Origin: Patellaria atrata CBS 101060
Taxonomy: Eukaryota
NCBI GenBank assembly: GCA_010093705.1
Contig: MU006100.1
Location: 470,745-534,744, forward strand
Length of the DNA: 64,000 bases
Direction of reading: 5' to 3'
Every line of letters starts with the position of its first letter. Within the stretch, counting starts at the first letter, position 1. Shown piece after piece: positions 1 through 64,000 of this stretch. The notes beneath the pieces are model-generated. The model worked only from the letters and a program-made list of their open reading frames with translations, had not been told where the DNA came from and searched no databases. The translations under genes and the position numbers were made by a program.

Positions 1-1921
1 CTGTCTGGTGGAATTGTTCACACATCCCACCGAAACAATCCGAGATCCCTGCATCTGATATATTTACTCCACTTCGTTTCACTTACCGAACCTAGGCGAG
101 CCTGGCAATAATAGGGATTTGACAGGATTATATATAATCGCTTCCTCTTGACAAACGAATAGTAATGAGGGATCTTGATGACCCTCGAGTTGGGAAAAGT
201 AACATCAGGTAAAGGTACTGTACAAGTTGAAGAGATAAAAGCGAAAAGGCTTGTATTCTACGGCAACAGAAAAGGAGTGTCATGATAAACGAAAGATATC
301 ATCGAGACATTTATAAGGCATAGACGACGAAAAACTCATAGGACTGAAGAAATGTATTAGGAGAGGATGTGATGAACAGTATGGTATTGAAGGAAGTACG
401 AGAGCTGCGAAAGGATTCATATGTAAGCTGAGAACCGTGAGATAGAACTCTATGTTGGTGCACATTGGTCATCTAAACTTCTAGAGATAGTAAAAAGTGA
501 TGCAACCGCGTTGGTTGAGACAAATATGGTCAGACAGAAACAGATGTCATGGTGAGAAAAGATCGGCTTAATCATCGTGCGCTTAGACCATTAATTCTAC
601 TCGTACTTCCATACAAGGTTCCATTGCGATTGTGACGTTGCTCAGTTCATTTCAGCATCCTATACTTCCTGTCCATTGTAGCGTGATTAAAGTTGAATTA
701 AACTCTAGAAAATGGTGACTCACTGCAATCGATCCCCTCAATAGCCACGCATGACCGAGCTTCCAACGCCCGTAGTTCTATACACCTAACCTTCCTATTA
801 CGCAAACTCGTACTTTCATCGGTAGGCCCGGTGAGAAAGATATACAAAGAGACTTGGGCACTTTTCGACCAAAATCTGCTCTATTGGATTATTTGTACGA
901 TTTCCAAGCGGTCCAGCTACCCTGCACCCCGTCGTTCATCGACAGTACCCGAGCATCTTCATTCGGACTCCTACGGTTGACTTCAAACCCTGAATTACCC
1001 CTTCTATGATATACGGACTGTTCAAGGGATGGACAATCTCAGAAGAGCGTATGTGAGAGCACATCCGCTAAGCTCGATGTCTATACTACTGTTGTCTACA
1101 AAGCACTCGGGATGATGGATGACAGGATCGGAAGTATATCGCTTCTGATCACGGCTAGAAATTGCGTACTGCTAAGAGAAGTGACGTTATACCGTACTCG
1201 GGAAATTTTAGAACTGCAGCATCGAGTCTAGAGCGGCTGTAGTTTTAAGGCGGTTGGCCTTGGACAACACAACGTATTGTTCACGGCTACAGGGGGTCTA
1301 GGAAGTCTTCTTTTTGCAATTGGATATACTCTTAACAGGTTTGCGACATATCGGACGTCGAGCTGACTGCTCTGTCACTTCTACTCGATGATGCTTTTAT
1401 CCATCGTTGTTCATGTTTGCACAGGATGAAGGAGCAGAAGTATGTAAGAGTGACCTCGTTCTCCCCTTTCTTAAGCCTTGCGAGTGGGTCACGTGATCGG
1501 AGAGAAACTATAACTCTGCTACATTTGTCTCCTCTGGAACTGCCTGATTCGGGCTTCGATGTACTGTTCTATTTTAATTACTGTGTCTCAATGTTGCTTT
1601 TCAGTCGATAATTTTTAATTCCAAGATAAACAAGGCTCAGCCTCAGCCATATCTCTTTCTCTGCCTAGATCATCATCAGGTTCACGTCAACAAAATTAGC
1701 CTTGATAATAACCCTAGATCGTCACACAACAAAGCATATAAGTCTTGATTCCGCCTAAGAATATGTATCACGGTTGAAAATCTCATTCAGTTTTTCGCTT
1801 TCATGGACTCATGAAGTACTTTGCTTTGCACTATCACCTGTTGTGAGATAGACAAGAATACTGAGTTCATATTCTCACATTTTCTCTTCAGCTAAGGGGT
1901 TGACCTATTACCGGCCGAATC

Positions 1922-3520
1922 ATGGATCCAGATCATCCTTTAGACTGGAAACTAGAACTACCGGACTTTTCCGAGGAAATCGACTGGGCTACTTGCGGAA
2001 TCAATGAGATCTTCTCGGATACCTGTATTGCGTCGGGGGATTTACTCATGAGTCCTCATCTTGTGGATAATGCAATAGCTGTACATGCGGGCGAGCCCTT
2101 TGAAAATGTCGAGTTTCACTTCTACATCCGTAGTTAATCACCCTACCTACGATATGTACGATGGAGGATCTGGCCCTTGTGGGTTGGACTACTCGGATTT
2201 ATCTTTGACCGACCCTCATTTACGTACCGATATAGCCCTACACGCACTAGCATCTACTACCTTCCAGATTTCTAAGAGTGATTTTCTATTAGACCGGGAG
2301 CTACCACTATCTGACCATTCAGAAGAAACCGATTGGACTACTTGCGGAATCAACAAAATCTTCTTGGGTACCTGTATTGTGTCGAGGGATTGACTCATTG
2401 ATCCTCCTGTTGCAGAGAATAAAATAGCTGTACATACGGGCGAGTCCTTCGACGTGGACTTCACTTCCAGCTTCGCAGGTGATAACCCTACCTACGGTGT
2501 GTACGATAGAGTAACTGTACCTTTTGGGTTGGAGTATCCGATCTATCGTGGAAGGACACTCATTTACATACGGATATGCCCCCACACGCGCCGAAATCCA
2601 GCACCTTGGAGACCTCTCGGGCTGACCCTCCTACAATAACGATACCTGTAAAAGTGAAAACCCCGCTGAAACGTGTGAAAGCGTCTCGCATACCATCACG
2701 AGCAAAGGACATATTATTTACCTTCTTTGGGCGTAGTTTCTACCCGACTAAGGTAGAGGAAGCTCCGATGGACGCAATTAAGAAAAATTCTCCTGCCCCG
2801 AAGAAGGCCTCTTTGCCTCCAAATTATTTTGCAAAACCCCGGAATGCGACCTCCTTGACAGGGCGGTCCATAGCTTCATCAGCTAGACGGTCAGCGGCAT
2901 CTTCTGCTACTTCTTCGGGTGGTTTGTCGGCCGCATTGTCTGAAGCTAGCTCAGCAGCAGGTAGCTACGCAAGCGTGTCCAAATTTGAGAGAGCACCTCA
3001 CCAAGGACGTCGAATACTTGGATCAAAGATATATCCTCGGGCTAACGAATATTTGAATCGTTCGCCCGTGTCTGATGCAAAACCCAAATTCAACTGTGTG
3101 TTGTGCTACAGACCGTTCAAAACCAAGAACGACTGGAAACGACACGAAGAATTAATTTATGTGCTGTAGTACGATACATATGTGCTCTTAGCTTAAATAT
3201 CCTTAAAGAGCGCTCTTCCTGGGATGCATATCCCACTCTCATACACCTCGCTTTGCCTACATATTCATCATGTGCAAAAAAAGTCCATTGGTTATAGTCG
3301 GAGAGATAATCTCTCGGCACATATTCGAAACGTGCAAAAGATCAAAATTTCAGCAGACATCAAAGAAAAAGTTCAGGGTTGGCGGGTTCCCGTAACGCTT
3401 CCACGCAATGATCCAGCACTCTAGTGTCTGTTCTGTAGTCAACAACTTCAGTCGTGGCCTAAACGAGTTCATCACGCAGCTGACCACTTTAAGGACAGAC
3501 GCGATATATCAGAGTGGCAA
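1922..3520 (+). pseudogene. Decayed C2H2 zinc-finger transcription factor-like gene
   Basis: Fragments CVLCYRPFKTKNDWKRHEELIY, YSRRDNLSAHIRNV and AL*CLFCSQQLQSWPKRVHHAADHF resemble C-terminal fingers of fungal C2H2 TFs. Broken by stops (TAG 3167-3169, TAG 3422-3424) and frameshifts. Confidence 0.7.
1950..2550 (+). repeat. Diverged internal tandem duplication (copies about 1950-2205 and 2297-2550)
   Basis: ELPDFSEEIDWATCGINEIFSDTCIASGD vs ELPLSDHSEETDWTTCGINKIFLGTCIVSRD; shared DNA blocks ctacttgcggaatcaa, aatagctgtacat and accctacctacg. Confidence 0.85.
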
Positions 3521-6326
3521 TGGGCCACAATGGACAAAGAAATTGGCGGTTTTCTCATAACAGCACCACAGGAACACGATCCAGGCTCTTAGTACATGAC
3601 TGGCGGTGTAGCTTCTTCTCGCCTCATTTCCTCGCATGTGAGCGATACTTATGGAGGACAAGAGTCAAGCCCACGTTGAGGTTGTTTAGCAGATAGTTAC
3701 TCCCAGGGGCGGTATAGCAGAGTTTCAACGTAAGAGTATGGATATGTGGTCTGAAGTGGGCTCATTGGATGATGAGGTCTCCTTTTGTTCAGATAATCAT
3801 TAAAGCGTCATAGTCCTGGGTCAGCGAGACTGTGCTGGCACTTGTGAAAAATGCACTCAGGGAGTATCCGCTGAAAAAAGGCACAGGAAGCGCTCATGAC
3901 TTGTATTACGTTTATCCATTATGATAGTCATTAGTAGTTACAGAATGAATACCTTTCTCGTTATTAATGCTAGTTCTAGATCAATTGTGATATATGCTAC
4001 TCTGTCGCGGGTTTTATCCCTTCGTCTTTGCCCCTTGCTAGATCAAACATATTGTCGAGGTGTACGCATGTAAAGTCAAGATCTCGATGATCTGTATACC
4101 TCGTTTGATCATATGCATATGAGTCCTCCTTACGTTCCCTTCATCCAGTATAGCAGTGTCAAAAATAGTGGGAGTAGTGAGGGTCCAGTATGGAATCTAT
4201 ACGGATAACTTTCTTGTACAGCTGAGAGCTCCCTATATGCTCTCCAATTCTTCGTTTACTCCGCTCGAGAATGATTTGAAGAGAAAACGTACGGTATGCT
4301 TACCTATATAAGTAAGGAATTTTCAAGGGTGAGGGTTTCCCCGTACGTTCTCACGTTAGTTTGATATTGAAGTTAGAACCCTTCCCAACCGGCAGCGAAT
4401 AGTCTACTGATCTATATGGGCAGAGTATTGGTACGGCCGAGCATATGCAGTAAGCTTTCGCCTTTCTTATGACAGACTCAAAGACAACCTCACGAGTTAG
4501 CGTATAGTAGGCAGGGTGATACGCGGAGATTATGTGTCTGAAAGGGAATTGTTTGTATATTCCTGCTTTCCTTATACAACAAAGTCAAGCACAGTTTGAA
4601 AAAAGAATGTACAGTAGACGAGTTTCTAGAATTAGGTAATCTGTACGGCCATGAGTGTCTGGTACGATCTGACCTTTCCTGTACAGCAGAGTCAAATAAA
4701 GCCCTACATATGAGGATATAGCACCCGGATCTATGTTTTCAGCTTACGTGCGCGATTGGAAATTCTCTAATGTTCACGTGTTTCCTGTACAGTACAGTCA
4801 GGAACAGCGTCAATAAGGAGAGAACGGTAAGGTAGCATATCCACGACCAGGACCTTACAATATTCGGGAGTATATAAAAAATAAATCGGATGATATCTGT
4901 TGATACTATGAGCTCTGGTGAAGACTGAGTTTGACCTTGTCCTTTCAATGTATGGGTCGGAAAGGGACGAGATATCCAGGATACCAGTCAACCCATTTAT
5001 AGATACTCCACGGGGGTTATTGCAGCTATGATTCTACCATGAGTGGAGGTGTACCCTACTTTACTGAGACCCGGTTCAACTTCTCATCTCGTACGACTTT
5101 TGGGGACTATATGCCTCTCCTATGATCTTAGATGTACTCTGTACGTGTAAGTTTCTTTCCTCTTAAATCCAGTACGATTTTGTACACTCCAGTGATTGGT
5201 TAGGAGCTATGGAAGGGTATGTTTGCCTTCACCTCGAAACTGACACCCAAGAATCAAGAAGCTTTGTAAGAGAGAGATGAAAGTGCGTTTTGATTAGGGT
5301 TTTAATGCGCCGTCATTGAAGAGTAGCCAACCGTCAGGGAGTCTTTCAAACCTTAATCATTACTGTACAGTACAGAACAAGGTACGAAGTCTCTCTCCTA
5401 TATCCCTAGTTAGAGAAGAGATTTACGTAAATAAAAGTTTCCGAGTACTATTAATCAAGTAGTCAAGTCCGTTCTAGGGGTTGGAAGTGAAAGTTGCCGC
5501 CTCCTGGAACAAGTGAGGTGGTGTAGCATGGGCTGAGGCTGAACAATGCGCCTTGGCAAAAACCGCGGGAGCATCATCCGCAACATCTTGGCTTCTCACC
5601 TACAGTTTCAAAACCGCAGACGCGTGAGTTTCCCATCTCACTCCACGATAATCGATGTTATGATGATGTTTTTGATTCGTTTGACAACGAATTTGAATCG
5701 CATACTTCTACCCTGTCATGGAATGTGAGCGCCACTACAAGGCCTCCTATTCGAATCAAGCTTCATCCCGCCGTCTCGACCTGCCTTTGCGTTTTTAATG
5801 AAGTCTATCACATATTCACGGCGCTTTTTCTAAAGGAGCATCATTGATCTTGGGGGTATCGCGTTTGAGGTTATCCCCGATGGACATTCTTGGCTATTTT
5901 CAGACAATAGTGAACATGAGTCTCCACTTGGGGCGCTGGAACGGCGACAATTTCGCTATGGAGTACGCGTGGTCAGGTTGACCAACATAATCTGGCCCTT
6001 GTGGTCCCCAAAGAAGGAGTTCTGCAATGAAGATGAGGCTCCAAATGGGAAGTATAGGGTCTATTCTTGGAACACTCTATGTTTCCTTAGCAGCTGCCTT
6101 TCCTTGCTCACGTTTTCTGATTTGCTTTTCCGCCCAGCTATATACCAAAGACCGTCCTACTCACATTGCTTTCATATGGTCTATATTCGTTAGTCTAAAA
6201 AACAATCTTTCATTCTCCGTCTTGCTGCTGGCCGGATTTATCTTGCTTGCGCTGGCCGCCTTCTTGTCCATACATTTAATTGATTAACTTTATATAATTG
6301 CGCAGCATCGACATTTTCCCAACACC

Positions 6327-9300
6327 ATGATTGGAATGACTGAAGGTGTTTGTCCATTCTCTGGAGGACAGAGTACGAGGTCAGCCTCTGAAGCTGGCCC
6401 TGTTCGACGAGGACCCCGGGGATGTGCATTCGCAGGCTTCGGGGCTAATTGCCCATTACCTTCCGCATACTCAGATGTTAGTATCACTATAGCACCGCGT
6501 ATATATATCTAATCAAGTTAGGACCCTCATGAAGTTGAGAGACTTCATCTCCACGAACGTCGAACCATAAACGAAATGTTGCTACCAGAAGCACCACCAC
6601 GCGAGCTTACCAAAGGAATGAAGAATGCAGATAGCTTACCACCGGAAGATGATGCGGTTCTGGCCGTTGCTCTAGGAGCTCCTGCGCGTCGAGTCCTTAT
6701 GCGTGCTGAAGAGATAGGACCTCGTACCGGGTGGAAGGATGGCTACCTGTCCGCTACCCATGGCTTTTGTGCCCCGGATCCATCGGACTCCCCAGTCGCG
6801 CTTCGTGCATCTCCAGGACGTGTGTGGTCAGACCTTTGCGAAAGGATGCCTGGTGTCGTCGCCCGCGGGAACATGCGAAACTCAATTCTAGCTTTACCTT
6901 TGATCTATGCCACTCCGGATGTGATACCGGATCGTGCTCTTTGGGCTGCTACTGTGTGTCTTGGGATTCTAGCTAGTACATATAGGTATGAAGAACGAAA
7001 CGACGGTAGTGAGGGTATCAGTGTTACGCCGCCACCGGGAACGTTCCGCAACATAACAGGAGATGCCGATGATGAAGAGGAGGAAACAAAGGGTATCCCA
7101 AGGAATATCGCTATTCCCTTGAAACAAGCTTGTGTCCGAATGGGGAGGCCTCTTCCTCATTTGACTCAATTTGATGTTAGCATTTATAATTTTAAGATCA
7201 GGGATCCCACCAGCGTCCATCCTTATGTTGCTAGATCGGAGAATATGGACCTCAGATGGCCAGTTAGTGGCCCACATCCTTATTCAAGTAATAGTCTAAC
7301 ATAAAGGATAGGTATTCAATGACCGCGGTGAGGCTATGTTTCTTCTATGCATGGCTGAGGTTCATGGATGCTTCGTTCCCGGTGTCGAAATTGTCACTCG
7401 TTGTCAAGAAGCTGTTATGAACCGCGACAAGGAAGGTCTGCTCCGCGAAATGGTGAAGTTGAAAGCTTTGATCGATCAGTTACCATTCATCTTCCATAAG
7501 ATTAGTGTGAATCCCAATTCAGGAGAGAACTTTGCCAATCCTGTAGAGTGGGGCCAAAGGTGAGATTCAGCATAACGGATTACGAAGAACTCGTAATTAA
7601 CTTCATTAGATACGCCAAATGGTCAGCACCTCTTTCTCGGCGTGTGCCAGCACTCAGCGGGTTAGCCCTACCATTATTCCTGCTCATGGATGCCTTTCTG
7701 GGCAGAACAAAATACACTTCATTTTTGGGAATCGAAGCAGTACATCTCCGGAGATGGCTACCACTGAATATTAGAGCATTTATTGCAGCAATCGAGACAA
7801 GCTACAAGATCCCCGAATTTATCAATAACTCCAACGATTCTCGTCTAGAGGGTATTCTCGAAGGCTTGATTGAATCTTATGCCGGCGAGCGTGGATTCAT
7901 GGGCACGCATCGATACAAGGTCTACGGCTTTCTAGAAGTAGTTGCAAAAACGGGTAGAACGGAGACTAATGGTAATGCAGGAGCTGGAGATTCGGAGGGA
8001 CGGTACGTTAGATCACCCTATATGCAAAAGAACTTCCCTAACGAATGTTTAGTGCATGGGAAGAAGTTCATAGAACGCTCTCTGATTCGATGAAAGAGCG
8101 ACTTGATCCATACCGAGGCGCTGTAGCAGTTCAACCTCACGAGATGCGAGGCTCTTTTGAGGAATGCAGATTCAAAGCACGGATTCTTGAACGACAAAAT
8201 ATCGACAATGACTCCGCAAGATCCACAGGAATGGTTACTTTCGACTTACAGGGAAGTGGAATAACATTTCAACCAGGTGATCGGCTCGCAGTTATGCCTT
8301 TCAATAATGCAACTGAAGTTGATAAGATGGCTGCGGCCCTCGGGCTCGACGAGCTCATGGACGTAATCGTACCTGTGGAGAAAGGGTCCGAATGGGCTCG
8401 CTTTTCTCGACATCTAGGAGTCGTCTCTCGAGCACCTATTGCAGGCTTAACTGTTAGGGATATTCTGAAAAGGGGTCATCTTGCGCCACTTACCAAGGAC
8501 TTAGTGATGGCGTTCCATATGGCTCTTCGCGCTTCATCTCGGACCATCTTGAAAGTTTTAGCTTCAGAAGAATGGCCGGTTCCTGGGAGTGTGGGTGATC
8601 TGTTGCAAAAGGCGATTGGAGAAGTACCAGGCCCTGTTTGGGATCAAGCGTTCGAATTGGTGGATCTTTCTTGGCTTCCTAAAATGATTCCACTGGAGGT
8701 TCCTCGTACATACAGTATCTCCAACTACTCACCTGAGCTGCTACCCAGCATGATAGACCTAACAGTTTCCCGGACTGAACGGGCAATCCACCCAGCTCTA
8801 GAACAGACTGAAGGCAAGACTACATCATGTGGCATCAGCAGTGGTTTCTTGAATCCAAAGCCAAAGACAGTTGGGTATCCTACTTCTTTGAACGACGAAG
8901 GGGTCCTCATCGGCATCTCCCGCCCGATAAACTTCCAACTTCCTCCATCTACCACTGCTCCAGTAGCAATGTTCGCTGGCGGCTCAGGAATTGCACCTTT
9001 CCGTGGCTTCTGGCAGGCGCGAGTTCACAATGGAATTGGCAGGAACGTCTTGTTCTTGGGTATCCAATCCCGCGAAAAATTCGTCTATGAAGATGAACTC
9101 CGCTCGCTTGTTCAGGAGGGTTCACTCGAGCTACATCTCGCTTTCTCTCGTGATAGACGTGGGCTCGTATACGATCCAATGTCTAGAGAATTAATTGAGC
9201 GAGATATGGAACCTCATTACATTGACTCTACTATCGTTGAACAAGGACGTATCGTTAGCGAGTTGGTCATGTCGAAGAGTCAAGGTGGACAAGCTGGCTA

Positions 9301-11441
9301 TCTTTACGTTTGTGGCTCAGTTTCTGTATATGAGACTGTCATGTCGGGTATCCGGAAAGCTATCTATCAATACTCAGCTGCTACGTCTGATACTGCTGAC
9401 GCTATCCTGGCATCCGCATTCGCTGAAAGACGATTTATGCTAGGTAAGTGATTGATTCGGTCTCTCCTATCCGAATACGCTAATATAAGTAGATATCTTT
9501 ATGACACCACGTCCTATGTCCTATAAGATGCCGACAATTTCTTTATCGCAACTCGCAAGGAATACGGGTCACAGAAAGGGCTCTAGAATGTGGATCGGTG
9601 TCCATGGAGGAGTGTACGATGTAACTGACTTCCTCGACATACACCCCGGTGGTACACTCATTGTAGCTGCAAGTGCTGGACTGGACGCAACCAAAACATT
9701 CGATGATCTTGCACATACCTCCAATCCTGAGGTCTCCAGTCTCCTTTCAAAATACTTCATCGGACATCTTGCCACCAAACCGGATTTCCGCTCGCCTGAG
9801 TTGAGCGATTTGTACAATGTTTTTTATCAGTACCTAAGGACCTGTGTTGAGAGCCTAACAACGTTATTCTTTGAAGCGAACCATATCTTAGAAAATTCGA
9901 AGGTTTGGTTTCAAGGCGGATTGCTCAATATAGGAGGTGTTCGGAAGTTCTACCAGTTTCAGAGTCGATTGATGCAAAATGGTTTCTCTACGCTTTTCGG
10001 TGGCAAGCTCCAGGAAATATACCTCAAACTTTCCTTCACACTCGCTAGCGCAGGAGCACCAAATGTCCAACTGCCGGATGTCATTGGTACAATCACTCGA
10101 GCTCAGTCATCCCACGATGCCGCTATAGCCTCGAAAGAGATTTCTCAGATAGGCCAGTTCGTGTGCAACAGCAGCAAAACCGCACAGTTCCATGAGAACG
10201 GTATCATCGAATATGCTCAAGCCGTCACTGAGATGGACATCACTTTTTTGGAACACATCCGTGATGAAGTCTGTATGGGAATGGATGCATTCGACTCCTT
10301 AGCATCGATGGAAGAATCCAGTTCGCGCAAACAAGTGAAGCTATCCGCTTTCCTCCTCACTGTGCTTGAGCGCATTGCCAAACGTCTAGAGTCTTTCTAT
10401 GCATCTCTCGCTCAACAATCAATATATAGACCCGAGATAGAACTCAACCCGGCGCGTTCCCGCTGGAATATGCTACGGCGCAAGATCTTCGACGGGTCCC
10501 TCTTCATCCTTGCACAGGTTCCCCAACTCGACCATCACGACACTCGCGGCTCAATTTTCCGGCCCGGTGCTACGTCCACCGATGTTGATTTCACTCACGT
10601 CTTTGAGAGCGTGCAAAGGGCCCTCCGCGCTGATACCTCGGTCTCCTTTAATGCCATTGCTTCCGAGCCAAAGCGCCTTGCTGATGCTCATACGGCACGT
10701 GCGAACACAAACGCCAGCGCCGCAAGCACGTTCGAGACTCGTGAAAATGCAGCAGCGCTTCGCCAACTTGGCGCTTTCATCTCAGAAAACGCGTCCTCCA
10801 TTCGCCGCCTTAGCCGCATTCCCGCTGCGTACGACTTTGATCAGATCATGGCCGCGTACGGGGAGAAGTCGCCCAGCTCTCCCCACCATGTGCGCACTCG
10901 TTCCGGCCTCAGTTCTACTTCAATGCCGAGACAGAAGGTGCAGACACCGCCTTCCCAACTTTCACCACCGTTGCAGAATGGAACGCTGAACCGAAGGGCT
11001 CCTCCAGCTGAGTCGAGTCCTCCAGCTCCCCTATTTACAAATGAGAATGCCACCACAACAGCTACCACGGCACCAGCACCCCTCCACCGCCGTCAACCAA
11101 CTCCCACCTCATCGCTTCCTCAACCCAAAACTTCACCCCCTCTCCCCATTTTACACAGGCGCGCCCCTCCCTCCACATCCGTAACTTCCGCGTCCCAACC
11201 TCGTCGACAAGGATCCAATGAGTCCATGTCCTCGGCCTACCGTGCGGCGGCGTCCGTGGCTGGGAGCTTGCCAGGCACATTGGTGAGTGGAGGTGCGAAG
11301 GGTAGGGCGATGGGAGTGGGTGGACCGTTTCCAGTCCGAACTTACACGACTGCAGGACAGGGGCCTGGATTAAGGGCATTGAGGTTAGGCGCGGGTACGG
11401 GCCCTGGTGGGATAGAGAGGAAGGTTCAGGTTAGGGAATAG
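6327..11441 (+). CDS. IDO/PrnB-like heme dioxygenase fused to FAD/NAD(P)H reductase and cytochrome b5 (1623 aa)
   Basis: join(6327..6476,6522..7262,7312..7559,7610..8002,8053..9443,9493..11441), all GT-AG introns, frame preserved, 4872 nt. IDO-like motifs: IPRNIAIPL..MGRPLPHLT..YNF, LRRWLP..RAFI, FMGTHRYKV. Reductase motifs: PRTYSIS, GISSGFL, AGGSGIAPFRGF, YVCGS. b5 motif: WIGVHGGVYDVTDFLDIHPGG...DATKTFDDLAH. Confidence 0.9.
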
Positions 11442-12426
11442 GTTAGATGGGTTGAATCTGGATGTGTAGATGTTGAGGTTTTGAGATATATTAGCTACAT
11501 GCGCGGGTTTGATATAGACTTTTCGTTCAACTTAAATTGCTTTTTACGTGTTATGTCATCATGGTGATCGTAATTGGCGCTCATTTGTGCGCATGTCGAA
11601 GAATCCACTCTCTTCCCAGCGCTAAAAACTATGACCGCGATGTTCTCCGATTTTTCTTTCTCTTCATTTGATGTTTCATGAGAGGTACGAGATTCGCTGT
11701 TGCTGTTCTTTGGTTTATGCTGCTTTATTCCATTCCTTTCGCAGTCCCTTCGCGTTTATACACTCTGAGCGATTCGTAACCGTCCATTCATAGAGCTCTG
11801 TGTAAATGATCCACATCGGATTCCCTAGGAAGGGAAGAACAGCTATGCAGCCAAGTTTTATGAAAGCATTTCGTAGCGCGTACGGGGTTATGTAGAGTGT
11901 TCTCTCTGCGGGTTTACAGGATGGTTTATTGCGGAGTTGATATAGGAGTGTTCGTAAGCTATTTGGCTTAGATGAAGTTAAATCGCGACTCGCAGGGCCT
12001 AGGAAGTGGAATGTGATCTAGGTGACTGTGAGGTTTAAAGGTCAGATTTTCAACTGTTTTTGGTTGTAAGATGCGGAAGAATCATGGTTGTCTCAAACAG
12101 TTCGTCACTGGTGTTTTCTGCGAGAGGGTTGTAAACTGGATGGAATCTCAGTGGAATGAGAGCAGGATAGGTATGACGTAGAACCAGCGATTGTCTGGTA
12201 AAAGAGGATTCCCTTAGAGATATATAGATTGCATGGAAACCGCTTAATAAAAACCAACGTTATTTTTGAATGTAGACTTGAAGATTTGCACCCAAGCACT
12301 CAAGAGACACCAACGGTCTTCACGACCTCCCGCAACGTATCCATTCACCCAGATCCCATGACCAAATTCACCAAACACTCTTGCACCTTAAAAACGACTC
12401 CTGCGCAGAATTTTTATAATAACCCA

Positions 12427-12596
12427 GGGCCTGTGGCGTAGTGGTGGGCAACTCACCCACCACACCGATCGGCCGTATACAGCACGTCCTGGGTTCGATC
12501 CTGCGAGGGGGCGAAAAGCCCCCATATCCCCTTCGGGCCCGAAGTTTGAGGGCAGCAGATGTACCACGCTCTCTCGGGGGCGTGGGAACTGTTTTT
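12427..12596 (+). ncRNA. Putative structured Pol III-type ncRNA or tRNA-headed SINE, copy 1
   Basis: A box TGGCGTAGTGG, B box GGTTCGATCC (12492-12501), four hairpins, T-run terminator from 12592; no tRNA acceptor stem found. Confidence 0.6.
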
Positions 12597-13311
12597 AACT
12601 TTTTAATTTTTTTTAATTTTTTTTTCCCGGTCGTAGATTTAAAAGTGCTTTTGTATAGTATCTGTTCTTTTACGAAATTTCTTATGATAGCAGCAGGTTA
12701 GCTTGGTGATTTCCTTTTTTTTTTTGTAAATTAGACGTAAAATAAGAGAAATATCACTCACAAATAGTGTTACGGTTTTTTTCTGTTTGTTTTTTTTTTT
12801 TTTGACTGGGGTAAAAGTCCGGTCATACTAGGGCAGGGAATAGAATTGAGTAATATGATATTATTACCATAGTATGGTGGGCATATATCTCTTCGTTGTA
12901 GTTGCCATAGTTCTAAAAGTAAGAAGATTCAAACAAACTGGAATGATTGGAGTTTGACCCCTCTTTTCTCGAGTGCCGCTGGCAAAAGACTTGGATCCGT
13001 GTTAAACAATCGTACAATGGCCGTAAAATGTCTATTGCAACGGGGGGAATCATAGGGCGAAAGGTTCGTATGAAGAAACAAAGCTGGACAGCATTTCATG
13101 GTTTCGGAAAGAGTATAATAGACGCGAAAAGAGATGTTACCGCGAGAGCAAATTAGAATTTTGACGGACTCATAGGCAAATGTATCGAATAACAGAGCTA
13201 GCAAACGTAACGCGCGAAGACACAGCCAGAGACCCATGATGTCATGCAATGCACATACCCCGGCCTACCCCTTTCCAAAGTCATCTCAAATCATTAACCG
13301 TAAACCTACAA

Positions 13312-16295
<2,984 letters not shown>

Positions 16296-16433
16296 GATGG
16301 TAGGAGAATCGGAATATTATAAATTGTAAAGGGTATCTCGTCTCAATAGAGCCGAAAATAAACAGCGACCAAAAAATGAGAGGATATCGAGATGGAGGGG
16401 CTATGTGGAGGTTGGGTGGTTATTCAAGTGGAG

Positions 16434-16450
16434 ACGCGTCGAGCGCGTTC
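16434..16450. promoter_or_regulatory. MCB (MluI cell-cycle box) ACGCGT plus adjacent GCGCGT upstream of MCM3
   Basis: ACGCGT at 16434-16439, about 140 bp upstream of the MCM3 ATG; MBF sites are typical of replication genes. Confidence 0.55.
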
Positions 16451-17303
16451 GTGATGCGACCATTCCAAATTGGGGTCAAAGTGGTTTCTTGGCATTGAGA
16501 CTAGAATTCTACAGTAGGAGAATTTGTTCCCACCTCAGATGAAATCCAACAACCCCTTGAACCATCAAGACGACAATCGAGCCCTTGCCTATACCTTTTA
16601 AAGATCAGAAGTCATAGGTATCATCAAGGAACCAGTTATTCATGTACTTCTAGCATCTACTACATCGATGACTGACTCAATACTGAACTCTACGTGCCGT
16701 TTCCGCCTCTCCCAAACACTCGATTCTCAGACTCTCTGCTTCGATGCTACAAAGTAGTCATTCTGTTGCTAAAGGAAACTCGGTTATAAAGCAATTGTAC
16801 TTCATTATCTACTTCAAGCTTTGTGAAAAGCAGTGTCTGAGCACTAGAGAAAAGCCCCCTAGTAGTATGCATTTGCTATCCTATGTTATGGACGCAAATG
16901 ACCTGGGACACAGTACCTCTAGTATCTAGAAACAGAATATTAAAGTCCTTTGTACTCTCAGTCAACAGATCATAGAAATCCCATTATTGTCGGTTTCGTG
17001 GCGAACTTCATGCATGTTTCTGTCTCAACCCAGCAAAATAGGCGCCAGCCCATACTATGCGAATGTGTCTGCGTCTGCAAGAATAGGCCATATCCAAATA
17101 TTAGTCATTCGCTTCCTTGTGTAAGATCAGAAGGTGGGGGTCGTATTCTTGTGTCGATCATTGCTGCGGAGTTGTTGCCTGGTAACACGTGCAAAAGAAC
17201 ATAAAAGGTGAGCATATTCTTCTCACTTTTTCTCGCATTTAGTCATTGAACAAACTTCCAAAACCAAAACTTCTTCAGTCACTATTTCATCAATCTGCCC
17301 ACA

Positions 17304-19001
17304 ATGTCTACCAACGAGCATACCGAGAGCAATTATGAAGTTTTTAGCGTGTACAAGAATCGCGCGGGTGGTCCAACGCACTTCAGCGAATCAGTGGCCA
17401 TGGCTCAGGTTCGACGTACACATGAAGACTACCATGTCACCCGTGTCTCACCGGCAGCATTCGATCTCCTCGGTTTCGCTGCTGCTGGAAATGCAACAGC
17501 AAAGCTCGAAGTTGACGGCGAGTATTTCGATGCTGTCAGGTCGTATAAATCCGCGAATAAGAGTTCACTGAGGAAATCTCCACCAGCGACATTGACTGAC
17601 GTAGTCAAATTTGGGCGGTATTCGTACTCGTGGAACAACTTCGATTTCATCGTGTACCAAATTGAGTGTAATGAAGGTGGCATGCGTTCAGCCTGCCCGT
17701 TTTTCTTCGTCCTCGCGCAACGTTCCGCGGCCCCGATCGAAAATGGTCATTCCCTGCTAACTGATTCCCTTCTCCTTGAGGTTGGCAACTGGAGCACACA
17801 GCTGCATGAAGAGGTTTACGTCTTTGATAATGGCCGCTGGATGAAGAACCATGAATTATGGCAGAGTGTTGAAGGTTCCTCCTGGGATGAAGTCATTCTC
17901 GACAATGCTATGAAGGCCAAACTAATCGAAGATGTACATGGCTTTTTCGACAGCAAAGAACTTTACAAACAGTTCTCCGTCCCTTGGAAACGCGGTATCA
18001 TCATGCACGGTGTCCCCGGCAATGGAAAAACCGTCTCTATCAAAGCACTCATGAGCTCTTTGCAATCTCGCCCTACGCCTATTCCATCGCTCTATGTGAA
18101 GTCTTTAGACAACAGCAACGGTCCTCAGTATGCAATCCGTGCCATCTTCAACCTTGCTCGCTCCGTCTCTCCCTGCCTCCTCATTTTCGAGGACCTCGAT
18201 AGTCTAGTAACCGACAAATCGCGAAGCTACTTCCTAAACGAAGTTGATGGTCTTGAATCCAATGACGGAATCCTCATGATCGGCTCTACTAATCATCTCG
18301 ACAAGCTAGACGCATCTATAACCAAGCGTCCCAGCCGCTTCGATCGGAAATACCACTATCGTCTCCCTGGCGATGCTGAGCGCAAAGCATACGCTGAGTT
18401 CTGGCACCGCAAGATCCTCGACAATCCCATGGTTGACTTCCCTGAAGATATGTGTGCCGTGATCGCACAGTTCACCGCCGGGTTCAGCTTTGCATACCTC
18501 AAAGAGCTATTTATGATGTCTCTTTTAATAATCGCTCGCGGCGGCGGCGATCTCCTCAACGACGAGTTTCAGATCGGAGAATCAAAGGCTACCTCGGAAA
18601 AGGTGCAACTTGAGGACAAAGACGACGACGCTCGCACTGATATCTCCTCATCCGACGAAGTGCGTTTCATCAAAGTTCCGCATTCGGTCTCCGAAACGGT
18701 AGACGCCGTTGCCCAGGGGACTGAAAGAGTCATCAAAAGCGTCGAGGAGGGTATCGACAAGCTTGTTCACAACAAGTCCTCGCTTCCTGATGTTGACGTT
18801 CCCGATCACCTTCGTGACAATATCCTCCTCAATGTCCTTATGGTTCAGGCTAAAGCACTGTTGGCAGAGATGGACAATACGAAAGTGGATGAGTGGCCTT
18901 CCGGCAAGCCGCCGGCGAACAGCGGGATGACGCTTGCGCAGTTGAGGAGGCCGATGCGGATGGTTAGGGCGGAGAACGTACAGGCCATCAATGTGCCCTG
19001 A
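17304..19001 (+). CDS. Single-module AAA+ ATPase, fungal family
   Basis: 565-aa intronless ORF; Walker A GVPGNGKT, Walker B LLIFEDLD, sensor 1 STN, SRH RPSRFDR. Confidence 0.9.
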   Translation: MSTNEHTESNYEVFSVYKNRAGGPTHFSESVAMAQVRRTHEDYHVTRVSPAAFDLLGFAAAGNATAKLEVDGEYFDAVRSYKSANKSSLRKSPPATLTDVVKFGRYSYSWNNFDFIVYQIECNEGGMRSACPFFFVLAQRSAAPIENGHSLLTDSLLLEVGNWSTQLHEEVYVFDNGRWMKNHELWQSVEGSSWDEVILDNAMKAKLIEDVHGFFDSKELYKQFSVPWKRGIIMHGVPGNGKTVSIKALMSSLQSRPTPIPSLYVKSLDNSNGPQYAIRAIFNLARSVSPCLLIFEDLDSLVTDKSRSYFLNEVDGLESNDGILMIGSTNHLDKLDASITKRPSRFDRKYHYRLPGDAERKAYAEFWHRKILDNPMVDFPEDMCAVIAQFTAGFSFAYLKELFMMSLLIIARGGGDLLNDEFQIGESKATSEKVQLEDKDDDARTDISSSDEVRFIKVPHSVSETVDAVAQGTERVIKSVEEGIDKLVHNKSSLPDVDVPDHLRDNILLNVLMVQAKALLAEMDNTKVDEWPSGKPPANSGMTLAQLRRPMRMVRAENVQAINVP

Positions 19002-20169
19002 AATCTCAGTGCACAAGAAGAACAAAATCTGAAGATGCTACAGCTACGGGAGTTGAGCGATTTACCATCAGTAGTATAGTAATTATCAATAGGGCTATTA
19101 GGGTACGTTAAACGAAATAAGGAATGCTATGACATTATATAAATTCTTTGGTGCGAACACCTGGCGGTGATTCAGAATGCAATGACATGTAATACATTTT
19201 CATGGAGATTTCTTCAGTGAATATTACTCAACGGTCGCGGTGATAGCTTCTTTTGATCAAGTATGACATATGCCATCAGCACGCCCCTTTCCCTACCATC
19301 ATCAAGCATCAGAACCCTCCGCGCAGAGCCATACGAGTTATCATCTCCCAATACAATCCATCCTCAAGTAAACCCAAAATCTCAAACCAAAACTACGCAA
19401 GAACCACAAAGGAACCAAGATCTGGACCCCAAATATTCCAATTAAGGGATGAGTGAATAGTCAGTCTGTATATAAATATACCAAAACCCAGTTATCTCGG
19501 TTCGACCTCGTTGTCACTACTACCCCTCTTATTTGTGCTACCTTTTGTTTCCCGGTTTCTAAGATTTGAGAGTGGTAGAGGAAAAGGGATAAATTTTTAA
19601 TTTTTTTTTTTTTTTGAAAGCGGGGTGAGGCGGGGATGTATGGATGGATCACGGGTAGGGGGGTATGTAGATTGTGTGTTTATTGTGACTTGTGAGGAGA
19701 AAGAGGGTTAGGTTAGAGGAATACTCTACTCTGATTAATATTAGCTTCGAAGTTGGTGCATCAGTTCTTGACGGTGTAAGAGAGTGGAGTGAACCGATGG
19801 AGATGATATTTCGATCTTAACTTTTTCGAGGTTGCTGGCAGGACTTAGGGTGTTGGAGGGTTTACCATTATGAGCTTGATAAAGACTGGCCTTGACGCAC
19901 AATGACACAACAGAAGAATATAATCACTTAGGAGAGAGGCTCTGGATTTGAACTGGGGTGATTATGGCGATGGTGTCGAGTCTGAGTTGGTGGACGCATT
20001 ATGAAAGAGATGGGAGGGTCAGCATAGATCGATGTTATGAAAGAGAGATGTATTTATTACTATTACTAAGGTCCGGTATACTTGGCGGAATATGGAATGC
20101 TAGGTTTTTGAGGCAACGGGATGGAAGACCTGAGGTGATATTTTCCTATAGGTAACTGTAAGTCGAATC

Positions 20170-20470
20170 CTGGAACTATGGAGCGCGCAATGTGGAGGTG
20201 GATTTTTTTTCCCTTGAAGTAGAGGAAGCATGGAAGAAACATACAATAGTCAAGTGATAGGGGATGCGTTACTATCAAAACTCTTCAGGATTACTATGGA
20301 AGCAGATAAAGATCTCTCTATTTCGGACGGATAAGGAAGATAGGAGATAAACTATAAACTTTGATTCCATGCACCACTTAAACTTTTACACAGTAAGTTA
20401 GTGCTTCCTCGAGCTACAGAAAACTCGGTCCTGGGAATCTCGTCGCGTTTGGCGTCGATTATTTGCAAAA
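20170..20470 (+). repeat. Diverged direct repeat, copy A
   Basis: Shares ordered blocks with 21710-22072, e.g. aagaaacatac, gataggggaNgcgtt, ctatttcRgacggata, ggagataaa, ttcctcg, gggaatYtcgYcgcgt, tgcaaaa. Confidence 0.75.
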
Positions 20471-20704
20471 TATTAATAAGGATAGAAAAAAGGGTGTAGA
20501 AGTACCTATAATACCACCTCTAGCACCAAAAGTTCATCTATAACAGACAGAAACTATAGATTGTGCCTCTCCGCTACGCTCCTTGACACCGGAGTGCGAG
20601 TTTAGCGGCCGAATGTTACAAAGAGTGCCAAGTAGCTATCTGGGACTGAGAAGATCGCCGTGGAGGATTCAAAGCTACTTCCCATGAGTGAAGCCACTGA
20701 CCGA

Positions 20705-21304
20705 TTATCGCTCAACCCACACCAGACCTCCCTGCTGATGGCTCTTAAGTCGCTCGCTATTAGCGAGAGCATTATCCAAAGCCATGAGACTCGAGCCCAG
20801 AGAACCGTCGATATTTACGACCGGAGCAGTGTAAGCCACTTTTCCAGAGAAGATCTTCGCCTTCGGGCCCGTGAGATCCAGCACGAAGGTAGCAGCCATC
20901 TGGATATACGATTCTAACTGCGCTTGGCTGGTCCGTTCGCTCTCATCTACTTCGTTAACGCAAAGGGCATCGAGCCAGAAACACGGGGTCCAGCCGTGCG
21001 TGAGTCCCATGATCGGTTCGACGTTCTGGTCGAGGGCTCTAAGCGCGTTGGCGACGCTGGCTGGGACGCGGATGAGGTTTCCGTTGATGATTAATTCTTC
21101 TGTTTGGGTTGTATCGGGGCTCCGGATGTACTTGATGAAGAAGAAGAGGTTTACTTTGGAGGCGTCCACGGGGAAGACGGAGAACCGTTTCGGAGAGCCT
21201 GGTTTGTCTTTTCTGTTGAAGATGGGCTTGAACATGCGGGTGTCAAATTGGCTGCTGCCGAGGGGTTCAAAGACCGGGCGGATCTTGCTTTGTTTGTGGC
21301 CCAT
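20705..21304 (-). CDS. Small divergent HET-domain-like protein
   Basis: 199 aa; LIINGNLIRVPASVANALRAL and FWLDALCVNEVDESERTSQ resemble the HET core (WIDAICINQ..EK..QV); N-terminus MGHKQS. Confidence 0.65.
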   Translation of the reverse strand: MGHKQSKIRPVFEPLGSSQFDTRMFKPIFNRKDKPGSPKRFSVFPVDASKVNLFFFIKYIRSPDTTQTEELIINGNLIRVPASVANALRALDQNVEPIMGLTHGWTPCFWLDALCVNEVDESERTSQAQLESYIQMAATFVLDLTGPKAKIFSGKVAYTAPVVNIDGSLGSSLMALDNALANSERLKSHQQGGLVWVER

Positions 21305-21709
21305 GGTTGAGGATGTGGGGGAGTAGATCTTCTGGTAAAAGAATTGGTCTGCTATGCTATAGTACTGTATGTGATGTGGTACGTGCCGTGGTGTATGTTG
21401 TGATACGATTACTTTAAGAGAAGTAGATGACTTGAGAGAAAATATTTGAATTGAGAAGCGTGGCAGACGGAGAGAATTAATGGATGTATAAATAAAGCCG
21501 TAGTATAGGTAAGTAAGGTGTATTTCTATACCTTATGGATATTGGTACTGTAGAAGCCAAGCACCAAGTGAGCAAGAAGCCCCCCAGCCAAGCCATATAA
21601 CCTGCGTGCAAAGCCAATAGTACGCGAAAAGAAACGAAAAAGAAACGAATAAGGCTGGTGGGTGTGAGGCGGTGGCATTTCCACAAAGGGTACCGGCAAC
21701 GCTAAGCAT

Positions 21710-22072
21710 TTGAACCACAGAGCAGCACTGCCTAAGGGGAACAAATTCTTTCCTTAAAGTAGAGACTAGAGGATGAAGGGCAAGAAACATACTGACAGAC
21801 AAATGATAGGGGAGGCGTTGTTATCAAAATTCTTTAAATTACTGACGCAGATGCTGGGGCGAAGCAGTAAAGTTCTTTTGTAGTAAGGGTTATACAGTAC
21901 CTCCTATTTCAGACGGATAGTTCTACCGGTACTGTACAGCAAGCAGTAGAGGAGATAAATGAAAAGTTTTATTCCATGAACACCTTGAGAAGTTTTGTAC
22001 AGTAGTTCTTCCTCGTGCTCCAGACTTGGTCCCGGGAATTTCGCCGCGTCTGTCGTTGATTTATCTGCAAAA
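21710..22072 (+). repeat. Diverged direct repeat, copy B
   Basis: Collinear with 20170-20470, with indels and many transitions. Confidence 0.75.
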
Positions 22073-22550
22073 GCTCGGTTACATTTCCGGTGAAGAAAAG
22101 AATCAATCCCACACGATCAGTCTCAGCTCTTCAGTCCCAGCTCTTCAGTCCCGGGATGATCTCCCAGCCGATGCCGTCACATCATGCCCGAATCGTGGTC
22201 GCTCCAGAACCCGGCTCAGCGCCTTTCTTGCAGCTTCTGCTTGGCGAGAGACTAGAATAGGATGGTCAAGGCTTGATCGAGCAGATTTCTATGTGTTTTT
22301 CATGATATTCGTCACTAAAGGTTGTATTGTGGCTGATATGGCTGATATGGCTGATATGGCTTTCCCTTTAGCTTGCACTGGATCCGTATGGACTTTTGCG
22401 CTGGACACGAAAGAGCCGCTTCGTACTCCGCGCCTGCTTCGCCTCAAGTCTATCTGATATAGCTGGGGTTAAACCTTCAACTTCTCTTCGACACTTTTCT
22501 GCGTCTTGTTCTTGTATATATATGATTTAAAACTGTTTGATGAAGAGAAC

Positions 22551-25172
22551 ATGGCTGACGCCAACCATGCGTTTACCGGAGCGTGGGTAAATTGGAGTAA
22601 GGCCTCCTCCCCCTGCTACAGCCTCGGCAATATATTTACCTCCCTACCATCACCGCTGGCATTCCTCAACGTGATATCTGCTATTCAATAAAGTACTGAC
22701 ACTTGGCCTTAGGCAAAGGAGGGACCTTAGGATCTACGGTTACGATATCTGCGACCCACGGCTCATTCCTCGTTGCCTTTCTCGCCCTCTTCGTCCGCTG
22801 GTCTGGTGCCCATCTGTGGGGTATCATATGTTATATCCTCCATCAATTCCGATCGACTCCAGAGCCTAGGGATGGATTATACCATCAGCATCAAGCTGTA
22901 CTTCGAAATGCCGTTAGCGACTCCAGTGCGCTGTGGTACTTTTCAAGTACGGCCTTCAGATGGAATGGCAACACTCAGGGTACACTACGAAGATCGCTTC
23001 CGTTAATAGTCATTACCATCTCACACATGGCCATCTTCGCGATTTGTGGTATCTTTTCCTCTAGGGTTACGACGGCTGGCGAGGAAATGCTTGTTAATAG
23101 TGAGCATTGTGGGTTTATACAGGGGACCACATTCAGGGCAGACAATAACTATACGGCCCGTGAATGGGAGCTCTTAGACGCTATATACGTCTCTGCTCAT
23201 TGGAGTACACAGAAGACGGCCAGTTATGCGCGCCAGTGCTACGCCCAAGAACACACAGATCGTACTTCGCTATGCAACGAACTGGCAGTCCCACGTATAG
23301 AATCCAATGTCTATACTTCGGAACCGTGTCCTTTCCAGGGAAGAGAAGTTTGCAACGGTTCTGCGATCAAGATTGACTCCGGTTGGATCAATTCTGATAC
23401 ACACCTTGGCATCAATGCCCCTCCCAAGAATCGAATCCAGATGAAGAAGGTCACGACCTGTGCTGTGATTCCTGCTGAAGAGAAATACTCCACTTTGTTC
23501 CTAACTAACCCGGATGGCCACGTAAATGACCCTTTACCAGAGAATAGCTTCAAATATTACAACATGGGTGCGGATCTTATCAATAAGAATAGCTATACCT
23601 ACTATGTTAGTAATTACTCGATGTGGTCTGTTTCAGAGCCTTATATTCTAAGGTGAGCAACCTCCTTCTTTACCTTCCTTGTCGTAACTGCCTCTAATCG
23701 GTTTCTCTACACTTCATTTACTGAAAAGTTGTACTGTTATTCTCAAGATACCGTGAAATTTTACTGACCTGTACCGAAATGTTGTACGGCTAAGTCCGAC
23801 TTTTTCGAGATTCCACCGATTTGTACAGCTCGAGGAAGATATTTTTTCGTCCTCGGCGTACAGTCAGAAAGAATATGCTGACAACCCCTATAGAGGCTAT
23901 ACTGCTTATCTCAACAATCGCTCCGAGAGTGATTTTGCTCCGATTCGTGACTTTCAAACAGATGATTCAGATGTCACGTTGATGTCGCTGTTGAACTACG
24001 TTCGATATAATGGCCGAGTCGATGACCCTTGGTTTAGAGCTGATCAAGAATTTGCAAATGCGAATCTCGGTGTTCCATCGTCCGGGACATCTTGGCTTCC
24101 CAGCCATATCTCAAGCGTTCTCGGATGCACTGAACAGTACCAGTTTTGCAATGCAAAGCGTTCATGCACTCAACTCACTGGATTCCATGGAATCGATCCA
24201 GAGACGGTTAATGGATTAGAGTTGAACGAGGCGCAAAAGGACACGTTCAAACTTATCATGCATGTAGCGTATTACATGCGGCTTCAGATACTGGTCTTTT
24301 TCCTCAGAAGCCAGGCATTAGTTGCTCAACAGTATCTTTGGGGCCACAACTTTGTCTCGTCCGCTCTAGATCAAAACCAGTGGCATATCGAGGTTGAGAA
24401 CTTCCACAATATGTCGCTCGCAGCACTTCAGCGTGGTATTGTAGACCATGCTTCTCCTCCAATCCTGCAGATCCGACCAGGTGTGGAGTCTACGGACTAC
24501 ATCGTAAAACCCGAATCCGACGGTGAACGCAACCATTGCGGCAACCAGAAAATCCGGAGTACAGCTTACTCTTCCTTTAGTGTCCTAGGTCTCTCCATAA
24601 TCATGGTCGGTGGCACTTTCATAATTCTAATCAACTTATGCCTCTCCGGCATCGTCGGATGGTTTCAGAAGCGCCATGGCAGCTACAGATTCTTCGAATG
24701 GAACCAAGGCGACTATCTACAGTTACAACGTCTCGCCTTCGAAGGCGCCAACATCGGACCCTGGAAAGGCAAAGATGATGCTGTCCCCTTGACCGTGCAC
24801 GCAGGTATGCGTTTCAGGATCCCGACCACACATCCAACGTGGAAGGCACCGATATCGCAGAATGAGCCGGGACAGCAGGAGGACGAGATCCCGTTACGTG
24901 ACATCAAGGCTCAGCAGGCTTTCAACTATGCACCTTCAACATCACAGACGGATCTTAAGTATGAGGCTATCAGGACCCAACAACGGGAGTTCAGATACGT
25001 TCCCAATGATGATATCTCCATTGCTTCCGGGAGCATCGGAGGATATACTCCAGGAAGTAGTCGGAACCCCTTTTCACCGCTTACCCCCTCACCGCCCGGT
25101 TATTCGTATGCTCCACCTCAGGATACGGCATATTTCGGATCCCGTGGTGATCCGATGTACAGGCCACAGTAG
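22551..25172 (+). CDS. Fungal multi-pass membrane protein of unknown function
   Basis: join(22551..22596,22713..23652,23894..25172), in frame. Start GAWVNWSKGGTLGSTVT..LVAFLALFV, Cys-rich luminal region, C-terminal TM segment SFSVLGLSIIMVGG. Confidence 0.8.
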
Positions 25173-25602
25173 TTGATATAATTGGCGTATACAGCTTCTT
25201 GCATTCTTTGGCGTTTTTCGATCTGGTTTGGTTAATATGGTTGGGACTTATGAGACTATGTATGACGTTCATAGGCGTTACGGTCTGAAGAGGAAGGAGT
25301 GTAATAAGCGTTATGAGTATTTAAGCTACCAAATCAAAGAGTATACACATGTAACTTCACACTTCAGCTATCTAATCATCTTCGTCCTTTGTTCGAAATT
25401 TCTCGAACGCTTGTACGATTGGTGAATATTTACGGGCGGGTGTTACATCTTCTCGAAGTACGGAGACCCGTCGAATCTCTGTTCGGTCAAACCCCCCGTA
25501 AAGGTACGGTGGAGATCCTTGGTATATTCTCCATTCCTCACAATCATATCCCTTCTCCTTTCGACCCAACATACAACCCTCCCCCCTCCCTACAACTACC
25601 CT

Positions 25603-26889
25603 TCACAGCCTACTCCCTCCATCCCTCTCTCGCTCCCCTTCCCCCGCAATCTCAACAACCAACTTCCCAAACTGCCTACCGGCCTTCATATCCTCGAACA
25701 AGCCATCGATCTTATCGACATCGAGGCCTTTCACGACGCGGGAGATGACGGGCCGGAGTTTGTGCGTTCGGACGAAGGCGAGCATGGCGGCGAACTCAGC
25801 ACGCGAACCCATGGTCGTGGTACGGATTTCGATGTTTTTGAGCACGGTGGGCATGGAGAGGGTTAGGGAGGGGGATGTCGTCATGCCGTACAGGGATATG
25901 ATGCCGCCGTGCTGGTTGGGGGGGTTAGTTGGGTGTGGGAAGTTTNNNNNNNNNNNNNNNNNNNNNNNNNNNNNNNNNNNNNNNNNNNNNNNNNNNNNNN
26001 NNNNNNNNNNNNNNNNNNNNNNNNNNNNNNNNNNNNNNNNNNNNNNNNNNNNNNNNNNNNNNNNNNNNNNNNNNNNNNNNNNNNNNNNNNNNNNNNNNNN
26101 NNNNNNNNNNNNNNNNNNNNNNNNNNNNNNNNNNNNNNNNNNNNNNNNNNNNNNNNNNNNNNNNNNNNNNNNNNNNNNNNNNNNNNNNNNNNNNNNNNNN
26201 NNNNNNNNNNNNNNNNNNNNNNNNNNNNNNNNNNNNNNNNNNNNNNNNNNNNNNNNNNNNNNNNNNNNNNCAAACACATTCGCCCCGACCCCCACCGCGA
26301 ACAGCACAACCATAAGCGCAACCCCGCCCCCAACACCGGTCACCAACACATTCTTCCCCGCCCCCACATGTCCCGCACACTTCGTGAACAGCGCCCGCCA
26401 CGCCGTCAGCCCCGTAAGCGGCAGCGCCGCGGCTTCCACATCTGACAGATGGCCGGGGACCTCTTCCACCTCGCCCGCCTCTACCACGGCGTATTCCTGT
26501 AGCGTGCCGAGCGGTACGGTGGCCGTGCCCCCGAGAATCCTGTATCCGCCCTCGTCTTCGGGTCCGTCGGGGGAGGAGGCCCAGCCGTAGCCGGGGGTAA
26601 GGACGACGCGTTTCCCGGCCCAGCGTTTTGTGGCCGGGGAGGAGCCGGTGCCGATTACGATGCCGCAGCCGTCGGCGAGGAGGGGGGTGTGGAAGGAGAT
26701 GCGCGGGTAGAGGTTTTGGCGGATGAAGAGGTCGCGATGGTTGAGGGAGGCGGCGGTTAGGCGGATTAGGACGGATGTGGGGCCGAGGGGCGGTATGTGG
26801 AGGGTGGTGCGGTGGAGGGGGTAGTATGTTTTTCCGGGGGGGCCGGGGGGGCCTTGGATTGTGATGCATGTGGAGCGGGTGGGGAGCAT
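25603..26889 (-). CDS. MDR-superfamily (zinc-type ADH / quinone oxidoreductase-like) enzyme, interrupted by assembly gap
   Basis: AASLNHRD, PLLADGCG, AAALPLTGLTAWRAL, VLVTGVGGGVA, GRQFGKLVV; probable start MLPTRS at 26889. Confidence 0.85.
   Translation of the reverse strand: MLPTRSTCITIQGPPGPPGKTYYPLHRTTLHIPPLGPTSVLIRLTAASLNHRDLFIRQNLYPRISFHTPLLADGCGIVIGTGSSPATKRWAGKRVVLTPGYGWASSPDGPEDEGGYRILGGTATVPLGTLQEYAVVEAGEVEEVPGHLSDVEAAALPLTGLTAWRALFTKCAGHVGAGKNVLVTGVGGGVALMVVLFAVGVGANVFXXXXXXXXXXXXXXXXXXXXXXXXXXXXXXXXXXXXXXXXXXXXXXXXXXXXXXXXXXXXXXXXXXXXXXXXXXXXXXXXXXXXXXXXXXXXXXXXXXXXXXXXXXXXXNFPHPTNPPNQHGGIISLYGMTTSPSLTLSMPTVLKNIEIRTTTMGSRAEFAAMLAFVRTHKLRPVISRVVKGLDVDKIDGLFEDMKAGRQFGKLVVEIAGEGERERDGGSRL
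25946..26270. other. Assembly gap (325 N)
   Basis: Run of n characters. Confidence 1.
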
Positions 26890-27420
26890 TGTGGATTTGG
26901 GGGGAGGGGGTAGCGGATAGGGGGTTTGAGGGATTTCTTGGGGGGGAAGCTTGAGGTTTGGAGGGTTCGGGGGGAAAGGGTTAATTGGGCTTTTAGTTTG
27001 GGTTTTGGGGATAGGAATTGGGAATTGGTGGTTATATATGGTATAGATGTACAATTTTGTAAAGGCGCAGATTGAGGTTGGGGTTGGTGAATGTTAAGGT
27101 AATGTAGAGCTGTGGTGATGGAGCTCGAAAAGCTATAAGGTTGTCTACGCTGGATGACGATGACCGAGCTCCCCTTCCTCCACATTTTCCGAACCGAGGC
27201 TTGTGGGGGAAGCTCGGGATGCCGGCGTAAGGTCGGGCTATTTTAGGAAATATAATGATAACGACAATCGATATTTCATTAAGTTGTACTCTACTGTGAT
27301 TAACGATCGCGTTCAACTCATCATCTTAACCTCCCTGACTCAGGTACTCGTTTTGATATCTTACCAGGTTAATCGTATTGTACATATCTTTCATGGTAGA
27401 GTCTCGAACGATCCCACTAT

Positions 27421-28924
27421 TTATGTCCCAAGCGCTTCAACAGATGGCTTCAAAGCGTTATAGTTAATGTTGTTAAGAGCTCCATTCCCGACATCCTCAT
27501 ATGGCTTATGGAATTCCTCCAACAACACCTTCAGTCGTCCAGAACCAACCCAACCATGCAGGTGTCGGCATATCGGAAGACCAATCAGCAGGCATTCCTC
27601 GAAATTTTCAGTGTTCAACTCTCTATAACCATTGACTAGTGAACAAACTCTCGTCATGATTCTAAATAGGTCACCCATACCCTCCAATCGTGAATATCCC
27701 GTGTAGCAAGCGCATCGGAATCGTTCCAGCGGGCGGAACGTTGGGATTTTGACCAACGATTGTCGCAAGGGTAGGTCTGCGGGACACTCTGGAGACCCTC
27801 CATCATCTAGTTGGAACAATTTTGGTTTGTTATCTTTGTCCCATTCATCGTACTGAGTACGCCATAGTTCATTTGTTTTGTGAAATTCGAAGCACACAAC
27901 TCTGCAATTCGAGAAGATAACATCTACTATCTCCGAATGCGTTCCCGGATCGATCGATTGGTCATTTAATTTAAAATCTTGAGAAGGCATCGCCACAACC
28001 GGCTTCAACCAGCTTGAAGAGTACCTTGTATTTCCATCCCCTTGACTTGATTGTTGTTTCGAACCCTTGGTCTGTTTGTTTGGTCCTTTGTCCGATGCAG
28101 GCGATGGGTATCTAGCAGCGAATAGTTTGGATTCTATCAAACGTTAGAATTCTCATTGGCAACTGACCATCCATTCTTTTCTTTCACAATAGGAGTCGGC
28201 TTCAGTTGTTTCTCTAAGCTTACTGTTTGAGGACTTCTCGATCGCGTCACTAAGTCTCGTAAAAGCATTTTCCTCTCCTTCACCATAGATAAGCGGTATG
28301 TGTATTTCAAATATTCCCATCAATGAATATGCCATATCTTCCTCACGCTTTGTCTGACGATTATCTGCCCATGAGATTCGGTCTTCAACGGAGAAGGAAG
28401 ACAAACCATTTCCTCGAAGAGCATCAATAGGAACTCCAGTTATCTTTCCGAGTTGTTTCTCAAGCGATTTCTTGTCACCTAGCCGTGCTCCTTCTTTAGA
28501 AAAGAAGTGAACCTAATACGGAGCAATGAGTCCTTTAAGGGTCCAGCCTCGTATACACCACCTACTGTTTTCGATCCGCTCATTTATCGAGACGTCTGAT
28601 AAGTACACATAACATCTTGCTGCTTCACAGTACCAGCGAAACATAGAGTTGATAGCCTCCTGAAGCTCGTTATTATCTGATTTGTCGATACAACATGTAT
28701 CGATCCAGAAATATCCGAGGCCGTCGCGAGCAGCCTGCTCCCCGCAAAACCGAATCTTTTGACCCATCCTTCTTGCTCCCTGAGCGTTCCTTCAAGTCTT
28801 TAAATGGAACCTCTTGATCGTCGTTTCCCCAAGTATAGGATAGTATCGCATAAACAGGGATCTCTTTGAAAAGGTTCTCCGTCAGGCTGAACTCGCCATT
28901 GCTTAGACGCTCCAAAAGACGCAT
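27421..28924 (-). pseudogene. HET-domain (HET-E N-terminal type) pseudogene with unrecognised C-terminal region
   Basis: MRLL..YAILSYTWG..EV, FWIDTCCIDKS..ELQEAINSMFRWY, RGWTL, TKREEDMAYSLMGIF; frameshift near 28763 and stop at 28513-28515. Confidence 0.85.
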
Positions 28925-29249
28925 TTGGAAGGAAAGGTATCAGAGCCTCCTCCTTTAGGGAGATATATATAATGGAAATGCGCAGAGAGAAATTCTTACG
29001 ATGTACCAACGAGTTTAATTAAGTTGATTGAAATCTTTAATGGAAGTAAAGCGGAGTCGAGGGTCAGGCTGAGCCCACGGCCTTTGCACCAGTTACATAT
29101 CTCAAGACTTATCTCCATAGCCAATGCCTGAGGTCAGATTGGCCAGGAGGGTTTGTCAGCTGCAGCGAGGCTGAGAAACCACAACCCCCAAAAAAGGAAA
29201 CTAAATAATAGATAGTGTAGTCGGCCAAAAATTTAAAAAAAAAAAAAAT

Positions 29250-29342
29250 TGATCCAGCAAAAAGTCGAACCCAGGTAACATTGAAGTCAACTGTGACGGC
29301 ACTGCAGGTAGACGAAGTACCTGCCTACTCAGCCACATGCCC
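29250..29342 (-). ncRNA. Putative Pol III-type element, copy 3 (short)
   Basis: Minus strand GGGCATGTGGCTGAGTAGG (A box), hairpin GCAGGTA-7nt-TACCTGC, CCTGGGTTCGAC (B box), then T runs. Confidence 0.5.
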
Positions 29343-29938
29343 GAGTTCGATGGAAGAAAAAGTGCTTGGGGTTGTTTATGACTTGCAGACTGTGAGGGCA
29401 GTCAATTCGTGCTTTTGTACGTGACTTCCTCCCCTCGTGGTTTTTGTAAGTGTCTTCTTTGAGTTTCTTCCCTTCAAGGTACCCCACTGGCAGTGGTAGC
29501 AAAAGACACTATAGTTTATAGATCTCTTAAGTATATCTCCGCACTCCTTTATGCTTGAAAAGTTGGAGAATGGACCTATAATGGCAGGGAATCAACTATT
29601 TTTATTTCTAGATAAGATTGAAGCAAGAAAGTTATACTCCCTGCCTTAAGTAAGGAGTCTTTGCAACAAAGTGATATAATTAGTCTGGATCTAACCGCGT
29701 TCGGGTCAGGCGTCCAGGGTCATAATTAAACGTAGACAGACGTCAACTTGTCAATCTCACCTTTATATATCTGTACATACCTGTAAATCTGGGTTATTGG
29801 AACCTCTCATTCCAGTTGTTTCGTTCTTTACTCTAGGATAGTCATTTAATAAGTAACTTGGTTGTACTCACAGAACCAATCAATCACCACTCGTTTCACC
29901 AGACCTGTACAGATCATATCGTCGCTATACCCGACACA

Positions 29939-31686
29939 ATGGACGACAAGAGCTTCACTGGAGCTTTCGGTCTCAGTAATACATCGATCATTTTTATCTT
30001 TGCGATTCTGGGAATATGCGCTCTTCATTATCACTTCCGCATCCGATTTGACCCGCGCGAACCACCCGTTATCCACCATCCTGTCCCTTATGTTGGACAT
30101 ATATGGGGTATGTTCAAGTATGGGGCAAAGTATTTTCAGATCGTGAAGTATGTACCTCTTCTCTTATATCCCACTCTATTTCATTTCTCTAGTCAAAAGA
30201 AAACAAAATAGAAACTCTTATCGTACTATCCCTCACCTCACACATCATCCCCCTAAAACAGACCAACTAACCCCCACCCAGCCCTCAAAACTACCCAATC
30301 TACACCCTCCCAACACTCACATCCCGCACCTACATCACCACCTCCCCCACGCTCGCCTCCCTAGTCCAACGCACGCACCCAAACCTCTCCTTCTACTCCA
30401 TCATCCTCCCCATAACCCAACGTCTCTGCGCCCTCGACGAACCAACCATGCGCATCGTTCTGGCTAACGCAAACGGGAAACCCGGCCCCGAAGCCCTGAT
30501 GCCCGAAATGCATGAAATGATCACCTCGACCCTCGGCCCCGGCGACGCCCTGCGCGAACTAACCGGGAGCCAAGTAGCGGAGATGGGCCGGCTCTTCGCC
30601 CCCGTCGCGGAGGGAGAGGAAAAGGAGGTGCTGAGTCTGTACGGGTTCGTGACAGACGTGTTCACTAAGGCGAACGCGTGGGCTCTCTACGGGCCGCAGA
30701 ACGTCTTCCGTCGGGATCCCGGGCTCATCCGGGACTTTTGGACTTACGAGGGCGGCATTGTGGGGTTGCTGGCAGATGTCGTGCCCTGGGTTACGGCGCG
30801 CAAGGCGTGGTTGGCACGGGAGAGGTTGATGAAGGCGTTCGAGACGTACGTGGCTGAGAAGGGGTATGAGGAGGCTTCGACGCTTATTCAGCGCCGCGTG
30901 GAGATGAATCGGAGACATGGGTTTAGCGTTAAGATGGCTGGACATGCGGAGTTGATCATGCTGTTTGGCGTCCTGGGGAACGCGGTGCCGACTAGCTTTT
31001 GGGTCGTTACTAACATCTTTTCGCGGCCGGAACTACTCGCTGAGCTGCGAGCTGAGTTGGAGAAGGTAGTGAGGGAAGAGGAGGGAGTCAGGGTGGTTAG
31101 TGTTACGGCATTGAGGGAACGCTGTCCGCTCCTCATCTCGACCATGCGCGAGACCATGCGTGTGATTGCCATTTTGGCCTCCGTTAAGTATGTTCTCGAG
31201 GATACCCTTATCGCGGATAAGTATCTGCTCAAGGCGAACTCGGTCGTGCAGATTGCGTCGGGTGTTACGCATATAGATGAAAATATATGGGGTGCGGACG
31301 CGAAGACCTTTAATCCCCGGCGTTTCATGGCTCCCAAGCCGGTTAACGGATCTACTGAGAAAGAGGTTATCGACAGGAAGGAGCCGGAGACGCAGCAGAG
31401 TGCGGTTAATCTCCCTAAGGGTGTTCCCTCAGCAGCATACAGGGTCTTCGGTGGAGGTAGTGTGATATGTCCCGGGAGACATTTTGCACAGAATGAGATA
31501 GCTGCTTTCACGGCGATGATGGTTCTCGGGTTTGATATGGAGGAAGCGGACGGGGGACGCATTCGGTTACCGGAGAAGGATGAGCAGACTGTCCCGTTGA
31601 GTGTGATGAAGCCGAAAAAGGATATTCAGGTTAGAATGATGAGGAGGGAGGGGTTTGAGAACGTGAAGTGGGAAATGGAGTTGTAA
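29939..31686 (+). CDS. Cytochrome P450 (CYP7/CYP8-like fungal group)
   Basis: join(29939..30147,30282..31686); N-terminal anchor plus EPP..PYVGH, ExxR (ETMR), FNPRRF, heme motif FGGGSVICPGRHFA. Confidence 0.92.
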
Positions 31687-32096
31687 ATATCCCATCCTTA
31701 CAACGGGAGGAGATGCATGGCTACGCAAATGTCGAGTTACGGCGCTGTTACTGGTGCAAGACATTTTCAACCTAATGTGACGACAAATGAATTGCGAAGG
31801 CCCATGGAACTAAAGGCCTAGACTTGGAGTTCGTCATAGGGTGTAAAATTATGGAAAGGGGCATGGAAACAAGACATAAACGCCAGTGATTAAACGTAAC
31901 GCTCACTATAAGAAAATCCCGAACAATATGAAATTCCAGTTTTATTAAACCTTTCGTCTTTCCTGGTTGATCGTTGACTGCAGAACGTCATGATCCCAGA
32001 GTGTTTCATTTGTCGAGATAAACACTGGGGGTTTTCAAAGGTATGATGGCACTGGAAAAGTTATTATTGGATCATCAAAAATAGGATGGTCCTGAC

Positions 32097-33000
32097 TTAC
32101 TGAGGTTTCAAGTCCTCTGTCATCTTGTAATCAACCCCATACCGAAACTTCATATTCAGTGCAATGTCCTTTGGGACATGCAACTTCACCGTCCACACAC
32201 TGTAAGTACCTGATGCATCCCGCCTGATGTGGTTCTCCCAAGATGTATGTACAGTCTGCTTTGATCCGGGACCGTAGGCCATGAATTCGACTGTTGTAAC
32301 CTAATTCAACATGATTTAGCGGAAGGAAATGTTCAGATTGCGAAATCAACTCACAAAGTCCCTCCGTAGCGCAGGATGCTGGGACGCCGATAGAGGCTCA
32401 CAGTGATGGGCTGGAAACCCCCAAGAATGAACGTTCCAACTCGTGGGAAGCTTCTGTCCATAGAATTTGCCGGAATTCTTTGGCGAACACCGCTATGTTA
32501 CCCCTAAATGGGTATTTGCAGTGGAAGCGTCTGCTAAACAGCCACAACATGATAAGTGATCAGCAATTGAAAAAAAGTCCCTAGATATAGAAATACCTTC
32601 GTATTAATTTTCGAGCAAAGTGCTCTGGGACGGTAACTCTTCCAAATTTTCTACCTACCCATGCCACAGTTGTAATGCGCACCTCGAGAAAGGTCATGTT
32701 TTTGCAGATAGATATCTATTAAGAGATCAGTATTTCTTCCGTCTACGCCAGTAGTAACATGAAATAGATATCTTAGGGATCTCTACAAGCCACTCGACAA
32801 TGTTCTTGGAGCGGTCTGATTGAATCACACCACGCTCATCAAGTTCTGTCTCGTAAATCAATCCCCATTGTGAACGCTCTTTGGGAGAGCATGAACCAAA
32901 TACGCATGATTGATTCTTTGTGTAGGTTGTCTTTCAGGATGGCAGGACCAGTAACTCCAAAGCGAAATTGAAAGATCCTCGATCAATGTGTGTGGAAGAG
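32097..33000 (-). pseudogene. Decayed paralog A of an unknown tandem gene family
   Basis: MRIWFMLSQRAFTMG / LIYETELDERGVIQSDRSKNIVEWLVEIP, with +1 frameshift in GGGG near 32865; boundaries approximate. Confidence 0.6.
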
Positions 33001-33999
33001 TTTTGTGTTGTTGTTGAGAAGAGACAACGGTTTGCGAACGCAGTTTAAGAATTTGGGTCACGCGATATGACGAACGAGTGATTGAACACCTTAGAGACAC
33101 ATGCAAATTTATTTGTGCACAGAAATTCGCGTCATGCCAAGAGTACTTGAACGGCATGGGATATTTTGGACATGTTGGGTGGGAGAAAGGGGATGGGAGG
33201 TGATGTGGGAGCTGGGAGTGCAACGTGACTTCCTGAAAATGGGTGCATGGGGATTTCTTTTTATTTTTTTATTTTTTTTGGAAATATTATGAAATACTAA
33301 TGAAGTAGTCAAGTGTGCTTCGTGCTGTTTCTGCTTCTGTCATTTCATATTCATATTGAAACTAGCGTGTCAAAGTGATCAAGTGACCTTCGAGCTGATA
33401 ACATCCAAAGTAGCGGAAATGGTCACTAAAGTACAAACAAAGCGGAATAGCTAACAACCCACACAAGTAACCCGTAAGCTTTGGTACTGACTCCATCAAG
33501 ATGCGGGAAATTCTAATATTCAAACTACTATCAGCACGTAAGGAACAAGATCACATCATCACAGCAACATTAGAGCATGAGGTTGAGTTGTGTTGAGTGA
33601 CTTCGATGAGCCTCAGAGGAGGCTGGCTAGGAGATAGGGAGAAGTGTGGTAGGGGGGTGAAATGATCCTGAAACCGGTATCGGAAGGAGTATCATGGAAG
33701 AGAAAGTAAGGTAAGGAAAGAATTTCTGTGTCATGGTAGATGCTGGGGAGTCATTTGCCTCTAAATTTTTGACCGTGCTCCAATATCTTATGTTCAGATT
33801 TCCCACTGCCTTTGCTCTGTGGAACGAACTATCCACCAATATTAGAGAGATCACCCAGGAGAAGAATGCATCCGCGGACTTGGAACGTCTCCCCACGTAG
33901 ATCGTAATAGGATAATCCGTGAAGGTGAACAAAATATTCCTGTAACAACTGCGATCAGTGACTAAATTCGATGCACCATTGAAATGAACATAGTCTACA

Positions 34000-35121
34000 T
34001 ACCTGTGGACAAAGTTCATCTCTAGTGTCCATTCCTCCCTGGTGATGGGTTCCGTCCCGAGAGTCCTATGGGTCCAAATGCATATGAGAAAGTGTCTAAC
34101 AAGGAGTAATCCTCCTGTAAGTCCTGTCCCAAAGTCTTCCTCTCTGGAGACAACAGAGTCGAACTAGAATAATCAAGTATGAGTGTGAGAGTTCGAGCAC
34201 TGACGGATAAGGCCCCTCACGATCGCATCCCATATATAACGATATTCCTCCGTATCTAGATCATTGTTACAGTCCACCGCAAACTCCTTTGAATGATTAA
34301 GTGCTTGATGCGAAGCTGATGACCACATTACATCTACGCAGCTATTGTATAGCTCTTGCTTCTCTGATAATTCAAAGACTTGTTCGCATTTATGAAGTCT
34401 ACTCTCATACTCGCTAGTCCCTTGAACATTAGCATGATGATACTAATTCTTAGGGTAATGTTTGTCTCTGCTGATAATTACCATGCTGGGAATTAGTATT
34501 TTGGATACTTTAAGATCGCCGTCCTTTTGTTTTCCCAAAAGGCTGTATGTACCTCGAATCATCTGCGGATATTTTCCCGTATACAGAAAGCTGTCCGCTC
34601 TCAATCAGCAAAACACAAAGATACTGAATAGGCACGTAGTTTGCGGGACTCACCAGCCATGCAATGATCTGAGGAGCGTGTCCAAAGGGAATCATATGAT
34701 TTTCTCCCACCTCCTCCTCAGAAACCATTTTCAGTTCGAGTGCCTTGAGTGAAAGCATTCCCCAAACGCGCAATAGCCATTCATTCCAGCTTATATCCTT
34801 GAAGGTTTCTCCATGAAAGTGTTAGTGCAATCATTGAAACCCTCTGTAAATTTAGGACCTGACAACACAATTCCGGTGGGGTCCTTCCCCATGAGCGAAT
34901 CTCTGAATTTGTTGTGGGTCATAGAGCTAGATTTGAGAGAGATGAGGTTGTGCGTGCCCTTTCTTTATCGTTTCAGTGAGAGCCAGTTCTCACGTTGGTT
35001 CATTATCATCACCTGAACCATCTTCCGAGCGAAGTAAAGTCTTTGACCGCTGTGTCCTCGACTGCTTTGTCTTCAACTGCTGTGTCTTTGCTCCTTTTGA
35101 AGGTGGTTCTTTCACACCCAT
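34000..35121 (-). pseudogene. Decayed paralog B of the same family
   Basis: FTEGFNDCTNTFME / TFKDISWNEWLLRVWGMLSLKALELKMVSEEEVGENHMIPFGHAPQIIAWLVSP; frameshift near 34810 and upstream stops; boundaries approximate. Confidence 0.6.
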
Positions 35122-35625
35122 CGTGAACGCAATGTAGCGAGCGAGATAAGGGTCAATCCAGGGAAAAGGAACGGATGGGTGAAGAGAAGATGAAAGAGGT
35201 AAAAACCCGAGTGTCCAAAGAGAAGATATGCCACAAAACACTCTAGTAGTGGTCAAACGGAACGCTAGCAGAGATAGACAACTCCACAATTACCGGATGT
35301 TTGAACAACACTGATGATACGCAAACGAAGAAAGATGGTAAAAGTTGAGAGAAGAATCCATATAAAAACATGACCGAATAAGGTGCGTTCGTCAGCAAAC
35401 CCTATGACGTTCGGCTATCAAAGAACGTCTTAAATCTTCTGCTTTTGCATGAAATTTGAGTAGCAAGTCCCGCAGGAGAAACTTTTACGACAACGCGTTT
35501 GTAAAAGTGGGCTCTCGGACTGTCCCAGCAGCCTTTGAAGTATGTTTAACACTGCTTTGACAGATAAAATAATTATTTACTAAGAGAAGCGAATTACAAA
35601 GCCAAAAAAAAAAAAAGGAAAAAGG

Positions 35626-35792
35626 AAAAACAGTTCCCACCCGCTCCCCACACCCCACAGATCGAGATCCATGGAGCGATGAGGTACTTCTTCTTGAGGG
35701 CATTAACCCCCCTCTCATGTTCGACCTCTGGAACGGTTGGTTTTGACCTGACCAGTGTGGTGGGGGGTTTTCTACCATTAGGCCATGGGTCT
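35626..35792 (-). ncRNA. Putative Pol III-type element, copy 2 (homologous to 12427-12596)
   Basis: Minus strand TGGCCTAATGG (A box), CCCACCACAC, GGTCGAAC (degenerate B box), GAGGG..CCCTC hairpin, GTACC..GTGGGAACTGTTTTT end identical to copy 1. Confidence 0.6.
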
Positions 35793-36939
35793 CTGGGATC
35801 TGGAAAGAATTCACGGTTCGTTTGTTGATAAGCTGCAAATAAGTTAGAAGGAATGTATTTGGGGCTGACTAAGCATGGATGAAGAAAAAAAATTATAAGA
35901 ATTCATCCAGGGCATCCGTGTGGCGCCATTACGCTACTATAGACAGAGATACTTTCTATCAGCCTAGAAAATAAAAACCCCAAGTGAATTCTGTTTTTTT
36001 TTTTTTAAAAAAAACTCTGTCAAACTATGCTTTGCGAGCGTGACTTGTCTCTTCCCTCATCGTCGCATCCCCAATACACCATACACTCTATACACAAGAT
36101 GTCTCCGCCCATACTATACGAGAAGTAGGGAAAGTAAGGAAATTCGTACTTTCACAGACCAATAGCCCATGTAAAGTGCGGAAAGTACATCAGCATCTCC
36201 TCCGGTTGTGGTTGAAGAAAGATGTACATAAGCGAGAGTAGGTATGGGTTTTATCAAGGCATATAACAATCGAACAAGACATTCGGAGGTTCATGAGAAA
36301 AAATTTAGTTTGGGAAAAATTTGTTTTAGGAGCGAGAACTGTGATAAAATTGAATGTGGGAGAGAAAGTCCAGTTTCTACATAATTACAGGATTGAAACA
36401 GCGCTAAAGAACGTCTAAAAAGATATCCTAAAATGCGGTAGGTCTCATTATACTATACGCATGGATTCTAGTGAATTCATGCATTATTCCCAAGAACTAG
36501 CTTTAGACGACGGAAGAGGATAACAGCTCATGATTCCAACTCCATAAATGTGGTGAAAGAGGGGTGGATCCTGGAGAATCGATAGAGGGCCTATAAAATA
36601 TATCTCGTGTCGGGGTCATGGGGCTCGCGGGCGGACGGTACGTGCCCCCGGATATGTTATGATGTCGGTGTATATTTCCAAAGTGTCGCCACTATGTTTA
36701 GCAATTTGTGTCAGTAAATGAGTATGAGAGATAAAGAGAGCAGAATGCATACTTTAAGCCAAGACACCGTGCTATCTCAGTGGGAAAGCGTAGCTTCAGA
36801 TGCCATGTCGTCTGCTCGTCCATGTGGACTTGATCCCAAACTATTCCCACAGCGTTGTAGGGTATCAATTCTGCGCGTGCTTGTTCGGAGCACTCATAAC
36901 AAATGAGATCGTAGACGCGGGACTAGAGAACCATAAGCT

Positions 36940-37702
36940 TTAGAAGATAGGATGTGCGATCGACAGACCCACAACTCTACTCCACAGATTGTGGTATTCA
37001 CGAGTAGAGAGATTCCCATAGGAATCGAGAATAAACTCATGACCTTCTGCCGGTGCCAGCTTTGAAATCCTCATCCAAGCTTCCATAAGAAAGCGGTTCC
37101 GCAGTATTTGTTTGTTTGTCACCTCAAAAGTGTGCTCACACTGATATTGTTTTTCTCTAGAAAGATATCAGCATGGTGACATTACACGGAGTAAATACAT
37201 CTGTAGGGGCTTACCCTTTGGGAGTATAATACGATGGAAACCCCAAGACGAGCCTCTTCCTCTCGTGCCATGAACCTTCAATGAACCTTGTATCCCGAGC
37301 ATCCATTTTGTCATATTTGCAGAGCTTTAATACCCATTAGCTACATCAGATCACATCTATTCAGCGTAGAGGGTCACTTACAAGCCAGTCGATAATTTGG
37401 GGGCAACGTTTGCAAGGAATCATGCCATCCGTGGCAAACTCTGTCTCGTGTACCATTTGTGATTCGAGGGCCTTCAGACTAAGGGTTTCCCAGATCCGCA
37501 ATAACCACTCGCTTCGCTTGGTCTCTTGCACGATCCCTTCCATCAATATACTCGAGCAGTTCTTGAAATGATCTGTGATACCAGAGTCCTTAGACTCGAA
37601 ATCGAATAATCTACTCTGTGCTCGAAAAGGTTTATGTAGAGTGAGAACTCCGTCTTTGTTTGAAAGGACATTGCGAATAAAAGGTTCGCTATCTTGTTCC
37701 AT
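36940..37702 (-). pseudogene. Paralog C of the same family (truncated or decayed)
   Basis: ITDHFKNCSSILMEGIVQETKRSEWLLRIWETLSLKALESQMVHETEFATDGMIPCKRCPQIIDWLVSDP; 3' extent uncertain. Confidence 0.6.
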
Positions 37703-38626
37703 TGGTTGGTTAGGTAGAATCTCGGCTTTGGTTTTTCATCCTCATCATTCTCGATAGGAATTTACAATGGTGTGCATTGTCTATTTGTTTTCACAAGCTT
37801 CCGGAGTGGGTGTAATCTGTCTGGAGCAGGTTTAGAGCTCATAGTAATTACAGCGTTCGGTAGGAAGGAACTGGTCTAAGAACGCGTGAGTGTGTAAGGC
37901 AGTGTCGTTGTTAAACGTTGGAATATGAGGAAGCAGGGACACAAGTCAAAGGGAAATACTAATTTCACGGTACCTGCCGAGATTACAAACAGATTAGATC
38001 TCCCGGGACTCTCTGATTATAGAATATTGATAAGCAAAAGAAATCATGACTATAGAAAACGTAGTGAGCTGTTATAAGAAATAATTTGCGCGAGCATCCT
38101 ACGGTAGAAGTGTCAGCAATCCCTTATCTTCTATACGATTGAGCTCTTGGTACACTTCGGATCCACCTTACACAACAGACCTTCTTGTACAGTAACGTGG
38201 GAAGCCCCTTTGAGAGTGAAAGTACAGGAGGTGAGGATTGTTATGATAGGAGACGTGACATACTTAACGAAGCTGGGACCAGGGACATCTGAACATGAAA
38301 GAATCGAGATTCATCGGGATACTCTTTGACTGAACTCCCTAAGTTGATAATCAAATTGTTCGACGATAGAAGACAACCATTGGAGAGATTTGATGAACTG
38401 GAAAGAATACCTCAAAGCAATTACAAAAAGTGACCTAAACTTCATTCTCCGCGGGTAATATAAGTGTCCCGTCCGTAGACTAGTCTTTTGAACAACGCCC
38501 AAGAAAACTGGACGAACACGAAAAGCTGCCCGTTCTAGAAAGCAGCCACCTATCTACATCAACTCCCAAAGTTTACACATAACACATTAATCAAACAAAA
38601 CTACACGAACATGTTGAAAAGCACTT

Positions 38627-41393
38627 TTACCGCGATGTCACCTGATCCGCTGGCCCCCTTTCCGTAGACTGCGTCCTATCATTGTGGTTAACCTCTTCCG
38701 TGACAGTCTCCACTTCGGTCATCTTAAGCGCTTCATCGACGTGGTTAACAAAATGGCTTTCTCCCCCGCACATTTCTACGATACCCGACGCTTCAAATAG
38801 CCTCCAGACTTGCTTTCGGGATCTAGAAACGCGGCAGAAGAAGACACGTACGCCGCGGTTACGGTACGATTCCACGATATCTGCTAGTACTTGTGCGCCG
38901 GCGCCGTCAAGTGAGGTCACACCATGAACGTCAAAGATGAGGTTCTTGTTGTGCTCTTCCCTGCGCACGCGAGGAAGAGCGGGATGTGCGGCGATGGTCC
39001 CATGCTCTTCAAGTCTCTTTAACCTGTGTCTGAGATCGCCTGTGTTGGCGAAGGTCAGTGGTTCTGGTATCTTTACGATAAGGCATCCTTCAATAAATTC
39101 CAGGCGGCCGGGATCGGCTTCAGCATTTTCGAACCGGTCCGTTCCGGGTACGCGTCCAAGAATTTGAATTCGCGGCCGAGTGCTATGACGGACAACCCGG
39201 AGTAGAGATAACCCAATCCCGACAGCAATACCGACTTTGATATCCCAAAAGACAGTTGCTAGGAAGATCACGAACATGAGAATAAGTTCGGACCAGCCAC
39301 GAATGCGCCAGAAAAACTCGATGTCGTGCGGCGCTTCTTCAACTAGAGAGTACGCAACTACCGAAATCATAGCTGACAGTACGCCTCTCTGTGAATTCGA
39401 TCAGCAGGGTCCTTTTGGACAGTTGGGAGGAAGACATTACCGGTAGGTAGTAAAAGTAAGGAAGGAGAAAGAAGACACATAATAGGGTGATTACGCTCAG
39501 AAAGACACTACTCATTGGTGTCTTACCCCCCGTGGACGCATTGACTTTGCTCCGTCCATATCCACCAAACGCGGGGAGTGCCATGAACAACCCCCCTAAC
39601 ATATTTGCCACTCCGAGAGCGACAAGTTCACGGTTTGCGCTCAGTGGAAGGGTAATAGCCTTGCCCTCGCCAGAACCAAGACTTTTCGCTGCCACCGATG
39701 ACTCGAAGAAACCTAGCAATGCTATACTAAAGGATGTGGTAAATGCGTCTGATGCGTACTTCAAGTGCGAAAGTTTGAATGGAAAGTGAACCCTAAAAAG
39801 AGAACCTCCAGCTTTGACGTTACCCAAGACCTCGATACCTTTCTTATCGAATTCGTAACGCCAAGCTAGCACAGCGGAAAGAACGACGACAATAAAGCGA
39901 TCCGGCACATAGGCGATGCTGGGATATCTTGGTTGAAGACGCTTTTTTACTTCCCTATATCTCGTGTCAGTGGTAAATAATCGGATGTTTAGGGATGGGC
40001 TAGTCTCTTACCTGAGTAGCATTATGATTCCGAAGGCACCAAACGATACAGCGCATGTCGGACCATGTGCTTGCCGCCAATGCTGAAATATAAATATCAC
40101 TTTATCCAAACAGCTCCCATGAGAAACCCCTCCTTTATGCGACGCGATTTTGGTAAGACCCATCTCAGGAAGTAATTGATCAATGAAAATAACAACCCCA
40201 ATGGCGGAAATAAAACCGCGAAGAAATGGTCTACTAAGGACGTTATCCAAAAAACCAAGGCGGAATAAACCAGAAAGAAATATGACACCTCCTGCCATGC
40301 AAGTTACGATTCCTCCTATTTCTGAGTTGATTTCTCCATTGTCGTCACTACCGCCCTTCTCAATGTTCGCTTTCACCACGGTGCCCGTCAATAGAGAGCC
40401 GGCCGCTTCGGGTCCAACAACCATTTGCGGACAAGTGCCGAGTATAGCATACACTATGGGATTGAATACGAAACTATACATCCCGTTGATTGGGGGGACA
40501 TGTCCGAGATTAGAGGCAAGCGAGAGAGACATGGGAATGTAGAATGAGGCCATGGTGATGGCAGCAATTAGATCCCCCTTCAGATAAGATAGCCTATACT
40601 GGGGGATCCAATTTGTGATCGGGATGTAATAGTTGAAATACCTAGAAAAATTGCCAAATTAGAATTTATACTGAAATATGTTTTCTTAATTGAATTTGAG
40701 TCACTAGATAGGAAGTATTCATGGCGGGACGGATCTCGAAGAAGTCAAGGGAGATTTTAACACATACATCCATCTCCTATTACGCACCCCATATCTTTTT
40801 GCTAGATACTCAGTCGTGCTTATCTTATTGTTCCGCGCACCTCCAAGAACACCGTCGGCAATCGTATCACCTAATAGCGCATGTGTAGCATCAGGACTAT
40901 CTTCGACAGCCTCGTCTATACCCCCAAAGAACCTTCCACCAAACCCACGTATTGATCTGTCTGACATGGACATAAAGCTTCCATAACTTCTCTGGGTCGA
41001 TGGCCGCGACGAGAATATACCATGATTGGAGTTCTCTTGCCCGTACTCTGGAGACTGGTCCCATTGCTTACGTAGTCTTGTCCGTATATCCGGTTGCACT
41101 GTTCGTTCTACATGCTCCTGGGTTGAATCCTCTGTCGGATTTGTGGTTGCAAAGTCTTGATATGACTCGGGAGGGCTATGCGCTGATTCCTCAAATCCAT
41201 CCATAGACCTACTTTCTGGCTGTGGCTGGGACATACTGGCTTCTGGCGAAGGGGATGGAAGATGGGTTTCGCGGAGCTGACTCGGATTCATTGGAGCATG
41301 TTGGTGGGGTCGCAAACTTGAGGCGGAAGGGTTGGAAGAATGCACGGAATTCGGCGGTGACGGAGTAGGAGGTTTCGACGGTTTCGACGACAT
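38627..41393 (-). CDS. SulP/SLC26 anion (sulfate) transporter with STAS domain
   Basis: complement join(41393..40768,40641..40012,39954..39441,39388..38627); GDLIAAITMASFYIPMSLS, VVGPEAAGS, NRELVALG, C-terminal STAS (IFDVHGVTSLDGAGAQ). Confidence 0.93.
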
Positions 41394-42744
41394 CGTGGAC
41401 CCAAATACTGAAGGGTAAATGTGAAGCTGTATTTCTCTTTGCTAACAGGGCAGTGGCTCTCATGTGCCACCCTTCCACACCTTTATCATGATTTATGCTC
41501 AAGCATCGATAAGCACACTCATTTCTCTCGAGAGGACAATTTTGACCGCGGAACTGCTCGAATATATAAGCATTAGGTAGGATTGAACGAGATTTATGTC
41601 AAAGATATTTTGCTTTTGCGAGACGGAATGTGGATCATCCAACGGTCCAAGGGGTCCGACGTATGAGCGCGTGGCTATCGTTCATGTGCCAAGCAACACC
41701 GAAGCATTTGCAAATTCGCTAAGAACTGTTGAGGGATTTGCACTTTAACGGAACCTCACAGGTGTCACAATCTCAGTCAACGTGATAGAAGGTTTCTTCA
41801 ATGTTTTATAATGGGTCCGGTGGAACCTTAAAGACTTCATGAGCTCTTGGCCCAAGCAGAAGAGTTCCATGTCCGTCTTACCAAAACTCCGAATCCTATA
41901 TTACCGGTGCAGGAAAATACAAAATCATGAAGTTCTCGTAAATTAAGTAAACAAACGTAAAATACTACGCAAGCGATCAACCTCGGAAGGAAATAGCGCC
42001 AGTATATTAGTCACGCTTTTCTCGGGTTCCCAAAATTTGTCACGGGGTTTGCTATGTTACTTTTATCATGCCCAGCTGACGAGTAACTTATGGTATGCTA
42101 GGGCGTTGCATCTGAAAGACTGAAATTCTAGCTTGGCGGTACTATTTCTCTTTTTTCTTCTTGCGCCCGCTCAAGATGACAAACACGTGGAGGGAAAAAA
42201 CTTACTTGCAAGATCAGCCCGTGTTCTTTTCATTGTTATTTTGAGGGGGAGGGGACATCGAAATATTTCCTTCGTAGGCCCATCGCATGTTGATACCTCA
42301 TTTGGGTAGGATTCTACGCAGTGAAAGCTTTGATAGGAAACCTTTAAATGAGATCTTGCGCTTTTTGTTACACATCTTCGCTACGGTGCTGACTCGTCGA
42401 CGGATCTTCTTAGATACGGGGCATAGTACAAGTACATGAACCAAATATCAGATGAAAAGCATGTCTCGTCGTCTCCGAGGGAAATTTTGGAGTGATGTAA
42501 TCCAATACCTTATTCTTGTACTGTTGGACGTGTTTGATATGTTTGCTGCATTAGCTTGGCGAAAAATCACGCTGGGACCGACTCGGACCTGGCCCGAGCG
42601 GTGAAGCATTGCTAGACAGGCCCGGATTTCGCTCACGTTCTCCCATGACCAGAAAGTCTTTCACACTCCCGATCCTAATTATCTCAACCATACCTTAACA
42701 TCAGTCAATTGCTCCGTCTATCTCCTCTCCTCATCTCTACCACA

Positions 42745-44075
42745 ATGTATGCTGCTCGTCGGATAGCAACTGGCTTTGCCCAGCGAAGAGCTTTCTCTGT
42801 TTCTGCTAAGCAGGTAGGTCCGCTCTTAGATGTATTGCTTTTGCAATAGCTTTTTGTCACCAATTGCTTGTCATAACATTTTGAAATTCTAACCCGGCCA
42901 TGATAGTCATCCAAGGTTACCGTCCTCGGCGCATCTGGTGGCATTGGCCAACCACTCTCTCTCCTTTTGAAACTCAATCCTCGAGTTAGCGAATTAGCAT
43001 TGTACGATGTACGCGGAGGTCCAGGTTAGTGAAATATCCCGAAGACGGTCAAAACGTGGCTGATATTGACTACAATAGGTGTCGCCGCCGATATTAGTCA
43101 CATCAATACGAAGAGCACAGTATGGTTCCCCAAGCGCCTGCAAACATGCCGGTTGTTAAGCTTGAGATAGGTGAAAGGTTATGACCCAACCCCATCAGGT
43201 CTGAGAGAAGCACTCACTGGCAGTGAGATCATCTTGATCCCCGCTGGTGTCCCTCGCAAACCCGGAATGACCCGTGATGGTTCGTATTCAGCCTTTCTAG
43301 ACCTACAATCTTCACACTGCTAAACCCTTGTCAGACTTGTTCAATACCAACGCCTCAATTGTGAGGGACTTGGCTAAGGCTGCGGCGGAAGCTGCTCCAG
43401 AAGCCAATCTACTGATCATTTCCAATCCTGTAAGCTTACCAATATTGTATTCTCTAGATTCAGTGCTCATTCGAATAGGTCAACTCCACCGTCCCTATCG
43501 CCGCTGAAGTCTACAAGTCCGTCGGTGTGTATAACCCCAAGCGCATGTTTGGTGTTACTACTCTTGATGTTGTCCGTGCTTCCCGTTTCATTTCCCAACT
43601 GAAGGGAACTGATCCTGCGAGCGAGAACATCACCGTCGTCGGTGGTCACTCTGGCGCCACCATTGTTCCTCTACTATCTCAATCCGGATATAACCTAGAG
43701 GGCCAACAACTTGATGACTATGTTTACCGCGTACAGTTTGGTGGTGACGAAGTTGTCAAGGCTAAAGATGGTGCTGGTTCGGCAACTCTCTCCATGGCCA
43801 TGGCTGGTGCGCGCTTCGCTGAGAGCCTGCTTAAGGCCACCCAAGGCCAGAAGGGTGTTATTGAACCAACATTCGTCGAGAGCCCACTGTACAAGGATCA
43901 AGGCGCCATTTTCTTTGCTTCCAATGTTGAACTTGGACCTAACGGTGTTGAGAAGATCTACCCGATCGGCAAGATCACTGATTATGAGCAGAAGCTTCTA
44001 GATGTTGCAGTGAAGGATTTGGCTGGTAACATCAAGAAGGGTGTTGACTTTGTGAAGGCTAATCCTCCTAAGTAA
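42745..44075 (+). CDS. MDH1: Mitochondrial malate dehydrogenase
   Basis: Presequence [67 protein letters not shown]; five short introns. Confidence 0.97.
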
Positions 44076-44387
44076 GGAGCTAAAAATGGTGGTGGAAGGA
44101 TCGAGGGAGGGAAATTCGATCTTGTACAATCACTAAGGGAGATAATCTTCAGCTTGGGAGTAGTGCGTTGGAACGGTGGGTTGCATTAACTTTCCTTTCC
44201 ATTCGCATGTAGATCTCATTGTATTTTCGGATCTTCAATTCGTGATCTTCTATCCTAAGTCGACTATTGATAATTGATACATCCCAAGCCCGATCCTTCC
44301 CCAAGAGGTAGCATTTTCTTGATACTGTAAGGTAAACTCAACCATAGACGCTGAATTTACAGATTCGGCAGGAGCAAATGCGCTACA

Positions 44388-45561
44388 TCATTCCCACATG
44401 CTCTCCCCCCCACCTCCGTCTTCGTTCTCTCTATCTTCTCGTCTCACATTCAAAACGCTTCGCGCCTCCGCAGTTGCCTTATGGAATTCCTTACGCGCCT
44501 CATCTGGCACGCCCTTGATTTCACCGGTTTTGGGCAACGTATCAGTCAGCGCCTCCGCGACACCACTGGGCTGCTGAACCTCTTTCTTGAGCTCTTCAGT
44601 CTCCTTGTTTTCAGCTAATCTCCGTCTATTCTTCCCCGTTCTCCCGAACACAGTGTACAGCAACTCCGTGATCCTGTGTTCTTTGAAATGAAATTCTTGA
44701 ATTACGTCGTTGAGCTTGTCGTGCATTGATGTCTCAAGGTCAAACAGCTGAGCGTCTCTCATGCCTACCAGCTGTCGGAGCTCTTTGATCTCGCCGAGAA
44801 GTGTGTTTTCGCATTGTTGCTCCTTCAGCACTCTAATCTCCAGGTCCTTCTTCCTGATTTCCACTCGCTTTTCTTCTTTCACTCGTTCGATCTTTCGTTC
44901 CAACTTCGCCTTTTCATGATCGAATTTGGTCTCTTTGTCGACATTTTTCTCAACCCAGGGTAGTAAATCGGCAAGGCTCTTCCGCAGGCGGATAATTTCC
45001 ACGTCTTTTACTTGCAGCTGTATGATAGCTGTATCGTCGGAATCAGCCAGTTCCGTGAGTTTTGCAAAATTCTTCTCGAACTGCTTTCGATGTCGCCCGA
45101 CTAGTTGATCGATCTCTGCCTTCAAATTTGTGATTTCCGCATCATTTAGTTGCAGCCGGGGCGATATGTGTATTGGTCGACATAGCCAGGTCTTGGGTTT
45201 GAACATCATTCGTCTCAACCTCATTTTGATTTCCTTCGCCGCGTGGTTGCATCTCTCCCTTCAAAGCCTCGATTTCAACGTCCTTTCCTTTGGCATACTG
45301 TACAAACTCCGCCCTCTTGCGATCAAGTTGCCCACAGAGTTCGTTATAGGTGTTGCGTACGCGTGCTAGTTCGGACTGCGCATTAGATAGCTCTTGCGCC
45401 TGGTTGTTAACTTGGGCGTACGCTTGGATCTGGGCGTGGCTTTTACCGTCCAAGGGAGAGTGATTGATTGAGAAATGGGAAGCGGTGACAGTAGCGTCAA
45501 TGGAGAGGCAGTGTTGAGGGTTGCGAGTTTTGGGACTATTTAGGTTCGAAGGTAAATTCAT
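44388..45561 (-). CDS. Coiled-coil protein with one apparent frameshift (pseudogene or assembly error)
   Basis: Two overlapping ORFs share the repeated motif KD(V/A/L)EI..L(K/R); deleting one C of CCCC near 45158-45161 joins them (THIARLQLNDAEI). Confidence 0.5.
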
Positions 45562-46381
45562 GGTTGGTTTTGTTTTGGGACGGTTTTGATTGTGGTGAGG
45601 GTGCCTCAGAAACCGCCTTCTGAGGACGTTGTGGGTTGGGATCTGGTGTCATCTTGGCCAAGGGAGAATGCTTGTTGACAGTCCCGTTTCGCGTTTGTTT
45701 TGCTGCGTTCTGTTCTTTAATGTTGCGGAGGTGGTTTGATGTTTTTCTTACACCGACGCCCGCGTTACTTACGGATCGATAATGACGTAAGCTGAGGGTT
45801 GAAGTGGTCTACGAACTAAGGGAAGGAAAGCAAGACCGAATTACCCTCCTTTAGGTCGTTATTTGGCTCAAGGGTTAGTTGGGTATTTTGGGTTGAAGTA
45901 TGTGGAAATGCGGATGATGGCTTTGATGGCCTTGTGGACTCGTGTTGCGGGTTAATGCGGGATATAAGTGAGTGTTTATTGTTTTTTTTTCCTTTGACTT
46001 ATGAAGGCGCGTGGATATGTGATACTTATCGCTGTCTCATTAGGTACTGCGCCTGGGGCTGCCAAGATTCGTTGCTCATCCTACGAGATTTTATTGCCCG
46101 TCTCTCCCTCCACTATTACACCAAGGGACTGCTCTCATGTGTATTGCTCTGTTGCGTAGGGGGTCTTCGCTTGGAGTCTATGTTACAAACCGTAGTTCTC
46201 CGCTTTTTCTCCTGTTCAACTGGTTCGCGCATCCCGGAAAAGATGGGAGTAAATAGAGTTACTGGGTAAAGGATGAGCTATCCAGACCCAAAAATTAAGT
46301 TACAAGAGCGGTTTACCTACCAGTAATAGTACATATCATTAATACATCGCATTATCGTCATATCTATTCCGACCATTACTA

Positions 46382-47334
46382 TCACGTCTTCCGTTCTTCT
46401 GTTTTCTCTTCCACAGGTCTTGCAGTCGCCTTTTCTATATGTGCTTTCTCATCCTCGAGCTCCTCTTTTGCTTTTATACTGGCTTCGACCTGGTTCACCG
46501 CCCTTTCTATCTCTACCCTCATTTCGGGGAGGTTGAATCTCTCCGCAATTAACTTTCCGTTCCAAGCTTTCAAGAGCATCACATCTTCAGTACCATCCTT
46601 AGTCTGCGCTGTGACTAAATCTGCTACTTTTCTCGCCTCTTCTAAGGTTGGGTTGGGTTCGTTGCGAGATTTCTCGCGTGTAGGATGCATTAGTCCGGCA
46701 GCGTATAGCTCGTCTAAAACCGTTGAGGGTGTACTCTTGAACAATGAGCTGTTCACGAGATACTCCAAATGGCGAGACCCAGAAAGAGCTTTCCAGTGAG
46801 AATACGCTCGGAATACTAGATAGAAGAAGGGAAGATTAGGTACTCTGCTGCAGTGTTAGCAAATTGGAGCTTCCATACCCGATCGAGGCTTTCATACATT
46901 GGAACCAGCGCAAATGGCGCACTTATGGGCATTCCAACAATACTCCATATCAATCGTTTCCTATGCAATGATTGTCTCTCCTGTGCCAATTGCCTTAAAA
47001 TCTCCGGTACCTTAGCTTCGTTAAGGAATAGCCCAGGAAATAGCACCTCCGCATTCTCCTTTCCTTCCTTAAGAGCTATCTTCCGCCTTTCACTGAGCGC
47101 TGGAATCGATTTCAAACCCCATTCCTCGTACGGGATGCGCTTAAATATCGATTCTCCTTTTCTCGTCACCCATCGCTTCCAACCACCCTCCTCCTTTTCC
47201 CACCTCGCCCATGTCTCGCTTGATTTGTTTATAACCCTGTCGACGATTGACAATTTAGCATCAGGCCTTTGTGGGATACGTTCACTGTAAATGAGGGCCC
47301 GACGCGTCGAGATGGGAAGGAGAAAGAGGCGCAT
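46382..47334 (-). CDS. Mitochondrial K+/H+ exchange-related protein (Mit_KHE1 / YDL183C-like)
   Basis: MRLFLLPISTRRALIY, RIPYEEWGLKS, PFALVP[intron]PNLPFFYLVFRAYSHWKALSGS; one intron near 46845-46897. Confidence 0.8.
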
Positions 47335-47913
47335 TGTTCGGAGTTGACGGGGGTGAGGTCGCGCTGGTGGTAAGGATAGGCTAGGCGATTGAGGAGGGAT
47401 TTGGCTGCATTATGGTCAATAATACAATGTATGGGAATACAGACCGTTTAAGGACTCATGATAGCTTTAAAATGACTGTTGTGGTCAGGATAGAAATTTG
47501 GGTGTCGAGTCAAGGTTCTGTTGCTAACGTCATGCGGTACCTACCAAGTTCCAACACCTGAAACTCTTACTCAGCCACACTTTCTGCCACAGCAGGTTCC
47601 TGATCGACGAACTCGCAATCTAAACAACCATCAAGCTTCGAAACAATCCCCTTCAACCTGAACATTCACCGTGCTTGTTTTAGCCTTGCCGCAGACCATC
47701 CCACGATCTCTTTTGTACGGCTACACTACTCTATCTGATCATGCGCGCAGCAGTCGGTGTCCCTCAGCATTACGCTTGCTCGTAGACCGCACCCGTGGTT
47801 CCCGCCGTGGAGCTACCTAACCCCCAACCTACAAAAGGTGCCGTATGCCGCTCTTCCCGCCAGTAAATCAGGAATCACTGACTGATTGATTGTGAAGGCC
47901 AGCACGCTCAATT

Positions 47914-49422
47914 ATGAGTACGGCTTCGAGAGGCGACGCGGGAAATCACAATGGCTCCCAATTACGCGCTGCTGGATTGCTTCATCCAAGGTCTGGGTCT
48001 GGCCAAGAAATGACCGAATTCACGTCCTTGAGACCCACTTCTGGAGCATCACACGCTTCGTCCAATACACCGTTGAGTGAGAGGAGTTCTGGGAAACAAC
48101 CCGCTACGAGAGGTTTACACTCAAATTCCGTGTCGTCGAATGCCGCCAGCAGCTCACGGGGAAGCGCCGCAGCTGAAGGCCGGGAAAAGAATAGAACTGT
48201 GCGGACCTTACCACGTATGTGAACTTCCATATTTGCTACTTTACCTCAGCATGGCATTGGGAAATTGTTAGAGGCTAACGGGCGCTGTACAGCATGGGTG
48301 CAATCAGTAGAAGAAGACGATGACGATCTAGAAGCAGCGCGCCGTCTACCTCCGCGAACCCCTCCTTCTGCCCGGCCGGCTTACCATCCTTATATACCGA
48401 CCCCGAAACCAAATGCGGACCGAGGCCGTGTATTTGATCATGTAAGGGAAGGGACGCCAGTAACGATTACCACTCCTGTCAGTGAGACAGCATCCAAATG
48501 GCAGGCTTTTGCCAAGTCCTCGGGGTACGTACGCCCAGAATCACAAAGAGAGATCTTGGTAGATGAGGACTGGATGAAGGAGAATATGGCCGATTTAGAT
48601 GCACCTTGGAGACCGGAGACTGGGATAAATGAAAAACAGAGAATTCCCGGGTATTGGCTTTTCGTCCCTCAAAAACGGAAGCTGAAGCTGAAAAAGTTGC
48701 ACGTGAGTACACCAATTTTGCGAGTTTTGCCCTTATCTAGAAGAAAAAGAGGAACTATGGGACTGTATACTGTTCCTATTATTCGTCGACCACCTTCATT
48801 CGTCTTCACTGTTCTAACCATACTGACCCCTCCTAGCGAAACCTTATGCACAACCCAATGGTCCCTCTAATAGTCCGTCTCATCGTGCTCACGTTCTCCA
48901 CCCTCGCTCTCGCCCTCGCCGGCTCCATATTCCAAAAAGCCAATCGCTCCGGCTGCACTCGCGGTCCCTCAACCTACATGGCCATAATCATCGACGTCAT
49001 CGCCATCGTCTACACCTGCTACATCACCTACGACGAATACACATCCAAACCGTTAGGCCTTCGCTCCCCTCGCGCTAAAATGCGACTCATCTTCCTCGAT
49101 CTCATCTTTATCGTCTTCGACTCCGCCAATTTGAGCTTGGCGTTTGATAGTCTGACGGATGAGAGGTGGGCGTGTAGAGAGGGCATCTTTGCTGACAACC
49201 AGGGGCAGGAAGGGATAAGTTCACTCTCGACTTGTACTCTGAACCATGAGATTTGCGTGAGGCAGCAGGCGTTGACAGCTACACTTTTGATCGCGCTGGT
49301 GGCGTGGTTGGTAACGTTCGCTGTTAGTACGTTGAGGTATGTGCATCCAATCCGAGCGTTTTCTTCAACTTTAGGATGTAGCACTGATATGATGCAGACT
49401 TATCGAACGAGTGGTAAAGTGA
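47914..49422 (+). CDS. SRF1-like regulator of phospholipase D (4-TM C-terminus)
   Basis: join(47914..48214,48292..48702,48837..49336,49398..49422); NPMVPLIVR, YDEYTSKPLGLRSPRAKMRLIFLDLIFIVFDSANLSLAF, ends RLIERVVK*. Confidence 0.8.
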
Positions 49423-52148
49423 TCCCCAACCTCTTCGTGACTTTTTTATACCGGTTTTGTCCCAGTCATGTACCATTACCTAAACATTCATTATAATCAG
49501 ATCTCCTTACCACGTACGTTATTACCAATGAAGAATGTCAGAATGAGAGCAAAAGTGTCGAAAAGAACGCTGGGTAATTCGTAATACTCCTGTACCCCTC
49601 ACTACTACTACGACGGCGATGTTTTATAGTCAGCTGAGCCTGTCTGTCCCTATCGAAGACTATACCTCGCTTTTTAGATATCTCGTTTGTTAGATCATGA
49701 GATACGGATTAGCACGGCGTTGCGAGATCTGAATGCGGCGTATGGTTCGGGTGTCCATTATGCGAGCGCCGTAGCGCGCGGCCTTTTCACATGTTTTATT
49801 CGTCACTTCACGGCTGGCTTTATTTTCCTTTTGCTAGTCCCTCGCATCGATTAGGTTTTAGTGTATTAGTACAGCGGGGTTAAGGAGTAGTGGTGAAGAC
49901 GAGTATAGTGTTGGGAACTGAAGTCTGATAAGGTAGTAATAGCTATGAATGGACCGTGTACATAGGTGTGCTCGGTAATTATCGTGATGTGTGAAGAACC
50001 TCAGAGCTCGGGTGGTTTGGTCTTGCTGATCAGAGTCCCGGTGATGGGCCTGTCTATCGGTCTCGTGAACGGTGTCATTGTGAGTGTTCGTTCGACTTCT
50101 TGTGGACTTAGGTATTGTATAACGCGGAACAGGCTGGGTTTGATGTCTGTAGATGTGGGAGTACTGTATAATAGTTCTTACTGGATGGCCCCTCCATCTC
50201 CTACTCAGCCAACACTTCCCCGGTTCCTACACCACCGCACCCAAGCCGATGACAGCGTGAAATTCGATAGGGTAGGGTAGGGCTATGGTGTACAGATGCG
50301 ATGCACGCACATGAAATATCACCGATAAATGGTAATTAGGGGCTTTGGCACGAGTGAGGAGGCGAAGCAGGTGTACGAATACCATCCCGAGAGAGGACGA
50401 GTAGAATACCGCAGGGATTTGCCGGCTTCCGAGGGTAGGTCCCGCGATATTATCATCGAATGGGGGGGTTGGGGAGACTGCACATGAGAGAGAACGGGAG
50501 GAGGTGTACGGGAACGGTCCGGAGCTTGGTATCCCACTACTAGTAGAAGGAGTGGTGTTCGGTTGTTGTACGGGCTCGCTTATCCCGAAGGGCGGTATGG
50601 AGAGTCGATATTGCCGACGAGCGGCGGTTGGGATATTCCGTACCCGTGGGGATGTCGGGTGAAGTGTACGGGTTCGCTTCGTACAGAGCGAGGCTCGTCG
50701 GTTTCATGAAGGGAGGTTTGCGTGGGTTGGAGGGGTAGTTGTTCACGATGAGCTGTATGGTGGTAGGATTTTTCTGGGGAATGGTGGGTCTCTAATTTAA
50801 GTGGTTGGAGTCTTTTGCTACAAATCATGATATGAGTCGGTATCCCTTTTGGAGCCACAGCAACCTACGCGGCCTGCTCTCTCCCACCAACTCCTTGGTA
50901 CTAAACCAGCGGGGAACCTCCACGGTATCAACGGTTGCTGTTTCGGCGCTGAATTTCAAACCTGCAAATGGCTCTCTTCGAGGGGGATCTTTGTAGTCTG
51001 TTAATCTACCGGAGTACAGTACCAGCGGCGTCGGCTTTGACCCGTGATTGATCTAGGGCCGTCCATCTACGGACTGACTAAAGGTCTTCAACGAGTTTAC
51101 GGGCAGCTGCGATTTTCTTGGTTCGGGGATATTGAAGACGAAATATTTCGACGCTTGAGCTGAAATACGGCACCCGTCGATCGCCGGGTGTTTCAGATGG
51201 TGTTCATGCGCTTGCGATATCTTGGGGAGCTGGATATGGTTCTGGTGACTCTTTCTTCGACGCGGGTTAGGATATTGAAGCCTTTAGCGAGGTATATCTG
51301 ATTCGTAATGTCAACTAGACATATATCTCGTGCAGTGTTTGCTGGTAACTTCACCGGTAATCCATAAATGCTGAATCTATTATACTAATAAATTGCCACT
51401 CACTACCCAAAAATAGATAACTCTTATAAGACCAGATGGACCGAGTTATTCCACAGCGAACAGTCCGTACATTGTAAACCCCTTCGTCGTCAAGGTTAGG
51501 GGCTCAGTCATTCCACAGCTCGTTATATATGGGTTCGTTTCACGGTCGAGCGATACGGCTGCTCAACGCCAGTTCGTGGCTCTCGTACAGACGGTTTAGT
51601 GAGGTGGGATATATGCGTATAGTTCGTACAATATCCGTCCTGCCGCGGTTGAAGTTGGTGATATGGTTGCCGCATGGCCGATCGAATATGGATCCCTTCT
51701 ATGCTGAATAGATACTACAATGCGAGTAAAAATTTAGGAATTCGGTACGCGTAGGGGAGCGAGTAGACAGTACGAGTACTGTCCGTACATCTTAAGACAA
51801 GCCGCCTCTTGACTACGAATTCGTGGCGCTATACATGCATTCGAGATAGACAAGGAATGAGGAAGAGAAGATACCGCTACTCAGGGAGAGTTAGAGGGCT
51901 GTAGGTAGCCAAATTGAGTTTGGGGGGGTTATCCCAGTTTGTTATACCCCAGCGTTCTTGAACAGAGTAGAAGTGGGAATTCCAGTTGCTGTACGATCCC
52001 GCGGGTGGAAATACGACATAAGATCGAACAACGCGTAAAGTTCAAGCAACTGTATAACAAGGCATTCATACACTCAGCAGCTCCCTCATCAAATCCAAAT
52101 TTGCCGAACCTCTTCCTCATATAGTACAGTGACACGCATCTCCCGCTC

Positions 52149-52850
52149 TTACCACAAATTCCCTCCTCGGTCCTCACTCTCCGCCAACCCCTCAGCTTTC
52201 AAGGTCTCCCTTGACCCACTCTCCTCACTCTCTTCACTGCCTCTCCTCCTACTCATCTCAAAATAACCCTCACTCCCCTCCCCATTCCCACTTCCATTCC
52301 CACCCGCATTCGGCGTTCTCGCCCTACTGGCCACCGGACTCATCCTCATGGTCTCGGGCGGCCAGCTCAGTCTCTGGCTTCCACCCGTCAAGCTTCTCGT
52401 ATGCCGTCGCTCAGCAGGGAGCTCCAGCCGCGCGTTCATTCCCATCCACAACGCTTCTTCTTCGGATGAAGAGGAGGTGATGCGCCATCCGCCCACACCT
52501 TCGAAGTCGCGGTTTGTGTTGTTGGGGAGGAGGGTGCTGAGACTGGAGGTCGAGACGACGGAGCTAGGGCGTCGCTTGTGGGATGTGTTTGGGGGCGAAG
52601 AGGTCGCAGTAGGGGTGTGTGAGCGAGAGCGCGAGCTTTTGAAGGGTTTTTGGTTAGGGGGTTTGGAGTGGGGTTTGGATACGCAGACCCAGGAGTGGAG
52701 GAGTGCGATTCCAAGTTCGAAGTAGACGATTGAGACGCGGATGAAAAGGGTTGTGAAAGCGAGGGTGGTGGTGAGGGTAGCAAAGAGGGCGAGTGGGATC
52801 GAGATGAGGAGAAGAAGGGGTGGATTGAGGATGGTTAGGAGAGAGGGCAT
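52149..52850 (-). CDS. Fungal hypothetical protein with N-terminal TM segments
   Basis: Hydrophobic N-terminus PLLLLISIPLALFATLTTTLAF, motif RDFEGVGGWR..EEALWMGMNARLELP, Ser/Arg-rich tail. Confidence 0.7.
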   Translation of the reverse strand: MPSLLTILNPPLLLLISIPLALFATLTTTLAFTTLFIRVSIVYFELGIALLHSWVCVSKPHSKPPNQKPFKSSRSRSHTPTATSSPPNTSHKRRPSSVVSTSSLSTLLPNNTNRDFEGVGGWRITSSSSEEEALWMGMNARLELPAERRHTRSLTGGSQRLSWPPETMRMSPVASRARTPNAGGNGSGNGEGSEGYFEMSRRRGSEESEESGSRETLKAEGLAESEDRGGNLW

Positions 52851-53189
52851 GGTCACTCGGTCAGCGTGTGTGGTATGAAGGTAGTGGAGGTGGAGATGCA
52901 AGGCATATGGTGGTGTGGGAGATTGGAGGTGTGAAAGGGGGGTTTAGAGGAGGGGTCATTTTCAACGTGTGACTCTGAGTGAAAATAAAGTTGGAGATTT
53001 CGAGTCATGGGAGGTGGAGGCACAAAGAACACCGTTCGCATGTGAAAGTTGACGTCGAGATTAGAACTAGACGCGAGCGGAGTTAAGCGCGGTTGAGCGG
53101 ATATTAGCCGCGGACGAAATTAACTCATAGATCGCGGAGATATCATTCATAAACAAGTCTTCAACTTTTCCCATCGACTGTATCATACA

Positions 53190-54383
53190 ATGCCGAAGGC
53201 CTCAGTTCATAGAGAGGAGGAAGAGTTCCCATGGGATCTCGGCGTTTTTGACGCTCATTGTCATCCTACAGATACAATGACATCCCTCGACTCCATACCG
53301 AGTATGAAAGCTAAAGGACTAACAGTAATGGCTACGAGAGCACAAGATCAGGTATTGGTAGCTTGCGCTGCAGATAGGTTGGGTATTCCTACAGATACCA
53401 ATCCGGAAGACTGGACCCGAGACCAGAAGATCATCCCATGTTTTGGATGGCATCCGTGGTTCTCCCATCAAATGTTCGATGTTAATACCTATGATGGAAA
53501 AGAGCAACTGGACGAGGAATCAAAGATTGCCCACTATCAAACAGTTCTAACTCCAAAGTCGGATGATCGTGACTTTCTGCTAGCCCTACCTGACCCTCGA
53601 TCTTTCGCTCATTTTCTGCAACAGACGCATCAATACCTTGAACGGTATCCGCTAGCCTTGGTAGGCGAGATCGGACTGGACAAGCAATTCCGTATACCTG
53701 GATCATGGCTTCCAGAAAATTACGAAAGTAGAGATGATTCTTTGACACCTGGTGGTCGAGAAGGGCGGGACCTCTCCCCTTACCGTGTTCATATGGACCA
53801 TCAAAAGAAAGTATTGACGGCGCAATTGAATCTAGCCGGGGAACTACAGCGAGCGGTTTCAATACATGGCGTGCAAGCTCACGGCATCTTATTTGAAACG
53901 TTACAGCAGACGTGGAAAGGGTATGAAAAGCGCGTTCCGAGCAAAAGAGAGTTGAAAAAAAGAGCAAATGATCAGAACGCGAATATCGAAGAAGAGCAGA
54001 TTCAAAAAATCGAGGATAGTAGCTCTCCGAAACCTTACCCTCCGAGGATCTGTCTCCATTCATATTCAGGCACTGCGGAGACGCTTAAACAGTATTGTCA
54101 TCCATCCATACCAACGGAAGTCTTCTTCTCCTTTTCCACAACTATCAACTTTTCTCATCCGGCTGGTTCTAAAACGGAGACGGTAATCCAAGCTTGTCCG
54201 GACGACAAGATACTGATCGAAAGCGATTTGCATACCGCAGGAGACAGGATGGATTACTACCTTGAAGAGATTGTGCGTAAAGTTTGTCAACTGAAAGATT
54301 GGAGTCTTTCTGATGGTGTCAACCGATTGGCCGAGAACTGGCACCGATTCGTATTCGGCCATATCGACCCTCATAAACATTAG
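53190..54383 (+). CDS. TatD-family metallo-hydrolase (Scn1 / Cut9-interacting type)
   Basis: FDAHCHPTD, FGWHPW, VGEIGLDK, SIHGVQAHG, CLHSYSG, LIESD; 397 aa, intronless. Confidence 0.9.
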   Translation: MPKASVHREEEEFPWDLGVFDAHCHPTDTMTSLDSIPSMKAKGLTVMATRAQDQVLVACAADRLGIPTDTNPEDWTRDQKIIPCFGWHPWFSHQMFDVNTYDGKEQLDEESKIAHYQTVLTPKSDDRDFLLALPDPRSFAHFLQQTHQYLERYPLALVGEIGLDKQFRIPGSWLPENYESRDDSLTPGGREGRDLSPYRVHMDHQKKVLTAQLNLAGELQRAVSIHGVQAHGILFETLQQTWKGYEKRVPSKRELKKRANDQNANIEEEQIQKIEDSSSPKPYPPRICLHSYSGTAETLKQYCHPSIPTEVFFSFSTTINFSHPAGSKTETVIQACPDDKILIESDLHTAGDRMDYYLEEIVRKVCQLKDWSLSDGVNRLAENWHRFVFGHIDPHKH

Positions 54384-54863
54384 TGTACTGTAATACGCTC
54401 TGGTTAGCAATATTTTCAGTTAACACCCACTTCATTACAAGTAAACCTGAAGTCTTGCATTCTACTTATTAATATGTCTATCTCTCAGCTATGAATTTGA
54501 TAGTTACCTTACGATAGAATATTGATTTAGCCTCTACACAAATTCGTCATATGCTTTATTTATCTTTGTTTCATTGTTTCGTCGGTGTTTAGCGCTCATC
54601 TAACAATGAGATTATAGTTTTCAATGTGTGCTAATTCTATCTAGACAAAGAGCGTTTTATTTAGATTTCTCTTTGTGTTAAACATTCCCAACCGATATAC
54701 ATACAGTTCATCGGGCTTGTGGGGATATTACCTATTTCCCTTGAAAAATTTCGCGTCCTCAGAGATATATTTCGAGCTGGTCTCGAAGTGTATCATAAAA
54801 TATCGGTTTGGAGCAGCTAACTATCAGATACGCCGAAGAAACTAACAGAACATTATAAACATC

Positions 54864-57344
54864 ATGGCTTCTGACGCGGCCCCCACCGATATCCCAAAGT
54901 CACCGGAAGATATAATACTTATCTGGCCGAACTTTACAGAAGGTTCAATTACGGAACAATTACTCCTCAACATAAATCCAACAGCATTGCCAAAATTTAT
55001 AGAGTGCAGTAAGAGAGACTTGAAAACAGTCTGGACATCCCCAGCTAGGCATTTGTGTGGGCTCGAAGCCCTCCGGAAGTCCATAAACCCAATCCTAAGG
55101 AACTACGGGAAGCTTGATCTTGATATGAACGAGTTGCAGAGACTTTATCGGGGCCGAAAACATACGGAAATAGCGAATAGGAAAATCGCGGAGCTCACCA
55201 ATGAATCATCTCAAAGAAATCTACGGGAAGAATTATTCAGTGACGACAACCTCATAGATAAAACGCTGCAGATTATGGCCTGCGTAATTGCAAAAGAAAG
55301 GGGGATAGGTCCTATCCAATTGGAAGTGTTTTTCAAACAGGCTCACGAACCTGCCGGACCGGAACGCTACGAATTATTTAGCTACGAACCAGCTGTCTCC
55401 GCAGTGCCTAAGCATGTAATATGGTTGGTAAATGACAATGCGACACAGCTCGTTGGTCCATCAACTATTTCTCACTGGACTGCTACTGAGTATGATATGG
55501 ATAACTTTCCCCCCGAGACAATAGCTTTATTTTCAGAAATTATAAATCTCCAGCACGTCCAAGAAGTCTACGATATCCTCGTGAGGAGGTTTGAAGTTGA
55601 GATACGAAGTGTCGACCAGATGCCTAATACTATACGTGTGGGAGCGTGCCCTATTTCTCCTTGTAGCATCATTGGTTGCAATCGCTAGCTCTATATTAGC
55701 CAGCCAGTTAAGGTTCCAAATACAGTATCTATGAATGAGCAGCCTAGATAGGATGCAAAAATTAAGGGAGTACATCCAGCTGAACAACAAGCGTTCATTC
55801 AGATATTGGAAATACAGAGTCTACAGCCCCATAGTTCGACCGGAACGGGCTCAGCTGGAATTCCAATCTCCTGCAGGGATCTGGATGGAGACTATGTAAT
55901 GTTGGATATCAACAACGAGCTTACCAGCTATCTCTACATCCGAGATTATGACGGTAACTGGCGACGTGTTCCAAGGGATATTCTTACAGTCCAAACACAA
56001 ATGGAGCCTCATAGGACCTGCGGTGTCAATTGGACCCGTCACGCTCGCATAACACCATCCCCAAAGCGAAAAACCTGCATCAGCGTCGTACGAGACGCCA
56101 ATTCAAGAGTGAACTCGCACCGCGTTGCCTGGAGAGCATGTAGATGGATCCCTCCTCATAACAGACCATCCATCAAGGCCACAGTCCCGTTCCGTCCCGT
56201 CAAGGACAAAATGAAGGTCACGAGGGGCTTTACCCCCTCACACAAGTGTAGAAAAAATTTCAGTCGTCTCCATAAATGGGACGGGGGTATTAGTAGGAAA
56301 CCCCTTCACACACTGCGCAAACTATTATGGGACCCCCGCAAAACTGTGCCCGGACTCTTTCGTCCTGAGATGGAGAGCTGGGATTCCGCGAGGAGGGCAT
56401 TCGCGCCCGCTGCCGCGGCTTCCAGCGACTGGGAAAGACTTAATGATAAGCCGAACTCCTGACCGACCGCCGCACCTTTGGACGATTTCGGAAGTGAGGG
56501 CTTAGACACCGCTTCCGACATGGACCAGTCCGGCAAGGACAATTGCGCCTGTGAGTACAAGCGCTCCCGTCATACGCCAAAATACGGAGTATGGAATATG
56601 TTTTACTGGCCAGTCGAAAACTACCGCACAATGGAAAGATTCATGCGGCTTCTGAACCCTGGACTCTCGGGGACACAGATCAGTATCGAAGAAATTCAGA
56701 ATTAGGTAAGATTACACCCCTTCCCTTTCACCTTCACTCTGCCGCAAGGTAAAAATACCTCTCCCCGTTCTGATATGCAGGGCGATATCCGTTATCATGG
56801 CGCTTGTAGGATCTCCGCTACCTTCGCGGTGCCAGAGCTCGAGAGCTTCTTGCATGATTTAGTCTGTGGAGCTCGTGTAATGGGGATTGGAGATCGTGCG
56901 TTAGACCGCGTCATGGAGGCGCTGAGGGGGTACGTTGAGAGCGGGAGGGTGGTTGGGACGGAGTTTAGATTTGATGCCTAGGGACGGTTTGAGCGGCTTG
57001 TATTGGACGCTACCGACGATAGCCGGGAAAGTGGAGATGGGAACACGGGTAAGGGACGTGAGGGGGAAACTGATGAGGTGTGTATTTTCTCATGCGGTAA
57101 GGGAGAGGGAGAGGCGGAGGGAGATACTACTGAAGCTGCTGTGGGTGGTTGTAGCTCGATATGTAAGTGCGGGGGCAAATGTGGATGTGGCTGCGGATGT
57201 CGATGCGTAGGTTGCGTTTCCGATACTACGCTTCCTATTGAGACGGCAGCTCCTGCGCAACTTGCTGCGACTGGAAGCGGGACTTCGGAGGCGTGGTGGG
57301 TACCGAGGCCTACGGTTGAGGACGACTCTGATGACGAGCTTTAG
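54864..57344 (+). pseudogene. Long single-frame gene interrupted by in-frame stops, with Cys-rich C-terminus
   Basis: ORFs at 54864, 55806, 56478, 56775 and 57003 share one frame. Separated by TAG 55686, TAG 55749, TGA 56460, TAG 56703, TAG 56979, plus a 75-nt GT-AG intron 56706-56780. Confidence 0.6.
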
Positions 57345-58386
57345 GGTAGGAGCAGGACCGGGGAGAGGGAACGGTAGAGGTAAGTTTGAGTTTTTGTTTT
57401 CATTTCGTTTTGTTTTGGAGTTTTTGGAGTTTTTGGCTTTTAGGGATGGGGTGGTGTGGTGTGATAATGCTGGATGAGTTTCATCGTCCAGTTGTAATGT
57501 TTCTTCTCGGTTTATCAAAGGTACGGCGTTTTTCCTTTTAACTGATTCTCGCATCGTGTTGTCTCCTGCTTCTTTACTACAGTACAGTACAGTACAGCAT
57601 AAAGTGTAAACGTGACGGAATACAGGGAAACCTGACGTCGTTCTATCCCGCGTGTTTGGCGACAGATGGTATTGTTTACTCTTGTGTTATGGTTATAATA
57701 TAGCATGTCATGTACCTGTATTGTACTGTACTATGCTACACAGTACATATAATACCGTAACATCATCGTTCTCGTGGAGATCACCCCTTTTTTCCATAAC
57801 GGTCCACAGTGTTATCTTGACTTATAGTACAACATCCGCGCATTTTCAGCGAACGCTGGTTATGTCGATTCCGTTTATATCTGGATTGTCTGGGTTAGAG
57901 GTTTCTGAAGAGTCTGAGGTAACCTCATTCTGCTCTTTAGATCTATGATGTGGAGCAATCTAATGTAGTGTGAATATATCCCCCCAACGACGTGGTAGGA
58001 CATAGAGTCAGACCGGTTATTAGCGAACCATCTATGGGAATGGATATTTGACCCTTTATTACGTGTCATTGCGAATACAGACATTGTTGGGAGGGGGATG
58101 GAGCAGTGGTGTTGTTTCCTGATTTCATTTACTCTACTCTACTCTACTGAGGCCATTTTAAGATAGAACGTATCTCTGAGAGCACGCACCAGACAGCAGA
58201 GACCAGAGCACCATCGCTGATACATACGCCTGCTGACCCAGCATCTCGAACCATGCAACGCGTGAGCGTCCAAGTCGCGATTTACCGAATCCAATCATAG
58301 AAACCAGCAGCGCTCACCAGCCAGCGCAATCCAATCCGATCCACGCAAAACGCAAAACGCAAACTCAACGTCCCAACAACTCGATC

Positions 58387-61358
58387 CTAAGCCTTCAACC
58401 CCTCCATCAAATCCCCCTCCCTCGCCGCACCAACCACACTCCTAAAAACCCCCCCGGTCTCCTCCTCCCCCTTCTCCGCCCTCTCATAAGCACCCTCACT
58501 CCTATCCAACAGAACCCTCAAATCGCCCTCCCCAAGTACATCACCAAGATGAACGCTCTCCCCATCCTCCCGTCGTAACATCCGTCTCAGCTCCTCCATC
58601 TCGTCTTCCTCTTCCTCCCCATCCCCCTTTCTCCCACCCTTCCCCCCAGTCCCCACCCCGCCCTTCCTGATCACCAGTTTCTCGAGCCGGCGCTTCGACC
58701 CCGCGCTCTGTAGCAAGCGCTGCTCGACGGTCCCGCGCGTGGCGAAACGGTACACGATGACGTTTTTCGTCTGTCCGATGCGGTGCGCGCGGTCTTGCGC
58801 TTGCAGGTCTTGCTGTGGGTTCCAGTCCGAGTCGAAGAGGATGACTGTGTCTGCGGCCGCGAGGTTGATGCCTTGGCCGCCGGCGCGAGTGGAGAGGAGG
58901 AAGAGGTTGCGGGGTCGGGTGTCATGCTCACCGTCACTGTCATCTTGACCCTCTACTTCATCGGCGTCTTGTTGTTTGTCCTTACGTTGGGATTTGCGGG
59001 GGGGTTTGGCGGTGGGTTTGGCTTTGGTGTTAGTGGACCCAGGCCGATTGAAAGCGAGGATCTGAGCCTGACGCTCGCTCTGCGGTACCGAGCCGTCGAT
59101 ACGGCAGATGCGCCAGTTTCGGAGTGTCGTGGCGTACAGCTCGATCAGGTCGAGTTGGCTCTTGAACTGCGAAAACAGGAGGACTTTATGACCTCTCTCA
59201 AATAACGCGGGGAGTAGTTGATCCAACAGCATCATCTTCCCGCTGGTCGAGACGAGGGAGTCGTCGGGCGTGCTTTCTACCTCGGCGTCGGAGTCGACGG
59301 AAGGCAGGTCGAAGGGATTGAAGAAGTTGTAGGGAGAGTTGCAGCAGAGTCTCAACTGCATGAGTGCGTTTTGGAGCTTTTTCTGCCCGATTTGCCGTTT
59401 GGCGATTTGCAGGATCCTGTTCCTCCGGGTTTCAAAGTCGTCCTCGGAATTCGCGTCTTCGGATGTTTCGGCGGCGAGTTCCCCTTTGTCCATTGAGCGG
59501 AACCACTCGGCATCTGACACTTCTTCGTAATTCTTGCGTTTTATAGCACGCTTGCGGGTTTTGGGCATGGCACTGGACGTGGAGGGTGTGGCTTCACGAC
59601 TTGATTTCGCGCTCTTTTGCGCGGGCAAGGTGAGTTCGTTGGAATTGGGAGCTTTACGCTTGAGTGTGGATGCGCTGGTTAAGCTATGAGATGAAGAGGC
59701 CCCGGTCTGGTCACTCTGAGGCTCTCCAGTCAACCGCTCCACAACCTTCCCCTCCAGGTACTCCCTACTCATCCCGTCCAGAATCGCCTGATAGAGTTCT
59801 CTTTGCATGACCGTCAACGGCGCAAAAAGTACATACTCCCGTTTCCTTGGCATATTCGTCTCCACATCCCTCTTTACCCTTCTCAACAAAAATGGTTTCA
59901 GAATCGCATGAATACTGCTCACTAGCTTCTTTTGCCGTTCGCCACTCAGAAGCTGCTCGTACCCCTTCTCATCCTTTAGCGCTGAAAAGTCGAACCAAGA
60001 TTCGAATTGCGAGTACGAATCGAAAATAGAAGGCATGAGGAAGTGTAGGAGGGACCAGAGTTCTGTGAGGTTGTTCTGCAGCGGTGTCCCGGTTATGAGG
60101 AGTCGGTTGGCGGACTGGTAGGATTGCAGATCGCGTATTAGGCGGCAGTCGAGGTTTTTGATGCGGTGACCCTCATCCTGCGGTTGGTGTTAGTTTGAAG
60201 GGTTTGACATAGGAAATAGACCTTTTAGAAAGGGGTACTTACAATGATGATAAACTTCCACCCGAAATTCGCGAGAAACTTGCGGTCATTCATGCATATC
60301 TCGTAGCTCGTAACCACGACCGGGAAATCGGACTGGCCTGGGTTTCGGAGGCGGGTTTTACGGATTTTTTCGCGCTCGGGTCGACTGCCGTGATATAGCA
60401 CGACTGGGATATCCGGAGTCCATCTTTCAAACTCTGCGACCCAATTGCTGGTCGTACTGAGAGGGGCAGCGATCAAAAACGGACCGTATGATTCCCGTTC
60501 CCAAAGAAATGCAAGGAAAGAAATGGTTTGAATGGTCTTCCCAAGGCCCATCTCATCCGCCAGAATACCGTTCAACCCATTCTCGTACAAACCTCTAAGC
60601 CACTCAAGACCCTCAAGTTGATATGTCCTCATAGTACCCCCAGTGACAAGTTTCGGTTGACGTGCCGACTTGAGACTCTGCGCCCCAATCTCTCCAGACT
60701 TGATATCCGCTTCTGCTTCCTCCTCCAACACCTCTTCCACAGTCTTATTCCCTGCTTTCTCTACAACTTGCTCTTTCTTAAAATAATCTGACAGTTTTCC
60801 CGCCGCTTTTGCAGTTTTCGGTGCATTCTTCGGCGGTCTCCCACGTCCTCTCGTCGGTAGCACCACCTCATCTTCCTCCGTCTCCTTCTGATTCGCATTC
60901 GCTCGGGTAACCTTTCTCTGTGACGCTTCAGCCACCTGTTCTGCCTTTTCCTCTCTCTTCTGCGCGCGCTTGCGGCTTTTCTCGTCTTTGGCGGTCGATT
61001 GCTCTTCGGCTTGTTGCATTTGCTGCAGCATGATTGTCGAGTAGAGCTTGCTCTGATTGAGCAGGTATTCGAGCGCTTTATATTTTGTGTCTACGGCCTC
61101 TGAGCCATTGTCGAGCTCTTTTTGGCGCTGCTTTGACATTTCTTGAGAGTGTTTCGCGTCTTCTTTAAGCCGCTTCCTTTTTAACGTTTCTTCTTCTTCG
61201 AGCCAGGATTGCGATACCGCATCTGTGGGTGAGTCTTTTGAGTTCATTGTATCGTCCGAACGCGAATGTGGAGGTGGTGATGAGGCGGGTGTGGATTTGG
61301 GTGATTGTGGGGAGGATGAGGTGGATGAAAAGGAGCGCGTTGCGGTGGAAGAAGGCAT
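58387..61358 (-). CDS. IRC5: SNF2-family chromatin remodeller, Lsh/DDM1/IRC5 subfamily
   Basis: complement join(61358..60243,60177..58387); GILADEMGLGKTIQ, DEGHR, TGTPLQNN, STRAGGQGINL, DSDWNPQQDLQAQDRAHRIGQ; N-terminal LEYLLNQSKLYS typical of Lsh-type proteins. Confidence 0.88.
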
Positions 61359-61647
61359 CGCCCTAATTAGGCAATGTAAACTTCCGTCTGATGAAATGTT
61401 GAAGATTCAGGTCAGATGTGTGAATGATCGCGACTGATGTTCCCGGGGCAATTGCTTCCCAAATATGGAACTGGAATTAATCAGATATAAGAATAGAGGA
61501 TGATGAATCCAACAATTGAATCACTCCAGTAAATAGACGATAACCACCGTGATAAGAGAATAAAGCGAAGAAAGCGAAAAAGGTGGTAGTGGCAAACGGG
61601 GTAAGGGGGAAGTTCGCGATGGATGACAAACTAAATTCTAGCTGAAG

Positions 61648-61686
61648 ACGCGTTCCCAAAAAGTCCAGTGTCGTCACGCGCGCGGG
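61648..61686. promoter_or_regulatory. MCB-like elements upstream of the Lsh/IRC5 helicase
   Basis: ACGCGT at 61648-61653 and ACGCGCGCG near 61676, about 290-320 bp upstream of the ATG. Confidence 0.45.
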
Positions 61687-62119
61687 TCTGCACGTGTTTT
61701 CGCATTCCACTTTGGACCCCGCGATACAAATCCTTAAAACTAATTGAAGATATCAAGACTGAAAATATAACCTAAACATGAATAATAATGACATCTCTCA
61801 TATGCAACAATAACCACTAGCCCCTTTATCAAAACTTGGCCATATGGTCTGGTTGGGGGAAATATCCATCGGCGACTTCGACTCACCTATGGTTAAAACA
61901 ATACAAAGCCGTTTCCTAGGAGGGATACCTTTCATCATTGAAATCCATATCTATTCATTTCATTGGTCTGGTCTGGTCTATAACTCATTCATGAAGCCAT
62001 TACCCTCTTTCCATTCCCTTACCGAAAACATCAACTCATCCGATGCCACGTTCAATGCTGTATCATGTCATCTCAATCATACACCTTAATCATGCTCAGC
62101 TATGCTTTTTGAAAAGCCC

Positions 62120-64000
62120 TTACTTCGCCTCTTCCACCTCATCGGGCTTTTGGGTATCCGCATCCGTCATCTCTGCATCTTTTGCCTCCTCCTTGCTGGC
62201 TGATCCCTCGGCCTCTTGCTGTGCCTTCTTCTGTGCTTCTAGCTCGGCGCGCTTCGCAGCGATTGCTTCCTCTTGTTGCCGGAGAATTGCTTGCCGTTCT
62301 TCTTCGATCTTATCGTTGTAGCGCTGGATGATGGGCCCGGCTATCGCGCGGATCTCATCGATCTTAGCGACGTAGGCGGCCTTGGTGGTATCCTCGCCTT
62401 CGTCATACAACCAATCCTGACGGTGAGGTTAGTATTATGTCAGACTAATGGATTGAATAATTCTTCTTACCTCGCTGTTCTCCAACTTGGCTTTAAGTTT
62501 CTCCTTCTCCTCATCAGAGGCGAACTCCGAGTATTGCTCATCAATCTTCCCCCTCAGTTCGTAGATGTAAGACTCAAGCTCATTCTTCTTATCCTCAGTA
62601 TCAGCAACAAGCTTGTCCTCCATAAACATCTGTTGTTCCCTTTCCGCGGCAGATTCTTTCGCTGCCTGATCTAGCGATGCAGTTCCAGCCGAAACAGGTA
62701 ACTCCCCTTTCCTCACCTGCTTCCTGACCTTCCTGGTCTTGGGCTTCGCTTCGGCGTCAACGGGTGGATCGGTATCCATAGCCTGAGAAGAGGTCAGCGA
62801 ATGTTGTTCGAGAAGGGAAACAGAATGAGGGTCTCCCGGAACATTTGAAGCTACCGCACTAGGCTGCATCGATTCGCGTTTCCGTCGTTTCGCTGGCGAA
62901 ACATCAGGAGGGCTATCGTGCCTGGCAAAGTCGTGTGCTGCTCCCGATCCGCCGTTATTAGGATGAATGAAATACTTGGAACCTACATCTCCATCCTTCT
63001 TTGCCTCACCCTCCTTAGGTTCAGGAATTGGTTCCTCAATCTCTTGATCCTCAACATAGTAACCTTGCTCTACGTTTAGAATACCGTGTAGGTTCAAGCG
63101 TGCCTTCAATTTGCAGATCATGAAGTCGTCCTTAGCGTCCGCCTTAACACCCTTTACGGAGAAGCGGCCGATCCAAGGGTTGACCTTTCCAGGTAAAAGT
63201 TCTGGCTTGGCATACCTTGCCTCGAGGTCGAAGGGTTGTTTCCTGTAGAAAGTGAGAATCTTCGTAGATGGCATAACATTACCCTTGTTGAAGACGGTGA
63301 GACTTGTGTCTTCGTCGGGAATGTCGGGTGATTTCTCCCAGGTGAATTCTATGGGGTAGTTGACGATATCGTGTACGGAGAAATCGCGGACGCGGAAGAC
63401 GGGAGAAAGAATTGCGCAGCTGAAGGCACATCCTCTGGCTACGGCTTCATCTTGATTGAGAGTGAAGGATAATGGCTTTCCGAAAAACTGCTGAACGGCT
63501 GCCTTCAGGGATGGTACACGAGTGCAACCTCCGATCATCTCAACCGTGTCGATATCTTCTACCTTGAGTTTTGCTTCGGCGAGGGCTTGCTCGAGAGGAA
63601 CTGTGGCACGGTCGAGTAGAGGTCGTACCAACTCCTCCAACTCATCCCGTTTCAAGAAACTGCGAACATCGATATCGTTCATCAAAGACTCGATATTGAG
63701 AGGTGCACCTGCATTAGCAGACAGAATCTTCTTCAGCTTCTCGCAGCCAGCCGCTACTCGTACTTTCGCCTTGGGGTTTTCAAAGATATCGATCTTGAAC
63801 TTTTCCTTGAATTCTTTGGCGAAGTGATCAACTAAGGCTTTGTCAAAGTTTCGACCACCAAAGTGACGATCACATGCGGTCGACTTGACAGCTAGTTCAC
63901 CTTTCCTGAACTCGACGATAGAGCAGGTGTAATTGCTGTATCCGATATCTACAAAAGCTACCCGTCTCGGTTTCTCATCCGGGCCTGGAAGGTCGAGTTT
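62120..64000 (-). CDS. SSE1: Hsp110-family chaperone / nucleotide exchange factor (Hsp88/Sse1), 5' end outside window
   Basis: LNQDEAVARGCAFSCAILSPVFRVRDF, EDKLVADTEDKKNELESYIY, DWLYDEGED; introns 62986..62783 and 62470..62417. Confidence 0.95.

What the first reader, a model, noticed from the sequence alone, without database searches (positions are those of the whole stretch)
6327..11441. Candidate self-sufficient heme dioxygenase: IDO/PrnB domain, FAD/NAD(P)H reductase and cytochrome b5 in one polypeptide
Seen: five canonical introns join the ORF-track fragments into one intact 1623-aa frame. Domain order is IDO-like helical domain (candidate proximal His in FMGTHRYKV, codon 7908-7910), then a CPR/NOS-type FAD- and NAD(P)H-binding module, then a b5 domain with both heme His (HPGG at 9642; DLAH). 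Known: IDOs need their heme kept ferrous, and cytochrome b5 with a reductase has been reported as a cellular reductant of mammalian IDO1; canonical IDOs are single-domain. Inference: the gene encodes its own NAD(P)H -> FAD -> b5 -> dioxygenase-heme electron chain. The substrate-side motifs differ from IDO1 (ALSGLALP where GSAGQS is expected, ETNGNAG where GTGG is expected), so the chemistry may be PrnB-like or new. Automated pipelines could mislabel it as NOS or CPR from the reductase alone.
Basis: partly seen in the sequence, partly recalled or inferred. Interest (0 to 1): 0.88.

Follow-up and report, generated by a model that had tools for sequence, protein, structure and literature searches.

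The report
IDO-like heme enzyme with built-in reductase
This is a real six-exon fungal gene for a large protein that joins an indoleamine-dioxygenase-like heme domain to its own NADPH/FAD reductase and a cytochrome b5; it belongs to a widespread family in fungi and bacteria whose function nobody seems to have tested.

Summary
Five GT..AG introns of 45-50 nt join six exons (6327-11441, +) into a 1623-aa frame. That frame is letter-for-letter the database protein P0001, a 'hypothetical protein' of Patellaria atrata.

Pfam finds IDO, FAD_binding_1, NAD_binding_1 and Cyt-b5, and no FMN domain. The N-terminal domain folds as IDO: IDO2 Z 35.6, IDO1 33.9, PrnB 25.3. The candidate proximal His480 is invariant in 92 of 92 aligned rows. 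A conserved helical domain of unknown fold follows b5.

The gene is not rare:
- 104 of the 120 listed fungal hits carry all four domains.
- At least 372 bacterial loci encode a ~1100-aa version, read as one open frame in 20 of 20 checked.
- Protist variants add EF-hands or GGACT domains.

No curated family model and no paper describing the fusion was found. Database names (sulfite reductase, NOS-related, nitrate reductase) come from the reductase part.

An internal NADPH -> FAD -> b5 -> IDO-heme chain is the best reading, but it is inferred. The substrate is probably not free L-tryptophan. No RNA data were available.

The parts
6327..11441 (+). whole gene: 6 exons, 5 introns, 1623 codons plus stop
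   Evidence: product identical to P0001
6327..6476 (+). exon 1 (aa 1-50), part of the fungus-specific N-terminal extension; Cys9-Pro10 at 6351-6356, Cys33 at 6423-6425
6477..6521 (+). intron 1 (45 nt, GTTAGT..AG)
6522..7262 (+). exon 2 (aa 51-297)
7263..7311 (+). intron 2 (49 nt, GTTAGT..AG)
7312..7559 (+). exon 3
7560..7609 (+). intron 3 (50 nt, GTGAGA..AG)
7610..8002 (+). exon 4
8003..8052 (+). intron 4 (50 nt, GTACGT..AG)
8053..9443 (+). exon 5
9444..9492 (+). intron 5 (49 nt, GTAAGT..AG)
9493..11441 (+). exon 6 with stop codon
6699..8119 (+). IDO-fold heme domain (about aa 110-533; spans introns 2-4)
   Evidence: Pfam PF01231 48.1 bits, cut-off 26; AF2 pLDDT 87.5; Foldseek and VIA-align best matches are IDO1/IDO2
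7908..7910 (+). His480, candidate proximal heme ligand
   Evidence: invariant in 92 of 92 rows and in 26 of 26 fungal plus bacterial rows
8165..9503 (+). CPR/NOS-type FAD and NADPH module (aa 549-978; spans intron 5), no FMN domain; RTYSIS 8705-8722, GGSGIAPF 8978-9001, AFSRD 9140-9154
   Evidence: Pfam; PDB phmmer with residue alignments to CPR
9564..9773 (+). cytochrome b5 domain (aa 999-1068); His1025 at 9642-9644, His1049 at 9714-9716
   Evidence: Pfam 56.1 bits; b5 folds Z up to 13.0; both His kept in 26 of 26 rows
9795..10493 (+). conserved helical domain of unknown fold (aa 1076-1308)
   Evidence: AF2 pLDDT 90.0, pTM 0.86 with b5; only generic bundle matches, Z 7.5 or less; region aligned to bacterial homologues
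10572..11438 (+). Ala/Ser/Pro/Thr/Arg-rich, poorly conserved C-terminal tail (aa 1335-1623)

Best explanation
One gene encodes a 1623-aa hemoflavoprotein of a large, uncharacterised family. The core is shared with bacteria. It consists of an IDO-fold heme domain (His480 as proximal ligand), a CPR/NOS-type FAD/NADPH module that lacks the FMN domain, a cytochrome b5, and a conserved helical domain. Fungi add a Cys-containing N-terminal extension and a disordered tail. The most likely mechanism is a self-sufficient O2-activating heme enzyme: NADPH reduces FAD, FAD reduces the b5 heme one electron at a time (b5 taking the place of the missing FMN), and b5 reduces the IDO-type heme. The reductase is fused one-to-one in every lineage, and the IDO1 tryptophan-contact positions are not kept. 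I therefore infer that electrons are used at each turnover (monooxygenase-like or NO-dioxygenase-like chemistry) on a substrate other than free L-tryptophan. Shown: the gene model, the domain identities and folds, and conservation of the cofactor-binding residues. Inferred: cofactor binding itself, the order of electron flow, per-turnover electron use, and the substrate class.
For: Gene model and identity to P0001. Four Pfam domains above their cut-offs and no flavodoxin/FMN hit; only about 35 aa lie between the IDO and FAD domains. IDO fold over the whole domain: Foldseek E 2.9e-12 with TM 0.76-0.82 on the target; VIA-align IDO2 Z 35.6 (354 aligned, rmsd 2.5) and IDO1 Z 33.9; phmmer hits IDO1 directly at E 5e-8, and 25 of 26 hits are IDO1/IDO2. 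His480 is invariant in 92 of 92 rows and in 26 of 26 fungal plus bacterial rows, as are both b5 histidines. The FAD (RTYSIS), NADPH (GGSGIAPFRGF) and 2'-phosphate (AFSR) motifs align to the same motifs of CPR. The same core is one open frame in 20 of 20 bacterial loci checked. It aligns to the fungal profile over 1093 columns with probability 100%. Cytochrome b5 is a proposed physiological reductant of IDO (passages of PMC4191572).
Against: No experiment or transcript supports any step. CPR-type FAD domains normally hand electrons to FMN, and direct transfer to a b5 heme in this class is untested. Pfam's IDO profile matches only positions 8-211 of 412 in the window's protein. The phmmer alignment to IDO1 stops eight residues before His480, so equating His480 with the IDO1 proximal His rests on fold coverage and conservation, not on a residue-level structural alignment. 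The non-tryptophan inference rests on one sequence alignment at 16-19% identity, and the IDO1 residue numbers are recalled. IDO-type dioxygenation needs no electrons per turnover, so a plain dioxygenase with built-in reactivation is not excluded.
Confidence: 0.6

Rival explanations
1. It is a true tryptophan or indoleamine 2,3-dioxygenase, and the fused reductase and b5 only keep the heme ferrous.
For: IDO is the closest fold and the only non-reductase, non-b5 family hit. b5 is a proposed IDO reductant. Several structural residues are shared with IDO1 in the alignment.
Against: In the phmmer alignment the positions I recall as IDO1 Ser167 and Phe226/Phe227 are Cys and Gly/Glu. The segment with Arg231 falls in a 9-residue gap. 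Identity to IDO1/IDO2 is 15-19%. A one-to-one fused reductase is more than occasional reactivation needs (inference).
Confidence: 0.15
2. It is an NO-handling enzyme. It could be the 'NOS-like' protein of the fungal literature, or an IDO-fold analogue of flavohemoglobin that consumes NO (NO dioxygenase) or reduces nitrite.
For: Homologues are named 'related to nitric-oxide synthase'. The reductase matches NOS reductase domains. The layout of a His-heme plus fused NAD(P)H reductase mirrors flavohemoglobin (inference). EF-hand variants exist in Rhodelphis.
Against: There is no NOS oxygenase domain and no FMN domain. Knock-outs of the 'NOS-like' genes NOL2/NOL3 in M. oryzae and NCU05185/NCU05006 in N. 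crassa did not change NO levels (passages of PMC4778047 and PMC4948021). I could not verify that those genes belong to this family.
Confidence: 0.12
3. The IDO-like domain is a non-catalytic heme or ligand sensor that gates a b5 reductase serving outside acceptors such as P450s, desaturases or ferric iron.
For: The conserved helical domain, the N-terminal Cys-Pro motifs, the EF-hand variants and the CBS-pair neighbour in 26 of 50 bacterial loci all look regulatory.
Against: The strongest conservation in the family lies around the proposed proximal His and the loop after it. That pattern is typical of a catalytic heme site.
Confidence: 0.08
4. The gene model is an artefact, and separate genes for an IDO-like protein and a reductase-b5 protein were joined.
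For: No RNA evidence could be obtained.
Against: The frame is intact across five canonical introns. 104 of the 120 listed homologues carry all four domains. The same order is one uninterrupted frame in 20 of 20 bacterial loci, and the junctions align without gaps.
Confidence: 0.02

Closest known systems
Indoleamine 2,3-dioxygenases IDO1/IDO2 (Pfam PF01231)
   Same: Same two-part helical fold over about 350 residues (Z 34-36, rmsd 2.5-2.6). Direct sequence hit at E 5e-8. A conserved His lies in the helix where the proximal ligand is expected.
   Different: Identity is only 15-19%. Pfam matches only the first half of the profile. The Trp-contact positions differ (residue numbers recalled). The domain is fused to a reductase, a b5 and a helical domain, whereas the solved IDOs matched here are single-domain enzymes.
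PrnB and Shewanella SO4414 (IDO-like bacterial proteins)
   Same: Same superfamily fold (Z 25.3, 24.6 and 23.6).
   Different: Clearly more distant than IDO1/2, at 8-11% identity. The 'PrnB-like' suggestion is not favoured.
Self-sufficient heme enzymes: P450 BM3, nitric oxide synthase, flavohemoglobin
   Same: A catalytic heme and an NAD(P)H/FAD reductase in one chain. The reductase module matches those of BM3, NOS and CPR.
   Different: The heme domain has an IDO fold and a His ligand, not a Cys-ligated P450 or NOS fold and not a globin. There is no FMN domain, and a b5 sits in its place.
NAD(P)H nitrate reductase, Ncb5or and fungal b5/b5-reductase fusions
   Same: A flavin-to-b5-to-catalytic-centre chain in one polypeptide (established knowledge; a fusion of this kind is the subject of PMC12462446, abstract seen).
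   Different: Those use the small b5-reductase type of FAD domain, whereas this protein has the CPR type (FAD_binding_1). No molybdenum cofactor domain was found. The 'nitrate reductase' labels on P0034 and P0044 are mislabels.
Fungal 'NOS-like' genes (M. oryzae NOL2/NOL3; N. crassa NCU05185/NCU05006; Inonotus iNOSL)
   Same: They were picked by similarity to NOS reductase domains. NOL2, NOL3 and KP052853 all hit the same two N. crassa genes at E = 0 (table in PMC4948021), which fits two long paralogues like those seen here.
   Different: Membership in this family is not verified: no N. crassa protein appeared among the 120 rows listed, and the original M. oryzae paper is not held. None of the passages read mention an IDO-like domain.

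Membership tests
IDO family (PF01231, heme-dependent aromatic oxygenase superfamily) | Profile match above Pfam's gathering score | tested here: met
   48.1 bits against a cut-off of 26 for P0001; 29.7 bits for exon 2 alone. Only profile positions 8-211 of 412 are matched.
IDO family (PF01231, heme-dependent aromatic oxygenase superfamily) | IDO fold over the whole domain | tested here: met
   AF2 pLDDT 87.5, pTM 0.89. IDO2 Z 35.6 and IDO1 Z 33.9, with model range 52/59-483. Foldseek E 2.9e-12.
IDO family (PF01231, heme-dependent aromatic oxygenase superfamily) | Proximal histidine ligand to heme | tested here: inconclusive
   His480 is invariant in 92 of 92 and 26 of 26 rows and lies inside the structurally aligned range. 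No residue-level superposition was available, and the phmmer alignment ends 8 residues before it.
IDO family (PF01231, heme-dependent aromatic oxygenase superfamily) | Tryptophan-contact residues of IDO1 (recalled: Ser167, Phe226/227, Arg231) | tested here: not met
   In the alignment they correspond to Cys, Gly/Glu and a 9-residue gap. This is one sequence alignment at low identity.
IDO family (PF01231, heme-dependent aromatic oxygenase superfamily) | Trp to N-formylkynurenine activity | not testable with these tools
   Needs an enzyme assay.
Diflavin reductases (CPR, NOS reductase, sulfite reductase flavoprotein) | FAD_binding_1 plus NAD_binding_1 with FAD and NADPH motifs | tested here: met
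   52.8 and 35.2 bits. RTYSIS, GGSGIAPFRGF and AFSR align to the CPR motifs.
Diflavin reductases (CPR, NOS reductase, sulfite reductase flavoprotein) | FMN-binding flavodoxin domain | tested here: not met
   No flavodoxin hit at E up to 1. Only about 35 aa lie between the IDO and FAD domains.
Nitric oxide synthase | NOS oxygenase (Cys-heme) domain | tested here: not met
   No such Pfam hit. PDB matches to NOS cover the reductase part only.
Cytochrome b5 | b5 fold with the two axial histidines | tested here: met
   Pfam 56.1 bits. b5 structures Z up to 13.0, rmsd 1.6 over 80 residues. His1025 and His1049 are kept in 26 of 26 rows.
Assimilatory nitrate reductase | Molybdenum cofactor and dimerisation domains | tested here: not met
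   No such Pfam hit.
PrnB | Closer to PrnB than to IDO | tested here: not met
   PrnB Z 25.3 and 24.6 against IDO Z 33.9-35.6. No PrnB family hit in Pfam at E up to 1.
Curated bacterial protein families (NCBIfam) | Any full-length model reaching its cut-off | tested here: not met
   For 5 of 5 proteins scanned, only reductase-type models matched, all far below their cut-offs.

The most novel reading that the evidence does not exclude
The family is an IDO-fold counterpart of NOS or flavohemoglobin: an NADPH-driven, b5-mediated His-heme enzyme, ancient and shared by bacteria and eukaryotes. It would make or remove a small signalling molecule (NO or an indole-derived signal). Its electron flow would be gated by add-on modules: EF-hands in Rhodelphis, a CBS-pair partner in bacteria, and Cys-Pro motifs plus a disordered tail in fungi.
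Probability: 0.12. Interest if true: 0.9.

Novelty: new variant of a known kind. Interest (0 to 1): 0.6.

Why it matters
All studied members of the IDO/TDO/PrnB superfamily depend on outside reductants. PrnB could not even be reconstituted in vitro with the many reductants tried (passages of PMC11791213). A natural one-chain NADPH -> FAD -> b5 -> IDO-heme system would be a new class of self-sufficient heme oxygenase. It would also be a ready model for b5-to-IDO electron transfer. The intronless ~1100-aa bacterial versions make it easy to test. In fungi the family may be what has been chased as 'NOS-like' genes, so giving it a real activity could help settle how fungi make or handle NO. At present hundreds of genomes label it as sulfite reductase, nitrate reductase or CPR.

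Tried and rejected
- RNA evidence: the look-up of sequencing runs listed no RNA holder. The two runs listed behave as DNA, each with a contig covering the whole stretch, introns included, and they may be the source of the assembly. No statement on expression is possible.
- Domain docking: complex prediction of the IDO domain against b5 plus the helical domain, with two hemes, gave no verdict (score 0.00; its alignments were not used). It is not evidence either way.
- Helical domain: Foldseek gave only b5 matches. VIA-align against 48,161 chains gave only generic helical bundles at Z 7.5 or less. The protein atlas gave dynein-tail-like clusters at a recognition value below its own reliability mark. 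No fold was assigned.
- Own genome: not held, so I could not ask whether the fungus also has a canonical IDO or a second paralogue.
- Earlier scan notes: three look-ups found nothing.
- Link to NCU05185/NCU05006 and NOL2/NOL3: a search seeded with the Pseudoneurospora homologue listed no N. crassa protein among its 120 rows. Samalova et al. 2013 is not held.
- Shin et al. 2021, the superfamily survey, is not held. It may already mention such fusions.
- Biosynthetic cluster idea: the neighbours in the window are an MCM3-like gene, an AAA ATPase and a weak HET hit. Bacterial neighbours other than the CBS protein recur in at most 9 of 50 loci. I dropped the idea.
- Literature: ten full-text searches found no paper describing an IDO-reductase-b5 fusion. 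Supplements were not consulted.
Full report
OBSERVATION. Reading 6200-9700 directly and joining the frames by script gives six exons: 6327-6476, 6522-7262, 7312-7559, 7610-8002, 8053-9443 and 9493-11441, all on the + strand. The five introns are 45, 49, 50, 50 and 49 nt long. All are GT..AG and have CTAAC/CTAAT-like branch sites. The CDS is 4872 nt, or 1623 codons plus stop, with no internal stop. The spliced product is identical to P0001, a 1623-aa 'hypothetical protein' of Patellaria atrata CBS 101060 that UniRef calls 'NADPH--hemoprotein reductase'. So the gene and this exact model are already in the public databases.

No RNA data could be found. The only two runs holding the stretch behave as DNA and may be the assembly's own source. 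Indirect support for the model is strong. At the four junctions inside the conserved core, the spliced protein aligns without gaps to intronless bacterial homologues.

DOMAINS. Pfam on P0001 gives four families above their cut-offs:
- IDO: 48.1 bits, cut-off 26, aa 127-362, profile positions 8-211 of 412.
- FAD_binding_1: 52.8 bits, aa 550-749.
- NAD_binding_1: 35.2 bits, from aa 817.
- Cyt-b5: 56.1 bits, aa 1001-1067.
There is no flavodoxin/FMN, NOS-oxygenase or molybdenum-cofactor hit. Only about 35 residues separate the IDO and FAD domains.

THE IDO-LIKE DOMAIN. I modelled aa 51-533 with an alignment of 92 sequences. The model has pLDDT 87.5 and pTM 0.89.
- Foldseek against the PDB returns only human IDO1/IDO2 in the rows shown. 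The best E is 2.9e-12, TM is 0.76-0.82 on the target, and about 426 columns align at 15-17% identity.
- VIA-align against 48,161 representative chains ranks the superfamily as follows: IDO2 Z 35.6 (354 aligned, rmsd 2.5), IDO1 33.9, PrnB 25.3 and 24.6, Shewanella SO4414 23.6, TDO 11.9 and 11.0, MarE 9.8.
- The domain is therefore IDO-type, not PrnB-type.
- Even plain phmmer finds IDO1 at E 5e-8, and 25 of its 26 hits are IDO1 or IDO2.

His480 (7908-7910) is invariant in 92 of 92 fungal rows and in 26 of 26 rows of a fungal-plus-bacterial alignment. The stretch around it, H-[RQ]-x-K-x-[YF]-G, was one of the two most conserved peptides picked automatically for the genome scan.

In the phmmer alignment, the positions I recall as IDO1 Ser167 and Phe226/Phe227 are Cys and Gly/Glu. 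The Arg231 segment falls in a 9-residue gap. This suggests a substrate other than free L-Trp, but it rests on one low-identity alignment.

REDUCTASE, b5 AND AN EXTRA DOMAIN.
- Residues 549-978 match CPR, the sulfite reductase flavoprotein, and the P450 BM3 and NOS reductase domains.
- Residue-level alignments to plant CPRs line up RTYSIS with the FAD motif, GGSGIAPFRGF with the NADPH motif, and AFSR with the 2'-phosphate site.
- b5 carries both histidines (His1025, His1049), kept in 26 of 26 rows.
- A model of aa 976-1337 (pLDDT 90.0, pTM 0.86) shows b5 packed on a long helical domain, aa 1076-1308.
- That helical domain has no specific structural match. It is nevertheless part of the conserved core: the fungal and bacterial profiles align over 1093 columns with probability 100%, running well past b5.
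- The last 290 residues or so are Ala/Ser/Pro/Thr/Arg-rich and poorly conserved.

DISTRIBUTION.
- With exon 2 as query, 231 longer proteins score E 1e-3 or better. Of the 120 listed, 104 carry all four Pfam domains. They come from Ascomycota, Basidiomycota and a chytrid.
- A second search found 296 proteins at E 1e-100 or better.
- A quick FastTree of 51 rows puts the fungi in one clade with two paralogue groups. Three species have a copy in each group, and the window's gene sits with the Dothideo-, Leotio- and Eurotiomycete copies (quick method, midpoint root).
- A profile of the IDO-like domain finds 580 cluster representatives at E 1e-3 or better, 215 of them at 1e-30 or better.
- I scanned 27 of those representatives. 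Nineteen combine IDO, b5 and at least one reductase domain. Five add an N-terminal GGACT/AIG2 domain. Two, both from Rhodelphis marinus, add C-terminal EF-hands. One adds DSBA, and one adds an imine-reductase-like module.
The best 80 loci span Actinomycetota, Chloroflexota, Cyanobacteria, Bacteroidota, Myxococcota, Oligoflexia and Proteobacteria.
- In 20 of 20 of these loci that I checked, the match is one open frame.
- I examined 50 of the 80 loci, dropping mostly near-duplicate actinomycete genera and short contigs. In 26 of them a ~150-aa tandem-CBS protein is a neighbour, on the same strand in all 26 and upstream in 24.
- No NCBIfam model reaches its cut-off on 5 of 5 members scanned.

LITERATURE. 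Ten full-text searches found no description of this fusion. I read passages only, not whole papers.
- Passages of PMC4948021, PMC4778047 and PMC10607626 show that fungal 'NOS-like' genes (M. oryzae NOL2/NOL3; N. crassa NCU05185/NCU05006) were knocked out with no change in NO.
- NOL2, NOL3 and an Inonotus 'NOS-like' gene all hit the same two N. crassa genes at E = 0. That fits two long paralogues like those seen here, but I could not verify the link.
- A review reports activity for cloned 'iNOSL' proteins (passages of PMC10889981). The original papers were not seen.

MECHANISM. The conserved ligands and motifs, the missing FMN domain, the fixed domain order from bacteria to fungi, and the known ability of b5 to reduce IDO make NADPH -> FAD -> b5 heme -> IDO-type heme the best-supported reading (0.6). 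I further infer per-turnover electron use on a non-Trp substrate. My reasons are that one-to-one fused reductases are typical of enzymes that spend electrons every cycle, and that the Trp-contact positions differ. The rivals are:
- a true Trp dioxygenase with built-in reactivation (0.15);
- an NO-handling enzyme (0.12);
- a sensor-gated b5 reductase (0.08);
- a gene-model artefact (0.02).

VERDICT. The gene is an ordinary member of a very large family that is already annotated, though mislabelled. That family appears to be biochemically unexplored and would be a new variant of self-sufficient heme enzyme. It is interesting as a family-level lead (0.6), not as a peculiarity of this window.

Noticed in passing
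window 6351-6356 and 6423-6425 (aa 9-10, 33); fungal homologues P0002-P0120: The fungus-specific N-terminus carries Cys-Pro dipeptides and a GPRGC(A/S)F motif. Of 112 full-length homologues, 71 have two CP in the first 90 aa, 18 have one and 23 have none. Cys33 is kept in 84 of 112. The motifs resemble heme-regulatory motifs or a small metal site. This is untested.
   Followed up: partly
window 9795-10493 (aa 1076-1308): A conserved helical domain lies after b5. It is confidently modelled and shared with bacterial homologues, but it has no specific fold match and no invariant His or Cys.
   Followed up: partly
loci L001-L080, e.g. L008:2279-2737, L012:7132-7578, L013:7152-7592: A ~150-aa tandem-CBS protein is a neighbour of the bacterial homologue in 26 of the 50 loci examined, on the same strand in all 26 and upstream in 24. 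It may be a regulatory partner.
   Followed up: partly
proteins P0183, P0201, P0206, P0171, P0257, P0137, P0128, P0179, P0200: Variant architectures exist around the same core: an N-terminal GGACT/AIG2 domain in 5 of 27 scanned, C-terminal EF-hands in 2 (Rhodelphis marinus), DSBA in 1, and an imine-reductase-like module in 1. These are possible hints to substrate or regulation.
   Followed up: no
window 7743-7745 (His425): A second histidine is invariant in 92 of 92 fungal rows but is not conserved in the bacterial consensus. Its role is unknown.
   Followed up: no
window 13391-15801 (-): An MCM3-like replication helicase gene in at least two exons, with MCM, MCM_lid, MCM_OB and WH_MCM3_C domains.
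   Followed up: no
window 17250-18998 (+) and 20708-21532 (-): An AAA-ATPase ORF (E 1.9e-16) and an ORF with a weak HET-domain hit (E 1.1e-4, 23 bits against a cut-off of 22.5).
   Followed up: no
proteins P0005/P0342, P0007/P0071, P0008/P0072: Lentithecium, Leptodontidium and Amniculicola each have two paralogues, which fall in different fungal clades. Whether Patellaria has a second copy could not be checked.
   Followed up: partly

Follow-up and report, generated by a model that had tools for sequence, protein, structure and literature searches.

A dispersed family of putative Pol III type-2 units in Patellaria atrata, possibly an old, poly-T-tailed SINE-like repeat

The unit described here lies in a 64-kb stretch of DNA from Patellaria atrata (the window, meaning the whole stretch analysed), where it occupies part of the ∼2 kb between two convergent genes, namely a cytochrome b5-domain gene and MCM3. 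The host is a saprobic Dothideomycete; the MCM3 translation matches the entry from Patellaria atrata CBS 101060 at 100%, its next best match is 83% identical, and no close sequenced relative appears among the MCM3 matches listed. Elsewhere, the window holds a run of 325 N at 25946-26270, inside GC-rich, probably coding sequence, and a tandem duplication at 1931-2536 with a period of ∼349 bp, which shows up as a 173-nt and a 77-nt repeat family with copies 77-78% identical. The features of the unit (copy 1, 12427-12625 on the plus strand) and of its immediate surroundings are as follows:

ends near 11441: cytochrome b5-domain gene, converging with MCM3 toward copy 1
12408-12426, plus strand: AT-rich stretch GAATTTTTATAATAACCCA directly upstream of copy 1, read in the sequence
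12427-12591, plus strand: copy 1 core, 165 nt, 64% GC; predicted body of a Pol III transcript
12434-12444, plus strand: A box TGGCGTAGTGG, overlapping the 5' strand of hairpin 1
12441-12463, plus strand: hairpin 1, GTGGTGGG / CAACTCA (7-nt loop) / CCCACCAC, from reading and from the fold
12492-12501, plus strand: B box GGTTCGATCC, 47 nt past the A box
12507-12523, plus strand: hairpin 2, GGGGGC-GAAAA-GCCCCC, retained in copy 2 as GAGGGGGG-TTAATG-CCCTC
12531-12544, plus strand: palindrome CTTCGGGCCCGAAG, missing in copy 2 (a 12-column alignment gap)
12556-12591, plus strand: 3' hairpin CAG-ATGTA-CCACGC...GCGTGG-GAA-CTG, directly abutting T5
12592-12625, plus strand: T-rich terminator or tail, T5 AAC T5 AA T8 AA T9, with the first T5 at 12592-12596
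ends near 13388, minus strand: MCM3

Copy 1 carries the full set of type-2 Pol III signals, comprising a consensus A box, a B box, and a T5 that begins 91 nt past the B box. We take TRGCNNAGTGG to be the consensus form of the A box. The B box GGTTCGATCC has a single exact match in the 64-kb window, strict regular expressions for the A and B boxes find copy 1 alone, and the combined pattern TGGCNNAGTGG-N(30-60)-GGTTCGANNC likewise occurs at one site in the window and in 0/100 dinucleotide shuffles. The AT-rich stretch GAATTTTTATAATAACCCA (12408-12426) may be a TFIIIB-binding or TATA-like region together with a leader.

The core stands out from its flanks in composition, with a GC content of 64%, compared with 42.5% over the preceding 200 nt and 26% over the 200 nt that follow. 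Its stems are near-perfect (8, 6, 7, and 6 bp), and its predicted RNA fold has a minimum free energy of -76.4 kcal/mol (z=-2.2; 6/200 shuffles equally stable); both the stems and the modestly low folding energy could reflect selection on an RNA. The 3' strand of hairpin 1 is part of a block, CCCACCACAC, that is identical in copies 1 and 2, and the last 10 nt of the 3' hairpin together with the T5 (12582-12596, GTGGGAACTGTTTTT) form a 15-nt sequence that is also identical in copy 2. The original prediction, made from the sequence alone, had described a GC-rich unit of ∼165 nt in AT-rich flanks, with an A box, a B box, a series of hairpins, a palindrome, and oligo-T; on reading the sequence, each of these motifs is present at the coordinates given.

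A second copy was found on the minus strand by scanning the window for A boxes with two mismatches and then reading the minus strand near 35.8 kb. At two mismatches, the whole window contains 21 A-box matches (11 expected), a count reached by 0/100 shuffles. When the unit was searched against the window by blastn at word size 7, the matches were T runs and a single 40-nt stretch at 35640-35604, which is the 3' end of copy 2. The features of copy 2 are listed below:

35792-35604, minus strand: copy 2, more degenerate; full-length and diverged, with its blocks in the order of copy 1
35785-35775, minus strand: A box TGGCCTAATGG
35764-35755, minus strand: block CCCACCACAC
35726-35718, minus strand: degenerate B-box remnant GGTCGAACA
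35714-35696, minus strand: G-rich hairpin
35640-35631, minus strand: GTGGGAACTG
35630-35604, minus strand: T tail, T5 CC T5 CC T13

The relationship between the two copies is supported by alignment, by spacing, and by profile searches. In a MAFFT alignment of 191 columns, 104 of the 168 ungapped columns are identical (62%), with 23 gap columns, and the core local alignment scores at z=13, a score reached by 0/500 shuffles. The distance from CCCACCACAC to GGGAACTGTTTT is 118 nt in copy 1 and 116 nt in copy 2, and the two-block pattern has exactly two sites in the window, namely the two copies (0/100 shuffles). Further, the 3' block GTGGGAACTGTT occurs in the window only in copies 1 and 2, both copies share the tail layout T5-NN(N)-T5-NN-Tn, and a head covariance model searched without filters scored the copies at 113 and 111.5 bits, with the next best site at 9.3 bits. 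Neither this model nor an nhmmer profile found a third copy in the 64-kb window; the next nhmmer matches, at 60357-60226 and 23467-23408 (E 0.07 and 0.13), were set aside as coding-like on reading.

The similarity stops at the edges of the unit. The 120 nt upstream of the copies are not significantly similar (z=1.5; 45/500 shuffles equal), nor are the ∼175 nt downstream similar (z=0.6). Since the core scores at z=13 and the flanks at z=1.5 and 0.6, the unit has sharp ends. Upstream of copy 2, GAATTCTTTCC...CCCAG stands at the place that matches GAATTTTTATAATAACCCA of copy 1. The motif GAATTYTT(ATAAT) was seen at 12408-12420 on the plus strand, ∼19 nt upstream of copy 1, and on the minus strand both at 35813-35805, directly upstream of copy 2, and at 35904-35892, ∼100 nt further; its recurrence is marginal (z=2.8; 21/1000 shuffles equal). 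The claim that the unit belongs to a dispersed family is hereby confirmed: the family has at least two real copies, the second of which lies at 35792-35604 on the minus strand, is ∼62% identical to the first, and has unrelated flanks.

Neither copy overlaps the long reading frames examined, copy 2 being located in a stretch (33.3-38.6 kb) without long ORFs. Two shorter ORFs on the minus strand, 34513-34821 and 37364-37735, flank copy 2; they are 61% identical over a shared block of 46 aa (E 1e-17), and no Pfam family is present in either. They may have arisen by duplication in place, or they may form a small gene family that lacks annotation. Upstream of copy 2, also on the minus strand, are two units (∼35960-35870 and ∼36100-36000) with A-box-like sequences, TAGCGTAATGG and TGGTGTATTGG, and T8 ends. 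We considered these units as further copies and rejected them, as neither has significant similarity to either copy (z -0.3 to 2.8).

Conservation between the two copies is distributed in blocks. In the head, which reaches from the A box to the G-rich hairpin, 10-13 of every 15 columns are identical (∼70-85%) across most of its length (columns 16-105); the body has 6-8/15, which is near random and almost unalignable; and the 3' end, directly before the further tail, is identical at 15/15 columns. Copy 2 is devoid of the palindrome, of part of hairpin 1, and of the B-box consensus. The copies differ by 24 transitions and 40 transversions, and RIP was ruled out as the source of the divergence because transversions outnumber transitions.

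In structure, the copies resemble each other in coarse layout, each folding with a ∼47-nt 5' hairpin followed by a branched 3' domain. At the level of individual base pairs, 27/50 pairs of the copy 1 fold can form in copy 2, compared with 14-21/50 in controls in which the partner sequence was slid by 1-3 columns, and 24/48 pairs of the copy 2 fold can form in copy 1, compared with 14-20/48 in the controls. There are two compensatory pairs per direction, one of which changes GGCC/GGCC to GACC/GGTC in the 5' hairpin's closing stem. RNAalifold gives 33 compatible pairs, five of them with both sides changed, which carries little weight given that there are two sequences. The fold of copy 2 is unremarkable (z=-1.2; 19/200 shuffles equally stable). 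Structural support between the copies, being modestly above the slid-partner controls, is weak, and so is the covariation among copies by which the original prediction had proposed to be judged. This low structural constraint makes decaying copies a better fit than a conserved structured RNA.

To place the unit among known RNAs, we compared it with tRNA and Rfam models. ARAGORN found no tRNA in the whole 64-kb window, and none in 12301-12700 when introns of up to 3000 nt were allowed and thresholds were relaxed. Rfam 15 gave no match at the gathering score across the window; at E<=10, the interval 12380-12640 returned four noise matches (E 0.44-6.6), among which were none to tRNA (RF00005), 5S, U6, SRP/7SL, RNase P/MRP, vault, or Y RNA. 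On reading copy 1, we found no downstream complement of the 5' GGGCCTG, which would be the acceptor 3' strand, and the 3' strand of the T-stem in the tRNA-like part is unpaired; this rules out both an ordinary tRNA gene and one split by an intron. Copy 1 does share with tRNA genes an A box, a B box, an oligo-T terminator, and tRNA-like first 19 nt, and it differs from them in having no cloverleaf, boxes 47 nt apart, no acceptor 3' strand, and no match to ARAGORN or to the Rfam tRNA model. The absence of a cloverleaf and of any full tRNA or Rfam match, as well as the exclusion of 5S, U6, SRP, and RNase P, had been anticipated from the sequence and held in these searches, as did the noted lack of an obvious target-site duplication (TSD): exact repeats between the flanks reach at most 7 nt at copy 1 (190/300 shuffles do equally well) and 6 nt at copy 2 (291/300 shuffles equal that). 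Erosion of TSDs at 38% divergence could be a cause of this absence.

Relatives outside the window were sought in collections that contain almost no fungal DNA, so the blank obtained there is weak evidence. A pattern scan of metagenomes gave nine loci, all of them bacterial-looking tRNA ends or terminators and unrelated to the unit; viral contigs gave no match to two patterns; and prokaryote genome contigs gave no match to the two-block pattern and four to the head pattern, these being in bacterial records and consisting of the searched motif alone. The open frames of copy 1 were also searched as proteins, with the aim of catching copies annotated as spurious ORFs. The minus frame of the unit had no match, and the plus frame, searched against 1.84 billion representatives, had four at E<=0.001. 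Three of these four were rejected as unrelated repeat proteins. The fourth, P0002, is a 319-aa singleton ORF on a 53,973-bp ENA contig; it is made of ∼60-aa tandem repeats with TTPTKVAQHVLGSILQVMKAPPPP, is identical to the plus frame of copy 1 at 14/24 aa, and shows this resemblance in the part of the copy 1 translation that spans the B box and G-rich hairpin. P0002, which we regard as a weak lead, may be the trace of a related tandem repeat with tRNA boxes in a different organism. Literature searches by sequence string and by topic found no description of the element.

Our verdict, drawn from the motifs and their arrangement, is that both copies appear to belong to a family of Pol III type-2 style units. 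Among the explanations for such a family we favor, with roughly even confidence, an old SINE-like repeat that ends in a poly-T tail, for which we infer transcription, its start site, retroposition, and derivation from a tRNA. The element would be a dispersed unit with a core of ∼165 nt and a T-rich tail of 25-35 nt, present in at least two copies in Patellaria atrata. TFIIIC would bind its A and B boxes and set TFIIIB on the AT-rich DNA immediately upstream, as is established for the two factors at tRNA-type (type-2) Pol III promoters. Transcription by Pol III would begin ∼10-20 bp ahead of the A box and terminate at the first T5, and the product would be a ∼170-nt RNA with a 3' oligo-U, in which the tRNA-like 5' part is predicted to fold as a long hairpin, not a cloverleaf, with the GC hairpins after it. 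The parts would correspond to a SINE layout in which (i) the head bears the promoter, (ii) the body is near-unalignable, and (iii) a 15-nt identical 3' end leads into a tail of poly-T type. Copy 1 would have kept intact promoter and terminator signals, and copy 2 would have decayed.

Several observations speak for a SINE-like repeat. Block order and spacing are alike in the two copies, the boundaries are sharp, conservation is block-wise, and neither copy overlaps the long reading frames examined. According to PMC8825457, tRNA-type SINEs have boxes 25-50 nt apart and a B box 20-500 nt ahead of the tail, which can be poly A, poly T, or low-complexity or simple sequence, and TSDs are an essential SINE feature. 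Copy 1 falls within both ranges with its consensus boxes 47 nt apart and its T5 91 nt past the B box; copy 2 has a degenerate B box and a tail of the same layout. The box spacing and the distance from B box to tail are thus shared with the tRNA-type (SINE2-class) plant SINEs as defined by the SINE-Finder and AnnoSINE criteria in PMC8825457. The unit further shares with SINE2-class SINEs the division into head, body, and tail, a T-rich tail, a length of <200 bp, more than one dispersed copy (two in 64 kb), and unrelated flanks. It differs from them in lacking TSDs at either copy, in the undetectable tRNA homology of its head (no match by ARAGORN, or by any Rfam tRNA model at E<=10), in numbering two copies in the window, in having no known LINE partner, in its fungal host, and in a tail that starts with a functional-looking Pol III terminator.

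Several points count against a SINE-like repeat. Neither copy has a TSD, two copies are present within the 64-kb window, neither Rfam at E<=10 nor ARAGORN detects tRNA homology, and no LINE partner or reverse-transcriptase element was identified among the window ORFs examined. An element that spreads via its own transcript would hardly be expected to have a T-rich tail opening with a Pol III stop, and the T5-NN-T5-NN-Tn layout shared past the first terminator would fit either duplication at the DNA level or selection for fail-safe termination in a real gene. A comparable element is AfuSINE2 of Aspergillus fumigatus, a fungal tRNA-related SINE, which, according to PMC5063351, shares with the unit an ascomycete host, a size of 140-493 bp, A and B boxes, and a 5' region without a cloverleaf, and differs from copy 1, with its consensus boxes and lack of TSDs, in having TSDs of 4-14 bp and degenerate boxes. 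In PMC5063351, candidates were screened for an oligothymidine tract preceded by a 3' sequence unrelated to tRNA; by eye, the unit shows no resemblance to the AfuSINE sequences inspected.

The rival that survives best, which we consider possible and hold with distinctly less confidence, is that copy 1 is a functional Pol III ncRNA gene specific to the lineage and copy 2 its paralogue or pseudogene. The lack of TSDs, the undetectable tRNA homology, a copy number seen as two in the window, and the shared tail layout keep it alive. In its favor, the A box, B box, and terminator of copy 1 are intact and followed by three back-up T runs, its stems are long and perfect within a fold of -76.4 kcal/mol (z=-2.2), and conservation falls on the elements required by a Pol III gene (the boxes and the 3' end next to the terminator). 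The absence of TSDs, the 5' hairpin and branched 3' domain predicted for both copies, and the one compensatory pair in the closing stem of that hairpin point in the same direction. However, about half of the predicted pairs of either copy form in the other, little above the controls, and copy 2, whose fold is unremarkable, no longer has the palindrome, the B-box consensus, or the whole of hairpin 1; this weak structural conservation and the decay of copy 2 argue against an ncRNA gene. The failure to find a relative outside the window also weighs against it, weakly so in view of the collections searched.

Rodent BC1 and 4.5S RNAs have a tRNA-type promoter, are 90-150 nt long, carry a tRNA-like part refolded into a hairpin, and act via bound proteins. 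Copy 1 shares with the BC1 and 4.5SI genes the internal A and B boxes, a predicted extended 5' hairpin, and oligo-T termination; these genes have no sequence relationship to the unit, and the likeness is one of sequence features and predicted fold. We know of no lineage-specific structured Pol III RNA of this kind characterized in filamentous ascomycetes, and our literature searches for one found none. A more specific proposal, which we put forward as rather doubtful, is that copy 1 would be an active, Dothideomycete-specific Pol III RNA gene of ∼170 nt, a counterpart of BC1/4.5S, with CCCACCACAC and GUGGGAACUG-oligoU as binding sites and copy 2 as a decaying paralogue. Such a gene would have originated from a tRNA-type promoter, its tRNA-like part would have refolded into the long hairpin, and the CCCACCACAC and GUGGGAACUG-oligoU blocks would bind protein or RNA. 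The boxes of 4.5SI and 4.5SH are mentioned in PMC10137851.

An unlikely explanation is that the copies are untranscribed relics, both of them decayed remains of an ancient duplication or pseudogene related to tRNA, in which the boxes would persist by descent alone and the hairpins would be by-products of GC content. The lack of tRNA or Rfam identity, the degenerate B box of copy 2, the weak structural conservation between the copies, and a divergence of 38% with transversions (40) in excess of transitions (24), which looks like saturation, are all in line with such relics. Neutral decay of this kind, however, would not be expected to leave copy 1 with boxes that match the consensus exactly through C61, at the proper spacing and with a T5 after them, nor a 15-nt 3' block identical between copies that are 62% identical overall. 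Lastly, a real tRNA gene that was broken by an insertion or has an unusual intron is highly improbable, for although the first 19 nt resemble an acceptor and the start of a D-arm, and GTCCTGGGTTCGATCC resembles a variable loop and T-arm (both judged by eye), ARAGORN found nothing with introns to 3000 nt and relaxed scoring, the acceptor strand GGGCCTG has no complement, the T-stem 3' strand is unpaired on reading, and copy 2 shows the identical non-tRNA layout.

Returning to the SINE-like repeat that we favor, the proposal in the original prediction of either a Pol III ncRNA gene or a tRNA-headed SINE stands in part: both still lead, there is no tRNA or Rfam match, and the family is confirmed, but the term "tRNA-headed" draws on the boxes and on the 5' end as judged by eye, and no tRNA model matches the unit. 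We regard the find as modest and not surprising: an old SINE-like repeat or else a small RNA gene specific to the lineage is most likely. Because the element is absent from Rfam and from the output of tRNA finders, it will escape standard annotation pipelines. If it is SINE-like, it would add a poly-T-tailed element with a tRNA-type promoter to the short list of fungal SINEs and would be worth masking or annotating in Dothideomycete genomes. Units with tRNA promoters can recruit TFIIIC and may serve as boundary elements close to genes, as do yeast tRNA genes and ETC sites. If copy 1 is an expressed gene, it would provide filamentous fungi with a rare case of a Pol III RNA confined to one lineage.

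Follow-up and report, generated by a model that had tools for sequence, protein, structure and literature searches.

Two related units lie 23 kb apart in the 64,000-nucleotide stretch of the Patellaria atrata CBS 101060 genome analyzed here (the window), and the one on the minus strand (copy 2) raises the question of whether it is a structured RNA gene held by selection or the remains of something else. A preliminary description had proposed that it is collinear with the plus-strand unit (copy 1), and this holds: with T tails removed, the two align with a local score of 89.4, which none of 2000 dinucleotide shuffles reached (mean 31.0, maximum 56.9), and the pair is the best non-self match in the window. 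The motifs cited there, both terminal hairpins, GTACC, GGGAAC, and GTGGGAACTGTTTTT were all located in the sequence. Both copies are outside the long reading frames of the window. Copy 1 has a cytochrome b5/flavoprotein gene on one side and MCM3 on the other (the MCM3 exon is identical to a database protein labeled Patellaria atrata, and other Dothideomycetes match it at about 80%, so the window is fungal), and copy 2 lies approximately 2.8 kb from a sulfate permease gene. Short minus-strand reading frames with similar peptide stretches lie on either side of copy 2 (34459 to 34821 and 37361 to 37735), which suggests a local gene duplication around it. Elsewhere in the window, two diverged copies (1931 to 2191 and 2280 to 2536; 77% to 78% identical) repeat a unit approximately 345 nt apart. 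Two sequencing runs that contain the stretch cover the intergenic DNA evenly and without joints, and behave as DNA.

Both units belong to a family whose loci, of intergenic type, are dispersed over 20 contigs of the 28.7-Mb genome and number at least 55. This census, a lower bound, comprises 50 distinct copies from similarity and motif searches of the genome and five more read later; the loci outnumber the tRNA (at least 39) and 5S rRNA (at least 13) matches from a genome similarity search. The flanks of the 50 loci have a GC content of 0.43 to 0.55 and negative RIP indices, that is, no RIP signature. Grouping by eye distinguished at least five head types. Subfamily A has 18 copies (L001 to L017 and L019) plus L069 and L128, subfamily B has 10 plus L125 to L127, subfamily C has 12, and D/E has four plus L129. 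One copy (L064) has no A/B head, and three (L045, L049, and L081) are headless fragments; L076 has its own head, yet is counted with A in the motif, inverted-repeat, tree/module, and loop counts.

All copies end in a common 3′ module. It opens with CAG and a short loop strand whose last bases are GUA; a hairpin 17 to 48 nt long comes next, and GAA, CUG, and a T run complete it. The preliminary description had proposed collecting further copies, and in these GUA/GAA is largely kept: it is present in 41 of 50 copies, CUA in four, and UA in 49, counts that are not independent, given relationship by descent, and that favor intact motifs, given that copies were partly found through the motif or with motif-containing queries. 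A query made from the head only returned 15 matches, 12 of them outside subfamily A, and the module is intact in 10 of these 12 (one with a compensated pair), the exceptions being L036, which is mispaired, and L127, which has lost the module. A head-only query from subfamily C was of low sensitivity and found just two loci. Intact modules are present in 7 of 20 A-group copies versus 25 of 30 other copies (p = 8e-4).

Several loci illustrate how copies have been rearranged. L064 (G000:C5:44549-44578, minus strand) has the 3′ module, the T run, and a TATA-like word approximately 70 nt upstream, without an A/B-box head, and is possibly a short TATA-driven member. In the headless L045 (G000:C1:2553682-2553759), the T tail passes directly into a word resembling the TATA region that precedes other copies, which would fit the remnant of a broken tandem pair. 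The pairs L012/L032 and L028/L031 have flanking DNA in common for 130 to 180 nt past the unit. Both flanks are common to L012, which is of type A and has no inverted repeat, and L032, which is of type B, and this suggests a segment duplication followed by conversion of the unit.

The sequence elements of the family correspond to the layout of type 2 (tRNA-derived) Pol III genes, with putative A and B boxes at a workable spacing and a T-run terminator. An A box is present in 41 full-length copies, with a B-box word 43 to 63 nt downstream in most; the latter is canonical in B, D, and one E copy, whereas A and C have G where T is usual. In 48 of 50 copies, a T5 run lies no more than 24 nt downstream. 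TATA-like words are located 36 to 56 nt upstream of the A box in 11 of 16 A copies and 13 of 25 others (background 5% to 6%), and CACGT/CGTGAC-type words farther upstream in 8 of 16 and 14 of 25 (background 8% to 9%); because the words were picked once the sequences had been inspected, and because the copies share ancestry, the p values err on the optimistic side. Among eight tRNA and eleven 5S genes of the host, TATA-like words are frequent, and the CACGT-type word occurs only once. A profile of the head weakly matches the host tRNA-Ala and tRNA-Val genes (2 of 8 tested; E = 0.009 and 0.014), in agreement with a tRNA ancestry of the A and B boxes, and a tRNA-derived promoter is supported.

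Copy 1, a subfamily B unit (12420 to 12597, plus strand) with T runs after it, contains an intact 5′ helix (12423-12431 with 12486-12493), an A box (12434-12445), a canonical B box (12493-12501), two middle hairpins, and an intact 3′ module (12553-12596). Upstream of it, a CATGAC word (within 12355-12363) and an A/T-rich word at the TATA position (12388-12394) are common to related B copies. Copy 2 is a predicted Pol III RNA unit of subfamily A, approximately 175 nt long (35626 to 35800, minus strand, from a predicted start). An upstream flank common to other A copies (35825 to 35857) carries a TATA-like word (35825-35831) approximately 30 nt before that start. Within the unit are an A box of the tRNA D-arm type (35774 to 35785), a hairpin termed P2 that pairs part of the A box and is weakened in this copy (35757 to 35778), a B-box-like word, GGTCGAAC, with G in place of the canonical T (35718 to 35726), and a short G/C hairpin (35696 to 35714) between the B box and the 3′ module. 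The module itself (35629 to 35694) has GUA at 35685-35687, GAA at 35634-35636, and a 48-nt hairpin inside, and it leads into a T-rich run of the Pol III terminator type (35604 to 35630).

The statement that copy 2 keeps the structure was not confirmed. Its terminal hairpin (-22.7 kcal/mol) and GUA/GAA are retained, but the long 5′ helix is largely lost in its subfamily, and in copy 2 itself the CAG strand below the loop is gone and the lower CAG/CUG helix is broken. The whole unit folds no better than shuffles (z = -0.45), whereas copy 1 has a z score of -2.73. Against a family model of the 3′ module, copy 2 scores 20.8 bits and copy 1 scores 62.2, copy 1 having been in the training set and copy 2 not. 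In the tree, copy 2 falls in the A clade, whose upstream flank it has, on a long end branch (0.12), and it is probably a relic.

In the family at large, the head does not form a cloverleaf; its 5′ end pairs with the strand immediately upstream of the B box. In B to E, the arms of this 5′ helix pair better with their own partners than when swapped among copies (-18.4 versus -14.4 kcal/mol; permutation p = 2e-4), and B and C build the same helix from different sequences. Within single subfamilies, its covariation is not significant (p = 0.05 to 0.42). The duplex energies of B and C are -17.7 and -19.2 kcal/mol, that of A is -7.3 versus -5.4 kcal/mol when shuffled, and the helix thus appears to be largely lost from subfamily A. 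Mean folding z scores of the whole unit are -4.8 for C, -2.6 for B, -2.0 for A, and approximately 0 for D/E.

Covariation, which the preliminary description had named as the check on its reading, was recovered in the 3′ module. When 31 of the 50 copies were aligned (29 non-A copies, L069, and L076; 30 distinct rows), with long A hairpins and L036 left out, 92% of cells are paired and the covariation score is 0.239; none of 500 shuffles reached this value and all six slid registers were lower, although relatedness by itself can lift a set of sequences above shuffles, and the structure was derived from the same copies. The covariation terms given by RNAalifold are small (-0.59, +0.45, and -0.38). 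C(UNCG)G is an RNA-specific stable loop, and this word caps the hairpin in 16 of 30 non-A copies and 0 of 20 A-group copies.

The internal loop of the module, with GUA opposite GAA between paired helices, is of the sarcin/ricin (loop E) type as judged from its sequence. Its 5′ strand in 30 non-A copies is AUGUA in 24, ACUA in three, and AGUA in two, and it is AUUA in L126, one of the five copies read later; 24 of the 30 loops are 5x3 (AUGUA/GAA) and five are 4x3. The textbook sarcin/ricin loop is 4x3, one base smaller than the commonest 5x3 form, and for that reason an S-turn fold of the loop is only inferred. The available text of PMC8450098 describes loop E of 5S rRNA as such a motif and natural variants in which the bulged G is replaced by C, U, or A, and that of PMC6633198 describes a U-A handle with a bulged base. 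The ACUA and AUUA strands alter the bulged base and fit these published variants.

Other identities were considered for the family. A tRNA gene was rejected: the head has no cloverleaf, ARAGORN made no tRNA call in the window or in loci L001 to L084, and Rfam returned nothing credible in the window at the gathering score, around copy 2 at E = 10, or on 20 loci at E = 1. A Y RNA found no support either, with no Rfam match and no match to Ro60 (TROVE) in an exon-by-exon search of a genome that may be incomplete. Scans for the exact motif in other collections, which hold few fungal genomes, gave 17 metagenome, four prokaryote-genome, and 70 viral matches, none with a family head. The 17 metagenome matches share little beyond the motif with a profile of the whole element (best E = 0.001), and the head profile had no hit among the 74 prokaryote-genome and viral matches. 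Inner segments fold poorly both in the 17 (0 to -6.8 kcal/mol) and in the 74 (median -3.8 versus -14.2 kcal/mol for the family), and with no family head all of these matches were treated as chance. No homologue was thus found beyond this genome in collections that are mostly prokaryotic or viral and say little about other fungi.

Selection was measured by substitutions private to one copy, with 16 copies representing A (L017, L019, L069, and L076 were left out). In B and C combined, the motif has 5 private substitutions in 506, the boxes have 12 in 462, the remainder of the unit has 118 in 2372, and the upstream DNA has 76 in 1210; the motif thus stands at 1.0% versus 5% to 6% elsewhere (p = 8e-6 against the rest of the unit and 3e-7 against upstream DNA); the groups came from similarity searches only, several C copies were matched by the 3′ half alone, and motif-containing queries may inflate this signal. 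In A, the corresponding counts are 13 of 368, 11 of 335, 71 of 1895, and 34 of 905, a uniform 3.3% to 3.8% (all p = 1). Changes that spare the motif in B and C and are uniform in A suggest that B and C loci are individually constrained and that A is neutral. Private changes, helix covariation, and recurrent C(UNCG)G loops together support RNA-level selection on subfamilies B and C. The preliminary description's inference of selection on the RNA is therefore sustained for the family but not for the subfamily of copy 2, in which the motif (13/368) changes like the rest of the unit (71/1895; p = 1).

The apparent neutrality of A is accompanied by a different genomic setting. At least one inverted-repeat end is present at 15 of 20 A-group copies, and both ends are present at five, spanning 322 to 368 bp; the ends lie 72 to 118 nt before and 36 to 189 nt after the unit, and none were found at B to F copies. 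A 14-mer of the inverted repeat occurs 28 times in the genome (at most one mismatch) versus six times for a control. Subfamily A thus appears, from its ends, to sit in a short noncoding, nonautonomous DNA transposon (MITE) with terminal inverted repeats. The same ends also enclose an element of approximately 450 bp that lacks the RNA unit (L097, G000:C7:243704-244155) and has subterminal inverted similarity of approximately 55 to 90 bp; L098 and L099 are further elements or single ends with the same inverted repeat and no RNA unit. In a midpoint-rooted tree of 47 units (without L017, L076, L019, L064, L127, and the three fragments), A is a clade (100/99) nested in a B+A clade (100/99). The simplest reading of this arrangement would be a single capture of a B-type gene with its promoter, followed by amplification. 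Copy 2 is a decaying passenger of this kind that has since lost both inverted repeats: no recognizable terminal inverted repeat is left at either end.

Target-site duplications at the five two-ended A copies range from a perfect 9-mer, offset by 7 nt, at L010, through matches of 7/9 and 6/9, to none in two copies; none of 94 mismatched control pairs reached 9/9. The perfect offset 9-bp duplication suggests a Mutator identity for the transposon, but a search for MULE domains found none in the genome, and no transposase was linked to the inverted repeats. At L093 (G000:C17, minus strand), an end of the same inverted-repeat element, with the subterminal sequence of L097, lies approximately 40 nt after a 5S gene at 118588-118707. 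The element may favor Pol III genes as targets, and such a preference would account for capture of an RNA gene.

We consider it fairly probable that the family is a set of host-maintained Pol III RNAs that work through a protein handle of the loop E type at their 3′ end, together with a transposon-borne, decaying branch that includes copy 2. The loci would be a dispersed multigene family of small Pol III genes on a tRNA (Ala/Val-type) promoter, from which TFIIIC and TBP would drive an RNA of approximately 115 to 175 nt. This RNA would escape pre-tRNA-like cutting because one long helix has taken the place of its acceptor and T stems. Its 3′ loop may fold as a sarcin/ricin S-turn and present a protein-binding handle beside the oligo(U) end, and the RNAs could act as an abundant decoy or scaffold for a protein that reads loop E. 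Presumably the first candidates for this partner are TFIIIA or an L5-like 5S-binding protein, a guess that we would not expect to prove right. One B-type gene with approximately 65 nt of promoter would have been captured between the terminal inverted repeats of a nonautonomous DNA transposon and multiplied to approximately 20 copies (subfamily A), which would then have decayed without selection. A bolder version, to be taken only tentatively, is that the family represents an unrecognized class of fungal Pol III regulatory RNAs with 30 or more separately selected copies, modular heads, and CACGT-type control, acting as a loop-E decoy for a 5S- or ribosome-loop-binding protein, with one member amplified by a MITE.

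All of the copies could instead be a selfish tRNA-derived SINE, the 3′ hairpin serving as a handle for LINE reverse transcriptase and the conservation reflecting successive master copies, although we regard this as rather unlikely. The tRNA-type head, the unrelated body, the T-rich and often tandemly repeated tail, the subfamily structure, and the three headless copies (L045, L049, and L081) are what such an element would have, and the genome contains 78 reverse-transcriptase matches, the majority of them interrupted by stops. Fungi are known to have tRNA-derived SINEs, as the available part of PMC5063351 describes. However, no target-site duplications were found around 26 non-A copies (2 of 26 against a 4.5% background), and the mean longest repeat is 5.6 versus 5.8. 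Copies also have in common 60 to 120 nt (once 176 nt) of upstream DNA that includes the TATA word and would not pass through an RNA intermediate, and this combination points to duplication at the DNA level rather than a standard SINE. The private changes in B and C avoid the motif, a pattern that a master-copy model would not predict. Scans with the motif for a shared LINE 3′ end, an indirect look at such ends, found family copies only, and none of the matches read (50 loci) has RIP-mutated flanks.

The favored reading, in which the whole RNA is retained, also has to be weighed against one in which the head merely leads the transcript and carries the promoter, and a small RNA is processed from it. 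That product would be either the 45-nt 3′ module, as in RUF70, or Dicer products of the long helices, as in Neurospora milRNAs. The module stays constant across subfamilies whose heads are very different, L064 combines the module with a TATA-like word upstream but has no A/B head, and fungal examples of Pol III leaders and of tRNA-linked hairpins have been documented (in the available portions of PMC2566860 and PMC3547838). Against this, the head cannot fold as a tRNA (the ARAGORN result above), which makes release by RNase Z doubtful, and the hairpin sequence, the would-be guide, is the variable part of the module and the internal loop is the conserved part. We judge a processed product to be unlikely.

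Still less probable is that the loci act as DNA, as TFIIIC-bound boundary or positioning elements whose hairpins arise from palindrome correction. The A and B boxes are conserved in B and C (12/462 private changes), some hairpins are perfect palindromes (L047), and G/C hairpins can also become perfect at the DNA level, through template switching. However, conservation is highest in a loop that is unpaired and asymmetric, and its bulge-type variants and the C(UUCG)G loops make sense in RNA; the T terminators also persist, 48 of 50 copies having T5 no more than 24 nt away.

Host 5S genes are dispersed (at least 13 matches) and of several types (L085 to L096), L085 and L088 having identical flanks. 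One 5S variant, at L089, has a loop E arm of AGUAC/GGAA, unlike the rest. The tRNA/5S rRNA chimera by descent offered in the preliminary description has GUA/GAA in these 5S genes, the AGUAC/GGAA variant, the tRNA-5S fusions of Yarrowia, and the transposon end approximately 40 nt after a 5S gene in its favor, but it is very improbable and, at the sequence level, largely refuted: ten family copies are no more similar to two host 5S types than shuffles are (p = 0.12 to 0.997, 40 comparisons), the 3′ model does not match the 5S genes of eight 5S loci, and there is no Rfam 5S match, even at E = 10 around copy 2 or E = 1 in 20 loci. The words that the family and 5S have in common are those to be expected of any loop of this type. 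The other option of the preliminary description, a 5S mimic, may hold in a functional sense, through the same three-dimensional loop and the same protein.

Only a short list of Pol III RNAs is generally recognized in filamentous fungi. The host-maintained family favored here is apparently a small structured RNA gene family not described before; no published description was found in a search of a literature collection with few subscription journals, and a repeat-library entry is possible. A family that is invisible to Rfam and ARAGORN and whose loci are individually selected for a loop of the ribosomal type would suggest that a class of RNA has been missed, and its transposon-borne branch would provide a built-in neutral comparison. 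Subfamily A would illustrate how a DNA transposon can disperse an entire Pol III gene. There is also a warning here, since loci of this kind would be filed as SINEs or pseudo-tRNAs.

Several known systems resemble parts of this picture, as far as the available portions of the respective reports describe them. RUF70 of Yarrowia lipolytica is likewise a lineage-specific, multicopy, structured Pol III RNA, its role not known, with a tRNA promoter and compensatory changes among paralogues; however, it lies behind an intact tRNA-Trp and is cut off, whereas the present family has heads of at least five types, none of them a tRNA, and conserved words upstream (PMC2566860). The fungal SINEs AfuSINE2 and MgSINE share tRNA-type A and B boxes, an unrelated body, dispersal, and a size of 140 to 500 bp with the family, but they have target-site duplications, which were not found in the family, where the promoter flank was duplicated along with the unit and private changes spare the motif (PMC5063351). 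The hAT element with histone H3 in Pyrenophora tritici-repentis is comparable to subfamily A in that a host gene between terminal inverted repeats was multiplied in a dothideomycete, though in subfamily A a nonautonomous element of 320 to 370 bp is predicted to carry an entire Pol III RNA gene together with its upstream promoter (PMC3538342). Neurospora Pol III milRNA genes are also intergenic hairpin genes of a filamentous ascomycete, with TATA-like words, putative A and B boxes, and poly-T, but they are single loci with a defined small-RNA product, whereas tens of paralogues here conserve a loop and not a guide (PMC3547838). The Class I RNAs of dictyostelids are a dispersed multigene noncoding RNA family with a conserved motif, a stem, and upstream elements; they have no sequence relation to the present family and are expressed and clade-wide, whereas the family is known from the sequence of one genome (PMC7919456). 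Finally, the sarcin/ricin (loop E) motifs of 5S rRNA, large-subunit rRNA, and PSTVd place GUA opposite GAA between helices and include bulge variants with C and U, as this family does, whereas its main form has one additional base in the 5′ strand, a variable stem as its cap, and no flanking rRNA sequence (PMC8450098 and PMC6633198).
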